A stretch of 64,000 nucleotides of DNA from Catajapyx aquilonaris (taxonomy: Eukaryota), in assembly GCA_000934665.2 (NCBI GenBank), contig JYFJ02001517.1, forward strand, positions 1-64,000, in the 5' to 3' direction. This document shows, in pieces, positions 1 through 64,000 of the stretch; the first letter of the stretch is position 1; each line of letters starts with the position of its first letter. The notes below the pieces were generated by a model. It searched no databases and was not told where the DNA came from. It was given only the letters and a program-made list of their open reading frames with translations. The translations under genes were made by a program, and so were the position numbers.

Positions 1-254
1 TCAAAACGCATTGTGAACATATCACGCGTGCTGAGAAAACCCCGGCATGCAATACCATTGTCTTTCCACGGTTAATTAGACATCGTGACCTAACTTTGAG
101 TGTGGAATAATTTACCTCGCCACACGCATGACTGATATATGCAAATTACGCCCTGGCAAATTTTTGTCGTGTAAAAAAAAAATAAGACAATTTTCATGGT
201 GGTGTCACGAATTTCGCGCTGATTGGTATAAACGTGTGACATGTGCATGCTTAC

Positions 255-3200
255 CCATATCGTCCATTTCGATTGCATTTTGCCTTCCTTTCAATCCGCC
301 AAACACTGCAAAAGAAAGAGAATACAAAAGATAGGTAATTTCAACACTGGCATAATGATATCGAGGATCAGTCACGTAGAATATGAAAAAAAAAGGGGGT
401 CCTGGGATGCTTCCCAAACTTTCGCCGGGAAATCTGAAGGAAGGACCACCTCTCCACCTTCCATTTGGAAGAGAAAAAGAAAGTGCAATTGGGCCACGGG
501 AAGGAAGCTCGAACATGGCCAGTTTGGCGGAAGTGGTAGGAAGTAAGGGGTCGTGATATGCTAACACAGGACTCGGTTTCATTGTTTCGTACGAATAGGT
601 GTATGATGACTATTTTGCGGGGATAAAAATAGATATTACTTTTTTGCGGTGATGAAAGCTGGGAAAGTGTTTCACACATTGATGTGTCAGTGACACCAGT
701 GAAATCCGGAACTATTTTTATTCTCTGTAGAAGCATTCAGATAGAAACTTTGTTGGCTAATACTTTATTATTATTATGACATATTTTTGACTCAACATTG
801 TGTACATGTTTGCACAGTATTGTTTTACACGATGCTTAGTGCAGCTGGGATATCAGGACACAGGCAGTATACATCGGTATAGGCCTCTAACTCGATCTCA
901 ACTCGTTAATGAACTCAAGTTTGATCAATTGCAAAGTTTTCCCCTCTCTGACTCACGGAAAGTTGTTCAAGTATAGGGATTCGAGGAAAACTTTCATACC
1001 GTGATGTAGGTATTAAGGGGTAGCCTATATACGTAAAACCTTTGCTTGGTTAATATTTACACTAGGGGAGCCAAACTTCAATTTTACCCACAATTCTCTG
1101 CCTACTACCTGCAGCACTCCCACGAATATTCCAATAGCAAGTGAACAGTATAGCCCAACAAAAAAAAAATGGTGGGGATTTTTTTTTTTTTTTTAAAAAG
1201 TCACCAGGAAACACTATTTTTTGACCACATGCTACTGAAAGTGAGTCAACCGTCGATATTGACAAACACCATTAGGTAACCCTTATTGTTGTCAACTTGC
1301 AAAACCAGTTATTTCACTGGAATTTTAAAACGGAAGTCTCTGGGAACATTGACCAAGCTGGCAATAAAAAAGTGAAGAAACACTCACCAGTGAGGTAAAT
1401 GACAAGAACACCGGTGGCCACAATCAACACCACCGCAAACACAAGGATGCAGTACAGCAGCACAAGCCTCCTCCTGGAGTGGTCACTCTTGATAAAGCTG
1501 AGCTTCCAGATCCGCAGCAGAGGCGTCCTGGTCAGCTTGGCCGGAGTGGCCGCCATGTAATTCTTCTTGTAGGTGGACGAAGACGACGGGTGGTGGTTCC
1601 GGGGGTCTCTTTTCCTTCCTTCCGCAGTGTGAATATACCTGGAAGGCTGCTGGGCCGCGGCCACCGATGCCGAGATGGACGGCACCGGTGCTGGCACCAA
1701 ATACTTGAGGGCAGAAGAAGTGGAGGAAGGTGGTCCGAAGAGAAGGGGCGGCGGTGGGGGCGGAGGCGGTGATGGTGACGGAGGTGCCGAGTCCAGAGGC
1801 TGCCGGCGGGCATGAGCCACCAGAGGATTCACGTAACACTTGCTGGACAAAGAGTCGGCCTCGTTTCGTAGTGGGGAGGCGAAGGCGGGGGATGGGGTAG
1901 CCGGCCGGAAGTGCTCATGTTGTTGATGGCTCTGCTGGTGGTGGTGGTGGTGACGGGAAGAAAGGCTACCGCGATGTGGTTGTGACTGGTAAGCTCGATG
2001 GCCTCCGTTCCGGAAGCCTGGGTTGTCCATCTAAAATGTTGGTGTCAATGCGGAAAAAGTCATGACCAGATGATCCATGGGCGAGGCAAGGGCAAAGGGT
2101 ATGCATGCCACAAGGCAGTTGGTCAGAAAAGAGCCGGAATCATGCATTGGCGACGCTTCCGCTCCCATCCACCCCCTCCCCTCATGTGTATGCCGCCCGC
2201 CTGCCCCCATCTAACCCCTCACCTGGGCCCACAACACCTGTCAACTCACCCTATCGTATAGCTTCCTCTTCCAGCCAAACAACAATAGGAACCAATGTTA
2301 CACACTGGTTTCCTGGTGTTCCAATGCGAGAGTTGGCAGGACGAGTCTCGCTACCGTACATTTTCTATTTGCCTAATTATTACTATGCAACAATGCAATA
2401 CCGTACAATCTCACCGTCGGTTTGTATTCAGGATAACAGTTGCATTGTTCATATTATCCGCCATTGCAAGGAATAGTACCTTGTAATTTTATTATACACT
2501 CAAATTCTCATTCTAACCGAGTAAAAGTATAGACAATGAGGGGTTTCTCGGGGGGATGATGGAAAGTCGTACAAGTCAGGGACAGTGATTCAGCCCAAAT
2601 AAAACGAGTGGTACAAACAGTTGGGGGTGCATCCTTCTCGGAAATGCTGTCAAGGTCTCAAGTCACGGTAGAATTGTTTCCTTTTATTGCTGTTAGTCCA
2701 CAATCAATCTGTTTGTCATGACTCATACCTAGAGATGACATTCGGGCTGATGAGAATGCAAAAGGTCAGCTTGCACCTTGCCAAACTCTTTCGACCATCG
2801 ATCACAGATTCATCTCCTGAATTATTCCTACCCAACTCAGCCTTGTCAGCCGTCACTCAGATCAATCCAATATCTGAAGCAAACACCTGAGCAAAAATTA
2901 TGCGCAAATAAAAGCCCCAGGTAAACATCAGTTTGCAACAGTACCGCCTGCTCTGACCTAAATCCTCAGCACGTGCACGTGATGTCCCAAAATTGACCCA
3001 CCCTCCTCCAACTATACATTTCCTTTCACCTGTACATCACCTCTTATATACCTGCCGTCAATGGCGTCCTTCGTTTCCAATCGCCACTTGCGTCACAGAC
3101 CTTTACAAAAGAAATAATAATCCCCCTTTCTGCAACAATATGCTGGGATGTGCCAAATAATCTGAGGGGTCATCAGGTACCGTGTTAATAAAAGCGAAAG

Positions 3201-4483
3201 GAGACACGTACGTGCGAACTTGGACGGATCCGTTCCCATGATAATCACTGCATTTACTTGTGCTTTACCATCGTATATCATACCCATTTAGAAAAGTATT
3301 GGTTGCCAAACTCACATCCGTTTTTCTTTCGGAAGCTTTTACTAATAGTTGATAATGACGTAAGGCCAATAACGGTGATGATTTCCCTCCACTATTATGT
3401 AGGGATCTAGGAGGATATAACGGAGAGTTAGCTGTCTCGGATTGCATATCAATGGAAGAGGATGGGATTAATAAAAGGGGGCAAAGCCCTCCAGTGAAAA
3501 CGAACTGATGTGGGAACAAAAATGAATCGCTGTATTTATTTGAGAAACTGTCCCATACTTTTCACCTCGACTGAAGCGCGGTGTTAAGTTATTAACAACA
3601 ACAATTACAAAAGAATGCCCCTCCAGAACGTGGTTCCGAGCAGCCAATTCGTGACATTCCGCTAAGCAGATTATATTAATTAATTACTTCACTCAAAAAT
3701 AATGCGTATTTCCCTTTTAAAATGTTCACGAGCTAAGCTTAGCATTGTTACTAAGCCAGCCGTGTTGTAACCACAGGCTTATCGATTCCTATATGGTCCC
3801 TGGTTAAAAAATGATGCGAACTTGTACGGCCCACGTTCGCTAATTGAAAGTAATTGGAGGAGAATGCAATAAAGTATTCCCTCTCCTCCGTCTTCTAGCG
3901 AGAAGATGAATAAGTAACCCTGCGGCATGATGAATGTTTAAGCAGCCCATCTTCATTCCCCTAGCTGCACTCCTAGCCATATTACACTCGACTGATTTCG
4001 TTCCGCCTGCTAAGCCCATTCGGATGAAATATTGTATTACGAATTATTAAAGGAAATGGGCCACTAACGTCTTCACTCTCTTATGCGAATGACCATGACG
4101 TTTGTGACCGTTCTAAGATGGATATACTGATAGGCGTATGATTTTCAGTTTAATGCAATTTTGTTCTGGCTTCTGTTCCTCACCATCACAAACTGACTTT
4201 ATGCATGGAAAATGGGAAATAATATAAACTAATATAAAAGTAAAGGTGGGCTTACCTGTAGTTGACAGAGGTCGGTGAAGGGTGTGTCCGAGGGCGCGTA
4301 TGGTGCGTACACCGGTTGCGTCGACCCTTTGTAGTTGGCGGCAGCAATGAGACTGCCGGAGTGGTTGGAGTCCACGAGGCAGCCAGGCAGCTGCGCCGCA
4401 TAGGGCGACATCTGCTGGCCTACCTGCTGTTCCGACGCGCCTTCCGGAAACACCAAACCCAACCGACTTCCTCTTCTTGCAAT
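255..4483 (-). CDS. Type II single-pass membrane protein, 5' part only (family not identifiable; gene continues past left edge)
   Basis: Phase-compatible exons 4256-4483 (tag|ATT...CAG|gtaagc), 1388-2030 (tag|ATG...ACT G|gtgagt) and 255-305 (tctttcttttgcag|TG...ATG G|gtaagc). They encode a His/Pro/Ser-rich N-terminal region, then RRR followed by the hydrophobic segment LVLLYCILVFAVVLIVATGVLVIYLT (positive-inside, type II topology). The start codon is uncertain. Confidence 0.65.
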
Positions 4484-7400
4484 CTACCAACAAACCAACG
4501 CACTTGGTGCTGACACCATTTCCAAGTAGAGATACGCAATTCATAATTCTAGATGCATTGTGTTATTTGGTGTTATTGTTTATGAAGGTGGGCCAGCAAT
4601 AAATGCAACACCATTAGAAAGTACATCCAACGAATTCATTGGAAAACTGCCTGGGCTGTAACTGAAATATACAGTAGCTTAGCGTGTACTGTCATGTGGC
4701 TTGACATCCGTTATCGGATATTAGCATTGGAGCGAAGACATCACCTACCTAGAGAATTGCAGCCATGGAACATTAATGGTCACGTTGTTAACCCCAATAT
4801 ACTACAGCATGGAGGTCAAATACTATCTATGAGAGTACACATCAAAATTTCAACACAAGGCAATCCACCCAGTGACCTCTTGCAAGAGGAATAGTTGACA
4901 TAATATAAACTTCGACCCAACTTATCACAAATTTTGTGCAGATGTTGGGTACTGGATATGAAACACATGAGAGCCATTTCATTCATGAACACCTGTGCGC
5001 CATTAACATGTATGCCAATCATAACTAAGAATGTCCACTTGTGCCACTCCATATTCACGCTCACACACAAGTCACGCTGTTCAATACCACAGACATGCTC
5101 TACACGTGGACCTACGTGTTAAAACCCTACACCTGTCATTTCCACGCCCATCAAATGAGCCCCTAAACATCAATTTGAGCCCCATAAATATTTCTTCCCA
5201 CAAAAGATCCAAAAATGCTCAATATCGCTGACAATTCCAAACAGCGCTGAATTCAAATTCAGCACAAAAGAAACCCAGGCCATAAATCTCTCCCCAGTTT
5301 GTGTGTGTGAAGAGCTTTTCGAGTCGCAGATAAGCAAAACGCTCATAAACTTAACAATATCGTGACTGCAGGTCGGGTCGAAAAGGGCAAACCCCCGAAG
5401 AGTGACGCATCCAGTTGGTCATTGACATTACAAAAAAAACTGCGCCGATTAGTGACGTACCCCCCCAGGAGTCTATGAATTTTGAATCAGGTCGTTTACA
5501 CCTGTCCACTCAAGACGCTTATGACTAAAGGTCACGAACCTCTGGATGGGTGACGAAAGGGTCGCTCCGGGTCCACATGTCGCCTAGTCGGCGTCGCTGA
5601 CTTGAGTGAAGTCAGTGGCGTCGGCGACGTCGGCTCCAAGCCATGAAGACCGGAAAGTTGAGGAAAAAGGGAGAGTGAAGGAGGTGGGGTGGCGGTTGCG
5701 AGGAGTCACGAAAGGGGTTGCAAATCGATTTTGGCCAAATGGTTTTGGCGACTCACCTGGCTCAAAAATTGCGTTGTTGCCGCCCTCATCAATCCTCTTC
5801 AGTCGGAACCCTTAAATCAGTGCCTGGGCATGCTACCTCAGGGGCCATTCAAAGTTCTTCCGGAGATGGAGGATGGGGAAGGTCAAGGAACTAATGCAAC
5901 CTGTCAGGGCTCAAGTGGGGAGTACTTGACGACCTATGAGTTATGAAGAGTTGGATTAAACTGGGTTCACACGGTTGTCGTCCGCTGAGTGTAAGACAGC
6001 CAACGACAACCTGCATCAATCTGCAACTAAAGGTCAAGGAATACTTCACAAAAACAATGGCATACAATACCAGATTTATATTGTGGTTCCATATATTGTA
6101 CACATACTCTACAGCACATGTCACCCTAAAGGTACAATTAACTTAGCTACATGAGCTGCTACTGCTGACTGGAAAGAGAATGCCGTGGAAGAGGTCCCGA
6201 AGGAATCTGTCATGCTTGGTTAAGTTTAGATTGCTCACAATTCTGATTGTGCAAGTTTCACGTGAAACTATGTGACAGAAAGGTGAACGCTTTCATGCCA
6301 TTGTGTGACTTTTCAAGTACCAATTACGGACATGTCTTATTTGATATGTGTCAAATACCAAACTGAAGACAAATTAATTTCAGATTTTTTTTTCCCCCAT
6401 GATATTTACATGCTTCTCAATGATATGGCTTCATTTAATTTATGAATCTGGCATGATGAATTTCAATCAAAAGTTACTGATATGACCAACAGATATAAGT
6501 GTCAAATGATTTCGTAATAATCATGATTCCTTACAGTAGTATTATGAGAACAAGTGAGATTAGCGTGGGTTACAAAATATAACCCCATGTGATCCAAAAT
6601 AAAATGCGCATATTATACAAAACCAACTCCTGCGTCTTAAGAAAATTGTACTATTATTTTCTGATATTTTTAGGATATACCACTTTTTTTTTGTGGATCT
6701 TTATTTTCTCTCCCATGCAACAGCAATCAAGCATGACCAGTTATTGCCACAAGCCAATCATGAAACTCGACTCCTTAGAATTGATTAGTACATGCAAAAG
6801 ATATGACTTGAGATGACCTCTAATGACCTCTTACAAAGGCAAACCCTTTTACACTCCAGTCACATTTCCAGACTTGCACCGGTAAATCAAACAATTCTAG
6901 ACAACAACACGGCCAGGCTTCGAACACATGTGCAACAGTCAACACATCAGTATCCATTTATTCTGGAAATTGTCATCTACAAAGTGAATTTGTCGAACCA
7001 AATTTATTTTGCGATTTTGATTATTTTGCCTCATCAATCAATGTCTGCACTTTCACAAGTTATTGTTATTGTCTTTTCAGAATTCCGTAAGAAAAATTGT
7101 CAAGCAGGTGTACACTGTTACAACCAAAATAAAAGTTCAACGCCTGGCACACATAAAAACTATGTACATGATTTCCCGGGCATAGTAAGATGCACATCAG
7201 CTGTAAAACACTGGCCCCATTTTCACATTTTCCATGTCCAGACAGACAAAATACGCACACCTGCCTTATGACCCATTTCTCCCTCTTCCAAGCGTTCTAT
7301 CACAGCTTTGCACATGTCGTTCGCTCAAATGTTAGGACGCAAGTTTGCACTTGGGTTACACCACAATTGGGGAACTAACCACAATGAAGGAATCAGATAT

Positions 7401-10400
7401 TTGAAGCTCTTCACTCATATCATCTTATCTGCAAAATGCAGCTCATTTTGCTCATGCAACAACTCTCCACTCAACTTAGTATTTACTTTCGAGAACAAAA
7501 CCAGCAACCACAACAAATGCATGTGTCTTTTCAGATGAAATGTTAAATACATGGGATCAGGTTAATGCTTCTCATGAAAAAGTCTAAACTGCCAACCAAT
7601 TGGGTTGAGTATTACAAAGCATCTGAAACCTTCCACCTCTGTAAATGCAATTGTGAAGGTACAGCATACAAGTTAACCACATAGTGGTCCGCTTTCAAAT
7701 GAACTGCATGTGCTTACATTGCTAGTACGACAGCCACCTGGCTGAATTGAACAGGATGTTGCATTTGGGATAAAACCTATGGAGAAAAAAACAAACATAG
7801 TCACACAAAATAAACTACGCGATGATGACCAAATTGAATTCACTGGGGATGTTCCACACCACTACATGAATTCCCTCTCCCACAATTACAGCTGTTATTC
7901 TTATTCGCATGAACAGTTCCCTCTGGAAATGAGGAAAGCTGACCACATCTGCACTACTAGGTAACCCTGGGGAGTGGTCAACTTCTGATTGTCTCCATTG
8001 TCACCTGTGCAGGTGGCCCCCACCCCTTGACTCTGCTTTGAAATCAGAAAGGAAACTCAGCGCAAATTATGCATATGTGTACCGGGGGGAAATAGTGGAG
8101 AGGATGGTTATAATGCGAAGCTGTGCCAGTTCAAGTTGACGCACACTTTTGGGCAGTTAGTGGAAATTTTGTTCAACTATTTGCCTTTTCCTTGCTCACA
8201 CTTATTTGCTTTCAGACACATACTCATACATACTCTATGTTATAGCTGCATTCATCTATCAGAAAAGTTAGGACCATGGGATGTGACAGCTTGCTTTACA
8301 CAAGCAGAATATTACTCTTTTAACTGCTTAAGAAATTAATGGCACACAGGAATATATCAGCATAAGTCAAAATAAGGATAAATCAACCTCTGGAAAAGAA
8401 CCATGCAGCTAGTGTTGGCAAGACAGATCTGAGTCCTGATAATATCACATCACAGCACTAAATACAAGCATCAGGTTTCTCCACATATCGCTTGAGCAGA
8501 TGAAACATTATACCAAACTGGGTTCATGAACTCCCCTCCTCTCCAGGAATAAATGGTCTGGCCTGATGCTTACATTTAGTGCTGCAAATACTTAGTACCA
8601 TGGGCTCAAACCCATTGCATCAGAAGGAGAAAGGGAATTCTGCATCAGGAGTGATGCTATTGCCTGATAAAATATTCCTAACAATGGCCTCAATTACTGT
8701 CAATATGTATGGTGGGTTGCTGCCTACTTCTGCCACTTCTGAAAATGGACAGGTAAAACATGTTGAATAGCTCACTTCAGTTGCACATGCATGCTGAAGG
8801 CCCACATTCACACTGGGATTTGCCAGTGAGAATGTACAAGAACTACTGGAGTGAGTAATCATCCCATTCTTCCCTGCCAACAGAGGTGTCAACATAAGCA
8901 GATTCACACCAATAGGTAACAGATCTAATCCTTTAATGTCCTCACTATTAGTTATCATGCATTGATGTATTCCTCTTGTATTCAAAAAGGGTAAAATATA
9001 CTGGATCATAAATTAATAAAAACAAATGCGACGAATTGTGACTTGTAATCCAAATCCAAATTGCAAAGTACACACAAGCACAGGTCATGCTTTCATGCAA
9101 ATTTCAATTATTCAGGTGGGACCATCTGTTAGGCCTAGTTATCAGATACATATTTTCATCATGCATACAGAATAAAAATAATCCGGAGCACACATAAGTA
9201 TTACCATAGTTCAGCAAATGATATATGCTAACCAATAGCTGGTAACCTAGCATGTAATAATGACCCACCCAAGCTGTTTATCCACTCTTATAGAAAGTTT
9301 CTAAGCTATAAAATTAAGTCTAATGATGCATAAATCAGGAAGGAACCTAATTATTAACAATTGTCTTCGTGCAAGTAAAATTGTAGCATTCAAAATTAAA
9401 TTGGATTCTAAGAGTTTCCAATATCACACGCAATATTCCTTCATTTCACTAAAAGCAATTTCAATGTTAGCAACACAGACTGGTTCCTTTATGCTAAGTG
9501 CATCCCAGAGTGAGAATAATTAGTTCAACAGTAACACCTGACATTAACTTTTTTTTTACACCAGTAACTTGCAACAGACATGTCAGCACATGCCAGTAAT
9601 ATATGACTGCAGTATTCTCCAGTGACATTTAACCCATTGAGAATGCTTATCAGTTGTTTTGTTGAGGGGGAAGGATATTAAATCTTAGGACACCAAAGAA
9701 TGAAATGCATATTATTACATGTGTTTTTTGAGCATGTGACAATCTTACTCGCTTAACCTTCACTACTATTGCCAGGACTCCTTACGACATTGCAGCAATG
9801 CAGAAAATGGCAAAAAAAACATTGTGACGTAAATATACGAACAGAAAGCAGCAGATAAATGTTTAAAAAGGAAATATCAGGCACTACCTTAGTACTAATC
9901 CTCACGTAACAATAATGAGAAGTCGTCATGCTGTGAAAATATTCATAACCTATAAATGTGCATGGTAGTGTTACATTGTGCGGGAAGTCTGCTACTTGTG
10001 AATGGGAGAAAATCATGGTTACATAGTGACCCCTACACCAATAAATTGGGAAACAAAAATCCTATTACACTAACTGGTGAATTGACATTATTCTCATGAG
10101 TGTCAATCATGTTTAAAGTTCTGACCTATTCTGCTCTGCACTTCCCATAATCACTTTCTGCTCACCACAAAAGTAAGTTCTACTTGCAGAGCATCATAGT
10201 GTGTCATAATAATTATTTTTGGCTTGTTTATGGCAAGCAGAGTGAAGAACAAGGGGCAGGCACATAGGCTGTCATCATGTTAAGATTCCTACACTTAGGA
10301 GCTCAAAACTTGAAAGAAAAAGCTTTCAAATGAGCTTGCATTTAGGGCTGGTTGTAACAACTCAAGTTAAGGACACAACATCCGCTCATGCTGGATTCCA

Positions 10401-11580
10401 TACTGTGAATACCTAGATGTACAGTAGTCAGAGATTTGAACTAATTAGCCTTCATACAACTGACCATTGCACTCTGATGTTAACCTCAATTGCAGGGAGA
10501 GCACTGCTGCTTCATGAGAAATGTACGTGGAAAATCCCCACAACAAGCTAACTTGCCCAATGGATAACTTTTAGTTGCAGTGATCTTGGATGTTTATTTT
10601 TTATTTTTTAGGGATTGCCTGTCAGAATTCACCTTAGACATCTAGGGTAGATATAAATTAAGCAATAAATAATGATACTTGCTAGATTTTGGCAACTTGC
10701 AAATAAAGAAGGTTCTCTCAAAACAACAAACCCATTGCACATGAATTTGCCTTTGTTGCACCGAGGCAATCCGCGTGAATTCCAGAAATGTTGGCTACCC
10801 CTCCCAAGAGAAGCGTGAATGGGATATATGCTGCACATGCACTATGTCTCACAACCCATTATAAGAACTAAGCCTGCCCCTTATCCACAACCCCCCATTC
10901 ATTGCTATTTTGAATCTTTACCTTACACCATGATAATGAAGATGATGACGATGATAACAAGGATGATAAAATGCACATGAGAATGAACACAATGTCAAAG
11001 GTACATATATCTAAAGGCTCTCACAGGCCTGGATGCTTTAAAAAATCGACGAGATAAGTGGCATATTTGCATGTGTGTGTCTGTGTTGGTGTAATTATTC
11101 CATGTCTGTGTCAGTGTAGCTTAACATTTTCATATGGTGGAAATTTGACATACCCTCGTAGCTGACAGTGTTGCATGTGGCCCCCTTAATGTACTGCTAT
11201 GAAATTAGGTCCTATCTGCTACCAGGGCATCTTAACTTCCACAGTATTTTGACTGGAGTGGCAAATGTACTAGTGACTGGCAGTCACTTAAAATCCATAA
11301 TTTTGTCAAAACTGACTCAATCATATTTATATTACTTCGGTAATGTTGCAATCTCTTATTATGTAAACACTTTCAAGTAAATACAAACATGATTGGCATA
11401 AATACACACCTTCCACAAGTTAAACAAGTTTCACAAAAGATAAATTGCAAGACATCAGAAGTTTTATGACTTTCCTCTCTCCACTGTACTATAGGTTTCA
11501 GAACCAAAATAGTTCCATGCACTGTTAGATCATTTCTTGGACTATCTGGCAATGCATTAAAACTTGACAATTCATCCCAG

Positions 11581-11687
11581 GTACTATATCGCCCAAAAAG
11601 ATAAGAGACGATTTTGCATTTGACTCAAGTGCAACTTGCACTTGAATCAAATGCCAATCGTCTCTATCTTTTTGAGCGATATAGTAC
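11581..11687. repeat. 107-bp near-perfect palindrome/foldback (MITE-like)
   Basis: gtactatatcgcccaaaaagataagagacgattttgcatttgactcaagtgcaa-c-ttgcacttgaatcaaatgccaatcgtctctatctttttgagcgatatagtac: arms of about 53 bp with a few mismatches and bulges. Confidence 0.9.
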
Positions 11688-13023
11688 ATCTTAGAGTTTT
11701 ACCTTACTCATCATACATACATATCCCTCTAACGTCTAACCAGTACCCGTTTTATTATCCTGGTTGAAATAGAATATTGCCTTGATGATACTAGTTATTC
11801 AATTGTGGAGCACACAGAAGAGGAAATGGAAAGGGACCAAATTTCGGTTTGGACATTACGTGATCTTGAAAATAATAAGCATTTCATTCTCCCTTTGTCA
11901 TCAGCGAAACTCAGCAGGTCATTCCATGCCTCTTTTTCATGGATTCCAGCTTTGGCACTGCTCAAATGTGACCTTGCCCCATGATAGGCCAAGAAAATAC
12001 ACTAAACAATAGGCATGCTGAATTCAGTTCGTGTCACCATAGCAAGAGGGAGAGAAAATAAAACATCCACTCTCTCTGAAACTTCACTCAAGCTCCGCAA
12101 TACATTGCAAAGCTGTTGCAAGCACAGAGCAATTAAAGCATGTGATAGGAAAGTTGCTTTGGCTCAAAGAAATGGAAGAATGAAGGCATCGATATAACCA
12201 CAGAAAGGTATGAAATATACACCGGGTGTGATAATGTTTAATATATAGGCTATACATATAAATAAAATGTGGATTAGTGTATTTCTTATTGCACCCGTTT
12301 CATCACCTGGGGCAATCACAAATGCTGCAAATTAATCCAAGTATGTTCCATGCATCTGAGCTTGGTTGTCAACATATGTAAATACTGTACACTGGTGATT
12401 TTATGCATTACAGAAATGATAACAAGAAGCTATATTTCTCTCCACACCACATAGAAAGACTTGGTTGGTTTCTTCTCATGACATAATAAATAATATTCCA
12501 AGCTGTATTTTAGCAGCACTCAACTGCATGTCTCAACATTTGGTCAGTGGCTTATAAATAATTACTAAGATGCCTGAGCAAATTGGATTGCTTTGCAAGG
12601 ATGTACAGTGTCCCCCTACACCAAATCTAAAGCCATCCACATTTCCCAAGGGACACTACAGTGGCAGTGCTACGAATCCATGTGAATGAATAATGACATG
12701 TTAAATACTCTCCCCCACCCCCAAAAAAGCCGCAAAAAAAAACCACCCTTCACAACTTGACTTCCAAGACTAGTTCTTTCAAATGATTGTTACCTTCTTC
12801 CCCTCATGACCCGCACTTCACCTTACAAGTTTCAGAGTTGTACTTTAGGAATACAAATGCCACCTAGGTAAATGGTATCCACAGGCAGTCAAGTGAAGGT
12901 TTTGCTCTCAGAAGATGCTGAACACACCAAGTGTAATGTACAAGAAAACAAACAACAAAATATAACCACACCACAAACCAAATGCAGTACATCAACTCCA
13001 GTGCCACTGCATACTATCAGCCA

Positions 13024-13029
13024 TTTATT
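13024..13029 (-). terminator. Candidate proximal polyadenylation signal of Ago1
   Basis: First AATAAA I found on the minus strand downstream of the 3'UTR exon acceptor (14578). It is followed by a GU-rich tract (tttggtttgtggtgtggttatattttgttg, about 12950-12985). Confidence 0.4.
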
Positions 13030-14386
13030 ATGTCAAGTCATGACCAAAACAATATATCAGATCCTCCTTGCCTTAAGATCATTTGCTTCATTCAAGATCT
13101 GATTAACAAAGCCTTGGCACAAAACAGATAATTTGTAGTCATGCAGCTCACAAAGCTAAAATCAAAATAATAAAACAATAACAAAACAAGAATTAGAAAT
13201 TGGGGCTTCTGACTATAAATCCTTGGATCCTGATCTATTCTTTGCACGCATTAATGTAGCTGGATATGCATGCAGACATCTCAAATCATTGGACACGTCC
13301 ACAAAAGGATCACAAATTAATAGCTACTCTCCAAGATATCACCACACATGTAAAATAAAATGTACAAATTGGGAGACCACACACGCAAACAAAACTGGGG
13401 GCACTATTACATACCTAATTATGTTACAAATGAATTCGTTCCTGCCCCCATCACTCTGAATAATGATGGAAAAATTGACCAACTCTTTGTCACACTGCTA
13501 AAAACAGCACCAGAACAATTGTATTTACATTAAAAGTCCATAAAAAATAGAGTGTGCATTGATAAATTAGCCCGCAAAACATAAGTCCAACTGGTCTACC
13601 TCATTTCCATTGCATTGAAGAGAGCAACACTATTATTTTCATAACAACAATATTGTATCATGAATGCCATTGGAGGACCTCCACAGCAACCGAAGTTTGG
13701 AGGAAATAATTAATTTGATCACAGTGAGTGCTTCACAGATAACTTTTCATCCTTGGGATGGGCCTTATATTTCAGATTTGTTGTAGTCCCTTTTTTTGCG
13801 ACTTTGCAATGCATAGTTGATGGACTGGCGGTCATACAAGACCCTTCTACGTTCTACATTTAATTTTTTTTTCCACGCATTTTAGGCATATTGGAGATGA
13901 GACTCACAAAGATTGAAGGAGGGAGGAGGGGTTGATAAGAGTTGGTGGAGGAGGAAGGTAAAATGGGACAGATTGAGGGCATAGATGTAATATTATAACC
14001 TGTATGCATGATTCTGTTTTTTGGTTCGCACTGGCTTGTCACCGTACCCCTACAAAATAGATACTACTTCCACGTCACAGATTAAATACTAACTTGTTCT
14101 TTTTTCTTTCTAAGTCAAGAAGTTTTGCCACAACTCCATTGATCGGAGAATCTATTTCATAATGACTAATAATGTGATCCGTTATACGAGTTAGTAGTCA
14201 CAATGTAACATGGAAATACATGTGAATGTTACACATTCAGGATATCCATTTTACAAATAAGAAATTCTGCCTTAGGTGAGGACATTAACTTCCATACCAC
14301 AATAGTTGCTATGGCTTGATACTTAAAACATAAGAAAAACAATTTAAAAATGTCCTGCTAGCCTACTGGTGTTGCAAAAATTTGCT

Positions 14387-14578
14387 TCAGCTGAAGTGAC
14401 TCTGACCATGGAAAAAAATGGCTACCAACTTAACTGTACCCATGTAGCTGCAGGCTGCTGGTGCCCACAGGGAACATTTCTTGGTTTTGAACATTAAATC
14501 CTGTTTGAGTTTTTGGGCTTTGACTTCATGTGTGACATGTGCCCTTCTTGCCTGCATTGAATACCACTGGGTCCACAG
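14387..14578 (-). other. Start of Ago1 terminal 3'UTR exon (frame open to TGA at 14387)
   Basis: Donor CAG|gtgagc at 15488/15487 lies 18 nt after the Ago1 stop; a strong acceptor ctgttcatttttctccag| precedes 14578. Confidence 0.6.
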
Positions 14579-15505
14579 CTGGAGAAAAATGAACAGATTA
14601 GTAACATAGGAATATGACATCTCCTAAATATGCCATCACAGTAAACTTGATAATTCAAGCTCTGTGCACTAAGTTTTATGGACACACACACACAGAAAAA
14701 CATGTTCCTCACAGTTACCCTAAAGTGGTTCAACATTCAATTTCAATGGCAATTGAGAGTTAACACCAGTTCTTTGACATGCACAATGATCATGAAAGTT
14801 AACTAAATCTGACGATTATGCACTACTGGTTATACAACACGAAGATTTTTTCAAATGGAGCATTACAATGAACATTACATTTCCATGCAAGCCTCAATCT
14901 CATGACTTCAGTTTGAAGTCCCTCATTACCATTACCATGTGCATATACAGTGAAACCAACCAAGAGCAAAAACTTAGCTAATGATCAACAAATTTTTTGG
15001 TCCCAACAGGAAAATTAGTTTCCCATGTAGTTTTGTACAGTACAATATAGCTGAACCTGCATATTGTGGAAATTGACAGAATTTGTATGTCTCTTCATAA
15101 AGAAAACCCTGCACCTATAAGAATTTATGCTGCATTAAAGGCAATTTCAAAACTCCTGCCATGTGAGGGGGACATGGTGATCACATGGTGCTGAAAATAT
15201 TTGCAGAATGGAGTGAACCTACGAGTGATCCTCGTTCTATGTGCAGCCATGTGGAAATTGGGGGCATAAATGTTTCCTAACTATCCGGCATAATTTGTTT
15301 AAGAAATTCTAGTGGTACCTATTATCATAATCTTTTGAAGTAAATCTGTTGTGTCAACCAAATGTAATCAAATTTCTTACAGGACTAATTGGATTTACAG
15401 TGGATAACAATCTTCAACTACACTTAAATTTGTTCTACACCAAAATAAGAACTTTCAAAAATCAGTCCTTGCGTTTTAATCGCTCACCTGTATCAGCAAC
15501 AAGCA

Positions 15506-18500
15506 TCAAGCAAAATACATGACCTTCTTGGTGTCAGCATGGACTGTAATTGCCCTGGCCATGGCTCCAGGGGTCCTGTCCTCACTGCAGCCAGACTGGT
15601 GGGATCCTTCTCCACTACAGTTTGAAAGTAAAAAAGAATAGTGAGGGAAATGTTGGTGATCAATTTCAAGGGTATCAAAAATTATGGTTTGTGAAAAAAA
15701 TGGACAAATTATAAAAACTGTGGGGTACAGGGTTACGTTAGCATGCCAAACAACACGAGCCTGCAATTATGGTCAGTTTTTAAGGCTAATAAACCTAAGC
15801 ACAAGCAGGTGGTCCCCAGTCACACACACAAGTCACGCTCACAGAATGGTGATTATGTATCAGAAAGGTATGTCAAAAAATAACAATAAACAATAATAAT
15901 GCTGTAATCGTTCAGTGGCGGCATAAACAATATTACAACTACATAAGCTTGACTCTGCAGCAGCAATGATTGCAATGAGGATGCAAAGATGGGAAAGACT
16001 GTCAAATGGCAATGAGAGGGATACTACACAACAACAAACCCACAAGCCAACAAAAAACAAAACAAAAAACAGACAAGGGGCAAGTGATAGAATTAAAATA
16101 AACCAGTGAAACTAAGTTCATTAACGAGTGGAACAGAAACGAAACAAAATGTGTGATAAGTGATAATTAAAAAGGAGTGGAATGTATAAACTGGAGAAAA
16201 CAGGGACAATTCCTTCCCATCACTTGGTCAAGAGATGAGGCACACACACAAAAAATATAAATAAATAAACAAGGAAATAATAGAGAGGGTGTGTCAAAGT
16301 ACCCATTCTGACTCCTCATTGCTGGAGTCAAGCTCATGTATTCCCCACTGGTGCTTGTGTGGGAACCATACCCCTTGAAGCCCATTCCTGGAAGTTCGGC
16401 CATATCTCTGGAAGAGGGCAGAGAGGGACACAACATTCTTCTCTCATACCACTTAAAAAACCCTTTCACCTAAACTGGGGACATTCACCTCTCTCACCAC
16501 ACATTCTCTCACTAGAATGCCAATTTTACAAATGAAATTTCATTTTGCCTTGCCCCCTTACCCCCCAACTCCTCTGTGATCACACATTTTGGGAGACTTC
16601 TTTCTCTTTCAATAAGATGCTAAACATAAACAGGATCTGGAAACAAGTTTCTAACCTGTCGTGCTCTTTCTCAACCAGGTGGTACCTGGCCCTGAAGGCG
16701 ACCAAGTGGGCATAGTATGCTGGGGCTGGTATGGAGACGGATCGTGTACAACGAACGTAAGTGTGACACAGTTGGTATGTCAAACATTGCAGTTCGTCCG
16801 AATCAAAGTGGTTGTCATCCCAAAGAACGTGATAATGGCTGGGACGACTTGTGCCCTGTGAGAAAGACAACAAATAAACATTGTAATAAAGTAGCATAGC
16901 ATCTCATGGGAAACTATTGCCACTGAAAAACAATCCCCCTTGCCAAAAATTCACAGCCATTGCATTGCAAAGAGCATTTAATGTTTTGTTTCAGGTTTTC
17001 TAGCCAAGTTTTGTCAAGAAAATAGGGTTCAGGAACAATAAAACCTTCAAGACTTCAGCTTTATGACATGATAAAAGCATGTTACCTGTATTCCTTGGTG
17101 ACTGCAGAGGTAGAAGTCAAATTCTGTTGGGTGTGTGATGCCAACATCCACCGTGGTCCCTGCTGGTATGTTGCCTGACTTCCCTGACTGCTCTTTTTTG
17201 TCTGCACAAAACAACCTGCAATTATTCAGATCAGAAATATATTAATATCTCATCAGTATCACACATTCACACATCTGCAATTTGGCACTAACAAGCCATC
17301 AATTAACTGAACTGGAAAAATGCATGATATGGCCAAGCTTTGCTTATAATTTAGCCAAATAATCAATAACCAGCTTAATCATACTGTGTAGCCACATGGG
17401 AGCTCCCAGTCTGCAAATCTCTCCCATCTGATACTAAATCATGAGTATGTGGTAAGTCTTGTGTATGTATAAGTCAAGTCTGGTTTGGATTTGCTACGGA
17501 CTTATCTGAAAATATTTTGTGCTGCCATGTTCCGTCAAGAATAAGCAGACCAATATTGATGTTGCTTCCTCATTGTGTCCAGACATTGGTTATCACTAAT
17601 AATTATTATTATATGCTATGATATGCAGCAGAGGGCCAGAGGGTCAAGATCAAAAGCAAATTCTAGATTAACAAAGGTCATTAAGAATCCTATAATATTT
17701 TGCTGCACTTTTTGGGGAATGTCCATTTGCTTCCCCAGTTATCAGTATGAACAATGCTGCATATTGTGCTTGCACTAGATATGTGCACAAAGAAACATGA
17801 TTAATTATAATTCCATTATGAAGGAGGAACAATACCTAGTGTGATGTCTTTTCTGCACTACTATGAAGGTAATCCCAGGCCTATAGTCAGCCTCCAACTT
17901 TATGCAGGCCTCGCGAATGGCAGTGAGCTCATGCTGCAGAACATGTAAGAACTGCCCTTCAGATACACCATCTCGGTAGAGAATGATCCGATGGGGCTTG
18001 TATCCGCCAGTGCTCTTGTAGAACATGATCAGCAGCTCCCGAACCATAGAGCTCAGCTCTTGAATGATCTCCTGGCGGTGCTGCTGTACTCGTACTGTGG
18101 CTGCATACCTCGATGGATGCGCATCCATGGATCCTACCACTGCTGCTATTGATGGCTTTTTGTTATCACCTGCAGGTGGATGGGTCACATCCGCCCCAAG
18201 GAAGATCACTGGCTCGTTGAACACCTGTAAAATAGTTGTGACAGTACCTCTGAAGATAATTTTTCAGGATATCATGCAAACTTTCAAGCATTACATATAG
18301 CATAGAAATAGTGCCTGCAGGGAATCCTCTAGTAATTATGTTAGGAAAAGAGACTAACAAGTAACTCTGACAATACTACTTTTGGCAGTACTGGTACTGG
18401 ATGGATTTTTTGGGAAATTTTCGTTTATTATACCATGCCCTCAGAAATCGATTGCAAAGAATTTTCTCCTTACCTTTGGCCTAATGCTGGGAACCAAAAT

Positions 18501-21500
18501 GCTGTTAATACCACCAAGCTTAACATTGATTTTGAGGCAGAGGTTGGACAGGGTCTGCGGAGAGGTCTTGTTGACATTCTTTGCCTGAACACACTGGGTG
18601 GCCATCCCAAGGACTGTGTCCCCAACACGTTTTACCTCAGCTGAAATCCCAAGTCAACAAGTTAGAAGAGCCTCTGAATGTAATGAAATAAAATCCTTCA
18701 ACTCTACAATGCACTAACTGCACAACAATATACAACACTGCTAATATTAATTAATACCATAATCACTAAGTGTATAGGGTGGATGATTAGTGGCATGATT
18801 CTTCAAGCCTCTCTAGCATGATTACAACAAGGAAAAAGTGTCAATAGATGGGTGAATCAGAATATGCAACTAGAGTCTGGCCTCACAAAACGCTGGTCAT
18901 CTCAAAAAATGAAACAGTGAAGATTCACTTTACAATTGTGGATTACTTGGCTCTGTCAACAGATGACTTTGACACCAACCCACACAAGGACCCAAAAAGT
19001 AACATATGGCCATTGTGATACAGTGAGGAAGGAAAAAATAGCGAAAGTTTGGAAATGGCCTAAAATGAGTATGTTAGAAGAATTTTCACGTTTCGTGGAA
19101 GTGGTCAAAGTCCAGTAACCATAATATAATTATGTCAAATGAAAGAGAAAGCCAAGGGGAGAATGTGCCTAAGGCATTAGTTTTCCTTAAAAATGCAACG
19201 AGAATAATGGGGGTGGAAATCCATCGGTCACATGCCCATGAATTTGGGCCCCCAAAAATTAGTGGGCAAATCTACGAATATTATCTTGCGAAGTTGCGGG
19301 CCATGCATGAACCAGACTTAAAACTGGACATATTAAACCTGGTGTGGGTCACAACTCCTGTCACCAAAATAATATGGCTGCTCTGACCCAAATATATCAC
19401 TAATCGTTGGGGTCAAAATATTGGGACATGCGATTGAGCATGTGGCCAATGGAATGCCACGCAGATTTTTCTGGTTACATTTGAGAGGAAAACAAATTAT
19501 TCCACAGGCGCATTCTCCTCGTCTTTCTCTTTCATTTGATGCAGATGTTGATTGGGTTATGACAATTTCCCCTAACCTAAAAAATACATATATATAAAAA
19601 GGCCTGATTTTCAGCCCCTCCCAAAATTTCGCGATTTATTTTCTCCCACTGTATTGCGCAATATGGGTGAAACTTGACACTTAGGGTTACATCATAGGTG
19701 TGTGCATCTGTGATTTCTTTCGGCAAAATTCGATATGATCTAGCAACATCGATTAGGAAAGACTGGCTATATTTCGAGGACTATGGTTTTCTGACTACCC
19801 CAAGCTAAAAAAAACAAACACATTCAGACGAAATGAATGGTGATTATGAGTTACGAGTGCCCTAAGGAACATGGAGATGCCATGAATACCCATGGACAAA
19901 AAGTTGACTTTTGTTACATAGTGTAAAGATCATTTAAAGAAAATTCTATTTTCACCGTCCGAAGATAGCTCATTGACTTTAACAGAAAGTGCTCACTGGC
20001 ACCCCCTTCAAGTGGCGCCCATGGCACGTGCCATACTTGCCATACCCTAGTTACGCCTTTGTGTAGGTTGCAGCCTATTGCCCACCAACGCTAAACCAGC
20101 TGCTAAGTTGCTAGCCCCTTGGATAAATTTACTAATTTTTCTGCAGACCAAATTGTGTCACACAGTAATGAGCTAGTCGATTTAGTTTGAATAAATCCCC
20201 AAATGTCAGCTATAACCCTACGTTACTCAAACAATGTTCCTACTGTCATCTCTTGGCTGAAGTATGATGATATCGAAACCCTTCTTTGGCAGGGTTGTTA
20301 GATTTTATTTTTGTTTTTGTTTTTCAAGGAGCATGCCTACGAAAACATCAGGATATACAAATAGTAACTATTTTGAAAGTTCTGCTTCTTCCAGTTTAAC
20401 ACAGCTGGTAGCATTCCTAGTAAATTAGATGATTTACAAACACAATAAAGCTAATGACAATAACTGTGGAAGTACGAGGAGCCGCCTCCTGAATCAGTAC
20501 AGAAATTGCGAAGCCAGCAAACATGACATACCATAAACTGGAGTTTTCCCTGGTAGCACAACCACTACCAGTTGCAGTCCCTGGAAAGTGGACTTGAGGT
20601 ATCGGAACATTGGCTCCACTTGATCTGGTCCTGTTGCATATTTACCTATGTGCGAAGAGGGGACAATCAAAATCTTGTTAGTTGACAGATAATGAGCTGC
20701 TCTTAAAGTAACTGGCTAATGCTTACAAAAACATGGCTGTCCAATTATGGGCATCCCAGCATCATTGCTGATCTTCTGTAACTGCTGGGTAAAATTTCTG
20801 AGGGCATCCTCTCTCACTGTCCGCTGTGGAGCAAAGCAGGCAATTGCCCACACACGGATTTCTACGCCGGTAAAAAACTGCTTCCCACGCATATCCCAAA
20901 CACCTTGATTTGGCAAAGCTTGCTGTTTGGTCTGAAAAAAAAATGGAGACGTGCTAGTTGGTTGGTGAACTATTTCTAATAAGAAAGAGCTTCAGAGATA
21001 TACATGTATCAGTAGGTATAGTAATGCCATAACCTTCCCAAATGAAACCCAATGTAATAACCAATCAAATGCAACATACCCTTCCCCCATACTGCAGCTT
21101 GGGAGGTGGCAACACCCTTCCTCTGACTTCCATCATGTTGTTGCTGATAGCCAATCCAAACTCCTGAACATATGGATCATTGTTGAAGTCAGCCTTGCGC
21201 ACAAGGCTGTTGATCTCGCGCTCCCTGTCTGGTGCTGACCGAGCAGTGGCCTTGATCATTGTGGAAGTCTGCATGTCAGTCAGCTTCTTGATGCAGCGCT
21301 GGCCTGCCACAATATTGCACACCTCAAGTGGCAAGTAGGTGTGCTTGTGCTCCTGTCCCACTTGAAGGCAGGGCAAGTGTGGGAAGCGCAGCTTCATCTT
21401 ATACTTATCTAGGAAGTACTTGGCCACTGTGCATTCCACTGTCTGGCCATTCTCCAGTTGAAGTGGAAACGACTGCATCTGGGCAGGTCGACGGGTCACA

Positions 21501-24500
21501 TTACATACCCTGTACTTGCGCCGCATGGTGCCACAATGTGTTATCTCGATCTTAAGGCCTTTGATCTCCTTTGTGAACTTGACCCGCTGTGAGTCAGTAA
21601 GGGGCTTCCGCTGCTCATTGATGTCACGAATATCCAGCACCTCACACATGAACTCAATCACAGGTTGCGACTTGTAAAATGCAGTGGCAGATACTGTAAG
21701 ACAAGGGAAAATTATGTCAAATTAAATGCGCTACTACGGCTTATATATCACACTTCATTGGGTCAAACTCATTCTATAGGCATATTGTACCGAAATGTGT
21801 AACATTTCGAAGCGTGCATTTTATTAACAATTAAAGATCTGAATTGTGGAATGATCAGATTCCCATTTGGCTCATTTCGAAACAAATATTTGAAGTTAGA
21901 AGATTCCATTATCATTTACTGGATTTTTCCCCTCAAAATATTTTCCATAAGTGGCTGTAATTTAGGTCCGTTAACTTGGAGTGCAAGGGCGAGCTAGAAC
22001 AATGAAACAACTGCAGAAATTTTGCACCCATTTTGCAACATTATGTACCACCAAGAACGAGTTTTGCACCCCTATAGTTTGTGAGTTATTAAGGAAACAA
22101 ATTTGCACTCCAAGTTGTCCAAATGTGACACATAGAGAAAAAGTTATTCAAGAAAATAGGGAGACGGAGTGGCGCTGCGGTAACGTGCGCACCCACGGAT
22201 GTTAAGGTCCCAGGTTCGATCCCAGCCCGGGGACACCCCCTTCATCTCGTGCAGAGTTCAAGGTCACCTCTGGCTTCGTCTCAGGTAGTATTTCCTACAG
22301 ACTAAACCACCCGGGGGCGCTCACTAAAAATGGCCACACGTAAGATGCACTGCACTTGCACATCCCCTCCTGTCATCCTGCCCGTGGGCCCGGGCGCTTC
22401 AATAATAGGATTCCCAGAATTGTACACCATCACAATAAAGGTCTGGCAAAAAACCCCTGTGGAGTTAGCCGAATACCCAATCAATTATTTGTTATTATTA
22501 TTATTATTATTATTCAAGAAAATGTCCAGAAAATTCCGGCGAGTGCTGACCGAGAGCAACAATTCCAGTGACCTCTCACACCGAACAGGTTGAACATATT
22601 GACCTGTAATGTGGCCCAATAACACATATATATGAAACCTACAATTATGCCAAATTTCATCAAAATCGGATGAGGTAAGGTTTCATGAGTGATCGCCTTG
22701 ACATGGATTTACCCCTATATGTACACCTACCATCAATGTTTAGCATCATCTTCCATTGAGAGGGCCTCACTGATTGATGAAAGCCAAACCACACCTCCCT
22801 CCCACCTCCTAATGGATGGTAATATCCATCTGGTGAAGAGAAGAAGCTGCGGCCCACTGGTGTGTACGTCATGGATGGAAGATGACGCATTACCACATCC
22901 AAAGCTTGTATAGCATCAAATGGGATGATCCTAGCTCTCCCCTCAAGTGCCTCCTCCAGTGCAAAAAGTGAAACACGAGCCACCCATTTGATGGCAACTC
23001 TGAACACACGGTCCTTCCCTTCACCTGGTAGGGTCACCTATATACAATCAAATAAATCATTAATAATCAACTAGAAAATATAATTATTGGTCTAATGGTA
23101 TGCATAATTTTGGACAGGATATCTTCACTTAAAAACTGAGTGTACAAGAGTACAACAACACGCTGACTGTTATGCCTAGTTATTAGCATTCGAGCATAAT
23201 GTCATGGCTGTATGTAACTGACAGAAAACATACCTCCAGTTCCATCCTATCGTTTCCAATGGGAATGGGGTCCCGTGTGTACAGGTTGCTCCTCCCATCA
23301 AACACTGGCTTCACATTACTGAAGATCTTGCTGTAAGCATGCACCATGGTTTCGATGATCTCCCTGTAAGACAACAGATAGTGATGTTTATAAGCGTGAA
23401 GGGTTAAGGCCTGTGCAGACTTGAGACACTGGCTACACGCCATTCCTGTACCGCAAGAGGCAACCAATCAGAACCCAGTCTGCTCCACTCTGTGCCGTGC
23501 CACTCAATTTAGAACGAATTAAATTTTTTTGCTTTGCTGAGATGTTCCGCTGGCAAAGGGGCCAATGAAGAGCCTAGAGGTCACGAAGAGGTGGGGCCGA
23601 GTGGGGTTCTGGGCCACTGTGCCTCCTCTGGCAACTGCAGTATTGAAGTATGCATTCACTCAGGGAAGTCGGGAGATTGACAACATGTGGTCAGGTATAG
23701 GGGAAGAAGACATGCCAAACAGATGCTGGGGGGTGTTGGGTTGAAGGTTGGGGGGACTGGGGTTGGAGAAAGGGTGTTGGGAATGAGGGGTGGGGGCTTC
23801 CCACCTTGGCAATGAAACGAAGGGTGTATGAAATTAAATAGAGCGTAGCCAGCGCCTCTAGTCTGCACAGGCCTTTACCCAGTAGGTGTGGCTATCTTTT
23901 AATGGAGCCTTGTTAACAGGGGAAGAGGGGGAGAGGTATGGGATGGCGGGGTTGGGGTGGGTTGGGGGGGAATGGGAGGAGGAAGGGCTGACCCCAGCCA
24001 TACTGCAATGCCGGGGTTAACCCAGGCATGGGGTGGTGTGGGGTATTGCCCCTAGCACCCTGTCCGGCCATGAAATGTGAGTTAGGTCCAAAGACCACTC
24101 AAGTATCGAGCAACAGTCGCTGGATGACCAGACGGGACTTGAAAGTTATTTTTTTTAAATTTGCTCTGAATTCCTTTCACTTAACTCTCTTGCAATGAAA
24201 TGACCCTTAGAATGGATTGTAAGAAGAGATTTTCTATTTAAAAGGACAGAGATACACACTCAATGTCACCTTCAAATTCGGATATGTTGGGAAATATGAT
24301 TGTATCAAATTTACCCCTTTTTGTACCTTATTAATATAGGAGAGCCTAAATATTATACACACCGTAACTTTATTCTTAGATGAGTGAGGCATAACGGTAT
24401 AATTAATTATGCTTCCTTATAACTCCTCTGGGGTCTGTCTGATACCTGTCCACAGACACACACTCACATAGCCATTTTAGACTTTTTTCTCTCGAAAAAG

Positions 24501-27500
24501 TAAAACAGACTGCAGAAATCAGTCTGCTACAACCAAGGTCAGTTACAGCCAAATACACAGGCCATATATGGAAGCACGGCAGGAACAGCCTTGCAAGTAT
24601 GGCGTATTGCTTTCCTGTTGCCCGCCTTGCTCTTCCCGGCGGGGAAGAGCAAGGCGGGCAACAGGAAAGCAATACGCCATACAAGTCTGCTCTAACCAAG
24701 AATCTGTTATAGTCCAGGCTGCGACATCTGGAATTAACTGTGTACGCATTTGGATGTGTTCAATGCTTACTAACAACTAAGTAGCAAAGCTCAGTCCAAT
24801 TGACATTAGAAATGACATTTCAAGGCTGACGAACATGTCTACCACCATACCAAGAATACCTCCTATCACCAAAATTATACCCAGTTTTAAAAGCTACTCA
24901 AAGTACCTGTTCACTTTTCGGGGGCACTTGTCTGGCTGTATACTGATGTCGTAATGGTGCAAGTACCCCCTTGGCATGGTGATCTGGAAGTGGTTCGCCC
25001 GCAGCATGATGGGCCGGCCATCGTGGCCGAGATTTGGTCGGCGCGGGCATGTGAACGCTGCAGGTGTGGGAAACAGGGAATGCATCATGTGACGAAGCAT
25101 TTTTAGAATGTGGTCCAGGCACAGCCAGGCCAGAAAACTAACTTGGAATGTCCAGCTGCTGCGGCGGGATGGCCGGTGGTTGGGGCTGCATGGTGCCCAT
25201 CTGTCCCGGAGGCGCGGCCACCGCCCCCGGGGCCCCAACAGGGGCCTGAGCTCCCGGAGGTCCCGTGGCTGCAAGTTGGAAAGGCCTCAGCTCAGACATC
25301 ATGTTCGACAGGGTGGCAAATGTACATCTCACTTCACTGTCACTGACCAACAACCCATTCACTACACATTGCAAGTCCTCCCTATTACAAGACTTTCCAC
25401 CATATTCATTCAGGTGACTGAACATCACTCTCTATCTCTGTCTTGTCTCTGTTAGATATACTTCATCATTCTCACAAGTTTACAATGGCTTGGCATTGCT
25501 CACACTAAGCCACAGCTTTCCTGCAGGGTCCTATGTGTAAACTGGAAAGTCAGGAAACCAATAGCACTGGCAGCAGGCATAACTTTACTCTTGTGTCTAT
25601 CCATTGCGAGACAAAAATGGCACAAATTAAGCCAAGGCTGTGCCCATGTCTGACAGAGCAAATGTCACATTTTAATTACCGAAGCTATGATCACTTTAAT
25701 TACAAACTACAATTTTGAGCAGGATATACTTATAAAGCAGCTTATAAGCAGCTTATACTATGAGCAGGAGTACTTATAAAATCTGTGGGCACCTCATGGG
25801 CCAGCAAAATTCTTACTTCCAAGTCAGACAATATTTTAGAATCTCCTGAAGCAGGAAATCCAGTCTATAGTCTATAGCTGCTGTAAGGCAGGATAGTCCA
25901 TCATGGCGTAGCAAGCAATTAGTATGGTGGCATCATGACAGTGACAAATAAAAGCCTCATGTCCCACTGGAGCTACTATCATGGCCCAGAGCATCAAGAT
26001 GTTCATCATGATGGGTTCCAATGACTCCACTGGAATTCACTGGTCACAGAGAAACCAGTTATTTTCTTAGACAGCAACAACTCCGTATTTTGCAAATTTT
26101 TTTTTCATTTCTGCCACACGATGTGAGTTACCCATCCCACTGGCATCATACTGTATAGTCATTTCATGCTACATCACACATGATGATCTTTACTATGCAT
26201 AGCACTGTTTGGTATACCATAACATCTCAAAGTGCAATAATACCCATGTCGCACATCATGTTGCGCACTTCAGGCACTGTGGACTTGAAGCAAACAGTAG
26301 CTCTGCTCATGTGCAATCCAAATGAAAACAAAATTGACGCAGTTCCTAGGCCTATCCTTATTGCCACCAACTAAGACACAAGATTCGGGGCACAAATCAT
26401 ACCTGCTGCCGAGCACTAACATTCCAACATTCCAAATTACCCTCCAGGGTACTTTTCAACCCAACTTTTTCCCTTAGAGCTAGTTCAAAACACCCAAAGG
26501 TCCCCTAAAAGATGAGGCTTCAGCATGTCTCCCCCTCCACCCACTTCCCTCTCCAGACTAGAGCTTCACAACATTATCTCCCATCCACCTAGTTTGCCAG
26601 CTGCAGCTGTGCTTTCCTGGTATCAGCATTCAAAGATAAGGGACCCTTGATCAATGCAGAAGTCAGGCAACCCAGCAAACCCTTTCATTTCCCACTGGCT
26701 ATTTTTTACCTGCAGCAAAACAACTTGCACTTGTGAGGCAATATGTATGGAATCTATGACAGTTTTTCACATGAGTAGGATTTTCTTCACACAAACACTT
26801 GATTCTTAAATTTTGTGTTCAACTGTAATTCACCTAATCAGAAGTTTAATTGACTTTGGTTATTATCAGGACTTGCAATTTACACACCTTATCACAACTA
26901 CAAACTTGTACATTGTACAGGTACCAAAATAATCCCTTTCAATTTTGTGTCTACAATTTGGTTATACCAGTCCCAATTCAAATCTACTTCCAATCACATT
27001 GGCAATTTTGAGCATCGCATATCAAGAGAAGATTGTAAACTGTTTCATTCCACACTGCAAGTTAATAAACGAGCTAATGGAAAAGTGTTTATGAATACAG
27101 AGAATCATGATAATGATCAAGAAGCTAAGCACTAAAACTTACCTAACATGAAACTCTACCAAAATACCATGGCAAATTGACTAATATGAGACCAGAGCCT
27201 ATGCACAATCACACCGATGCAGACATGTACCCACTCACTCAACGTCACAATCAAACTCACACACGTCATGGTACAGGAAAAGAACCACAACTGCATGTAA
27301 AAAAAAAAAGTACTCCGGAACCATAATCAAAATCTACTACCTGTGCATCCCAAAGCAAGTCCATCACTCACTCAGGCCAGGCCACCCGAGCTCATTCTCT
27401 TTTCATTTTGCTTACAACTTTAGTTCAGCCCACCCCCATTCCCAAATAAAAGGTCAGACACAGAGCATGCAAAAGAAAGGAATAAAATGCCAATCGTATC

Positions 27501-30500
27501 CAAAATGCACTCCCAATCCCCAAACATTCTGCACCAAATTTTGCCCCCAATTTTTTTTTTACATAACTTCTTTTTTGTTGTAACATAAACTAAAAGGTGT
27601 ACTAATCACTACATACAAAGTTAAAATGTCCATCAAGCACACTACGAAACTCACCAAATACGAAGCGTTTTTCAGGGAATAATGCCGCAGGCCAGCAGAT
27701 ATTAACCGTATGTTTTTGTGGCCAAACTCAGCCCTCAGTCAGATTTCTATCTGTGGGAATTATTGACTTTCTTGTAATTCTAGTTCCTGACTACCTACGA
27801 CAAGTCAACGTCATCAGTAATGAGGAGAAAGAGAAAGATATTTTTTTTCTTTTCAACACACAGGGCGAGAGGGTGGGTGTCACACTTTTCTGCACAAATT
27901 GGTCATCAACAGTTACAAGAGCCCCCAAAACATGACTTGAATGCAGCAAGGTATAATTTAAAAGTTACACTTCATATTATTTTCAAATCCCTGTTCTTAT
28001 CACTTGTGGAGGAGTTTACTTTATCTCAACCACACCATCTGGGATTGACATTAATCCTGTCTTAAAATTTGCAACTCCTAACATGTGCGCAAACTGACGG
28101 CAAATTCCTGGCCACTTATACAGGACAAGTATCATTTTACCATGCCCATCACACAACAAATTTTCTCACTGTCTGATACACTCAAAATGCTCTTTGATTA
28201 GCATATTATTTGTTAAATTGTTATGCAGCCTACAGGCAAGTTACACTTGGTTAAAATCCATATTCTGATTACACTTTTTGGGACTCACTGTGCGTACAAT
28301 TCTCAGCACTGAATAAAGTGTACACTTGCGATTATAAGTGGGCTACCTTTAAAGATCTATAATCAACCAGGTTGAGCAGGAAAAGGCGTATCAAAGGAAA
28401 CTAACTGCATAACTCCTGTGCAAGCATATAACCAGCCAATAAAGGATATATTAGAACGTGCAAAATAAAATAAATCCATAGTCACTTAATTTAGTGAAAC
28501 GGTACTTTGTGCCAATGGATGTCTTGTAGAGTGCACAAAATATTTTTAACCCATGCATACATACAATTTCCAATTTGGTTTCCTTGTAGGGTGAACGCAC
28601 TTTTCCTGAAAAACTGACTTTACTGCTGATTCATGCATAATCTTAAGCCTAATAATTATCCTTCATTACAGAGCCACCTGAATTACATTATTTGTGTAAA
28701 TAAAATTAAGTAATTCCATAATTAAGCCAATGTTGCTCAAAAAAGAATTTATTACGTGATTTTAAAATGAAAAAAATCCTGTGTTAATGTTAAATGCTTT
28801 ATAACATACCTGGCAACAAAACCTGGTATATGTGATTATATTCCACGTAACCCTACTCCCAATAACTCCACAAAAATTTGAACATTCTGGATCGTGGCAC
28901 CAGTTTGTACCAAATATTGCTTTGTTATAAGAAAGTAGCCACAGGAATGGAATTAGTAAATTTCAATGCAGTTTTTGCGAATATTTTTTTGCGGCACTTG
29001 TAATTGAGTAAGACGGCCTTTAGCTTTTGAAAAAACTATTGAGAACTACAAAAAATACCAAATTATGACATCAGCCATATTAAGTGGTTTTGGAATGCAT
29101 CCAAATCAACAAAAGTGACATTTGAAAAATGAATTCAGCATTTTTAGGTGGGAGAGGTTTTTGTTCTTTAACACTTGCAATTGACTAAGTAATAGACAAG
29201 TCAGAATATATGATGGAAGAGCAGAATTCGAAATATGCAAAGGCTCCTCCAGTCACTGTGGAACAAATCATGGGTTTCCAGAGAAATTATCTCTACGTGT
29301 AAGGAGGTAACTCGATGACGCCTGTGTCACCCTTGTTTTTACTGCCATTGCATGGCCAAACTCGGAACAGAGTTGACATGAGTTGGGATAGAATTTATTG
29401 CCTTGCCTCTGATGATCGATAGGACCAATAATATTTCTAGAATGATGGTAGATACCACCTTCAAGGGGTTAAACCTGTCCCATGCAAGGCATATCTCACA
29501 CCTGCAATCTAATCAAATATGATCCACATAATTATTTGGTATTTTATTATTTTTTATGTTGTTAACCACCGTGCAAGCTCAGGTCTACCTGTCTCCGTCA
29601 CATACAAGTGCAGCAAAAAAATCTTGACATTATCCCACACTCTGGGATAATTTCAGAGGTTCAGTGGCATTTCAGTTAATATGCCACCATCTGGGATCAT
29701 CCAAATCAAACTTCTAAAATGTCTTACATTTTTAATGCTACATCAGATATGGAAGCTAAAAATCGGTGGGTTTGCCAGACGTAACAAATGTTTTAAAGTA
29801 GGTTTTAATTATATGGCCACACATACAAACACACAGCGAGAGTGACAAAAAGTGTAACCTTACCACATATTAATAATGGTTGCACAGAGTAAACTCACAC
29901 CACACTCAATTTTTTAAACAAATGAAAATCAAATCCCTACCAAGTAGCAAAAATGGCCTACCAGTTAATATTGCCTTGCTAGCAAGACGAATGCAGGATA
30001 AGCACTTGGCACAAAATTTACATACTCTGTCATAATGAAATTCCTCTTACGGGCACAAAAAAAAACCCATGCTGGTGACCAAATACTTTAAAAATGAGCA
30101 ACAGACCCAAAGAGAAGGTTGAAAAAAATTAACCAGTACAAAAGAAAAGTAAAAGCATGAGCATAACGACATTTGAGTCGTGACTCAAAAGCACCTTAGA
30201 GTTTCATATTAATTTGGCGCCGCTAAGCTTTTTTAAAACTGCTAAGAGAAGCGTAAGGTTCAAGCAAAAGGCTTTTAACAAAAAAGGAACAATTGGGTGG
30301 GTAACTTGTAGTCATAAAACAAGATATAAAAGGTAATTTGAGACAGAGACAGAGAGAGAAAAGGTCAGTGTTGGGAACATTACCCTCGAAAAGTAGCCGG
30401 TCAGTGCTGTTTGAAGCCAATATAATGAATATATGCTATGCAAGTATTGAACGATTGCTCCTTCTCAACACTTTTTTAACTTGACACTCTTAGCATTAGT

Positions 30501-30954
30501 TTAAAAATTCCTCTCTTGATTACAATTGCTCATATGTGAACAGCTCAAAGTACACAGCTGAACAGCATTTGAACCACTTGTACCAAATATTGGACCCAAG
30601 CCGCAACAATTAAGACAGCATGAAGTAACTCCCTAGCTCGATGCACAGTGGCAGCACAGCGTAACTTTGGAATACACCATACGGACGTGTGCTGCAACCA
30701 GCGACTGGCTACTTGTCGAGTCGTAGGCAACTTTCCCAACTCCAGGTACAAAACAAGGTGTGACAAAAAAAGCTGCGCCCAATCAAACGAGAAACGAAAC
30801 AGATGAGTGACTGAATGAAGGAGGTCAAGGGAGAATATAGTCAAAAGAGTTAATGATAACAATAATAATAACGAGAGTAAAGTTAATGATAATAACAAAA
30901 AGGTGAAACCGTGAAGTGCCCCTGTGTCTACTTACGCTGACCAACGGGATACAT
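15506..30954 (-). CDS. AGO1: Argonaute-1 (miRNA-class AGO; N, PAZ, MID, PIWI), 886 aa
   Basis: Exons 30936-30954 (MYPVGQ), 25143-25268, 24907-25057, 23234-23363, 22731-23037, 21080-21693, 20727-20931, 20532-20645, 18474-18640, 17836-18224, 17086-17215, 16656-16855 and 15506-15614. All are GT-AG, phases join, total 2661 nt. Motifs: [63 protein letters not shown]-terminal MYFA*. Catalytic D-E-D-H residues are all present. Confidence 0.97.
16303..16407 (-). CDS. Candidate Ago1 cassette exon (105 nt, phase 2-2, +35 aa)
   Basis: Acceptor tccctctctgccctcttccag|, donor GG|gtactttg (same gtactttg as the constitutive exon-3 donor). It is stop-free in the Ago1 frame. Confidence 0.55.
19000..19670. mobile_element. 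Old foldback/MITE with long diverged inverted arms in an Ago1 intron
   Basis: tcaaatgaaagagaaagccaaggggagaatgtgcct (about 19135) pairs with aggcgcattctcctcgtctttctctttcatttga (about 19506-19539). Weaker complementarity extends to about 19000 and 19670. Ends are approximate. Confidence 0.7.
20000..20060. mobile_element. Isolated terminal fragment of a non-autonomous DNA transposon
   Basis: gtggcgcccatggcacgtgccatacttgccataccctagttacgcc resembles the GGCGTAACTAGGG-type termini common on animal MITEs. No partner end was seen. Confidence 0.35.
22158..22509 (+). mobile_element. tRNA-derived SINE with (TTA)n tail and 14-bp target-site duplication
   Basis: Pol III A box TGGCGCTGCGG at 22170-22180, B box GGTTCGATCCC at 22213-22223, (TTA)n tail at about 22492-22513, and TSD TTATTCAAGAAAAT at 22144-22157 and 22510-22523. 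Confidence 0.85.
23727..24045 (+). repeat. G-run-rich low-complexity tracts (G-quadruplex-capable on + strand)
   Basis: Two clusters of GGG+ runs (about 23727-23796 and 23918-24043) in Ago1 intron 3. They are C-rich in the Ago1 pre-mRNA. Confidence 0.55.
24597..24682. repeat. Perfect 41-bp inverted repeat with 4-nt loop
   Basis: gtatggcgtattgctttcctgttgcccgccttgctcttccc-ggcg-gggaagagcaaggcgggcaacaggaaagcaatacgccatac. Confidence 0.95.
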
Positions 30955-31448
30955 GATTTTTTGTGGCTCAACCTAGGGCCCGGGCTCTATAAACGGACAG
31001 CAAGAGAAATAAATAAATAAATAAAATGCTGAGTAGAGAGAGAGATAGGGATTGGGGATGGCAGTTGGCAGGGAGTGAGTGTGTGAGTGTATGGGGCGGA
31101 GGTGCAGCACAAGTGGGGCGGGTTCGAGTGGAGGGCGGGTTGGGGGCAGATGGTGGGTGGGGGTGCGTCTCTCCTCCCCTCCTGAGGGAAGGGGGAAGAA
31201 GGGTGGAAGGGACGGATGCGAAGAGAGAGAACTGGCCTAGTAGTAGGTCCAGCTTTGGGAACCCCAAAAGGGTCTCTCCCCGGGCTGGCTCTGGTGTCTC
31301 TGGGCGGGCTTCCTCCTCTCCTCCTCCGGCGGCGGAGAGGCGTCCGTCGATCGGTGGCGGTCGAGGGACGGGGCGAGCGGGCGGGCAGGCGGGCGGGCGG
31401 GCGGATCACGGACGCACACTCCCTCCTCTCCTCCTCCTCCTTCCTCCC

Positions 31449-31590
31449 TCAGACTCTCAACATGGCGCCTCTCGGACACTCGAGAGGAGGGGGGAGGGAG
31501 GGAGGGAGGGGGTGACGTCACGAGGGCAGGGCGGGAAAGAGGGGGAGGGGAGGGGATGAGCAGGCCTGGAAATAAGGCGGATCTGACGTG
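31449..31590 (-). promoter_or_regulatory. Ago1 promoter/TSS region (GC/CpG-rich; CRE palindrome; YY1-like motif overlapping a uATG)
   Basis: TGACGTCA at 31513-31520, a half-CRE TGACGT at about 31584, and GGCGCCATGTT on the minus strand at about 31459-31469. A GC-rich island spans about 31050-31600 upstream of the Ago1 ATG. Confidence 0.55.
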
Positions 31591-33248
31591 GGTCATCGGG
31601 AAATTCGTATGATGCGCGAGGGGGCTCAATCATACCATTTATGTAGCTATCAGAAGGCCATTAATAAATTGCGGAGTGTCTGTTTAGGAGTCAGATTTCG
31701 ACAAGAAGCAACGGGCACTTTGCTTATATTTTAGTGCAGGTGACCCTTTTTGCTCAGACGATCCATATTTCAGTTGGTAATGGGTGTAGTGGATATAGCA
31801 GGGGAAGGCCAATTTCCTCTTGCTCTGTTAGTACTGTATTACATCATTTCAGTGGGCACAGTAATTCCTACGAATCTGCGCAGACATTTTCATAATACAT
31901 TATTGGACCGCTTATTCGTCACTGCATAGGAGTGTTTAATACTAAACAAAACTGAAAGTTTAATTAATCTACCCACATAAGAACAACTCCCTACAGAACA
32001 AAATGTACGCTAGGCTACTTGAAACCCTTGCTATTTCAATACATTACTGTAGTAATTATTTTTTGTAAGAATGTCAGAAAAAAATGATGGGGTTCTAATA
32101 CTTCTAAATGAGAAATGAGAGGCCCATGCACGATTTTACTAATTTCTTTCGGAAGAAACGGCAAAATGGTATAAAAATGTAATGTTCGTATACAACGTGA
32201 TGCAAACAAGAAAGGACTTCGATTTTCTTTTTGATGGCCTTGGGCCGTGGGCGATCGCCAAAGTGCGTACACAAGTAACTGAAGTGCGTATGCAAGTATA
32301 ATTGAAAATAGGGCGGCAAGAGCTCATCCTTACTCCAGCCCTGCACGTGGTTGTTGCATAGTTCATGTTTATAACATATTAATTCCTTTCTTGTCATTCT
32401 AGCAACAGGTTCTACCATTCAGCGCAGGTCATATATGCACAACGTACGTGGATCAAAATTGACTATTATATGATTGTCATGTTCTTGAATATAATTTTAT
32501 GCCATTGAAAGGGAGCACGCGCTACTGCATTGGCGGTAAAATAACTCGAAACATTACCGCGCAATTTGCGTAGAAGTCTATACTGTACACAAATGCGCAG
32601 AAATTGTCTAATTGCGCTCATCAGCCGTAATGTCAATACTGTGTAGTAAACACGTAAACGCTATCGGCTATCCCTGGTTACGCATGAAAAGCCACCAGTT
32701 TCAACATTCGCGCGGAAGACGGCGCAAGACTATGGAAAAATAGACCATGACGTATCTCCTTATGACTCATCGTAAAATTCACTCTGGTTGCTCGCAAAAA
32801 AACAGGAAGAGCATAAACCTTATTTCCCACCCTGTCCCTGTCCCCTCCCCCCGCCTCTCCCCATCCCCCCCTCCCTTCATGCAATGAGCAATGTTGCCAG
32901 GAGCACGGAACATTTCCGGACAAGGTCAATACTCCAAAAACGTGTACCGGATGAACTCCCCCGCGGACTGGCCGACCTCAACCAGCCGCAACCGCAGGCC
33001 CCAAAAATGGCCCTGTCCAACTTATGCCCAACAGCGAAAAAAAAAGAGAGAGAAAAAAAATTCATTGGCATCCCTACAAGGGAACCCGGAAGCGAAACAA
33101 ACCCGCGTTTCCCTGACCCAGACAAAGGGGGCGTGGACCACGGGCGGCCCACCTCCCATTTTCTTTTATAAACCGAATTAAAATGATTAATGAATCGGTG
33201 TCAACGGGAGTGATCAGGCGACGGAATGGACGGGATTGGCCTGCAGAC

Positions 33249-33270
33249 TGATTGATTGATTGATTGATTG
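33249..33270 (+). repeat. (TGAT)n microsatellite upstream of the mRpL53 ATG
   Basis: tgattgattgattgattgattg. Confidence 0.8.
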
Positions 33271-33344
33271 GGGGTGCGTGTGTGTGCGTATGGTGGCCTC
33301 CCGCAGACGCAGAAGGAGCAGAGGAAAGGGCGCAGTAACGTGCC

Positions 33345-35777
33345 ATGTCGATCCCGTTCTCTGGGACGGTCACTCGCTCGGCGGGTCTGGTCAGTGCCAT
33401 TGCCAAGCAGCTGAAGACTTTCACGCTCAAGCCAGTCAACAAGGCATTATTCAAGTTCGACCCCTTCCACCACAGCATCGATTCCATCAGGTTTGTGTGT
33501 ACAGCACTTTGCAACGCATGGAATGGAATGGACTTGGCATAAGTGCAGTTGAACTGTGGGGTAAACATATACCGTAGTACCTCATGTAAAGTGGCATGCC
33601 GGTGTATTCGAGGTTGACAAGTTTTTTAGAAATGCACGATCTGGTGGCTGTTCCAGCTTGCCGGTCTAAGCGAGGTGTGCCGGTATATGGCGAGGTTTTC
33701 ATAAGCACAGGCTTGGCACAGGATTATCACGATCTCTCTGAAAACTATTGTTACTCAAATGAATGCATTGCGCCATGTTCTACGGTGTGGATACAGCCCA
33801 GAACACTTCTATTGCCTGACATGTCCCATAAGATCATTCGTTAAGTTCTTTCATTGCAACCTTTTCAATGAAAAGTGCAAGGCTACAAGAAGGTAAGCAT
33901 ACCTACCAGGATATTTCATACGTTGGATTTGGATTTTATTATCTGAGAAACGCTACGTCTCATACATATTGACACCACTACACAGTGATCCTTTGATTGC
34001 CAATGAGATCTGTGACCAGCGAACTATTGAGTAAAATGAAGGACCGAAGGAGTTCGCCTTACTGTGTATGGGATTGGTGACACTCTATGCCCTGTGCAAT
34101 AGATGAACTTGCACATTCTCACAGCCCTGTATGCCTGTGCTCACACATTTTTCACACTAACATTAATTTAGTACCGTAGTATACCAGATGCATTCCGGAA
34201 AAGGATCAAAATTATAGAAATCTATCTCAAGTATTGTGGCATCCAGCCACCCCCAGGTTATGCCAGCATGCTGGTCAACCTCGTTTTATACTGGCATGCC
34301 ACTTTAAGTGAGATAATATGGTACAACCATGGAGTCAACCCTGGCTTCAACCCTGAACTAACTTTTAAAAATCCATTATGTAGCCCGATGTAGCCTATAC
34401 CCACCGAAACCATGTGCTATGTATTATGGGGCGTCATTTTCTTACAGGCAGTTCCAGTGGCAGATATCGTGCTCGAGGGTTAGAGACACAAACCCAAACT
34501 GCACGTTTAAGACCGACATTGCCTGTGATCGATCGGAGCCTACAGTTACCTTTAGCCTTGGTGAGTAGCCTGTTGATGATAATGGTGGGGGGAATTTGTT
34601 CATCTTCACTAGTTGGACACTCACTAGGCCAATCCAAGCATGTGTGACATTCACTTGTGAGCATTCCTGTACACACAGAGTTACACTCATTGGTAGATGG
34701 GAATGTTTTGTGTATTGCTAACATTTTGAGTGATTTACTGTGGACATGGTTTGTCAAGCGAAGTTCATGATTATCTAAGATGGTCCGTTTCTTCTCCATT
34801 TTTAAACGTTCCGACTTACCTCATCACCTCCTCTCATATCGTATGCCTGGCAGTGTGCTTCCATTGTTAGGGACCACAAAATGTAGTTGCATTTTAACTA
34901 ATACAATTTCTTTTGGACTCCAAACAAGGCCCAGTGCCACTGGAGAATGTCGATTCTGTTCATGTAATACTCTGAACGTTACAATAATCATACCTTCACC
35001 TTCCTCGAAATCAGGCCAAACACTGTCAGGGATGAAAATTCCTGGAAAAGCAGACATCTTTACACGGTGCACATGGACTTGTAATATTTTCCTTTCTAGG
35101 TACCTGCTACCACGTCAGTCTTTCTATCTGTGCCACCAAAAATAGTTTGCCTGACAATGAATGACGCAGGCCAGAACTAATAAATATCAGAATGTTTCAA
35201 TACAGATTCCATTGCTATCTAAGTGTACGGGGGCACAATTTGTATAGTGTAGCAGAGCTGTTTATAAAGGACTCTTGCCACACACACTATATTAGTAATA
35301 CTGTATGACTATCAATTATTTTGAACTTGGAATGGAAATACATGTGAAGGAGATCACTCCAAGTAGCTGCTGCTCTTTTGCTGTAGTGGAGACAGTTAAG
35401 CCCTGCCCACTCGCGTAGGAGTAAAGGCTATGTTTAACCCTGCCTTCACTTATTAAGCCTAATAAAATCATGATATGTCTGGTATGAAACAAACTAATAT
35501 TATGATGCCTAAGCACTGTTACATAATTTACCTGAAGGTGGTTCCCAGTGTTAGCCCTGGAGAAATGTCACCCTGATCTATACAAAATTCACATGTTTCC
35601 AATTTCATTGCAGAAAATGGTAAGACAATAAACTTTGAGACCAGTCACCTGACAGCATTGGAGATCCTCCAGCACTACAACCGCATAATTCAGCCGTTCC
35701 TTCCACCTCCAGAGGAGGCCCCCCTAGTCCAGACCAAAGCCACAAAGGCATCTGCTGTCAGGCGGAAGAAGCGCTGA
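33345..35777 (+). CDS. mRpL53: Mitochondrial large-subunit ribosomal protein mL53, 140 aa
   Basis: Exons 33345-33490, 34448-34560 and 35614-35777 (423 nt, phases join). The protein MSIPFSGTVTRSAGLVSAIAKQLK...FKFDPFH...DTNPNCTFKTDIACDRSEPTVTF...FETSHLTALEILQ...RRKKR* matches arthropod mL53 motifs (FDPF, TNPxC, CDRSEP, LTxLE). Confidence 0.9.
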
Positions 35778-35785
35778 ATTCAAGT

Positions 35786-35971
35786 ATGAAGAAAGTGAAG
35801 GATCGCAATGGGGCACTGACCCTCTTCAACACCCTCTATGCCCAGGTCCCTGAGTTTACAGAGGTATTCGATGAGGAGACCTGGTATATATTTGTTGCTT
35901 GTTTCACTGCTGCCACCATCATTGTTGTGTTTATCTTGTCCAGGTTTGTAGTACTGAAGCCTGTGGAATGA
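35786..35971 (+). CDS. 61-aa single-pass membrane microprotein (resembles Drosophila CG33155-type small protein), second cistron of the mRpL53 transcript
   Basis: MKKVKDRNGALTLFNTLYAQVPEFTEVFDEETWYIFVACFTAATIIVVFILSRFVVLKPVE*. The ATG has A at -3 and lies 8 nt after the mRpL53 TGA. One TM helix is present, and AATAAA occurs only after this ORF. The family resemblance is from memory. Confidence 0.75.
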   Translation: MKKVKDRNGALTLFNTLYAQVPEFTEVFDEETWYIFVACFTAATIIVVFILSRFVVLKPVE

Positions 35972-35992
35972 GATTCCCTGCCTGTGCCTGTT

Positions 35993-35998
35993 AATAAA
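35993..35998 (+). terminator. Polyadenylation signal for the mRpL53/microprotein transcript
   Basis: AATAAA about 20 nt after the microprotein stop, followed by a U-rich tract (tccttttgttattttttc). Confidence 0.7.
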
Positions 35999-36063
35999 AC
36001 TTATAGCTGCCACCAACTTATCCTTTTGTTATTTTTTCTAATGCCACCAAACCATTTAAAAAA

Positions 36064-44483
<8,420 letters not shown>

Positions 44484-46752
44484 GACGTCAACTAAAGAAA
44501 TCCATGCCTAGGGGCAGAATAACAAACGGACATCCCTGGAGACTTCACATACATAAATCTTTGTGCAGAATTTGACAGGTGCCAGCTGAGCTTTTCAGCA
44601 ATTAAACACCCCACCACCTGACACTACTAAGCTCTGCTTGGAACATCGATTCCTTGGGTTCCACGTAAACACGTGATTGTAGCTGGTATTCACACGAACC
44701 GATCTCAGAAAGGATCTGCTAATTTACCCCATCATGCAGCTGAATATGTACTACGATTCTTTGGGTCGGAGTACGTATGCTCAGCATGTATAAAGAGGAT
44801 GCATACAATGCATTGTATGAAAATGTGAGAATAATTTTATTCGCACATTTTCAAATTCGCAAAATATTCACAAACCCTACTTGCAAGTTACTAGCACTTG
44901 AAACGTTACACTATACCAGACGATAATGAATTGCGAATATACATTACTCAGTTTGCACCTGCACAAAACGTGCTATTACTCACGTGACTTTAGCACAACA
45001 TAACAATCGATATGAAACAAAAAATGGGGGTGCAGAAACACTCCCCTAGATAAATCGATGGTGGACCCCATACACTTAAAGAGGTATTAGTCACTCCTTC
45101 CCCCTACTACCTTATGTCCTCGACTTGTAGAGTCCAGCACACGTCACCTGTACCGGTTGTCCTCCCTTCCAAATATCGGTCAAATTGTGCCCAGTGTAGA
45201 GGTTGTGGCTTGTAGGACTGGGGAAGGAAATGGTGGTTCGAGAAGGGAGCCACTGGCACATTTCGGATCGGTTGCCATGGGGATACTGTAAAAACACGCG
45301 GCCTCTCCCAATTAGGTCAAACTCCAGACCGGCCTGCATGCAATACGATACACTCGCGAATCGGACGGGGAGGACTTGGGCTTTGCAGACTGTCTTCTCC
45401 ACAGAAATTCACGGAAAACCAATGCACTGTAGACCCATAATTATGCAAGTGTGCTTCTGGATCGCAATAAATGAGTAGAGGATAATGAAAATTGCCTACT
45501 TGTCGGTGTACCCCAACATGGAGGAAAATACATTTTATACCCCTTTAAGGGCCTACTGCTACTTATAAACACCTGACTTCACATGAAGTGTATAAATTGT
45601 GATGGAAGTTTGATAGTGGAAGAAATGAGAAAACCTCGAAAAAACCCACGCATGCACTTAGAGAACCAATGGAAACTTTTTCCCATGAGAAATTCCTCTG
45701 TCCGACCCAATCATTTTGACAAAATAAAGAATCAATCACATTGCAGTGTATGCCCTCAAAATTCTAAACTTAGGGTAACAAACCTTTTTGTGAATGCCTC
45801 TTGTGACAGATAAGGTAGATAAGTTGAATTCAATAGTGAAATTATGAGCACTCACTAAATAATCATATTTGAGTCAAATATAACTGAAAATGTGGATTTG
45901 TAGATATGTACTGTACTCATATATTGGTGACTACTGCTGGACAGGGCCTTGTCTATGCCAAAATAGTGTCAAGATGCAACTGCATCACTGAGGGGGGAAA
46001 TTGGATGGGTAGACCTTGTTGGTGAGAATTCTTTTCATTATGCAGCATAAGACCCAAGAAGTAGCTCACAAAACTGAAGAAATCTTTCATCCCCTTCACC
46101 ATCACCTACCCTAGAAAATTATTATTCCCGGGTATCTTGGGATATTTTTTCTGAACAACTTGAAGCCAAAGTGACGTTTGGAATCTGCAATGAAGATCCC
46201 TACTTCTCTGTAAGAATACACATTCCCCACAACCTCTCCCATAGTGTTTACAGTACATACAGTTTAGCTGTGTGTTGCAAGGATGGGAAGTGAGTTGGCA
46301 TGCCCAAAAGTTATAACATGAAGGTACTGCACACAATAACCAAAGGTCACAGTCAACTCATTTGGTTACCAACTCAATGCCTCTTCCCACGGTACAATTA
46401 ACTTATATAGGCTGTCCAGAAAAAATCCATGGGTTTTCTGGGGTTTTGAAGTGAGTTGCCAGAGGCAAAGGGAACCTTGAATACCCGACATCCACCTTGA
46501 AAAAAACATTCCCCGCCTGGCTACTTTACTTATCTTCATGGTAAACATAGGGACTGGGCAAGTGGGGAGGGGCGCTGAAAAGTTTATTAAACCCACCTAA
46601 TCCCTGCAGTCTTTTCTTGGTTCCCCTTTACCCCCAATACAGTTCCATATAATATATTCACAAGCTTGTACTGGCTCAGCATTACTCTGGAGACTATGGG
46701 TTCCTTTATGTCATGGGCTATGGGTTATTTGCCAATTTCAGGTAGCACATTT

Positions 46753-47005
46753 GAGGGGCCTGAGATCAATAACAGCCAAGTCCACTTGGAAAAACTGGCC
46801 ATAAAATGAGCAAAAACTGATTATGACTTAACTTTCACTGGTACAATCTTGAAACTTTTTACGTCCATATGTTGCCGCAGTTCAACTACATACGGAAATG
46901 TGGAATTAATACCCAATGACATTAAAATACATAATTGCTGCACATACTGTACTTGCGTTACACCACCCAAAAGTGGACTTGGCCATTTTTGATCTCAGGC
47001 CCCTC
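46753..47005. mobile_element. MITE with about 35-bp TIRs, GAG...CTC termini and 4-bp ATTT TSD (Sola-like)
   Basis: attt|GAGGGGCCTGAGATCAATAACAGCCAAGTCCACTT ... AAGTGGACTTGGCCATTTTTGATCTCAGGCCCCTC|attt. Confidence 0.8.
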
Positions 47006-47250
47006 ATTTTGATGTGAGATACATTTTTCATATTTTCTGGTTGAGCATATTCTTTTAATAATCTATAATTATCTTACTTAGTTGAACATGTGGAGATGCA
47101 TGTAATTTTCGAGGCTCATTGCCAAGCTCAGCAGCCATTAGGATGAACTGACAAATGACACAGCAAACAAAATTAGCAAAAATGCTTGCATTTTTCAAAC
47201 AATAAGATGCAGATAAGGATACCGAGCACCATTCTGAATCAAGCAAGATT

Positions 47251-50200
47251 TTAATCTTCTTTGCTGGGGCAGCTGTAAACCAATGCAGCTGCCAATCCAT
47301 CATCTGAAATGAATTTATCAATCATTTCCGCAATACAGTGGTAAACAAATAAGCAATTTTGGTGGCATGCTACTTACAATCCCAGTCGTCATTCATCATC
47401 AACCGATGCAGTATGGACGCTATACGTTTGTGGCTCCTGGAATAACTATCTTCCATGTCACAAAGGATGAAGGTAGATATTGTCCCATTTTGCCACATGG
47501 TAGAAAATGTCAGTGACAACTGCAACACCTGTTTTAAACACATAACACTAAGTCATGAGCTGTTCATAATATTGGTGAAGAAGTGTACTCACATCATCCA
47601 AAGCAGCCAGTACCTCAGGAAACATGTCAAAGCAACCTCTACAAATGATTTGCAAGAATGTCTTGTGTGCTGAAATTGAAAACATGTGATTATCTTATGG
47701 TTAGTAAAATAATGTAATGACAGACTCACCTTTAATCATTGCATCAAAGTTGTGCACTTGTGCCAGCCTTGCATGCAGCTTCAGAATAGCTTCTGGTATG
47801 ACTTTCCCTAGGCAGTGTGCCTGAACACTGCCCAGAAAGTGCAAAAACCATGACCTCAGAAGATGGCAACGGTGCTTTAGGTGTTCTTCAGAGAGTTCTT
47901 CACAAAGTTTCTGCGGATGCACCCAGCTTGTCACTGTGTAGGCATCTCCTTGCTGTACCATCAAGTCTGCGCAGGAAGAAATGGATGTAGAATAAGTTCT
48001 CATCAATTTTAAAAAAAGGGCCCAATACCACATTGCATTCATCAAAATAATGTGTGAAATACAGTAAAACTTCAATCTATCATTCCCAGATGTACAATTT
48101 CCCCAGATGCACCGTTCAATTTCTCTGGGGTCCTGTAATAAAGTCTATTTAAACAATGGAAAATAAACCCACATCTGTAATTCCTCAATTTATTGTTTTC
48201 CTTCATCTATCGGTAGAATTCTGAACCCTGAGAACGTGAACCCCAGAATTGCCTTTTTAAAGAGAACAAAGCCACACACACACAGGGTTAGGTTGCATCA
48301 GTAGTAATAATAACAGCAGTTAATTTTGTTTGAACTGGTGTAGTAAGTATGAGGTTACAGACTGGTGTCACCACTTGATGTACACAAAATATGGCACATT
48401 TTCCTTGTTATTAATTCCCATATCCAACAATTTTAACAAGAATAACAATGATAAATGCAGTGTTTTTGATACACTGAGTGGTGCATGCAGGCCAAAGTAC
48501 TGGAATGGAGTGAGTCCATTAGGTTTCACTGCAACATGAAGAGAGCCACTCTAATCTCCCTCACCCTCAAAAAAAAATTTACATTGCAATTTTCCTCTTT
48601 CTCTGGTCCTCAAGTTTGTAAATTAGAGTGGACCTGGCCTCTATGAGAGAACAATATATACTGTTATTGTACAGAAAGAATTGGCACAAACCACTTATAA
48701 CTGAGGTTGGAATGACCAGTATCAGGATTCAAACACAGGACCTTCTAAGTGACAGCCAGACGCCTATCCCTTCCACTAAACTGCTTTAGTGTTGAGTAGT
48801 GATGTAACATGCAACATACCTTTGAAGTTCAGCTTTTCCAAGTTACATATAACATAGTGAATTTTCATAACAATGCGGAATATGAAGTTGTATGTTGCTA
48901 TATTGCTTTTAGTGATCAATTGTGTTAATGGCCAAGGCACCTGAAACATATAAGATAGGATTTACTTCTCCAAATGTTATGAAACAACATTATTAAGGTA
49001 CTTACCCTATAAGATATGTTCAAAAATTCTAACTGCTTAAAAGAGTCATTGAGGGTTAGATATTCAGTGATATCTATGCAAAAACGAGGAGTGAAGTCAC
49101 CACAGCGTGTTGATATGCTGTGTTCCAAAAGTGATGACAAGGAGAGATTGTGACGCCACTCATCCCCACTTGCTATCTGTAAAAATTCATTTTACATCTC
49201 ATTAAAATATATTCATAGGTTCTTAATAGACTTTTTACCATCTCAGACAAGTGTGTACAGAATTGGTGCATGGCATCACCAGCTTGGAAAAAGTACACGT
49301 TCCAGATCATATCCAAGTGCTCATGCATGTGGAACTTTTTCTTCAGTTGCTCTTCTAGCTTGAGACTGGTAGCAACGTGCATGTCTTTGACCCGCTCATT
49401 AAATGCTGTCTCTATTCGCCTCCATAGAGGATGTGCTACATCTGATGGGCTACTGATATAACCAAAGCACAAATTCACTTGTTGGCTATGATGCAGTTAC
49501 CATAAACAACATACTACTGTATTAGATGAATTACAATTAAAAATTGACAAGGAGTTTTTAAAAAATTACAGTAATAGCCAACCAATCACAGCGGTTACCA
49601 TTACTGCCTAATAACAAGTTAAAATATCTTCTTGAGAATCTCCATCAATGAGTGTTACTCTGCCCAAGTTGACAGTCCCAGCAGTGGGATGGGCAATAAT
49701 TGATGGATTCATCCATGCTGGGTCTTGCAAACAAAGTTGACATAAAAAAAAAACTGGTTTAACTTACCATGTAACAACTTCTGCATTCTTTTCTTCCTCT
49801 TGTTTGGGCCTAATGAAGGTCATGTATTCAGAAATGAGGTGAGGATCATTGATGTAGTTGATGTGCTTCATTAGGATATCACCATCAACAGGTTTTGGCA
49901 GGTCACAAGCTGGTTTCTTACTTGGTGTCACAACCAGTTCTGGGAAGTCTTTCAATATGTCACGGTGCAGTGACGAGTCTAGAGGAAAGTAAAACAAGTA
50001 CCGGTACAGTAATATATGCGGCTCCCTCAAAATCCGACACTTAAAAAATTATATACCTGGATTAATTCCCCATCGTGTCCCCTCCAGCTGTAACAACAAT
50101 TCATTGCTCTTCCCACATTCAATAACATAAGGCAGCAACTTTCTCAGAAATGTAGGAGGATATAATCCTTCTGATTCTAGTTGCTCTTGATACAGCCTGG

Positions 50201-53200
50201 TCTGGTAGCTGCTCTCCCAAAAGTCAACATCTTTCACTTTCACTTTGGGATTCCTTATGAGATACATGACAGAGAGTATTAATTTTTGATTGGCCATCCA
50301 TGTACTTCATAAGTTATTGAATATTCAATAGGGTACAAAACTTTTAAACATATGAGCAAACCAGATGCCTCCTTGATGTGAGAAGTGTTTCTATTTCAAT
50401 TTTTAGTCAATCCTAGTAAGCATAAAATAATAACATGTCCATTTACAGAAAAATGTACTGTATCCTATGAATACATGTACTTTATTCCTCAATACACAAA
50501 CAAACAAACTACATACAGTGAAACAGTCTATCATTTTTGTCGGGACCCCTGAAAAAAACCAACGGATATGGGAAAGGAAGCCTATCTTAGAATTGGTTTC
50601 GGGACCCTAGGAATTGAACGATGGATCCAGGAAAACGATACATCCAGGAACAACAGATTAAGGTTTCACGGTAGGTATAAAGAAGAAGAAGAAGAAGAAG
50701 AAGAAGAAGAAAAGACAGGCAGGCAGAACAACAGGATGTAAGAAGAAAATAAATAAATGACAGACCTGTGGATCCTGATTGAAAGAATCCCTAAAGGGTA
50801 TAACACTTGTAAAAATTATTAGGCTCACCTGACTAAGAGAAATTCATCCCTAAAGTCCTCCACATGCCCATTGTTCAGAATCACATCCATTATGTGAACA
50901 TAAGGTTGTACACTCTGCAGAAAGGCTTGAAGGAAAAATTTGCCCTCAGGTAGGAAGTAGCATTCCATGACTGCTACGTGAAGTACACTTAGTAACCTAA
51001 GAGATGATTTCAGTTATTGTCCTTTACAGTCACTATTACAATGTACAGTACAGTACAAAATTCAAGTTTGAATAATGATCACAACATTCTGATACTTGAT
51101 TCAGTCTTCCAATGAAAATTTATCTTACCAAATTGAATGAAATGAATACATGTATGCAATAACCAAGTCTGACTTCTCTGACTTTTGTAGAATCTGGTTA
51201 ATTTAAATTCATGATCCTTTACCTTACTATTATCAAGAGTTTGTAATGATGCTAATGTCTATCACCTAGGTTCAGGATCCCAGAAATCCCAGATGTAATC
51301 TAGAGAGGGAACAAAGCTCATCTCCTGACTATATCAATTTTATTCCGGCCTGGTTACTGCATTCAAAAATTAAATCGCGCAAGAAAATCAAGGTAATTAA
51401 AACAGGTATACTCACCTCATTGCACAAAGGCAGTAAGGATTTTTGGTCCAGTCTAAGACAGCCCTCATATGTACAGAGTGAATAGTCTTAATCTGATTTA
51501 ACATTGGTTCCAATTGGTGGGATATCATAATGAGTGTCATGGTCTTGTCTGAAATAGAGTTGAAGACCCCCTTAATGAATATACCAAGCACAAAAGTGTA
51601 GCAACTAAATAATTCCCCAAAAGCTTGTGACATCTACATTTGACATATATTTTGCAGCACCCACCATAATATTGGTCACTTTACAATACTGTAGTCAGTG
51701 TAGTGCCTGTTGGATAGGAGCTGCAGAGTCAGAAATCATGCTTCACACCATTTCCAGCCCCATCTCTGTGACTACATCTGCTCTGCCAAACCCACTGTGC
51801 CATATGCTTAACATAACATAACCACCTTAACCACCTGTATTCCTACATGGATAAGACTTTATAAAAAATAATGGGCTAACAAGTTATAATGCTCTCATTA
51901 TGTTTGTTTCATTTAACAAGAACACTTTTGCACAATGGTACCACACACGCAGTATTTGCTAAATGACTTGTGAAGTGGGAACTTGGCAACCTATTACTGC
52001 ATCAAGATAATAAAAAATAGGAACATTTCCTACCTTTTTCCAACCAACACCCATCAATTGTACTAACCTTGCTGCCTGACCTCATTTTCAAGTTCTGATA
52101 ATTTAGTATTCCACTGTTGAAAGAACTGATTCAGTGACCCACAGTACGCCTCGTAAGTGGAAGGAGGCAACTTATCTTCAGAGGAAGTAACAGATTCCAC
52201 AAAATCCTTCAGAGTTTTGAGACGAGTAAAATGCTTGCAATACTCTGACATGTAGCTCTGGAAACACTTCTGCAAGAAAATGACAATTTTGTCATTGCAT
52301 CACTGACTGTTGTATTTTCTACAATATATACAATATATATACACGACTATATTATATTGCTTATACTCAGATTCCTGATTGGATTCCTGACCCCAGTGAC
52401 CTGTCACCCCCACCACATCCACAATAGCATTGCTATGACTATTGCTGATAGTTGCAACTTGCTTGCCCAGGTTGCACTTTGGCTCATGTCAAGTATATGG
52501 GACATTCGCCGAATCAATTAGGAAACAGTACCTGCGGCTTGACCCTTTCATTCGTTGTTTTGCTTCTGGGTTTGAAGTCGGGGAAGTGACCAGGGACCGT
52601 GGAATTAATTCCACAAGCTTGACCAGAATACAGATGGGATCATTGTCATCTCTCACGTCTAATCGCAAGTTGCTAGGTTACGAACAAACATTCCAGCTCA
52701 AGAACGCGTTAGGCAACAATGAAAATCTGGAAAGTTTATTGTTTATCCGCATCTAGTGACGCGGCGGGGTTGGGAGCACTGGGAAGGAGGTGGCAAATTT
52801 AAATGCTATGATGGTTGCTGCAGAATGACATGATGTCACACCAGCCGTGTTTTCTGAGCATGTGCAGTAGTATGTCTGCAGAGTGAGTCGTGGACATGAA
52901 TGAAGGGGAGAGTAGGGTGGAGGTGGGCGGATCATGACGTCGCATGTCATTAGTTGGTTTAACAGACTGTGTGGAGGTCAATTTCGCACTTGACTTCAGC
53001 CACAGTAACGTTCGTTGGCCTGCGGCGCACAATGAGGACCGCATTGTAGGCATATACAAACCCACAATAAGCCCCCAGCTCTGCTTTCGCTCTGCAAAAA
53101 CTAAAAATATCACGCACGGGCGACGTACTGTGCCTGGCAGGGCCACAACAATGGACAATACTGTTGCGGTTACAAAAAGCCATACAGCATCACCAAGACA

Positions 53201-56200
53201 AAGGGCTATTCCATGCTATAATCACCTCAAAATCTGTACCAATCTGTGCGTACTGGTGACGTTCGAAATTTGTAGCCTAAGATTGTAAACAACGGAATTG
53301 AGAAGGGGTTATTCGTAACCTAGCAACTTACGATTCGACATGAGAGATGACAATGATCCCATCTGTATTCTGGTAAAGCTTGAGGAATTAATTCCGGGGT
53401 CCCTGGTCACTTCCCCGACTTCAAACCCAGAAGCAAAACAACGAATGATAGGGTCGGCAAGGTGCAGGTACTGTTTCCTAATTGATTCGGCGAATGAAAC
53501 TATTTCTAGTGTGCAGAAATGTTTGGTTCAAGAGTAGTTGAATTTTGAAATTGCATGTAATAACAATGAATAAATGAAAATAAACAAGTGTTCCTTTGTT
53601 GAAACAGTTTACTCCCATTGTTGAGTGATGGCATCTGCATGGTAATTTTACAGGTAATTTTGGGGTTGTGGCGGTGTAGAAGTGGGTGTTGCGTGATGTG
53701 GGTGTGGCAAAGCCACAATAACGTTCGTTGGTCTGCAGCACCACAAAACGGACAGTAAATGTTGCGGATACAAAACTCATGGGCGACGTCACCGTGTCTG
53801 GCAGGGCCACAAGATGGTCAGTACTGGTGCGGTCACTCCTACGCCTCACAGATAACACCAACACAATCAACATGGGGCATGCCTTGCATAATGAAAAAAA
53901 AAGCTTAGGATACATTTACTGCAACACTTGTTGGCGCGCAAGAGGCCTCGAGCAGCTGGAGACACCATCCTCCCTCCTTACTTCTGGGAAGGCTTTCTCC
54001 AAGGGGTTAACCCCTTCAGTACTCCGGTGTACACCTGCAGTGGTACTCACAGATACTCCTTGGTACTCCTTAAATTCTCTTGGTACTCCAGTGTACACTT
54101 GACAGTCGAGTGGTTAACCCCTTGCTTGCCCAATTCCAGATATGCACCGATATCCTCGGCCATGAATGCTCCTGAATGATTTTAAATTAATTAAACTCCT
54201 ACACTCTCGTTCTATATCCAACGAACCAAAAAACAACCGTTTATTTACATCATTCAGCATGTTTCACAGCACGTTGTCATGGCAACTCTAACGTTTCCAC
54301 AGAGAATCACCTCCCGTAACAATGGAAGTGAACAGTTTCATCAAAGGAATACTTGTTTGCTTTCATTTAATTCATTGTTATTACATGCAATTTCAAAATT
54401 CAATTACTCTTGAACCAAGCTTTTCTGCACTCTAGGAATAGTGTCATTCGACTCAGCTCATCACGTAGATCCAGGAAATATACAGAAACCTGCAAGATTT
54501 TTGCGGCACTAAACTGCACCAAAGCCTCTAACAAGTAAGTGTAGGAGACTAACTCAGACTACATGCATTGCTGACACTGACCGTGAGGTACGAAATGTGC
54601 AGGCAGCATATGAGCACATGCAATCTGCCATGCCTTTTACTCAGAGTGTCAACTTGAATTATGAGGGTGCACAGGATGCTCCATTGATCTTGGATCTGAG
54701 CTGACCTTAGAACATCCAGTAAGGTTAACACAAAACTTACAAATTTGTAACATTTATGCACATTGTACGTACTGGACTCAGACTACAAACGGTCATTCCT
54801 TCAACAGGGGCGACACTTCCTCCTCGAATGCTGAACAAGAATGAATTATGAGGTACCATGAACATCCATAGCACTTCCCTGATGACCTGATATTCTCCAA
54901 TGATCTTTGACTTTATAACAGGCTTGCCACTGGATGCTATAGCTTGTTCCACTGTACGTGCAAAGTTAGAAGTAGTGCTTTCTGCTACAGCACTAGTCCG
55001 GAATCCTTCCTGGTTGCCTGACCTCCAGTAAGGAGACTGAATTGCACATTCCAAGTTAGCTTTGCCTTCTCTTTCAGGTTTCCCACTTGGAAGTGGTTCT
55101 GCAATATCATATGCACAAAGATCAGAAAATGCCCTTATTGTTAATAATTTCCAGCCATATTTTGATATACATAATATCAACCTTACTGTATTACCTTGCA
55201 ATCTGTGGCATTCTGTAAAATAACAGGTCAACCAGGGGGCTGGTATAAAGTGAGGTGATTTTCTCCTTCTCTTGAAAATTGCAGATATTCCCAATTTTAC
55301 AAATACTTACAAACATTTAAAATATTTTGTGTGGATTCCAAGGAGAGGCTTAAGAAATCAAGCTATATCACCAGCAAATATTTGCCTCTTATTTTCCTCT
55401 GCAATTGTTCACATACTGGTACTTTATGCTACGCATTTTATGCATTGTAAGCTTCCATCATGAGGTCCTCTAAAACCAAGACCATTACAGCACCAGAATG
55501 TGTTTTTAAAATTAATATTGCCCGATAATGTAGGCTTTAGGGTCATCACCGATATTTTGTTGTAGCTATATATAGGGCTGCCTGTAATTTAGTTGCAAGG
55601 GCAGGAAGAGGGTTGAAAAGTGCAGCGACCACATACTGCAACATTTTGAAGTCAGAATGCCACCATTTTGACTCAGATGATGAAGTGAAGGTAACGGTGC
55701 ATTTTTCATAAAATTTGGCAAGGAATTTACACAGTAAGGTATTCCTGACTGGTGATGATGATGGGGAAGAGGATGTGAAACTATGATATGTTTTCATCAA
55801 TTTCATGGCTCAAAGAAATTACGCACTTTTTGCAGGTAAAATAAAGACAAAATCAACCTCATTATGTACTGCCCAACCCTACCTCATACTGGCATGCTGG
55901 TATAGCCACCAAGTGTGTTTTCTCAATTCTGGCCAACTCCTTTTTAGTGGCATACCTCAGATTGCCGGGTAATACGTAATGAAGAATTTTGGCGAATGGT
56001 ACGTTATCAGGAGTGTGAAAAATACAAACCAACCTGACAACGGTAGGGAATATTTCACAACTGAGTCACACGTCCCACCTCTTTGTTCCTGTATCAGGTC
56101 ATCATGATCACATGCAGCATCTACGTCTTCATCTGACCAATCCTGCAATGTAGAGAAGACTTGTCATGTGTGTCATTCAGTATCTATTTTCAGACTTACC

Positions 56201-57241
56201 GACTCTGAGTTATTGTCTGAGGGAGTCCACACAAAATTGTCCTCTGATAATAACTCCTTCCAATTTATCTCCTCAACCTTCTTATCTCCTTTAGCAGCAA
56301 GTTCAATCCTACAATAGTCCTTCACCCCAACTCTAGTGGGATTATGACACAGGTTGAGCAGCAAGTGAAGCATCCTCCATGCAAGTTCAGTCTGGGTGCT
56401 GTGTTTAAACTCAGGGAGGGATGTGAACTTATTGCTTAGTTCCTGTAGCCTCTCTCCTCTCCGGCTCAAGCCAGTGTTGATGAAGCGAGTAACCATACCC
56501 TTCAATGTCTCCCTCACAGCATGAGAGTTCACATCCAAATAGCGATGAGAAGCAAGCTGATTCGAGGTATACCTCTTCTGCTCCTGGTTACAAGCCTGAA
56601 TTGAGATAACGTTACATTAATAGTAGTGTCACAACTATAAATTCTAATCAATCATTACAATTACACAGATTAATGTGGTGTGGGAAAATTTCTTGTGTTA
56701 AAAAGTGTGGCTCTGGTCATGTCTTTGAGTGGTTTTAGAATATGAATAAATATGCCTCGCTGCATGACTAGGCTGTCAGACACAAAGTCAAATGTGTTGC
56801 ATTTACTTAACATGTAGTGTAATCCAACATCATTGCAATTACAAAGCGATGCTCACATTCATTTAGAAACATTCTCACTCATCCTGCATAATAGCAATTG
56901 CCATACACCCACAGCTTCAGTGCCATGCATGAGTGGCAAAATGTCACTGTGCAGCTTGGGATTTGGTCACTTCACTATTACACACATGCGTATGGCCTTG
57001 GTGCCAAGCCACGGAACAAGTGCATGCATTAACCTGTTGCCTTTTCACACAATCCAATGGTGTAGTTCTTACTGTAATTGCAGCCAAATTAGCACGCCCT
57101 TCCCAACCTTGTGCATCACATGCAATCATTTCTCTTCGCTCCGTGCCATGAAAAAAATAATACCTTAGTTGGGGTGACCAGCCGAATAAGCCTCTCAATA
57201 TCATCCTGCACCCTCGGCGAGCTAACAATGTCGCCGTCCAT
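47251..57241 (-). CDS. TUBGCP5: Gamma-tubulin complex component 5 (GCP5), about 947 aa
   Basis: Exons 57164-57241, 56200-56595, 56034-56142, 54773-55098, 52068-52269, 51416-51548, 50829-50996, 50057-50253, 49768-49978, 49239-49452, 49006-49176, 48820-48940, 47730-47966, 47593-47669, 47378-47528 and 47251-47303 (2844 nt). GCP5-like motifs: HRYLDVNSH, EYQVIREVLWM, DFWESSY, YFFQAGDAMHQF, YRVPWPL. Confidence 0.88.
48700..48790 (-). mobile_element. Degenerate tRNA-derived SINE head
   Basis: The minus strand reads ...ggataggcgtctggctgtcacttagaaggtcctgtGTTTGAATCCtgatactggtc, with a decayed B box. Confidence 0.4.
50516..50671. mobile_element. Tigger/pogo-like MITE with TA TSD, followed by (GAA)n at about 50680-50712
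   Basis: ta|CAGTGAAAC...GGTTTCACGG|ta. Related left ends occur at about 48062 (cagtaaaacttcaatctatcatt) and about 14948. Confidence 0.6.
52503..54450. mobile_element. Composite double-foldback element(s) in a TUBGCP5 intron
   Basis: IR pair 1: 52503-52684 with 53312-53496 (about 180 bp). IR pair 2: 53491-53621 with 54318-54450 (about 130 bp). The spacers share a diverged direct repeat (about 53000-53200 and 53710-53870). Confidence 0.85.
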
Positions 57242-57639
57242 ATTTTAACAAGTCCTCTGAAAATTCTCCCTTCACAAGAGTAGTTGCTGGTAGATCCTGC
57301 TGCCTATGCTGTGAAAAAAAGCTTTTCCGTTACAAGAGTCTCCCTACAACACGAATGGCAATTACCAACCTATTCAGTGCTTGCATGGTACGCTGCTGCA
57401 GGTACACTGACGGGATGGGGGTAGAAGGAGCTGGGAAGTGTGAACTAGAGCTGGAGAAAAGGTCAAACCAGACACAAAACGAGAAGCGCTCGCCGCCATA
57501 TGCAACACGGTTGCCAGATTGGAACATGAAGGATGAGGCAGGGTTACCAGCTCATAATTCAAATGTCGCCCGCGCTCTCCCTATTTATGTTAAGAAACAT
57601 ACACTGCAATTGCACAACTCTAGAGTACATAAAATACAC

Positions 57640-57645
57640 TTTATT
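57640..57645 (-). terminator. Polyadenylation signal of the GMC oxidoreductase gene
   Basis: AATAAA on the minus strand about 110 nt after the stop, followed by gtgtattttatgt. Confidence 0.6.
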
Positions 57646-57753
57646 ACACCCCTGTTGCATATACATCACATGAGAATATGAGCTCATTTCTCCGTGGTTA
57701 AAATGAGAAATGACTAGAGAGGCCTCCCGCGTATTCCAGGCAATTTTGGCAAA

Positions 57754-60700
57754 TTAATTTCCATCACATGGGGGTGAAAGGTCGGCCTTGGTGAACACCT
57801 TCGTTAAGGTATCGGGTGCGCAAGTTTGTTGGCTGACATTCCAGGGGTTCCACGGTGCGGAGGCGGCAGTAGGGAACCTTTCCCACGAGTTCTTTATCAG
57901 ATCTGCAGCCTTCTCTGCAATCATGAGGGTAGTGGCGTGCGTGTTGGCATTCACGAGAACGGGCATGACTGAAGCATCTACCACTCTCAAGCCCTTCAGA
58001 TTGTGTACTCTGAAATAATTACGAACAAATCAATTTCATGTGGGAAAAGTGTCACCTCTCACCCTATACAACAATAGCAAGGTTGTGCAAGAATACCTGA
58101 GTTGCGAGTCAACAACGGATGTCGGGTCGTTTTTTGACCCCATTTTGCAGGTACCAATAGGATGGTAAGTGGTGAAGGTGAAGTGACGGGCCAGGCATTT
58201 CCAGTAGTCGTCGCTGTATAATCTGTGCTGCTTGCATCCTTCTATTGGGTTGTCTGGCATTCGGGCCCCAAAGTCTCGGAACGGTTTGGTGCTGATTATT
58301 TTCTCGCACATGCGAATAGCTAGTGGAAAATGTATGGTTAATATACTGGCGTCTTTCACCTTGCAATATGTGCATACCTTCCAGCATAATTTGTAAATCT
58401 CGCGGATCTGAATAGTAAGCAGGATTGATGACGACAGAGTCTTCCGGATTAGTACTGGCCAGTTTTATCGACCCTTTGCTAAACGGTCTGGCCACAATAG
58501 GAAGAAACACCAACGTCCTGTTATCACTAAATTGTGTGAAATAATTGTGCCATATTTCATCCTGCAAGCCTCCGTAGGATCGTATGACCATTTCGTATTC
58601 CTCCGACATTGATATTCCCAGCATAATGATGTGTATGTCGGGCCATTCTCCGTAGGTGGTATTGGCCAAAGAGGAGTGCAGAAAGGCCATTCCTTTGGCC
58701 ATGGTCACCGTGGTGTAAACTCCTGTCCCTTTGCTGAAGAACTGCCACAAGTCACCAATGGACACGTCACTACTCGGAGCTACACTCACAGATTCGTTGA
58801 GTATCACAGGACCCATGTTCGTGGTTACATGATCTTGCAAGTTTTCTCCAACAGGCAAGTCTGCAACGACTGGGACCTGAAAAGCAGATATTTAAATGAA
58901 GTGATAATACATCGCATACAACATGTAACACGCCCAGAACGATGTGTAACGGTGTCGTATTATGGCGTTTTAAGTGCCGAGGAAAGTGAATTCACTGGCC
59001 ATTCTCAGGCACTCGTAACAGTGGACGCATGGAAAAAGTGATGTAATTATTGTTGCTTTCTTGTTTCATTATGTTAAAACATTCAACAGTGTGCCCTCCC
59101 CCACAATCTAGTATCAGAGTGCATGGGAAAAGCAACACCTTAGAGGTGTTTTATAATATCATGCACTATGTCATTAGTTGGGTGTAGTAACAAATATTCT
59201 CTGCAACGTGAGAATGTGGGCTGCTGCATCTTACACCGAAAATGGCATCCAACTTGCACGGGGCTGCTGTTAATATAATTGAAATAAAGAATTATATAAA
59301 TTATGCTAAGTTATAGGCAATTAGACCTATTTACCTTCGCATAAAACGGGCAAAATGTGAAGGAAAATTCCGTTGTCGTAATAACTTGCAAACAAAACAA
59401 GTTATTACGACAAAAGTGGTCTTACTTTTAAATAACGGGGAATCAATGTCCATTGCCAATATCGCAATCGTGCAGCAGAGACCTTATGAATATACTGCAT
59501 TTTTTATTGGTATGAAATAATGATGTATGACTACCCAACCCAGCCATCAGTTTCTATTAACTTACTTCAACACTTCCAATTCCATCATAAGCAACAAAAA
59601 CGCCCATTGCCTTTAGACTACATAGATTTTCACATAAACCTTTAAAATGATGTATCCTTTCCAAAGGGTTCAGCTCTGATGTAAAGGAACAACTTAAGTT
59701 AAGTGATAACTTAATTTACTAACATTTAATGATTTGAGGTGATCAGCTGGTCCAATCCCCGAGAGCATAAGCAACTGTGCCGTCCCAAGGGTGCCGCTTG
59801 ATACGATAACCTCCTTTGAGGCCTTCAGCCGCAGAGTTTGGCCATACCTCTTCACCACAACTCCATAAGCAGTCATATCCGCCTCGTTAATAAGCAACTG
59901 CCAAAGAGTGGGAAACGTTTGGTGTGAATAAAACATGATGAAAATAGGTGTCAGCCACAGAAAGTGAAAACGACTTACTTTCTGTGCCCTAGCATTAGGC
60001 ATGACGTAGAGGTTGGGCCTGTGCAACACCGGTCTCAAGATGCACTTGTAGGCACCACATCGGACACCCCGTTTCAGATTCATCTGAACACGCGTAAACC
60101 CTGCGGTGCACACAATGATACAAGCAGGTCCACCCATTAGACACGCCAGCATCTCACGCACCAACTTGATGAGAGAAAGTCTCACCTTCTTGAGTTGGTC
60201 CATTGTAATCATCAAGTACAGGAAAGCCCAGTTGCCTCCCAGCATCTAGGAAGTCACTTGAGAGCCTACTCAAAAAATTGGAGTCCACTACTGTCACCGA
60301 GCCATTGGATGAGTGGTACATGTCTCCAGCTGGTGATTGGCAATATTTAGAGCTCTACAGGCCCACATGGCATGACCAAAGACTCCACTTCCCACATGCA
60401 TTTCTAGGTTAAACGCCCCTTGGCAATCAATTACCCCATTGCTTCCTCTCCACTTGAAAGTCTTCAAACTTTTTGAAATATGGCAAGACATCAGCGTAGC
60501 TCCATCCTTCGTTCCCAAGCCTGGCCCAATTGTTGAAGTCCTCCGGGTGTCCCCGGACGTAGAACATGTAATTGATCTCGCTGGATCCTCCCAGGAGCTT
60601 TCCCCTGGGCCACAATGACCTCTGTACAGGACAAATAAATTACTTCAAATGATCGTCCTAAGGGAAGATTTCACATGCCTGGTTTCGAAGTCCGAAACAT

Positions 60701-61158
60701 CCGTTGTCCTGTGGTACTGTTTCGTACGCCCAGTCATAGTTGGTCTTCTGGTACATGAACGCCACTAAGGGTATTTCACCAAAAAAGGGAGGCTTTCCAC
60801 CAGCTTCTATTAATAGTACTTTGTAGTTTGGATTTTCAGACAATCGACTAGCAAGGATGCATCCTGCAGCTCCACCTCCAACTGTAAAAATCAGAGTCAT
60901 TAAAACACCTTCACGACAAATCAGCATAAAGCAATGACACTGCCAATTCGTACTGTTCTTCTAATTGGCTGACACATGTCTACATGTTGTGCTATACAGT
61001 ATCAACATGCTCTTACCAATAATAAAGTCGAAGGTAATCTGGGTAGCATCGGCTTCTAGGAAGTGGGCTAGATATTCCAGTAGATAGTTGGTCCAGTAGA
61101 CTACAGTGAAGGAGATGGGCGTGAGAGTCACCAATAATGGGAAGAGTCCTAGTTTCAT
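57754..61158 (-). CDS. Glucose-methanol-choline (GMC) oxidoreductase, glucose dehydrogenase [FAD]-like, 649 aa
   Basis: Exons 61017-61158, 60679-60881, 60435-60621, 60186-60329, 59979-60100, 59724-59897, 58378-58876, 58097-58319 and 57754-58009 (1950 nt). Motifs: [83 protein letters not shown]. The N-terminus is hydrophobic. Confidence 0.93.
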
Positions 61159-61177
61159 CTTCGTTTATCCCAGGGCT

Positions 61178-61178
<1 letters not shown>

Positions 61179-61253
<75 letters not shown>
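61179..61253. repeat. (TAA)25 microsatellite
   Basis: Uninterrupted taa units from 61179 to 61253, with two short degenerate continuations to about 61278. Confidence 0.95.
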
Positions 61254-61254
<1 letters not shown>

Positions 61255-64000
61255 TTAATAATAATAACTTAATAATAATTCTCTATTTAGTTTGTTTCCT
61301 ATACACACATTTGATCAAGTAGCCTACGAAGGTTTGCAAGCTACTGGCGTCCGACTCTATTGCATCTAAATTCAGAATTTCATTAGCGAATATTCACAGA
61401 TGCAGCACGTAATGAAGTATAAAAAGTGCAATAAAATGCAATAATTGCTCAAATCACCTTGTGAAACTTGACCTTGTAATAAATGTTCTTCAAGAGCATT
61501 ACTGTAGGCTACAGCTCGATGAGATGATGACTTCGTTTATTAGGGTTTCTTATTGTTCCAGTATACAGTAGTATGCAAAAGAAATGGAGTAAGTGCGTCT
61601 TATTCAAGAACGTAGCAGCGAATTGTCAATTTATTAAAATCAGCGCTTATAAGTTATAAATTTTCCATTCACGGAAGCCCCTATGAGAAAATTAGTCTCA
61701 GATTACAATAAAGGGATGAATGTAATACTTGAACAGTGGGACACTTACTTCACATAAGAAGTTTCTGGAGTCTGAAGCACGTTTAGTCGCGAACATTGTA
61801 TTTGTAGCACTGCATTTAAAAGCTGAAGGACGACAAATGGCAAGAAAACGCCTGGCAAATAGGCCTATGGCATATTGCGCAACTTGATCATGAAAAACCT
61901 GCTACTATGAGTAGAAAAATGAGGCACGCAAGGCTTATGGCAACGCTTAATGGACAAAATTACACCACGTGACGCATGAGACGTTATAGGGATACTCGAG
62001 GCATTACCATAACGATATGCAAAAAAACGACATTAAAAAATAATGCTCTTTTACCCTCTGGGGCCTCTGCGGCCAATAACATCGCGGTAAAAAATGAGTG
62101 TGCAATTTATTGCATGACATGGTTAAGAAGATATGTACTTCATTAATAGCGTGCGGTATGTAGTAACAAGTACCTTAATCGTTTGAGTTATATTCGTGTT
62201 AAGTTTAAAATATTACGTAACACTTGATTACACCAGGAGAAAATAATACTGTAAAAAACTAGATGTTACGAACAATATAAAGTATATGCAGTATCTTCAA
62301 AGGTTATGTTTACTTGATATTTTTATTTCATTTTTTGTTTGTTTCCCAAGTCGAGTTTTCTTTGGCAGAACGACCGTATAATAGTAGGCTAGACTAATTA
62401 ATAATAATTGGCTACCCCTTGAGAAGCCTATACTTCTGGGGCCTTTTATAGGGTATCTCCTTTCCAGCACCAGACTTTACTCATTGCCTTCGCTGCTGAT
62501 GGATTTTGATTGTAAGGTGGATAACCTCGATAGATGTGAGAACAACCATAATTATGTAATAGCAGGATAGTGATTTGAAGATGGGCTAACATTGACGATG
62601 ATTAATTTTGACACTGTTTTACAATCAATTTCACGTTAATATCACCATTTTAATTGTAATATATTATATTTCAATTTCATTTACGTGGTAACAAGTAATA
62701 CCGGTACCGGTACCGTGATAAAATTACATTTGATTATTTATATTTTAATCATTGAGCATACATGTTCAAATACGATTGAATTATTTGATTATATTATTAG
62801 CCAACGATTTGTCAATGACCAAGAGTGGTGAATTAATAACTTAGTTTTAATATCATTGTTAGGATGGTTTGGGCTATCACCTGTACTTTGTATTATGCTA
62901 GGCACCTTTTTGGATTATGTGAAAAGTTAACCTACGATTTGTTTTAGCTGTGTTTCATTGTGAGCAAATGTAGACTACTTTCGGTCCATCTTTATCTCAT
63001 TATTGATGTGTACTTAGGCGTTTTAAACCTAATCTTGTTCCACTCAAAAATTGCCATTCCTGTGGTGCTGGACCTTATAGTCGATTTTTTTTTGTGTTAA
63101 ATAAATGTTTTGATAATAAGAATCTTCTGCTGCTGTGGCATTTCCATTAGTTGCATTGAATATTTGAATTACCAATGAATCAGTAACTTGCGGCTTGTAC
63201 AGCAGCAGCAACAATATTATTCGCAGTACATGAATATATTGTGAACTTGTCACGCATCTGACATAACTTCTTGGCATCATTTTCTGCGGGTCACCGGATG
63301 TTCAAACAAAATGCAGGTATTAAAAACCAGTTTGTGGAGATTTGCATTACGTTACCCTGAGCTCTACATTGTTTGACCGCCACACTGAAGTGTCATGCTT
63401 CCCACAGTCACTGCACTTCACAACATTATCAGCTCTAATACATAAGCTACATAATATTATGTAGAAGTCTTTATCTTACTTACATGGTTTAATGATACCT
63501 CAATGTTCCTAGTGCACTCTGAGCAACTGATTCGCTGTGACTAAAAATAATATATTCCAAAGTGCATGCCTCAGAGGCGGATAATTTTGTAGAACCACAG
63601 GTTCACGTGGGAGAAAAACAAGAGTTTAATGTAAACCTTGAATGGCTATGAGCATATTTGCGCAACATGGGGTTTTCCAGCGATCGCTTCTTTGTTGTAC
63701 AGGCTGGCTGGTTACTTTTAAAAAATACTTGAAATTGAAAATGCTGTTTTTTCTCTTCTTTTATCTAATTTAATCAGGACAATGCTCTTATTGGGACACT
63801 TTCATCACTAATATATTGTTTAGCAGCAATCGTAGCGGAAGAATCTCAAGACTCATTTGCATATCTCATTGTATTATTTCTTTCGTGTGACAGCGGCACT
63901 TTGGCTCAAGAAACAATAGTTGCTTTACAGGCTGTGGTGTAATAAGCGGATGATATAACTTAATTAATTTTTATGGCACATGTACAAAGTTTACATTTAG

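Follow-up and report, generated by a model that had tools for sequence, protein, structure and literature searches.

The 105-nt segment at 16303..16407 on the minus strand of the window, the 64,000-nucleotide stretch of DNA analysed here, is probably a real exon of an arthropod Ago1 gene, a cassette that is alternatively spliced and specific to its lineage. It lies in the last coding intron, is in frame with phase 2-2 junctions, and its inclusion adds 35 residues to Ago1 at a point that corresponds to the phospho-cluster of human AGO2 located in the eukaryotic insertion (EI). The reading is carried by an open frame, an exon-like GC content, a splice junction in a contig of one sequencing run (X2) and cover of the cassette in another (X1). 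The cassette belongs to a kind of insertion, recurrent at this site, that is already visible in the annotations of other arthropods.

The Ago1 gene and the cassette in its last coding intron

The coding region of the gene (15506..25302, minus strand) comprises 12 constitutive coding exons, and the coordinate model built from these translates into 891 aa when the cassette is left out and into 926 aa when it is included, in each case with one stop only, at the end. Likeness to named Ago1 proteins over the full length, the PAZ region included, identifies the product as an Ago-clade Argonaute of the miRNA class. Arthropod Ago1 proteins from insects, Daphnia and a tick are 90-93% identical to the 891-aa model over nearly its full length, and the closest full-length identity is the 93% of a leafhopper protein (among the matches listed, the best 120 of 977). 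The search behind this figure, done with the 204-aa exon, returned 977 proteins at E<=1e-60, the best 120 of which carry precomputed assignments to the Argonaute N, L1, PAZ, L2, MID and Piwi families.

The two exons that flank the cassette are constitutive and encode the end of the PIWI domain. The penultimate coding exon (16656..16855, minus strand) matches the Pfam Piwi family (E 3.1e-25, model positions 242-301 of 302) and ends in EKEHD followed by the AG of a split codon. The last coding exon (15506..15614, minus strand) begins with the native phospho-cluster, GEGSHQSG, and closes with the conserved C-terminal MYFA, characteristic of an Ago-clade PIWI domain, and the stop codon. This exon resembles the insect and Daphnia form, not the tick or myriapod forms, and the final 34-35 residues of the human AGO1-4 chains align to it. 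Taken with the best full-length identity of 93%, the resemblance places the gene no more narrowly than in an arthropod of pancrustacean type.

The initial annotation had described an in-frame segment of 105 nt with a strong acceptor and phase 2-2 junctions, and all of these features are present on the minus strand. The acceptor (16408..16428, minus strand) is a pyrimidine-rich tract ending in cag, with a 19-nt pyrimidine-rich run up to the boundary ttccag/AG, and the exon begins at 16407. The donor (16293..16302, minus strand) reads gtactttgac, and its first nine intron letters (GG/gtactttga) recur unchanged at the donor of the second coding exon (24907), so the match with a constitutive donor proposed earlier is borne out. 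The required frame passes through the segment without a stop, in 34 codons plus two split codons. Since the upstream exon ends in AG at 16656 and the last exon starts with T at 15614, the split codon is AGT (Ser) in the skipped form, and it reads AGA (Arg) in the included form.

How strong are these splice sites within their own gene? With scoring matrices that rest on just the 11 donors and 11 acceptors of this gene, and are rough for that reason, the cassette acceptor scores 8.5 and the donor 5.9, as compared with leave-one-out scores of -1.1 to 11.8 for the constitutive acceptors and 0 to 9.1 for the constitutive donors. We collected 254 frame-preserving open AG..GT segments of 30-300 nt from the 7,121 nt of the gene's introns, and none of the other 253 matches both site scores of the cassette. 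The sole comparable segment combines the same acceptor with a donor-like GT inside the cassette (16371..16372, minus strand; score 7.8), a pairing that would define a 36-nt in-frame micro-exon. Base composition also sets the cassette apart, as its GC content of 0.51 compares with 0.47-0.69 in the exons and with 0.42 and 0.36 in the flanking intron, and not one of 728 non-overlapping 105-nt windows from this intron attains it. We also considered a transposon origin and rejected it: blastn of the 1041-nt intron against the 64-kb window returned the self match alone.

Position of the insert and insertions at the same site in other lineages

In solved chains of human AGO2, residues 758-822 align to the last full codons of the penultimate exon and residues 826-859 of the 859-aa chain to residues 2-35 of the last exon. 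This makes the split codon the equivalent of S824, which becomes Arg on inclusion. The insertion point lies between the equivalents of D823 and residue 825, four residues before S828 and inside the EI phospho-cluster. Both the placement of the cassette in this loop of Ago1 and the loss of the S824 equivalent, as originally claimed, agree with this alignment. The human AGO2 cluster (S824-S834) undergoes a cycle of phosphorylation involving CK1-alpha and PP6-ANKRD52, in which the phosphorylation ladder of CK1-alpha starts at S828, and the cluster acts as a switch that frees miRISC from its targets for reuse (PMC9154749, citing Golden et al, 2017; Quevillon Huberdeau et al, 2017). The excerpts of the literature consulted on the vertebrate EI loop describe no alternative exon in it.

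The native loop of the present gene aligns residue for residue with the human cluster, and the cassette is inserted within it and repeats its S-H-x-S core. The added piece contains 8 Ser or Thr among 36 residues, twice the average of the protein, and has no net charge. Its motifs include a T-P site and G-S-H-T-S, within which S-H-T-S has the same n+3 spacing as the native S828/S831. It had been suggested that the insert is like a second copy of the cluster. The insert does have a G-S-H-T-S motif of its own, but support for a copy is weak: when the cassette is aligned to the last exon, it pairs with the first ~20 residues there, at a score that 60-165 of 5000 composition shuffles also reach, depending on which of four gap settings is used. 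At the nucleotide level there is no similarity, as 692 of 2000 shuffles reach the score, and an origin by duplication at that level was rejected.

Insertions at this very site are already annotated in other arthropods, and the phenomenon is thus not unique to the present gene. Among arthropod-type Ago1 homologues with a complete C-terminus (98 among the matches listed), 74 have the canonical loop of the skipped form, and 23 have 6-41 extra residues at the cassette site, which indicates that the loop tolerates insertions here. The exon had been called hidden, which fits its peptide, though not the site. Three long insertion types begin with Arg instead of Ser, a signature of the same phase-2 split codon, and short insertions of 6 residues occur at the site in a planthopper and a millipede. 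When the cassette was compared with the insertions of Daphnia, millipede, planthopper, Priapulus, sawfly and mite, none of the likenesses was significant, the best score being reached by 217 of 3000 shuffles.

The sawflies provide a close parallel in architecture. In Neodiprion and Diprion, computed annotations contain an insert exactly between EHD and GEGSH, with Arg first ('protein argonaute-2 isoform X1/X3', as opposed to 'X4'; P0055-P0061 versus P0050-P0054), and for Neodiprion isoforms both with and without the insertion are annotated. The sawfly insert adds a net 41 residues, compared with 35 here, and has 7-8 acidic and 7-8 basic residues; its Ser/Thr content is 6 of 42, it is devoid of the S-H-x-S motif, and it is not similar to the cassette, as 1735-1838 of 3000 shuffles score as high. 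The oribatid mite Oppiella nova (P0110) and an unnamed JGI protein (P0085) likewise have an insert at the same site with Arg first, of about 19-22 residues and rich in Ser/Thr (0.35). Its S-H-S...T-S-G-E stretch resembles the S-H-T-S-T-S-G-E of the cassette, a likeness equalled in 217 and 367 of 3000 shuffles and hence without significance. A related protein without the insertion exists (P0095), from the same or a different gene.

Alternative splicing of Ago1 has been reported in the shrimp Marsupenaeus japonicus, where a single-copy gene gives rise to Ago1A and Ago1B on the one hand and Ago1C on the other, through an in-frame insertion, and where the isoforms are expressed in a tissue- and virus-dependent manner (PMC3510085, in the portion consulted). 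The insertion of Ago1A/B measures 81 nt (27 aa) and is placed 'in the PIWI domain', with no finer position given in that portion, whereas the present cassette measures 105 nt (35 aa) and thus differs from the shrimp type in length. Shrimp Ago1 sequences were not among the proteins returned (the best 120 of 977). Apart from this shrimp study, if its insertion falls in that loop at all, we found no discussion in the literature searched of splicing edits in the EI loop of arthropod Ago1.

Evidence from sequencing runs and alternative readings

The runs compared came from organisms other than the window's species. A 415-nt contig of X2 covers 15492-15614 and continues directly at 16303-16357, skipping 688 letters. 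The skipped piece has GT..AG ends on the gene strand (CT..AC on the plus strand), and the shorter side of the joint comprises 55 letters. As 16303 is joined to 15614 exactly at GT..AG, the cassette donor is used in the relative from which X2 comes; this is the junction that the initial annotation had predicted. The observation amounts to one contig, at a depth of 4.43, from a related organism and a library whose type is not on record. Within the last exon the contig differs from the window in 12 of 123 letters, the nine listed differences being spaced by multiples of three, and it has a different 3' UTR, which together identify it as a sequence from another organism. In the cassette, none of 55 letters differ, a figure that is partly an ascertainment effect because X2 was found through exact words shared with the cassette. 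The acceptor of the cassette is presumably used as well, and inclusion may be regulated.

In X1, an RNA library, a fraction of 0.53 of 17 sampled words was present, and in X3 and X4 none of the 17 was. A 776-nt contig of X1 covers 16286-16410, then 16200-16224 and 15727-16041, that is, the cassette and the downstream intron in collinear, unspliced order. The contig ends at 16410 with 7 further letters unplaced. The upstream exons (16554-18700) are without cover in both X1 and X2, which speaks neither for nor against the exon, and neither run shows a joint 16656>16407 or 16656>15614. The read-through contig of X1 may stem from pre-mRNA or from DNA present in the library.

Could the segment be a cryptic exon, included at a low level as splicing noise and with no function of its own, such that the skipped form is the sole working protein? 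We regard this as unlikely, although several observations point in its direction. The junction is seen in that single low-depth contig alone, the peptide bears no likeness to the insertions of other lineages, and it is absent from all protein collections searched. Specifically, phmmer of the cassette peptide (P0001) gave 0 matches at E<=0.001 among 1.84 billion representatives, a weak null result because isoforms collapse into one representative. A 40-aa read-through query had no match in 5.8 billion clusters, covering proteins of 71-2000 aa and of 22-70 aa, and for a 48-aa read-through query 598 pattern matches in JGI metagenome contigs yielded 0 confirmed ones. Against noise stand the preserved frame, splice sites of constitutive grade and the exon-like GC content, as well as the insertions that 23 of the 98 homologues have at the same loop site. 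The cassette letters are, moreover, unchanged in X2 while the neighbouring constitutive exon differs at about one position in ten, a contrast biased by the way in which the run was discovered.

It is improbable that the RNA signal as a whole stems from transcripts that were wholly or partly unspliced or from DNA that the libraries contained, or that the cassette acceptor leads into a read-through of the intron and a truncated transcript. The collinear contig of X1 fits such a source, as it comes from an RNA library and DNA can occur in these. In the X2 contig, however, 16303 is joined to 15614 precisely without the 688 letters in between, whose ends are GT..AG, and such a sequence can therefore not derive from an intact gene, either as unspliced RNA or as genomic DNA. 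A read-through product would, in addition, end after 51 intron-coded residues (ORF 16167-16469) and would not contain the conserved C-terminal exon.

Even less probable is that the exon really used is the 36-nt micro-exon (acceptor 16407, donor 16372/16371), which would add 12 residues without S-H-T-S and make the 105-nt form a minor one: the internal donor outscores that at 16303 (7.8 versus 5.9, on the rough matrices), the 36-nt segment is open and frame-preserving and the planthopper and millipede insertions are similarly short at 6 residues, but the observed junction uses 16303, the X2 contig covers 16303-16357, which lies downstream of the internal GT, and neither the X1 nor the X2 contig contains read evidence for that GT.

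Possible consequences for target release

What might a genuine cassette exon do to Ago1? Skipping would produce the canonical loop, in which EHD is followed by Ser and then GEGSH, and inclusion would replace this Ser by Arg and add the 35 residues without loss of the frame or of the essential C-terminus. Most plausibly, the product would be an Ago1 with a longer and possibly doubly phosphorylatable EI loop. Such a loop could alter how much negative charge accumulates near the bound target, or the way in which kinase and phosphatase encounter the native cluster, and either change may in turn affect the rate of target release and recycling. Phosphorylation of the insert, an effect on silencing and the proposed role of inclusion as a switch of target turnover are thus conceivable by analogy, all functional statements being transferred from human AGO2.

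A more far-reaching possibility is that the phase-2 intron in the S824-equivalent codon of arthropod Ago1 is a recurrent site at which lineages have independently installed alternative EI-loop exons. In the present gene a diverged copy of the cluster would then have created a two-cluster Ago1, and splicing, instead of the levels of kinase and phosphatase, would set the release of miRISC from its targets according to tissue or state. We put this forward as a speculative proposal that is rather unlikely to hold in full.

In conclusion, the cassette could serve as a convenient test case for the EI loop, as its inclusion leaves the native cluster in place, takes away the S824 equivalent and supplies a further S-H-x-S ladder. 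The survey of homologues suggests that insertion into this loop may be widespread in arthropods. If animals do edit the EI loop by splicing, this would place a second, cell-type-programmable layer of control on microRNA activity.

The Ago1 gene and the additional segment in its last intron

Argonaute open reading pieces spanning from about 25300 down to 15506 on the minus strand belong to an Ago1-type gene, for which a 12-coding-exon model drawn from coordinates has canonical AG/GT at all boundaries and yields 891 residues with a single terminal stop. Its penultimate exon aligns with the final stretch of the Pfam Piwi model. With the 204-residue Ago1 exon as query, 977 proteins were found at E<=1e-60 among 1851 candidates, and nearly all of the best 120 of these carry argonaute-1 or argonaute-2 as source name. 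The best 120 of the 977 contain no close relative, full-length identity to the 891-residue model being at most 93%, and in a tail comparison among the homologues listed the last coding exon is of the insect/Daphnia type, on which the organism is classed as an arthropod of pancrustacean type and no more narrowly. In intron 2 (24597-24682), two 41-nt arms separated by 4 nt form a perfect inverted repeat, perhaps an element that folds into a hairpin, a small palindromic transposon or an artefact of assembly. Some 5.7 kb ahead of the start codon, a G+C-rich stretch (30900-31650) has several frames open on both strands and could represent a promoter or an untranslated 5' exon. Further upstream on the same strand, Laminin G and EGF open pieces (36572-41732) mark a separate multi-exon gene, and open pieces at 58112-60245, also on the minus strand, match the N- and C-terminal GMC oxidoreductase domains.

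The last coding intron of Ago1 runs from 16655 to 15615 (1041 nt). Read along the gene strand, it contains a pyrimidine-rich tract that closes with cag and leads into a segment of 105 nt (16407 to 16303), which ends in GG followed by the intron letters gtactttga; the same nine intron letters follow the constitutive donor at 24907. The segment, hereafter the cassette, is free of stops in the frame imposed by the upstream exon. That exon supplies AG to a split codon, which the T of the last exon completes to Ser if the cassette is skipped and which becomes Arg if it is included; at the downstream end GG and T give Gly, and the cassette-included protein has 926 residues. The initial annotation had described a hidden in-frame exon here, with a donor like a constitutive one, and its acceptor, donor, 105-nt length, open frame and matching phase were right in every detail checked.

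How easily would such a segment arise by chance? Position matrices derived from the 11 donors and 11 acceptors of the gene itself served to score all frame-preserving, stop-free AG..GT segments of 30-300 nt in the full 7,121 nt of Ago1 introns (n=254). None of the others scored as high on both sites as the cassette (acceptor 8.5, donor 5.9), whose scores both fall within the leave-one-out range of the gene's real sites. Because each matrix rests on few sites, these scores are supporting evidence rather than proof. The sole comparable segment pairs the cassette's own acceptor with a GT internal to the cassette. This donor-like GT (16371-16372, minus strand) outscores the donor at 16303 and, together with the acceptor at 16407, would yield an in-frame micro-exon of 36 nt, lengthening the protein by 12 residues. 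The GC content of the cassette is exon-like at 0.51, with 0.42 and 0.36 in the surrounding intron, and 0.51 is not attained in any of the 728 further stretches of 105 nt taken from the last intron. No second copy of this intron was found within the window.

Position and composition of the insert

When aligned to the human AGO2 chain of solved structures (859 residues), the 65 full codons of the upstream exon cover positions 758-822, and residues 2-35 of the last exon cover 826-859. By this alignment the split codon is the equivalent of S824, and the cassette site falls between the D823 and residue 825 equivalents, four residues ahead of that of S828. The alignments thus agree with the earlier proposal that the insert enters the phospho-loop and removes the S824 equivalent, Ser giving way to Arg. 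In human AGO2 this eukaryotic insertion (EI) comprises residues ~820-837; CK1-alpha phosphorylates, and PP6/ANKRD52 dephosphorylates, S824, S828, T830, S831 and S834 (PMC9154749). According to the same source, S828 is the only unprimed site, is phosphorylated only after target binding and primes S831, and added EI charge promotes target release; it credits the discovery of EI phosphorylation to Golden et al. 2017 and Quevillon Huberdeau et al. 2017 (PMC9154749).

With Arg and the closing Gly included, the insert amounts to 36 residues, among them two Tyr, three acidic and three basic residues, and eight Ser/Thr (0.22, versus 0.11 in the whole protein). It carries G-S-H-T-S, then T-S-G-E and later T-P. 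The suggestion that it is like a second copy of the cluster holds for the presence of G-S-H-T-S. The last two-thirds of the insert align to the opening ~20 residues of the last exon through G.GSH.S...E..TP.AM, a score attained by 60 to 165 of 5000 composition-preserving shuffles under four gap-penalty settings; at the nucleotide level no similarity of cassette and last exon was found (692 of 2000 shuffles reach the score). On this weak protein similarity, the insert may stem from an ancient duplication of part of the cluster.

Transcript evidence and alternative explanations

A word search with 16263-16447 (17 sampled words) led to two sequencing runs, whose contigs were placed on 15300-18700: X1, a metatranscriptome labelled invertebrate metagenome, with 0.53 of the words, and X2, with no library type on record, with 0.18. 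The X2 contig (415 nt) matches 15492-15614 and resumes at 16303-16357; the 688 letters that it skips are bounded by CT..AC on the plus strand, hence GT..AG on the gene strand. The joint is exactly the predicted junction of the cassette donor with the last exon (16303 to 15614), and the junction anticipated by the initial annotation is thus present in one contig, albeit of another organism. That origin is indicated by sequence, because the contig differs from the window at 12 of the 123 last-exon letters, with multiples of three between the nine differences listed, and has 237 letters beyond 15492 that do not fit the window. The evidence for a joint concerns the downstream side of the cassette. 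Within 15300-18700 the contigs of neither run cover the upstream exon, and neither the joint 16656 to 16407 nor the cassette-skipping joint 16656 to 15614 appears in them.

We consider the cassette to be probably a real in-frame cassette exon. Low-level splicing noise without function is an unlikely alternative. Over the cassette, the X2 contig shows 0 differences in 55 letters, which at face value would suggest stronger constraint than on the adjoining constitutive exon; the figure is biased, and carries no probability, because X2 was found through exact 31-letter words common with the cassette.

That the RNA signal stems from unspliced RNA or DNA is improbable. The 776-nt X1 contig (16286-16410, 16200-16224 and 15727-16041) shows the cassette in an RNA library and not its splicing, because the cassette is contiguous with the intron behind it; the X2 joint, however, contradicts such an origin. 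The X1 contig ends three letters beyond the acceptor, with 7 further letters unplaced. It comes from a relative: compared with the window, it has only 5 differing letters in 125 on the cassette side (16286-16410) and small indels in the intron (15727-16224), and between 16224 and 16286 a stretch of 26 letters is replaced. Least probable is use of the internal donor, giving the 36-nt micro-exon; the joint in X2 lies at 16303.

Loop insertions in other arthropods and possible consequences

The cassette peptide (P0001) had no match in a collection of 5.8 billion clusters (40-residue read-through query; proteins of 71-2000 and 22-70 residues), had no phmmer match among 1.84 billion representatives and was not found in the JGI metagenome contigs scanned. 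Its site, in contrast to the peptide itself, is already known from annotated isoforms of other arthropods. We surveyed the tail, from YHLV to the end, in the 98 proteins with a complete C-terminus among the best 120 of 977. The canonical 45-residue form is found in 74, and one (P0095) has two extra residues inside the cluster itself. The other 23 have at least six, all between EHD and GEGSH: six in three proteins (a millipede, its unnamed look-alike and a planthopper isoform), 14 in ten (Daphnia and unnamed look-alikes), 15 in Priapulus, 19 in an unnamed mite-like protein, 22 in an oribatid mite and 41 in seven sawfly isoforms. Source listings for Neodiprion species give isoforms named X1 and X3 with the insertion and X4 without. 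The three long insertion types start, like the cassette, with Arg replacing Ser, which points to use of an identical split codon and intron. None of the insertions in the 23 proteins shows significant similarity to the cassette (the best, from the mite, was equalled in 217 and 367 of 3000 shuffles). In Daphnia-type Ago1 (P0012-P0021), the first residues of the 14-residue insertion repeat the G-E-G-S with which the native cluster starts, and a partial cluster duplication may have occurred there too.

PIWI insertion isoforms are also known from shrimp. The single-copy Ago1 gene of Marsupenaeus japonicus has three isoforms, of which Ago1A and Ago1B contain an 81-nt (27-aa) insertion 'in the PIWI domain' (PMC3510085); its length differs from the 105 nt of the cassette, and the available text allows the sites to be compared at the level of that domain. 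We read the last Ago1 intron as a site at which lineage-specific coding insertions recur, and that in the window would be a new, unannotated case.

What might inclusion do? The resulting Ago1 would keep its native cluster, lose the S824-equivalent serine and gain 35 loop residues, among them a T-P site and another S-H-x-S ladder. If human AGO2 is taken as a guide, the longer loop could alter the build-up of phosphate charge beside the bound target or, alternatively, the presentation of the native S828 equivalent once target is bound; either effect would alter target release and recycling. We hold such an outcome only tentatively and think it rather doubtful. Full-text searches found no literature linking alternative splicing to the EI cluster. 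Because the cassette exon would be located within a well-understood regulatory switch, splicing control of miRISC recycling becomes a directly testable question.

What the first reader, a model, noticed from the sequence alone, without database searches (positions are those of the whole stretch)
35614..35998. Apparent dicistronic mRNA: mRpL53 followed 8 nt later by a 61-aa membrane microprotein
Seen: the last mRpL53 exon ends ...AAG CGC TGA attcaagt ATG AAG AAA. The second ORF is in a different frame, so it is not a readthrough product. It has A at -3 and encodes an acidic FTEVFDEETWY motif, one TM helix and a C-terminal LKPVE. There is no room for a promoter or polyA site between the ORFs, and the only AATAAA follows ORF2. 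Recalled, to be verified: Drosophila mRpL53 is annotated as dicistronic with the small gene CG33155. Inference: this is a conserved animal operon-like unit translated by termination-reinitiation or leaky scanning. It would couple an uncharacterised membrane microprotein to a mitoribosomal subunit and suggests a mitochondrial inner-membrane role.
Basis: partly seen in the sequence, partly recalled or inferred. Interest (0 to 1): 0.8.

Follow-up and report, generated by a model that had tools for sequence, protein, structure and literature searches.

The report
Conserved mRpL53 plus microprotein two-gene mRNA
The last exon of a mitochondrial ribosomal protein gene also carries, 8 bases after its stop codon, a conserved 61-residue membrane protein gene; the same pair is already listed as one two-gene messenger in fruit flies, so this is a real but largely known arrangement.

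Summary
mRpL53 (three exons, 140 aa) ends at TGA 35775-35777. Eight bases later, in another frame, a 61-aa ORF starts (35786-35971), followed by AATAAA at 35993.

ORF2 is the orthologue of Drosophila CG33155 (45% identity, E 2e-21). FlyBase's list of polycistronic genes gives mRpL53 and CG33155 as a dicistronic pair with "8 nt bet. stop/start" (PMC4528330 File S1).

- A spliced RNA-type contig runs from exon 1 across the mRpL53 stop and 47 nt into ORF2.
- mRpL53 lies directly upstream of the ORF2 homologue in 17 of 27 related metagenome loci. Spacers range from a 4-nt overlap to about 145 nt, or 345-420 nt in ant-like loci.
- ORF2 is under purifying selection.
- The family has no Pfam model and reaches tardigrades, rotifers and molluscs.

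The mRpL53 coding region is poor in AUGs, and ORF2's AUG always has a strong context. This favours leaky scanning, which remains untested. A mitochondrial role is not supported.

The parts
33205..33344 (+). Leader covered by the spliced contig; the true transcription start is unknown. It holds two upstream ATGs (33226, 33290) that matter only if the main start lies upstream of them.
   Evidence: contig piece 33205-33487; sequence
33345..33490 (+). mRpL53 exon 1, coding part (ATG at 33345; context gtgccATGt)
   Evidence: joint 33490>34448 GT..AG; tblastn/HMM to relatives
34448..34560 (+). mRpL53 exon 2
   Evidence: Pfam MRP_L53 partial hit E 7.9e-5, 23.1 bits (cut-off 25.3); joints
35614..35777 (+). 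mRpL53 exon 3 coding part, ending in a basic tail and TGA (35775-35777)
   Evidence: spliced product of 140 aa is 47% identical over 122 aa to P0162 (E 3e-41)
35617..35631 (+). The only ATG between the mRpL53 start and the ORF2 start; it opens a 4-codon mini-ORF ending 154 nt before the ORF2 ATG
35627..35632 (+). AATAAA hexamer inside the mRpL53 coding exon, read through by the spliced contig
35778..35785 (+). 8-nt spacer (attcaagt) between the mRpL53 stop and the ORF2 start
   Evidence: the same distance is listed for the fly pair
35786..35971 (+). ORF2, 61 aa plus stop: orthologue of Drosophila CG33155
35855..35887 (+). Conserved acidic juxtamembrane motif (residues 24-34; family consensus P-x-F-T-D-I-F-D-E-E-T-F-Y)
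   Evidence: alignment A1, (P22, F24, F28 invariant; D26, D29, E30, Y34, R53 at least 90%)
35885..35941 (+). Single hydrophobic helix (residues 34-52), followed by only 9 residues
35993..35998 (+). AATAAA, 22 nt after the ORF2 stop; likely shared poly(A) signal

Best explanation
This is the orthologue, in another arthropod, of the fly dicistronic locus mRpL53-CG33155. One spliced transcript carries the whole mRpL53 reading frame and, in the same last exon 8 nt after its stop, a second gene for a 61-aa single-pass membrane microprotein. One poly(A) signal follows both. (Shown: gene order, homology, splicing, and a contig across the junction.)

The pairing is old and has been kept in many arthropod lineages while the spacer drifted from a 4-nt overlap to more than 100 nt. 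(Shown in related loci.)

Inferred: ORF2 is translated from the two-gene mRNA mainly by leaky scanning. Some 40S subunits pass the mRpL53 AUG, which always has T at +4 and often a weak -3. They then cross a coding region almost free of AUGs and start at the ORF2 AUG, which always has A at -3 and a purine at +4.

The microprotein's function is unknown. By its charge pattern, its acidic motif most likely faces the non-cytosolic side of a membrane. This is a weak inference.
For: Anatomy.

Splicing and junction: one 618-nt contig (depth 69.5, 0 mismatches) was laid as 33205-33487 | 34445-34559 | 35613-35832 with two GT..AG joints. It covers the mRpL53 stop, the spacer and 47 nt of ORF2.

Identity of the two genes:
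- The upstream ORF is mRpL53: Pfam partial hit, and 42-47% identity to mL53-annotated models, E 1e-22 to 3e-41.
- ORF2 matches CG33155: P0168 is Dmel_CG33155, with 45% identity over 58 aa, E 2e-21.
- The fly annotation lists the pair as dicistronic, '8 nt bet. stop/start', with mRpL53 'di/polycistronic only' (PMC4528330 File S1). An RNAi-line footnote places both genes in one locus (PMC4185420).

Linkage elsewhere:
- mRpL53 lies upstream on the same strand in 17 of 27 loci (tblastn; HMM).
- Six loci with introns keep the mRpL53 tail and ORF2 in one exon.
- L007 is an intron-less contig with leader, both ORFs 7 nt apart, a 3' UTR, AATAAA and 13 terminal A's.
- Three fused gene models or transcript ORFs (louse, mayfly, marine plankton) hold both parts.

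ORF2 is coding: 19 synonymous against 1 non-synonymous difference for L007-L013, 13 against 5 for L001-L004, and dN/dS 0.10 for L011-L020.

Leaky-scanning signs:
- AUGs between the two starts number 1, 3, 1, 4, 3, 3, 3 in 7 units, against 5.4-8.8 expected from base composition and 4-15 in an equal length downstream.
- The window's mRpL53 has no internal Met.
- The ORF2 AUG has A at -3 and a purine at +4 in 8 of 8 units. The mRpL53 AUG has T at +4 in 8 of 8 and a pyrimidine at -3 in 3 of 8.
- Leaders of relatives are 12-86 nt, with one uAUG among 9.
Against: The contig stops at 35832, so no single record here spans the whole of ORF2. The tool itself warns that a contig across two genes does not prove one transcript.

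The run's kind is not on record and no RNA run was listed.

The fly annotation gives CG33155 an additional monocistronic transcript from an alternative promoter. ORF2 may therefore be made mostly from its own mRNA.

AUG poverty is not significant once amino-acid and codon composition are kept. Codon-shuffle P is 0.02-0.57 and only L005 falls below 0.05. L002/L003 and L007/L013 are close relatives, so there are about 5-6 independent units.

The window's mRpL53 AUG has G at -3, an adequate context.

If transcription starts at or before 33205, two upstream AUGs precede the mRpL53 start. One of them opens a 108-codon overlapping frame (my reading).

No expression, footprint or peptide data for this species were available.
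Confidence: 0.7

Rival explanations
1. Termination-reinitiation: ribosomes that finish mRpL53 stay on the mRNA and restart at the ORF2 AUG 8 nt downstream.
For: Stop-start distances are very short in many loci: a 4-nt ATGA overlap in L002/L003, 2 nt in L012 and L013, 4 nt in L006, 7 nt in L007, and 8 nt in the window and the fly.
Against: The upstream ORF is 135-164 codons long. By general knowledge of eukaryotic translation (not tested here), restart after such long ORFs needs special elements. The calicivirus-type motif UGGGA (recalled) is present within 100 nt of the stop in only 1 of 13 units. Other loci have spacers of 75-145 nt, so tight coupling is not conserved. Reinitiation alone does not explain the AUG-poor upstream ORF.
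Confidence: 0.15
2. ORF2 protein comes mainly from a separate monocistronic mRNA started at an internal promoter (intron 2 or exon 3). On the long mRNA, ORF2 is then only a passenger in the mRpL53 3' UTR.
For: [quoted passage not shown] Ant-like loci have 345-420 nt between the genes, enough room for a promoter. A low-depth contig (2.4) lies inside intron 2 at 34891-35138.
Against: In the window and in six intron-bearing loci, ORF2 shares its exon with the mRpL53 stop at 2-75 nt. Any such promoter would therefore sit inside mRpL53 itself. The linkage has been kept across lineages that are saturated at synonymous sites. The ORF2 AUG context and the AUG-poor upstream ORF are unexpected if the long mRNA were irrelevant.
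Confidence: 0.25
3. The two frames are joined into one mL53-microprotein fusion by frameshifting, readthrough or alternative splicing.
For: There are three fused models: Pediculus P0123 (176 aa), Cloeon P0156 (175 aa) and the transcript-derived P0162 (189 aa). In the window, the ORF2 frame is open for 49 codons upstream of its ATG.
Against: The relative frame of the two ORFs differs among loci (0, 1 or 2), and stops separate them when they are in frame. I saw no canonical slippery heptamer in the window's mRpL53 tail (own reading). RefSeq gives Cloeon a separate 60-aa protein (P0150). The fused models drop the mL53 basic tail, as a predictor-made intron would.
Confidence: 0.05
4. ORF2 is a chance open frame in the mRpL53 3' UTR.
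For: It is short and has no Pfam family.
Against: There are 47 representative homologues and 217 profile hits from insects to molluscs. The motif has invariant residues and dN/dS is 0.01-0.10 in close pairs. The fly orthologue has ribosome footprints: RPKM 33.8, coverage 0.64.
Confidence: 0.01

Closest known systems
Drosophila melanogaster dicistronic locus mRpL53 (CG30481) - CG33155 (FlyBase; File S1 of Crosby et al. 2015, PMC4528330; supplement rows seen)
   Same: Same two genes in the same order on the same strand, with the same 8-nt stop-to-start distance. The downstream protein is 60 aa against 61 aa here, 45% identical.
   Different: Different arthropod lineage; this gene has two introns in mRpL53. 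Whether this species also has the fly's alternative monocistronic CG33155 transcript is unknown. I could not fetch the fly DNA, so the spacer sequences were not compared.
Drosophila sloth1-sloth2 bicistronic mRNA, translated by leaky scanning (PMC9681215; passages read)
   Same: Two ORFs a few nt apart (5 nt there). The upstream start is weaker and the downstream start has an optimal A-rich context. The downstream product is a small membrane peptide.
   Different: There both ORFs are short paralogous smORFs with shown mitochondrial function and reporter evidence. Here the upstream ORF is a 140-codon unrelated ribosomal protein, and nothing was tested at the bench.
Viral termination-reinitiation (calicivirus TURBS, influenza B M1/BM2 overlap); recalled, no paper read
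   Same: A short or overlapping stop-start after a long upstream ORF (ATGA in L002/L003).
   Different: No conserved UGGGA-type element (1 of 13), and the spacer is not conserved in length.
Conserved bicistronic nuclear loci of green algae, read by leaky scanning (PMC11892635; only the search listing and abstract start seen)
   Same: Anciently conserved two-ORF nuclear mRNAs with proposed leaky scanning.
   Different: Different kingdom and gene pairs. No shared sequence was examined.
Mocs2 - CG42503 (molybdopterin synthase subunits), named as a highly conserved dicistronic example in PMC4528330 (passage read)
   Same: A dicistronic pair conserved far beyond Drosophila.
   Different: Those two products are subunits of one enzyme. 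No functional link between mL53 and the microprotein is known.

Membership tests
Orthologue of the fly mRpL53-CG33155 dicistronic pair | Upstream ORF is mitochondrial ribosomal protein mL53 | tested here: met
   Exon 2 hits Pfam MRP_L53 at E 7.9e-5. The spliced product is 42-47% identical to mL53-annotated models whose own Pfam scores pass the cut-off.
Orthologue of the fly mRpL53-CG33155 dicistronic pair | Downstream ORF is homologous to CG33155 | tested here: met
   P0168 carries the name Dmel_CG33155. BLASTP gives 45% identity over 58 aa, E 2e-21.
Orthologue of the fly mRpL53-CG33155 dicistronic pair | Same strand, no room for a promoter or poly(A) site between stop and start | tested here: met
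   8 nt; the fly has 8 nt.
Orthologue of the fly mRpL53-CG33155 dicistronic pair | A mature mRNA that holds both complete ORFs | tested here: inconclusive
   The spliced contig crosses the junction but ends 47 nt into ORF2. A complete polyadenylated two-ORF contig exists for a relative, L007.
Orthologue of the fly mRpL53-CG33155 dicistronic pair | Downstream ORF is translated | not testable with these tools
   Only fly data exist: Poly-Ribo-Seq RPKM 33.8, TE 0.88, limited FLAG signal, no peptide (PMC4359375 Table 3).
Leaky-scanning bicistronic mRNA (sloth1/2 type) | Few or no AUGs between the two start codons | tested here: met
   One AUG in 432 nt, opening a 4-codon ORF. Relatives have 1-4, against 5.4-8.8 expected by base composition. 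The difference is not significant against codon shuffles.
Leaky-scanning bicistronic mRNA (sloth1/2 type) | Weaker context at the first AUG than at the second | tested here: inconclusive
   ORF2 has A at -3 and a purine at +4 in 8 of 8 units. mRpL53 has T at +4 in 8 of 8, but a purine at -3 in 5 of 8, including the window (G).
Leaky-scanning bicistronic mRNA (sloth1/2 type) | Downstream output rises when the upstream AUG is weakened | not testable with these tools
   Needs reporter assays.
TURBS-type termination-reinitiation | Conserved 18S-complementary motif (UGGGA, recalled) upstream of the stop-start site | tested here: not met
   Found in 1 of 13 units within 100 nt of the stop.
Pfam SMIM5_18_22 (PF15831) / SMIM6 | Match to the family profile | tested here: not met
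   No Pfam hit for ORF2 at E<=1, nor PF15831 in 38 members at E<=0.01. Atlas feature score is only 0.76-0.78, below the 0.9 lead level.
Tail-anchored membrane proteins | Single hydrophobic helix within about 30 residues of the C-terminus and no signal peptide | tested here: met
   The helix is residues 34-52 of 61. Across the family, 171 of 224 motif-bearing proteins have 15 or fewer residues after the helix, but 42 have more than 30. The insertion route and orientation are not testable here.

The most novel reading that the evidence does not exclude
The pairing may be kept because the microprotein works with mL53 or with mitochondrial translation, for example as a membrane-side partner made in step with the mitoribosome. 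In that case an arthropod-wide, uncharacterised microprotein family with no Pfam model would be a missing mitochondrial factor. A milder version is that the locus is a natural, long-conserved case of leaky scanning across a full-length 140-codon ORF that has been kept AUG-poor for that purpose.
Probability: 0.12. Interest if true: 0.6.

Novelty: new member of a known kind. Interest (0 to 1): 0.3.

Why it matters
The pair itself is already in FlyBase, so the locus is not a discovery. It also adds that the downstream gene belongs to a strongly conserved, unnamed microprotein family of at least 217 profile hits, reaching tardigrades, rotifers and molluscs. The upstream coding region carries sequence signs of being kept passable for scanning ribosomes.

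This makes the pair a convenient natural model for asking how a ribosome reaches a second ORF behind a full-length first one. It also flags CG33155 as a conserved gene worth a clean knock-out. Existing fly RNAi and transposon alleles hit both genes.

Tried and rejected
- Sequencing runs: no RNA holder was listed. The one run is of unrecorded kind and holds 0.49 of the words.
- In that run nothing was laid on 35833-36300. The tool says a hole proves nothing, so I draw no conclusion from it.
- Pfam: no family for ORF2. The two SLC52 hits and one DUF4446 hit among 38 members look like chance matches to the helix.
- PDB by sequence: no chain matched the family profile (best E 0.79) or CG33155 (best E 1.1). 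No solved complex is known to contain it. An 18-residue likeness to the yeast Doa1 C-terminus (E 0.8) was treated as chance.
- ESM Atlas: arthropod 'hypothetical' clusters scored 0.90-0.94. SMIM6/SMIM5_18_22 scored only 0.76-0.78 and was rejected as unsupported.
- The TURBS motif was rejected.
- Frameshift or readthrough fusion was rejected because the relative frames vary.
- The search for related loci with the 38-sequence alignment failed because no stretch was conserved enough. It was repeated with 11 sequences.
- The whole genome of the window is not held, so paralogues of ORF2 or mRpL53 could not be sought.
- Earlier-findings look-ups by place (near) and by sequence gave nothing.
- Literature: 'mRpL53'+'dicistronic' gave 1 paper, with the terms unconnected in it. 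'mRpL53'+'bicistronic' gave 5 and 'mRpL53'+'polycistronic' gave 4, none about this pair by title or abstract start. 'CG33155' gave 4 and 'CG30481' gave 1. I found no paper on conservation of this pair outside Drosophila.
- Supplements: file 1 of the PMC4528330 supplements was not searchable. Only 3 small text files of the PMC4359375 supplements were held, with no hit.
- Complex prediction and structure prediction were not run. I make no binding claim, and a 61-aa single helix would give no informative fold.
Full report
**1. Observation.**
- A last exon begins at 35614 after a ...tcattgcag acceptor.
- It encodes the C-terminal 54 codons of a protein ending ...RRKKR, with TGA at 35775-35777.
- The spacer attcaagt follows (35778-35785).
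- An ATG at 35786 then opens a 61-codon frame ending at 35969-35971.
- The two frames differ.
- AATAAA lies at 35993.
A second AATAAA sits at 35627, inside the mRpL53 coding part of the same exon.

**2. Gene model and RNA evidence.**
Reading upstream, I placed exon 1 (CDS 33345-33490) and exon 2 (34448-34560). The spliced product is 140 aa.
- Only one public run held the stretch. Its kind is not on record and it holds 0.49 of the sampled words.
- Its contigs, laid on 33100-36300, include one 618-nt record of depth 69.5 with no mismatch.
- That record covers 33205-33487, 34445-34559 and 35613-35832, with two GT..AG joints that fit my exon borders after the tool's stated cut shifts.
- The contig must therefore derive from spliced RNA. 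It runs over the mRpL53 stop, the spacer and the first 47 nt of ORF2.
- It ends at 35832 and nothing was laid further on, so the full ORF2 is not shown on one record. The tool also warns that a contig across two genes does not prove a single transcript.

**3. Identity of the upstream gene.**
- Exon 2 alone hits Pfam MRP_L53 (E 7.9e-5, 23.1 bits, just under the 25.3 cut-off). The domain is split by intron 1.
- The spliced protein is 47% identical over 122 aa to P0162 (E 3e-41).
- It is 42% identical to a Cloeon model named mL53 (E 6e-31) and 43% to a Pediculus model named mitochondrial L53 (E 1e-22).
- All three of those pass the Pfam cut-off themselves.

**4. Identity of ORF2.**
- A word-indexed search found one relative.
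- A full HMMER scan of 1.84 billion representatives found 47 at E<=0.001.
- A profile of 38 of them found 217 (best 120 listed).
- Named members are insects of many orders, two tardigrades, a rotifer, a snail and a mussel. All are called uncharacterised or hypothetical.
- The alignment has invariant P22, F24 and F28, with D26, D29, E30, Y34 and R53 conserved in at least 90%.
- Its core reads P-x-F-T-D-I-F-D-E-E-T-F-Y, followed by a hydrophobic helix and S-R-F/Y-x-x-L-K.
- No Pfam family covers it (the precomputed column is '-').
- A search from the Eurosta member brought in P0168. Its cluster carries the name 'Dmel_CG33155, isoform D'.
- ORF2 and CG33155 are 45% identical over 58 aa, E 2e-21.

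**5. What is already known.**
- File S1 of Crosby et al. 2015 (PMC4528330, supplement rows seen) lists mRpL53 (FBgn0050481) and CG33155 (FBgn0053155) under one location, 2R:13954195..13955664.
- There the two proteins are marked 'unrelated', with '8 nt bet. stop/start'.
- mRpL53 is marked 'di/polycistronic only'. [quoted passage not shown]
- The main text (passages read) counts 159 dicistronic pairs in the fly and leaves the mode of downstream initiation open.
- Aspden et al. 2014 (PMC4359375, Table 3 read) tagged CG33155. It is 60 aa, with footprint RPKM 33.8, coverage 0.64 and TE 0.88. It has no peptide evidence, and its FLAG signal was scored 'Limited' while six other smORFs were scored 'Mitochondrial'.
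- An RNAi line against CG33155 is footnoted as overlapping mRpL53 in the same locus (PMC4185420).
- Transib1 insertions in CG33155 are candidate recessive lethals, without a clean knock-out (PMC12974806, passages).

**6. Conservation of the linkage.**
A scan of metagenome contigs with an 11-sequence alignment gave 27 loci.
- mRpL53 lies upstream on the same strand in 17 of them: L001-L013, L016 and L018-L020. This was shown by tblastn with the window's spliced protein and by an HMM built from relatives.
- Of the other ten, three (L014, L015, L017) have ORF2 starting 23-295 nt from a contig end. They are near-identical to L016 and cannot be judged.
- The other seven (L021-L027, 28-50% identity, with C-terminal tails like the mollusc proteins) have 214-3477 nt upstream and no mRpL53 hit at E<=1.
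- Stop-to-start distances are:
  - a 4-nt ATGA overlap in L002/L003
  - 2 nt in L012 and L013
  - 4 nt in L006
  - 7 nt in L007
  - 11 or 14 nt in L019
  - 12 nt in L005
  - 32 nt in L008
  - 75 nt in L009
  - 81 or 99 nt in L020
  - 95 nt in L010
  - 122 nt in L018
  - 145 nt in L011
  - 345-420 nt in the ant-like L001, L004 and L016
.
- In the ant-like loci a gtaa...cag pair suggests an intron in the spacer. This is my reading and is not tested.
- Ten loci carry mRpL53 as one uninterrupted ORF across both intron positions of the window, as cDNA would.
- L007 ends in AATAAA, then 20 nt, then 13 A's.
- Six loci (L006, L008, L009, L012, L016, L019) have introns. Five of these share the window's intron before residue 87. 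All six keep the mRpL53 tail and ORF2 in one exon or continuous stretch.
- Three fused models (louse, mayfly, a marine transcript ORF) also place the two parts together.

**7. ORF2 is under purifying selection.**
- L007-L013 show 19 synonymous against 1 non-synonymous differences (dN/dS 0.01).
- L001-L004 show 13 against 5 (dN/dS 0.08).
- L011-L020 give dN/dS 0.10.
- Comparisons with the window are saturated at synonymous sites.

**8. How ORF2 may be reached.**
In the window's spliced mRNA, only one ATG lies between the two starts. It is at 35617 and opens a 4-codon frame. The mRpL53 protein has no internal Met.
- Over seven units (window, L002, L005, L007, L010, L013, L018; L003 duplicates L002, and L007 and L013 are close kin) the counts are 1, 3, 1, 4, 3, 3, 3.
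- Base-composition shuffles give 5.4-8.8. An equal length downstream of the ORF2 AUG holds 4-15.
- Against shuffles that keep the codons, the deficit is weak (P 0.02-0.57). It therefore resides mostly in low Met content and composition.
- The ORF2 AUG has A at -3 and A or G at +4 in 8 of 8 units.
- The mRpL53 AUG has T at +4 in 8 of 8 and T at -3 in 3 of 8. The window has G at -3.
- The one conserved internal Met codon has a pyrimidine at -3 in 5 of 7 loci.
- Other internal AUGs open frames of 1-25 codons that end more than 120 nt before ORF2.
- Leaders in relatives are 12-86 nt with one uAUG among nine.
- The pattern resembles sloth1-sloth2, where reporters support leaky scanning (PMC9681215).
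- A calicivirus-type UGGGA motif (recalled) occurs in 1 of 13 units.
- The relative frames of the two ORFs vary, which speaks against programmed frameshifting or readthrough.
I rank the mechanisms as follows: leaky scanning first, a separate ORF2 mRNA second, and reinitiation third. None was tested directly.

**9. The microprotein.**
- The helix is residues 34-52 and only 9 residues follow it.
- In 224 motif-bearing family proteins, the 15 residues before the helix carry a mean net charge of -3.8 and the 15 after carry +0.45. The pattern 'negative before, non-negative after' holds in 187 of 224.
- By the positive-inside rule (general knowledge), the acidic motif would face the non-cytosolic side.
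- The roughly 240-aa relatives with an N-terminal hydrophobic segment before the motif fit that orientation.
- The short tail, however, would equally fit a tail-anchored protein with the opposite orientation.
- No solved structure contains a relative.
- Function is unknown and a mitochondrial location is not supported by the one fly test.

**10. Verdict.**
The locus is real, conserved and coding, but it is a rediscovery of an annotated fly dicistronic pair in another arthropod. Earlier notes of this scan on other pieces of the same genome report several further two-gene units of this type (unchecked by me). That fits a genome in which such pairs are common.

Noticed in passing
P0162 (189 aa, marine transcript-derived ORF), P0123 (Pediculus), P0156 (Cloeon); compare L005:353-540: Three records join the mL53 body directly to the microprotein and omit the basic mL53 tail, the stop and (in two) the ORF2 Met. 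In P0162 and P0123 the junction follows the same conserved P-x-E-E stretch. This could be a predictor artefact or a real alternatively spliced fusion isoform.
   Followed up: partly
P0123 and P0156, precomputed Pfam column: Both carry PF26962.1 beside PF10780.15. PF26962 is not in the local Pfam copy and is absent from all stand-alone microproteins, so what it covers is unknown.
   Followed up: no
window 35740-35785 and the same place in 13 units: The mRpL53 basic tail (Lys/Arg codons) makes the 30 nt before the ORF2 AUG purine- and A-rich in most loci. This gives ORF2 an A-rich approach as a by-product of coding.
   Followed up: no
window 33226-33255 and 33290 onward: There are two upstream ATGs inside the stretch covered by the spliced contig. 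One opens a 9-codon uORF. The other opens a 108-codon frame overlapping the mRpL53 start and ending at 35629-35631. They matter only if the main transcription start lies upstream of them.
   Followed up: no
window 36064-37027, minus strand: A convergent gene with laminin-G-like ORFs ends about 70 nt beyond the shared poly(A) signal, so the two 3' ends are tightly packed. The laminin-G likeness is my own reading of the translations and was not tested.
   Followed up: no
window 34891-35138 (intron 2): A 248-nt contig of depth 2.4 with no mismatch lies inside intron 2 in the same run. It could be pre-mRNA, DNA carry-over or an alternative first exon for ORF2.
   Followed up: no
P0044, P0059-P0067 and similar (about 225-243 aa): A subgroup of the family has an N-terminal hydrophobic segment, the conserved motif and helix in the middle, and a long acidic C-terminal tail. 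The organisms are unnamed.
   Followed up: no
Family profile against PDB: The motif region aligns weakly (E 0.8) with the last 18 residues of the yeast Doa1 constructs 3gae and 3l3f (...P-R-F-K-D-I-F-D-D). This is probably chance.
   Followed up: no
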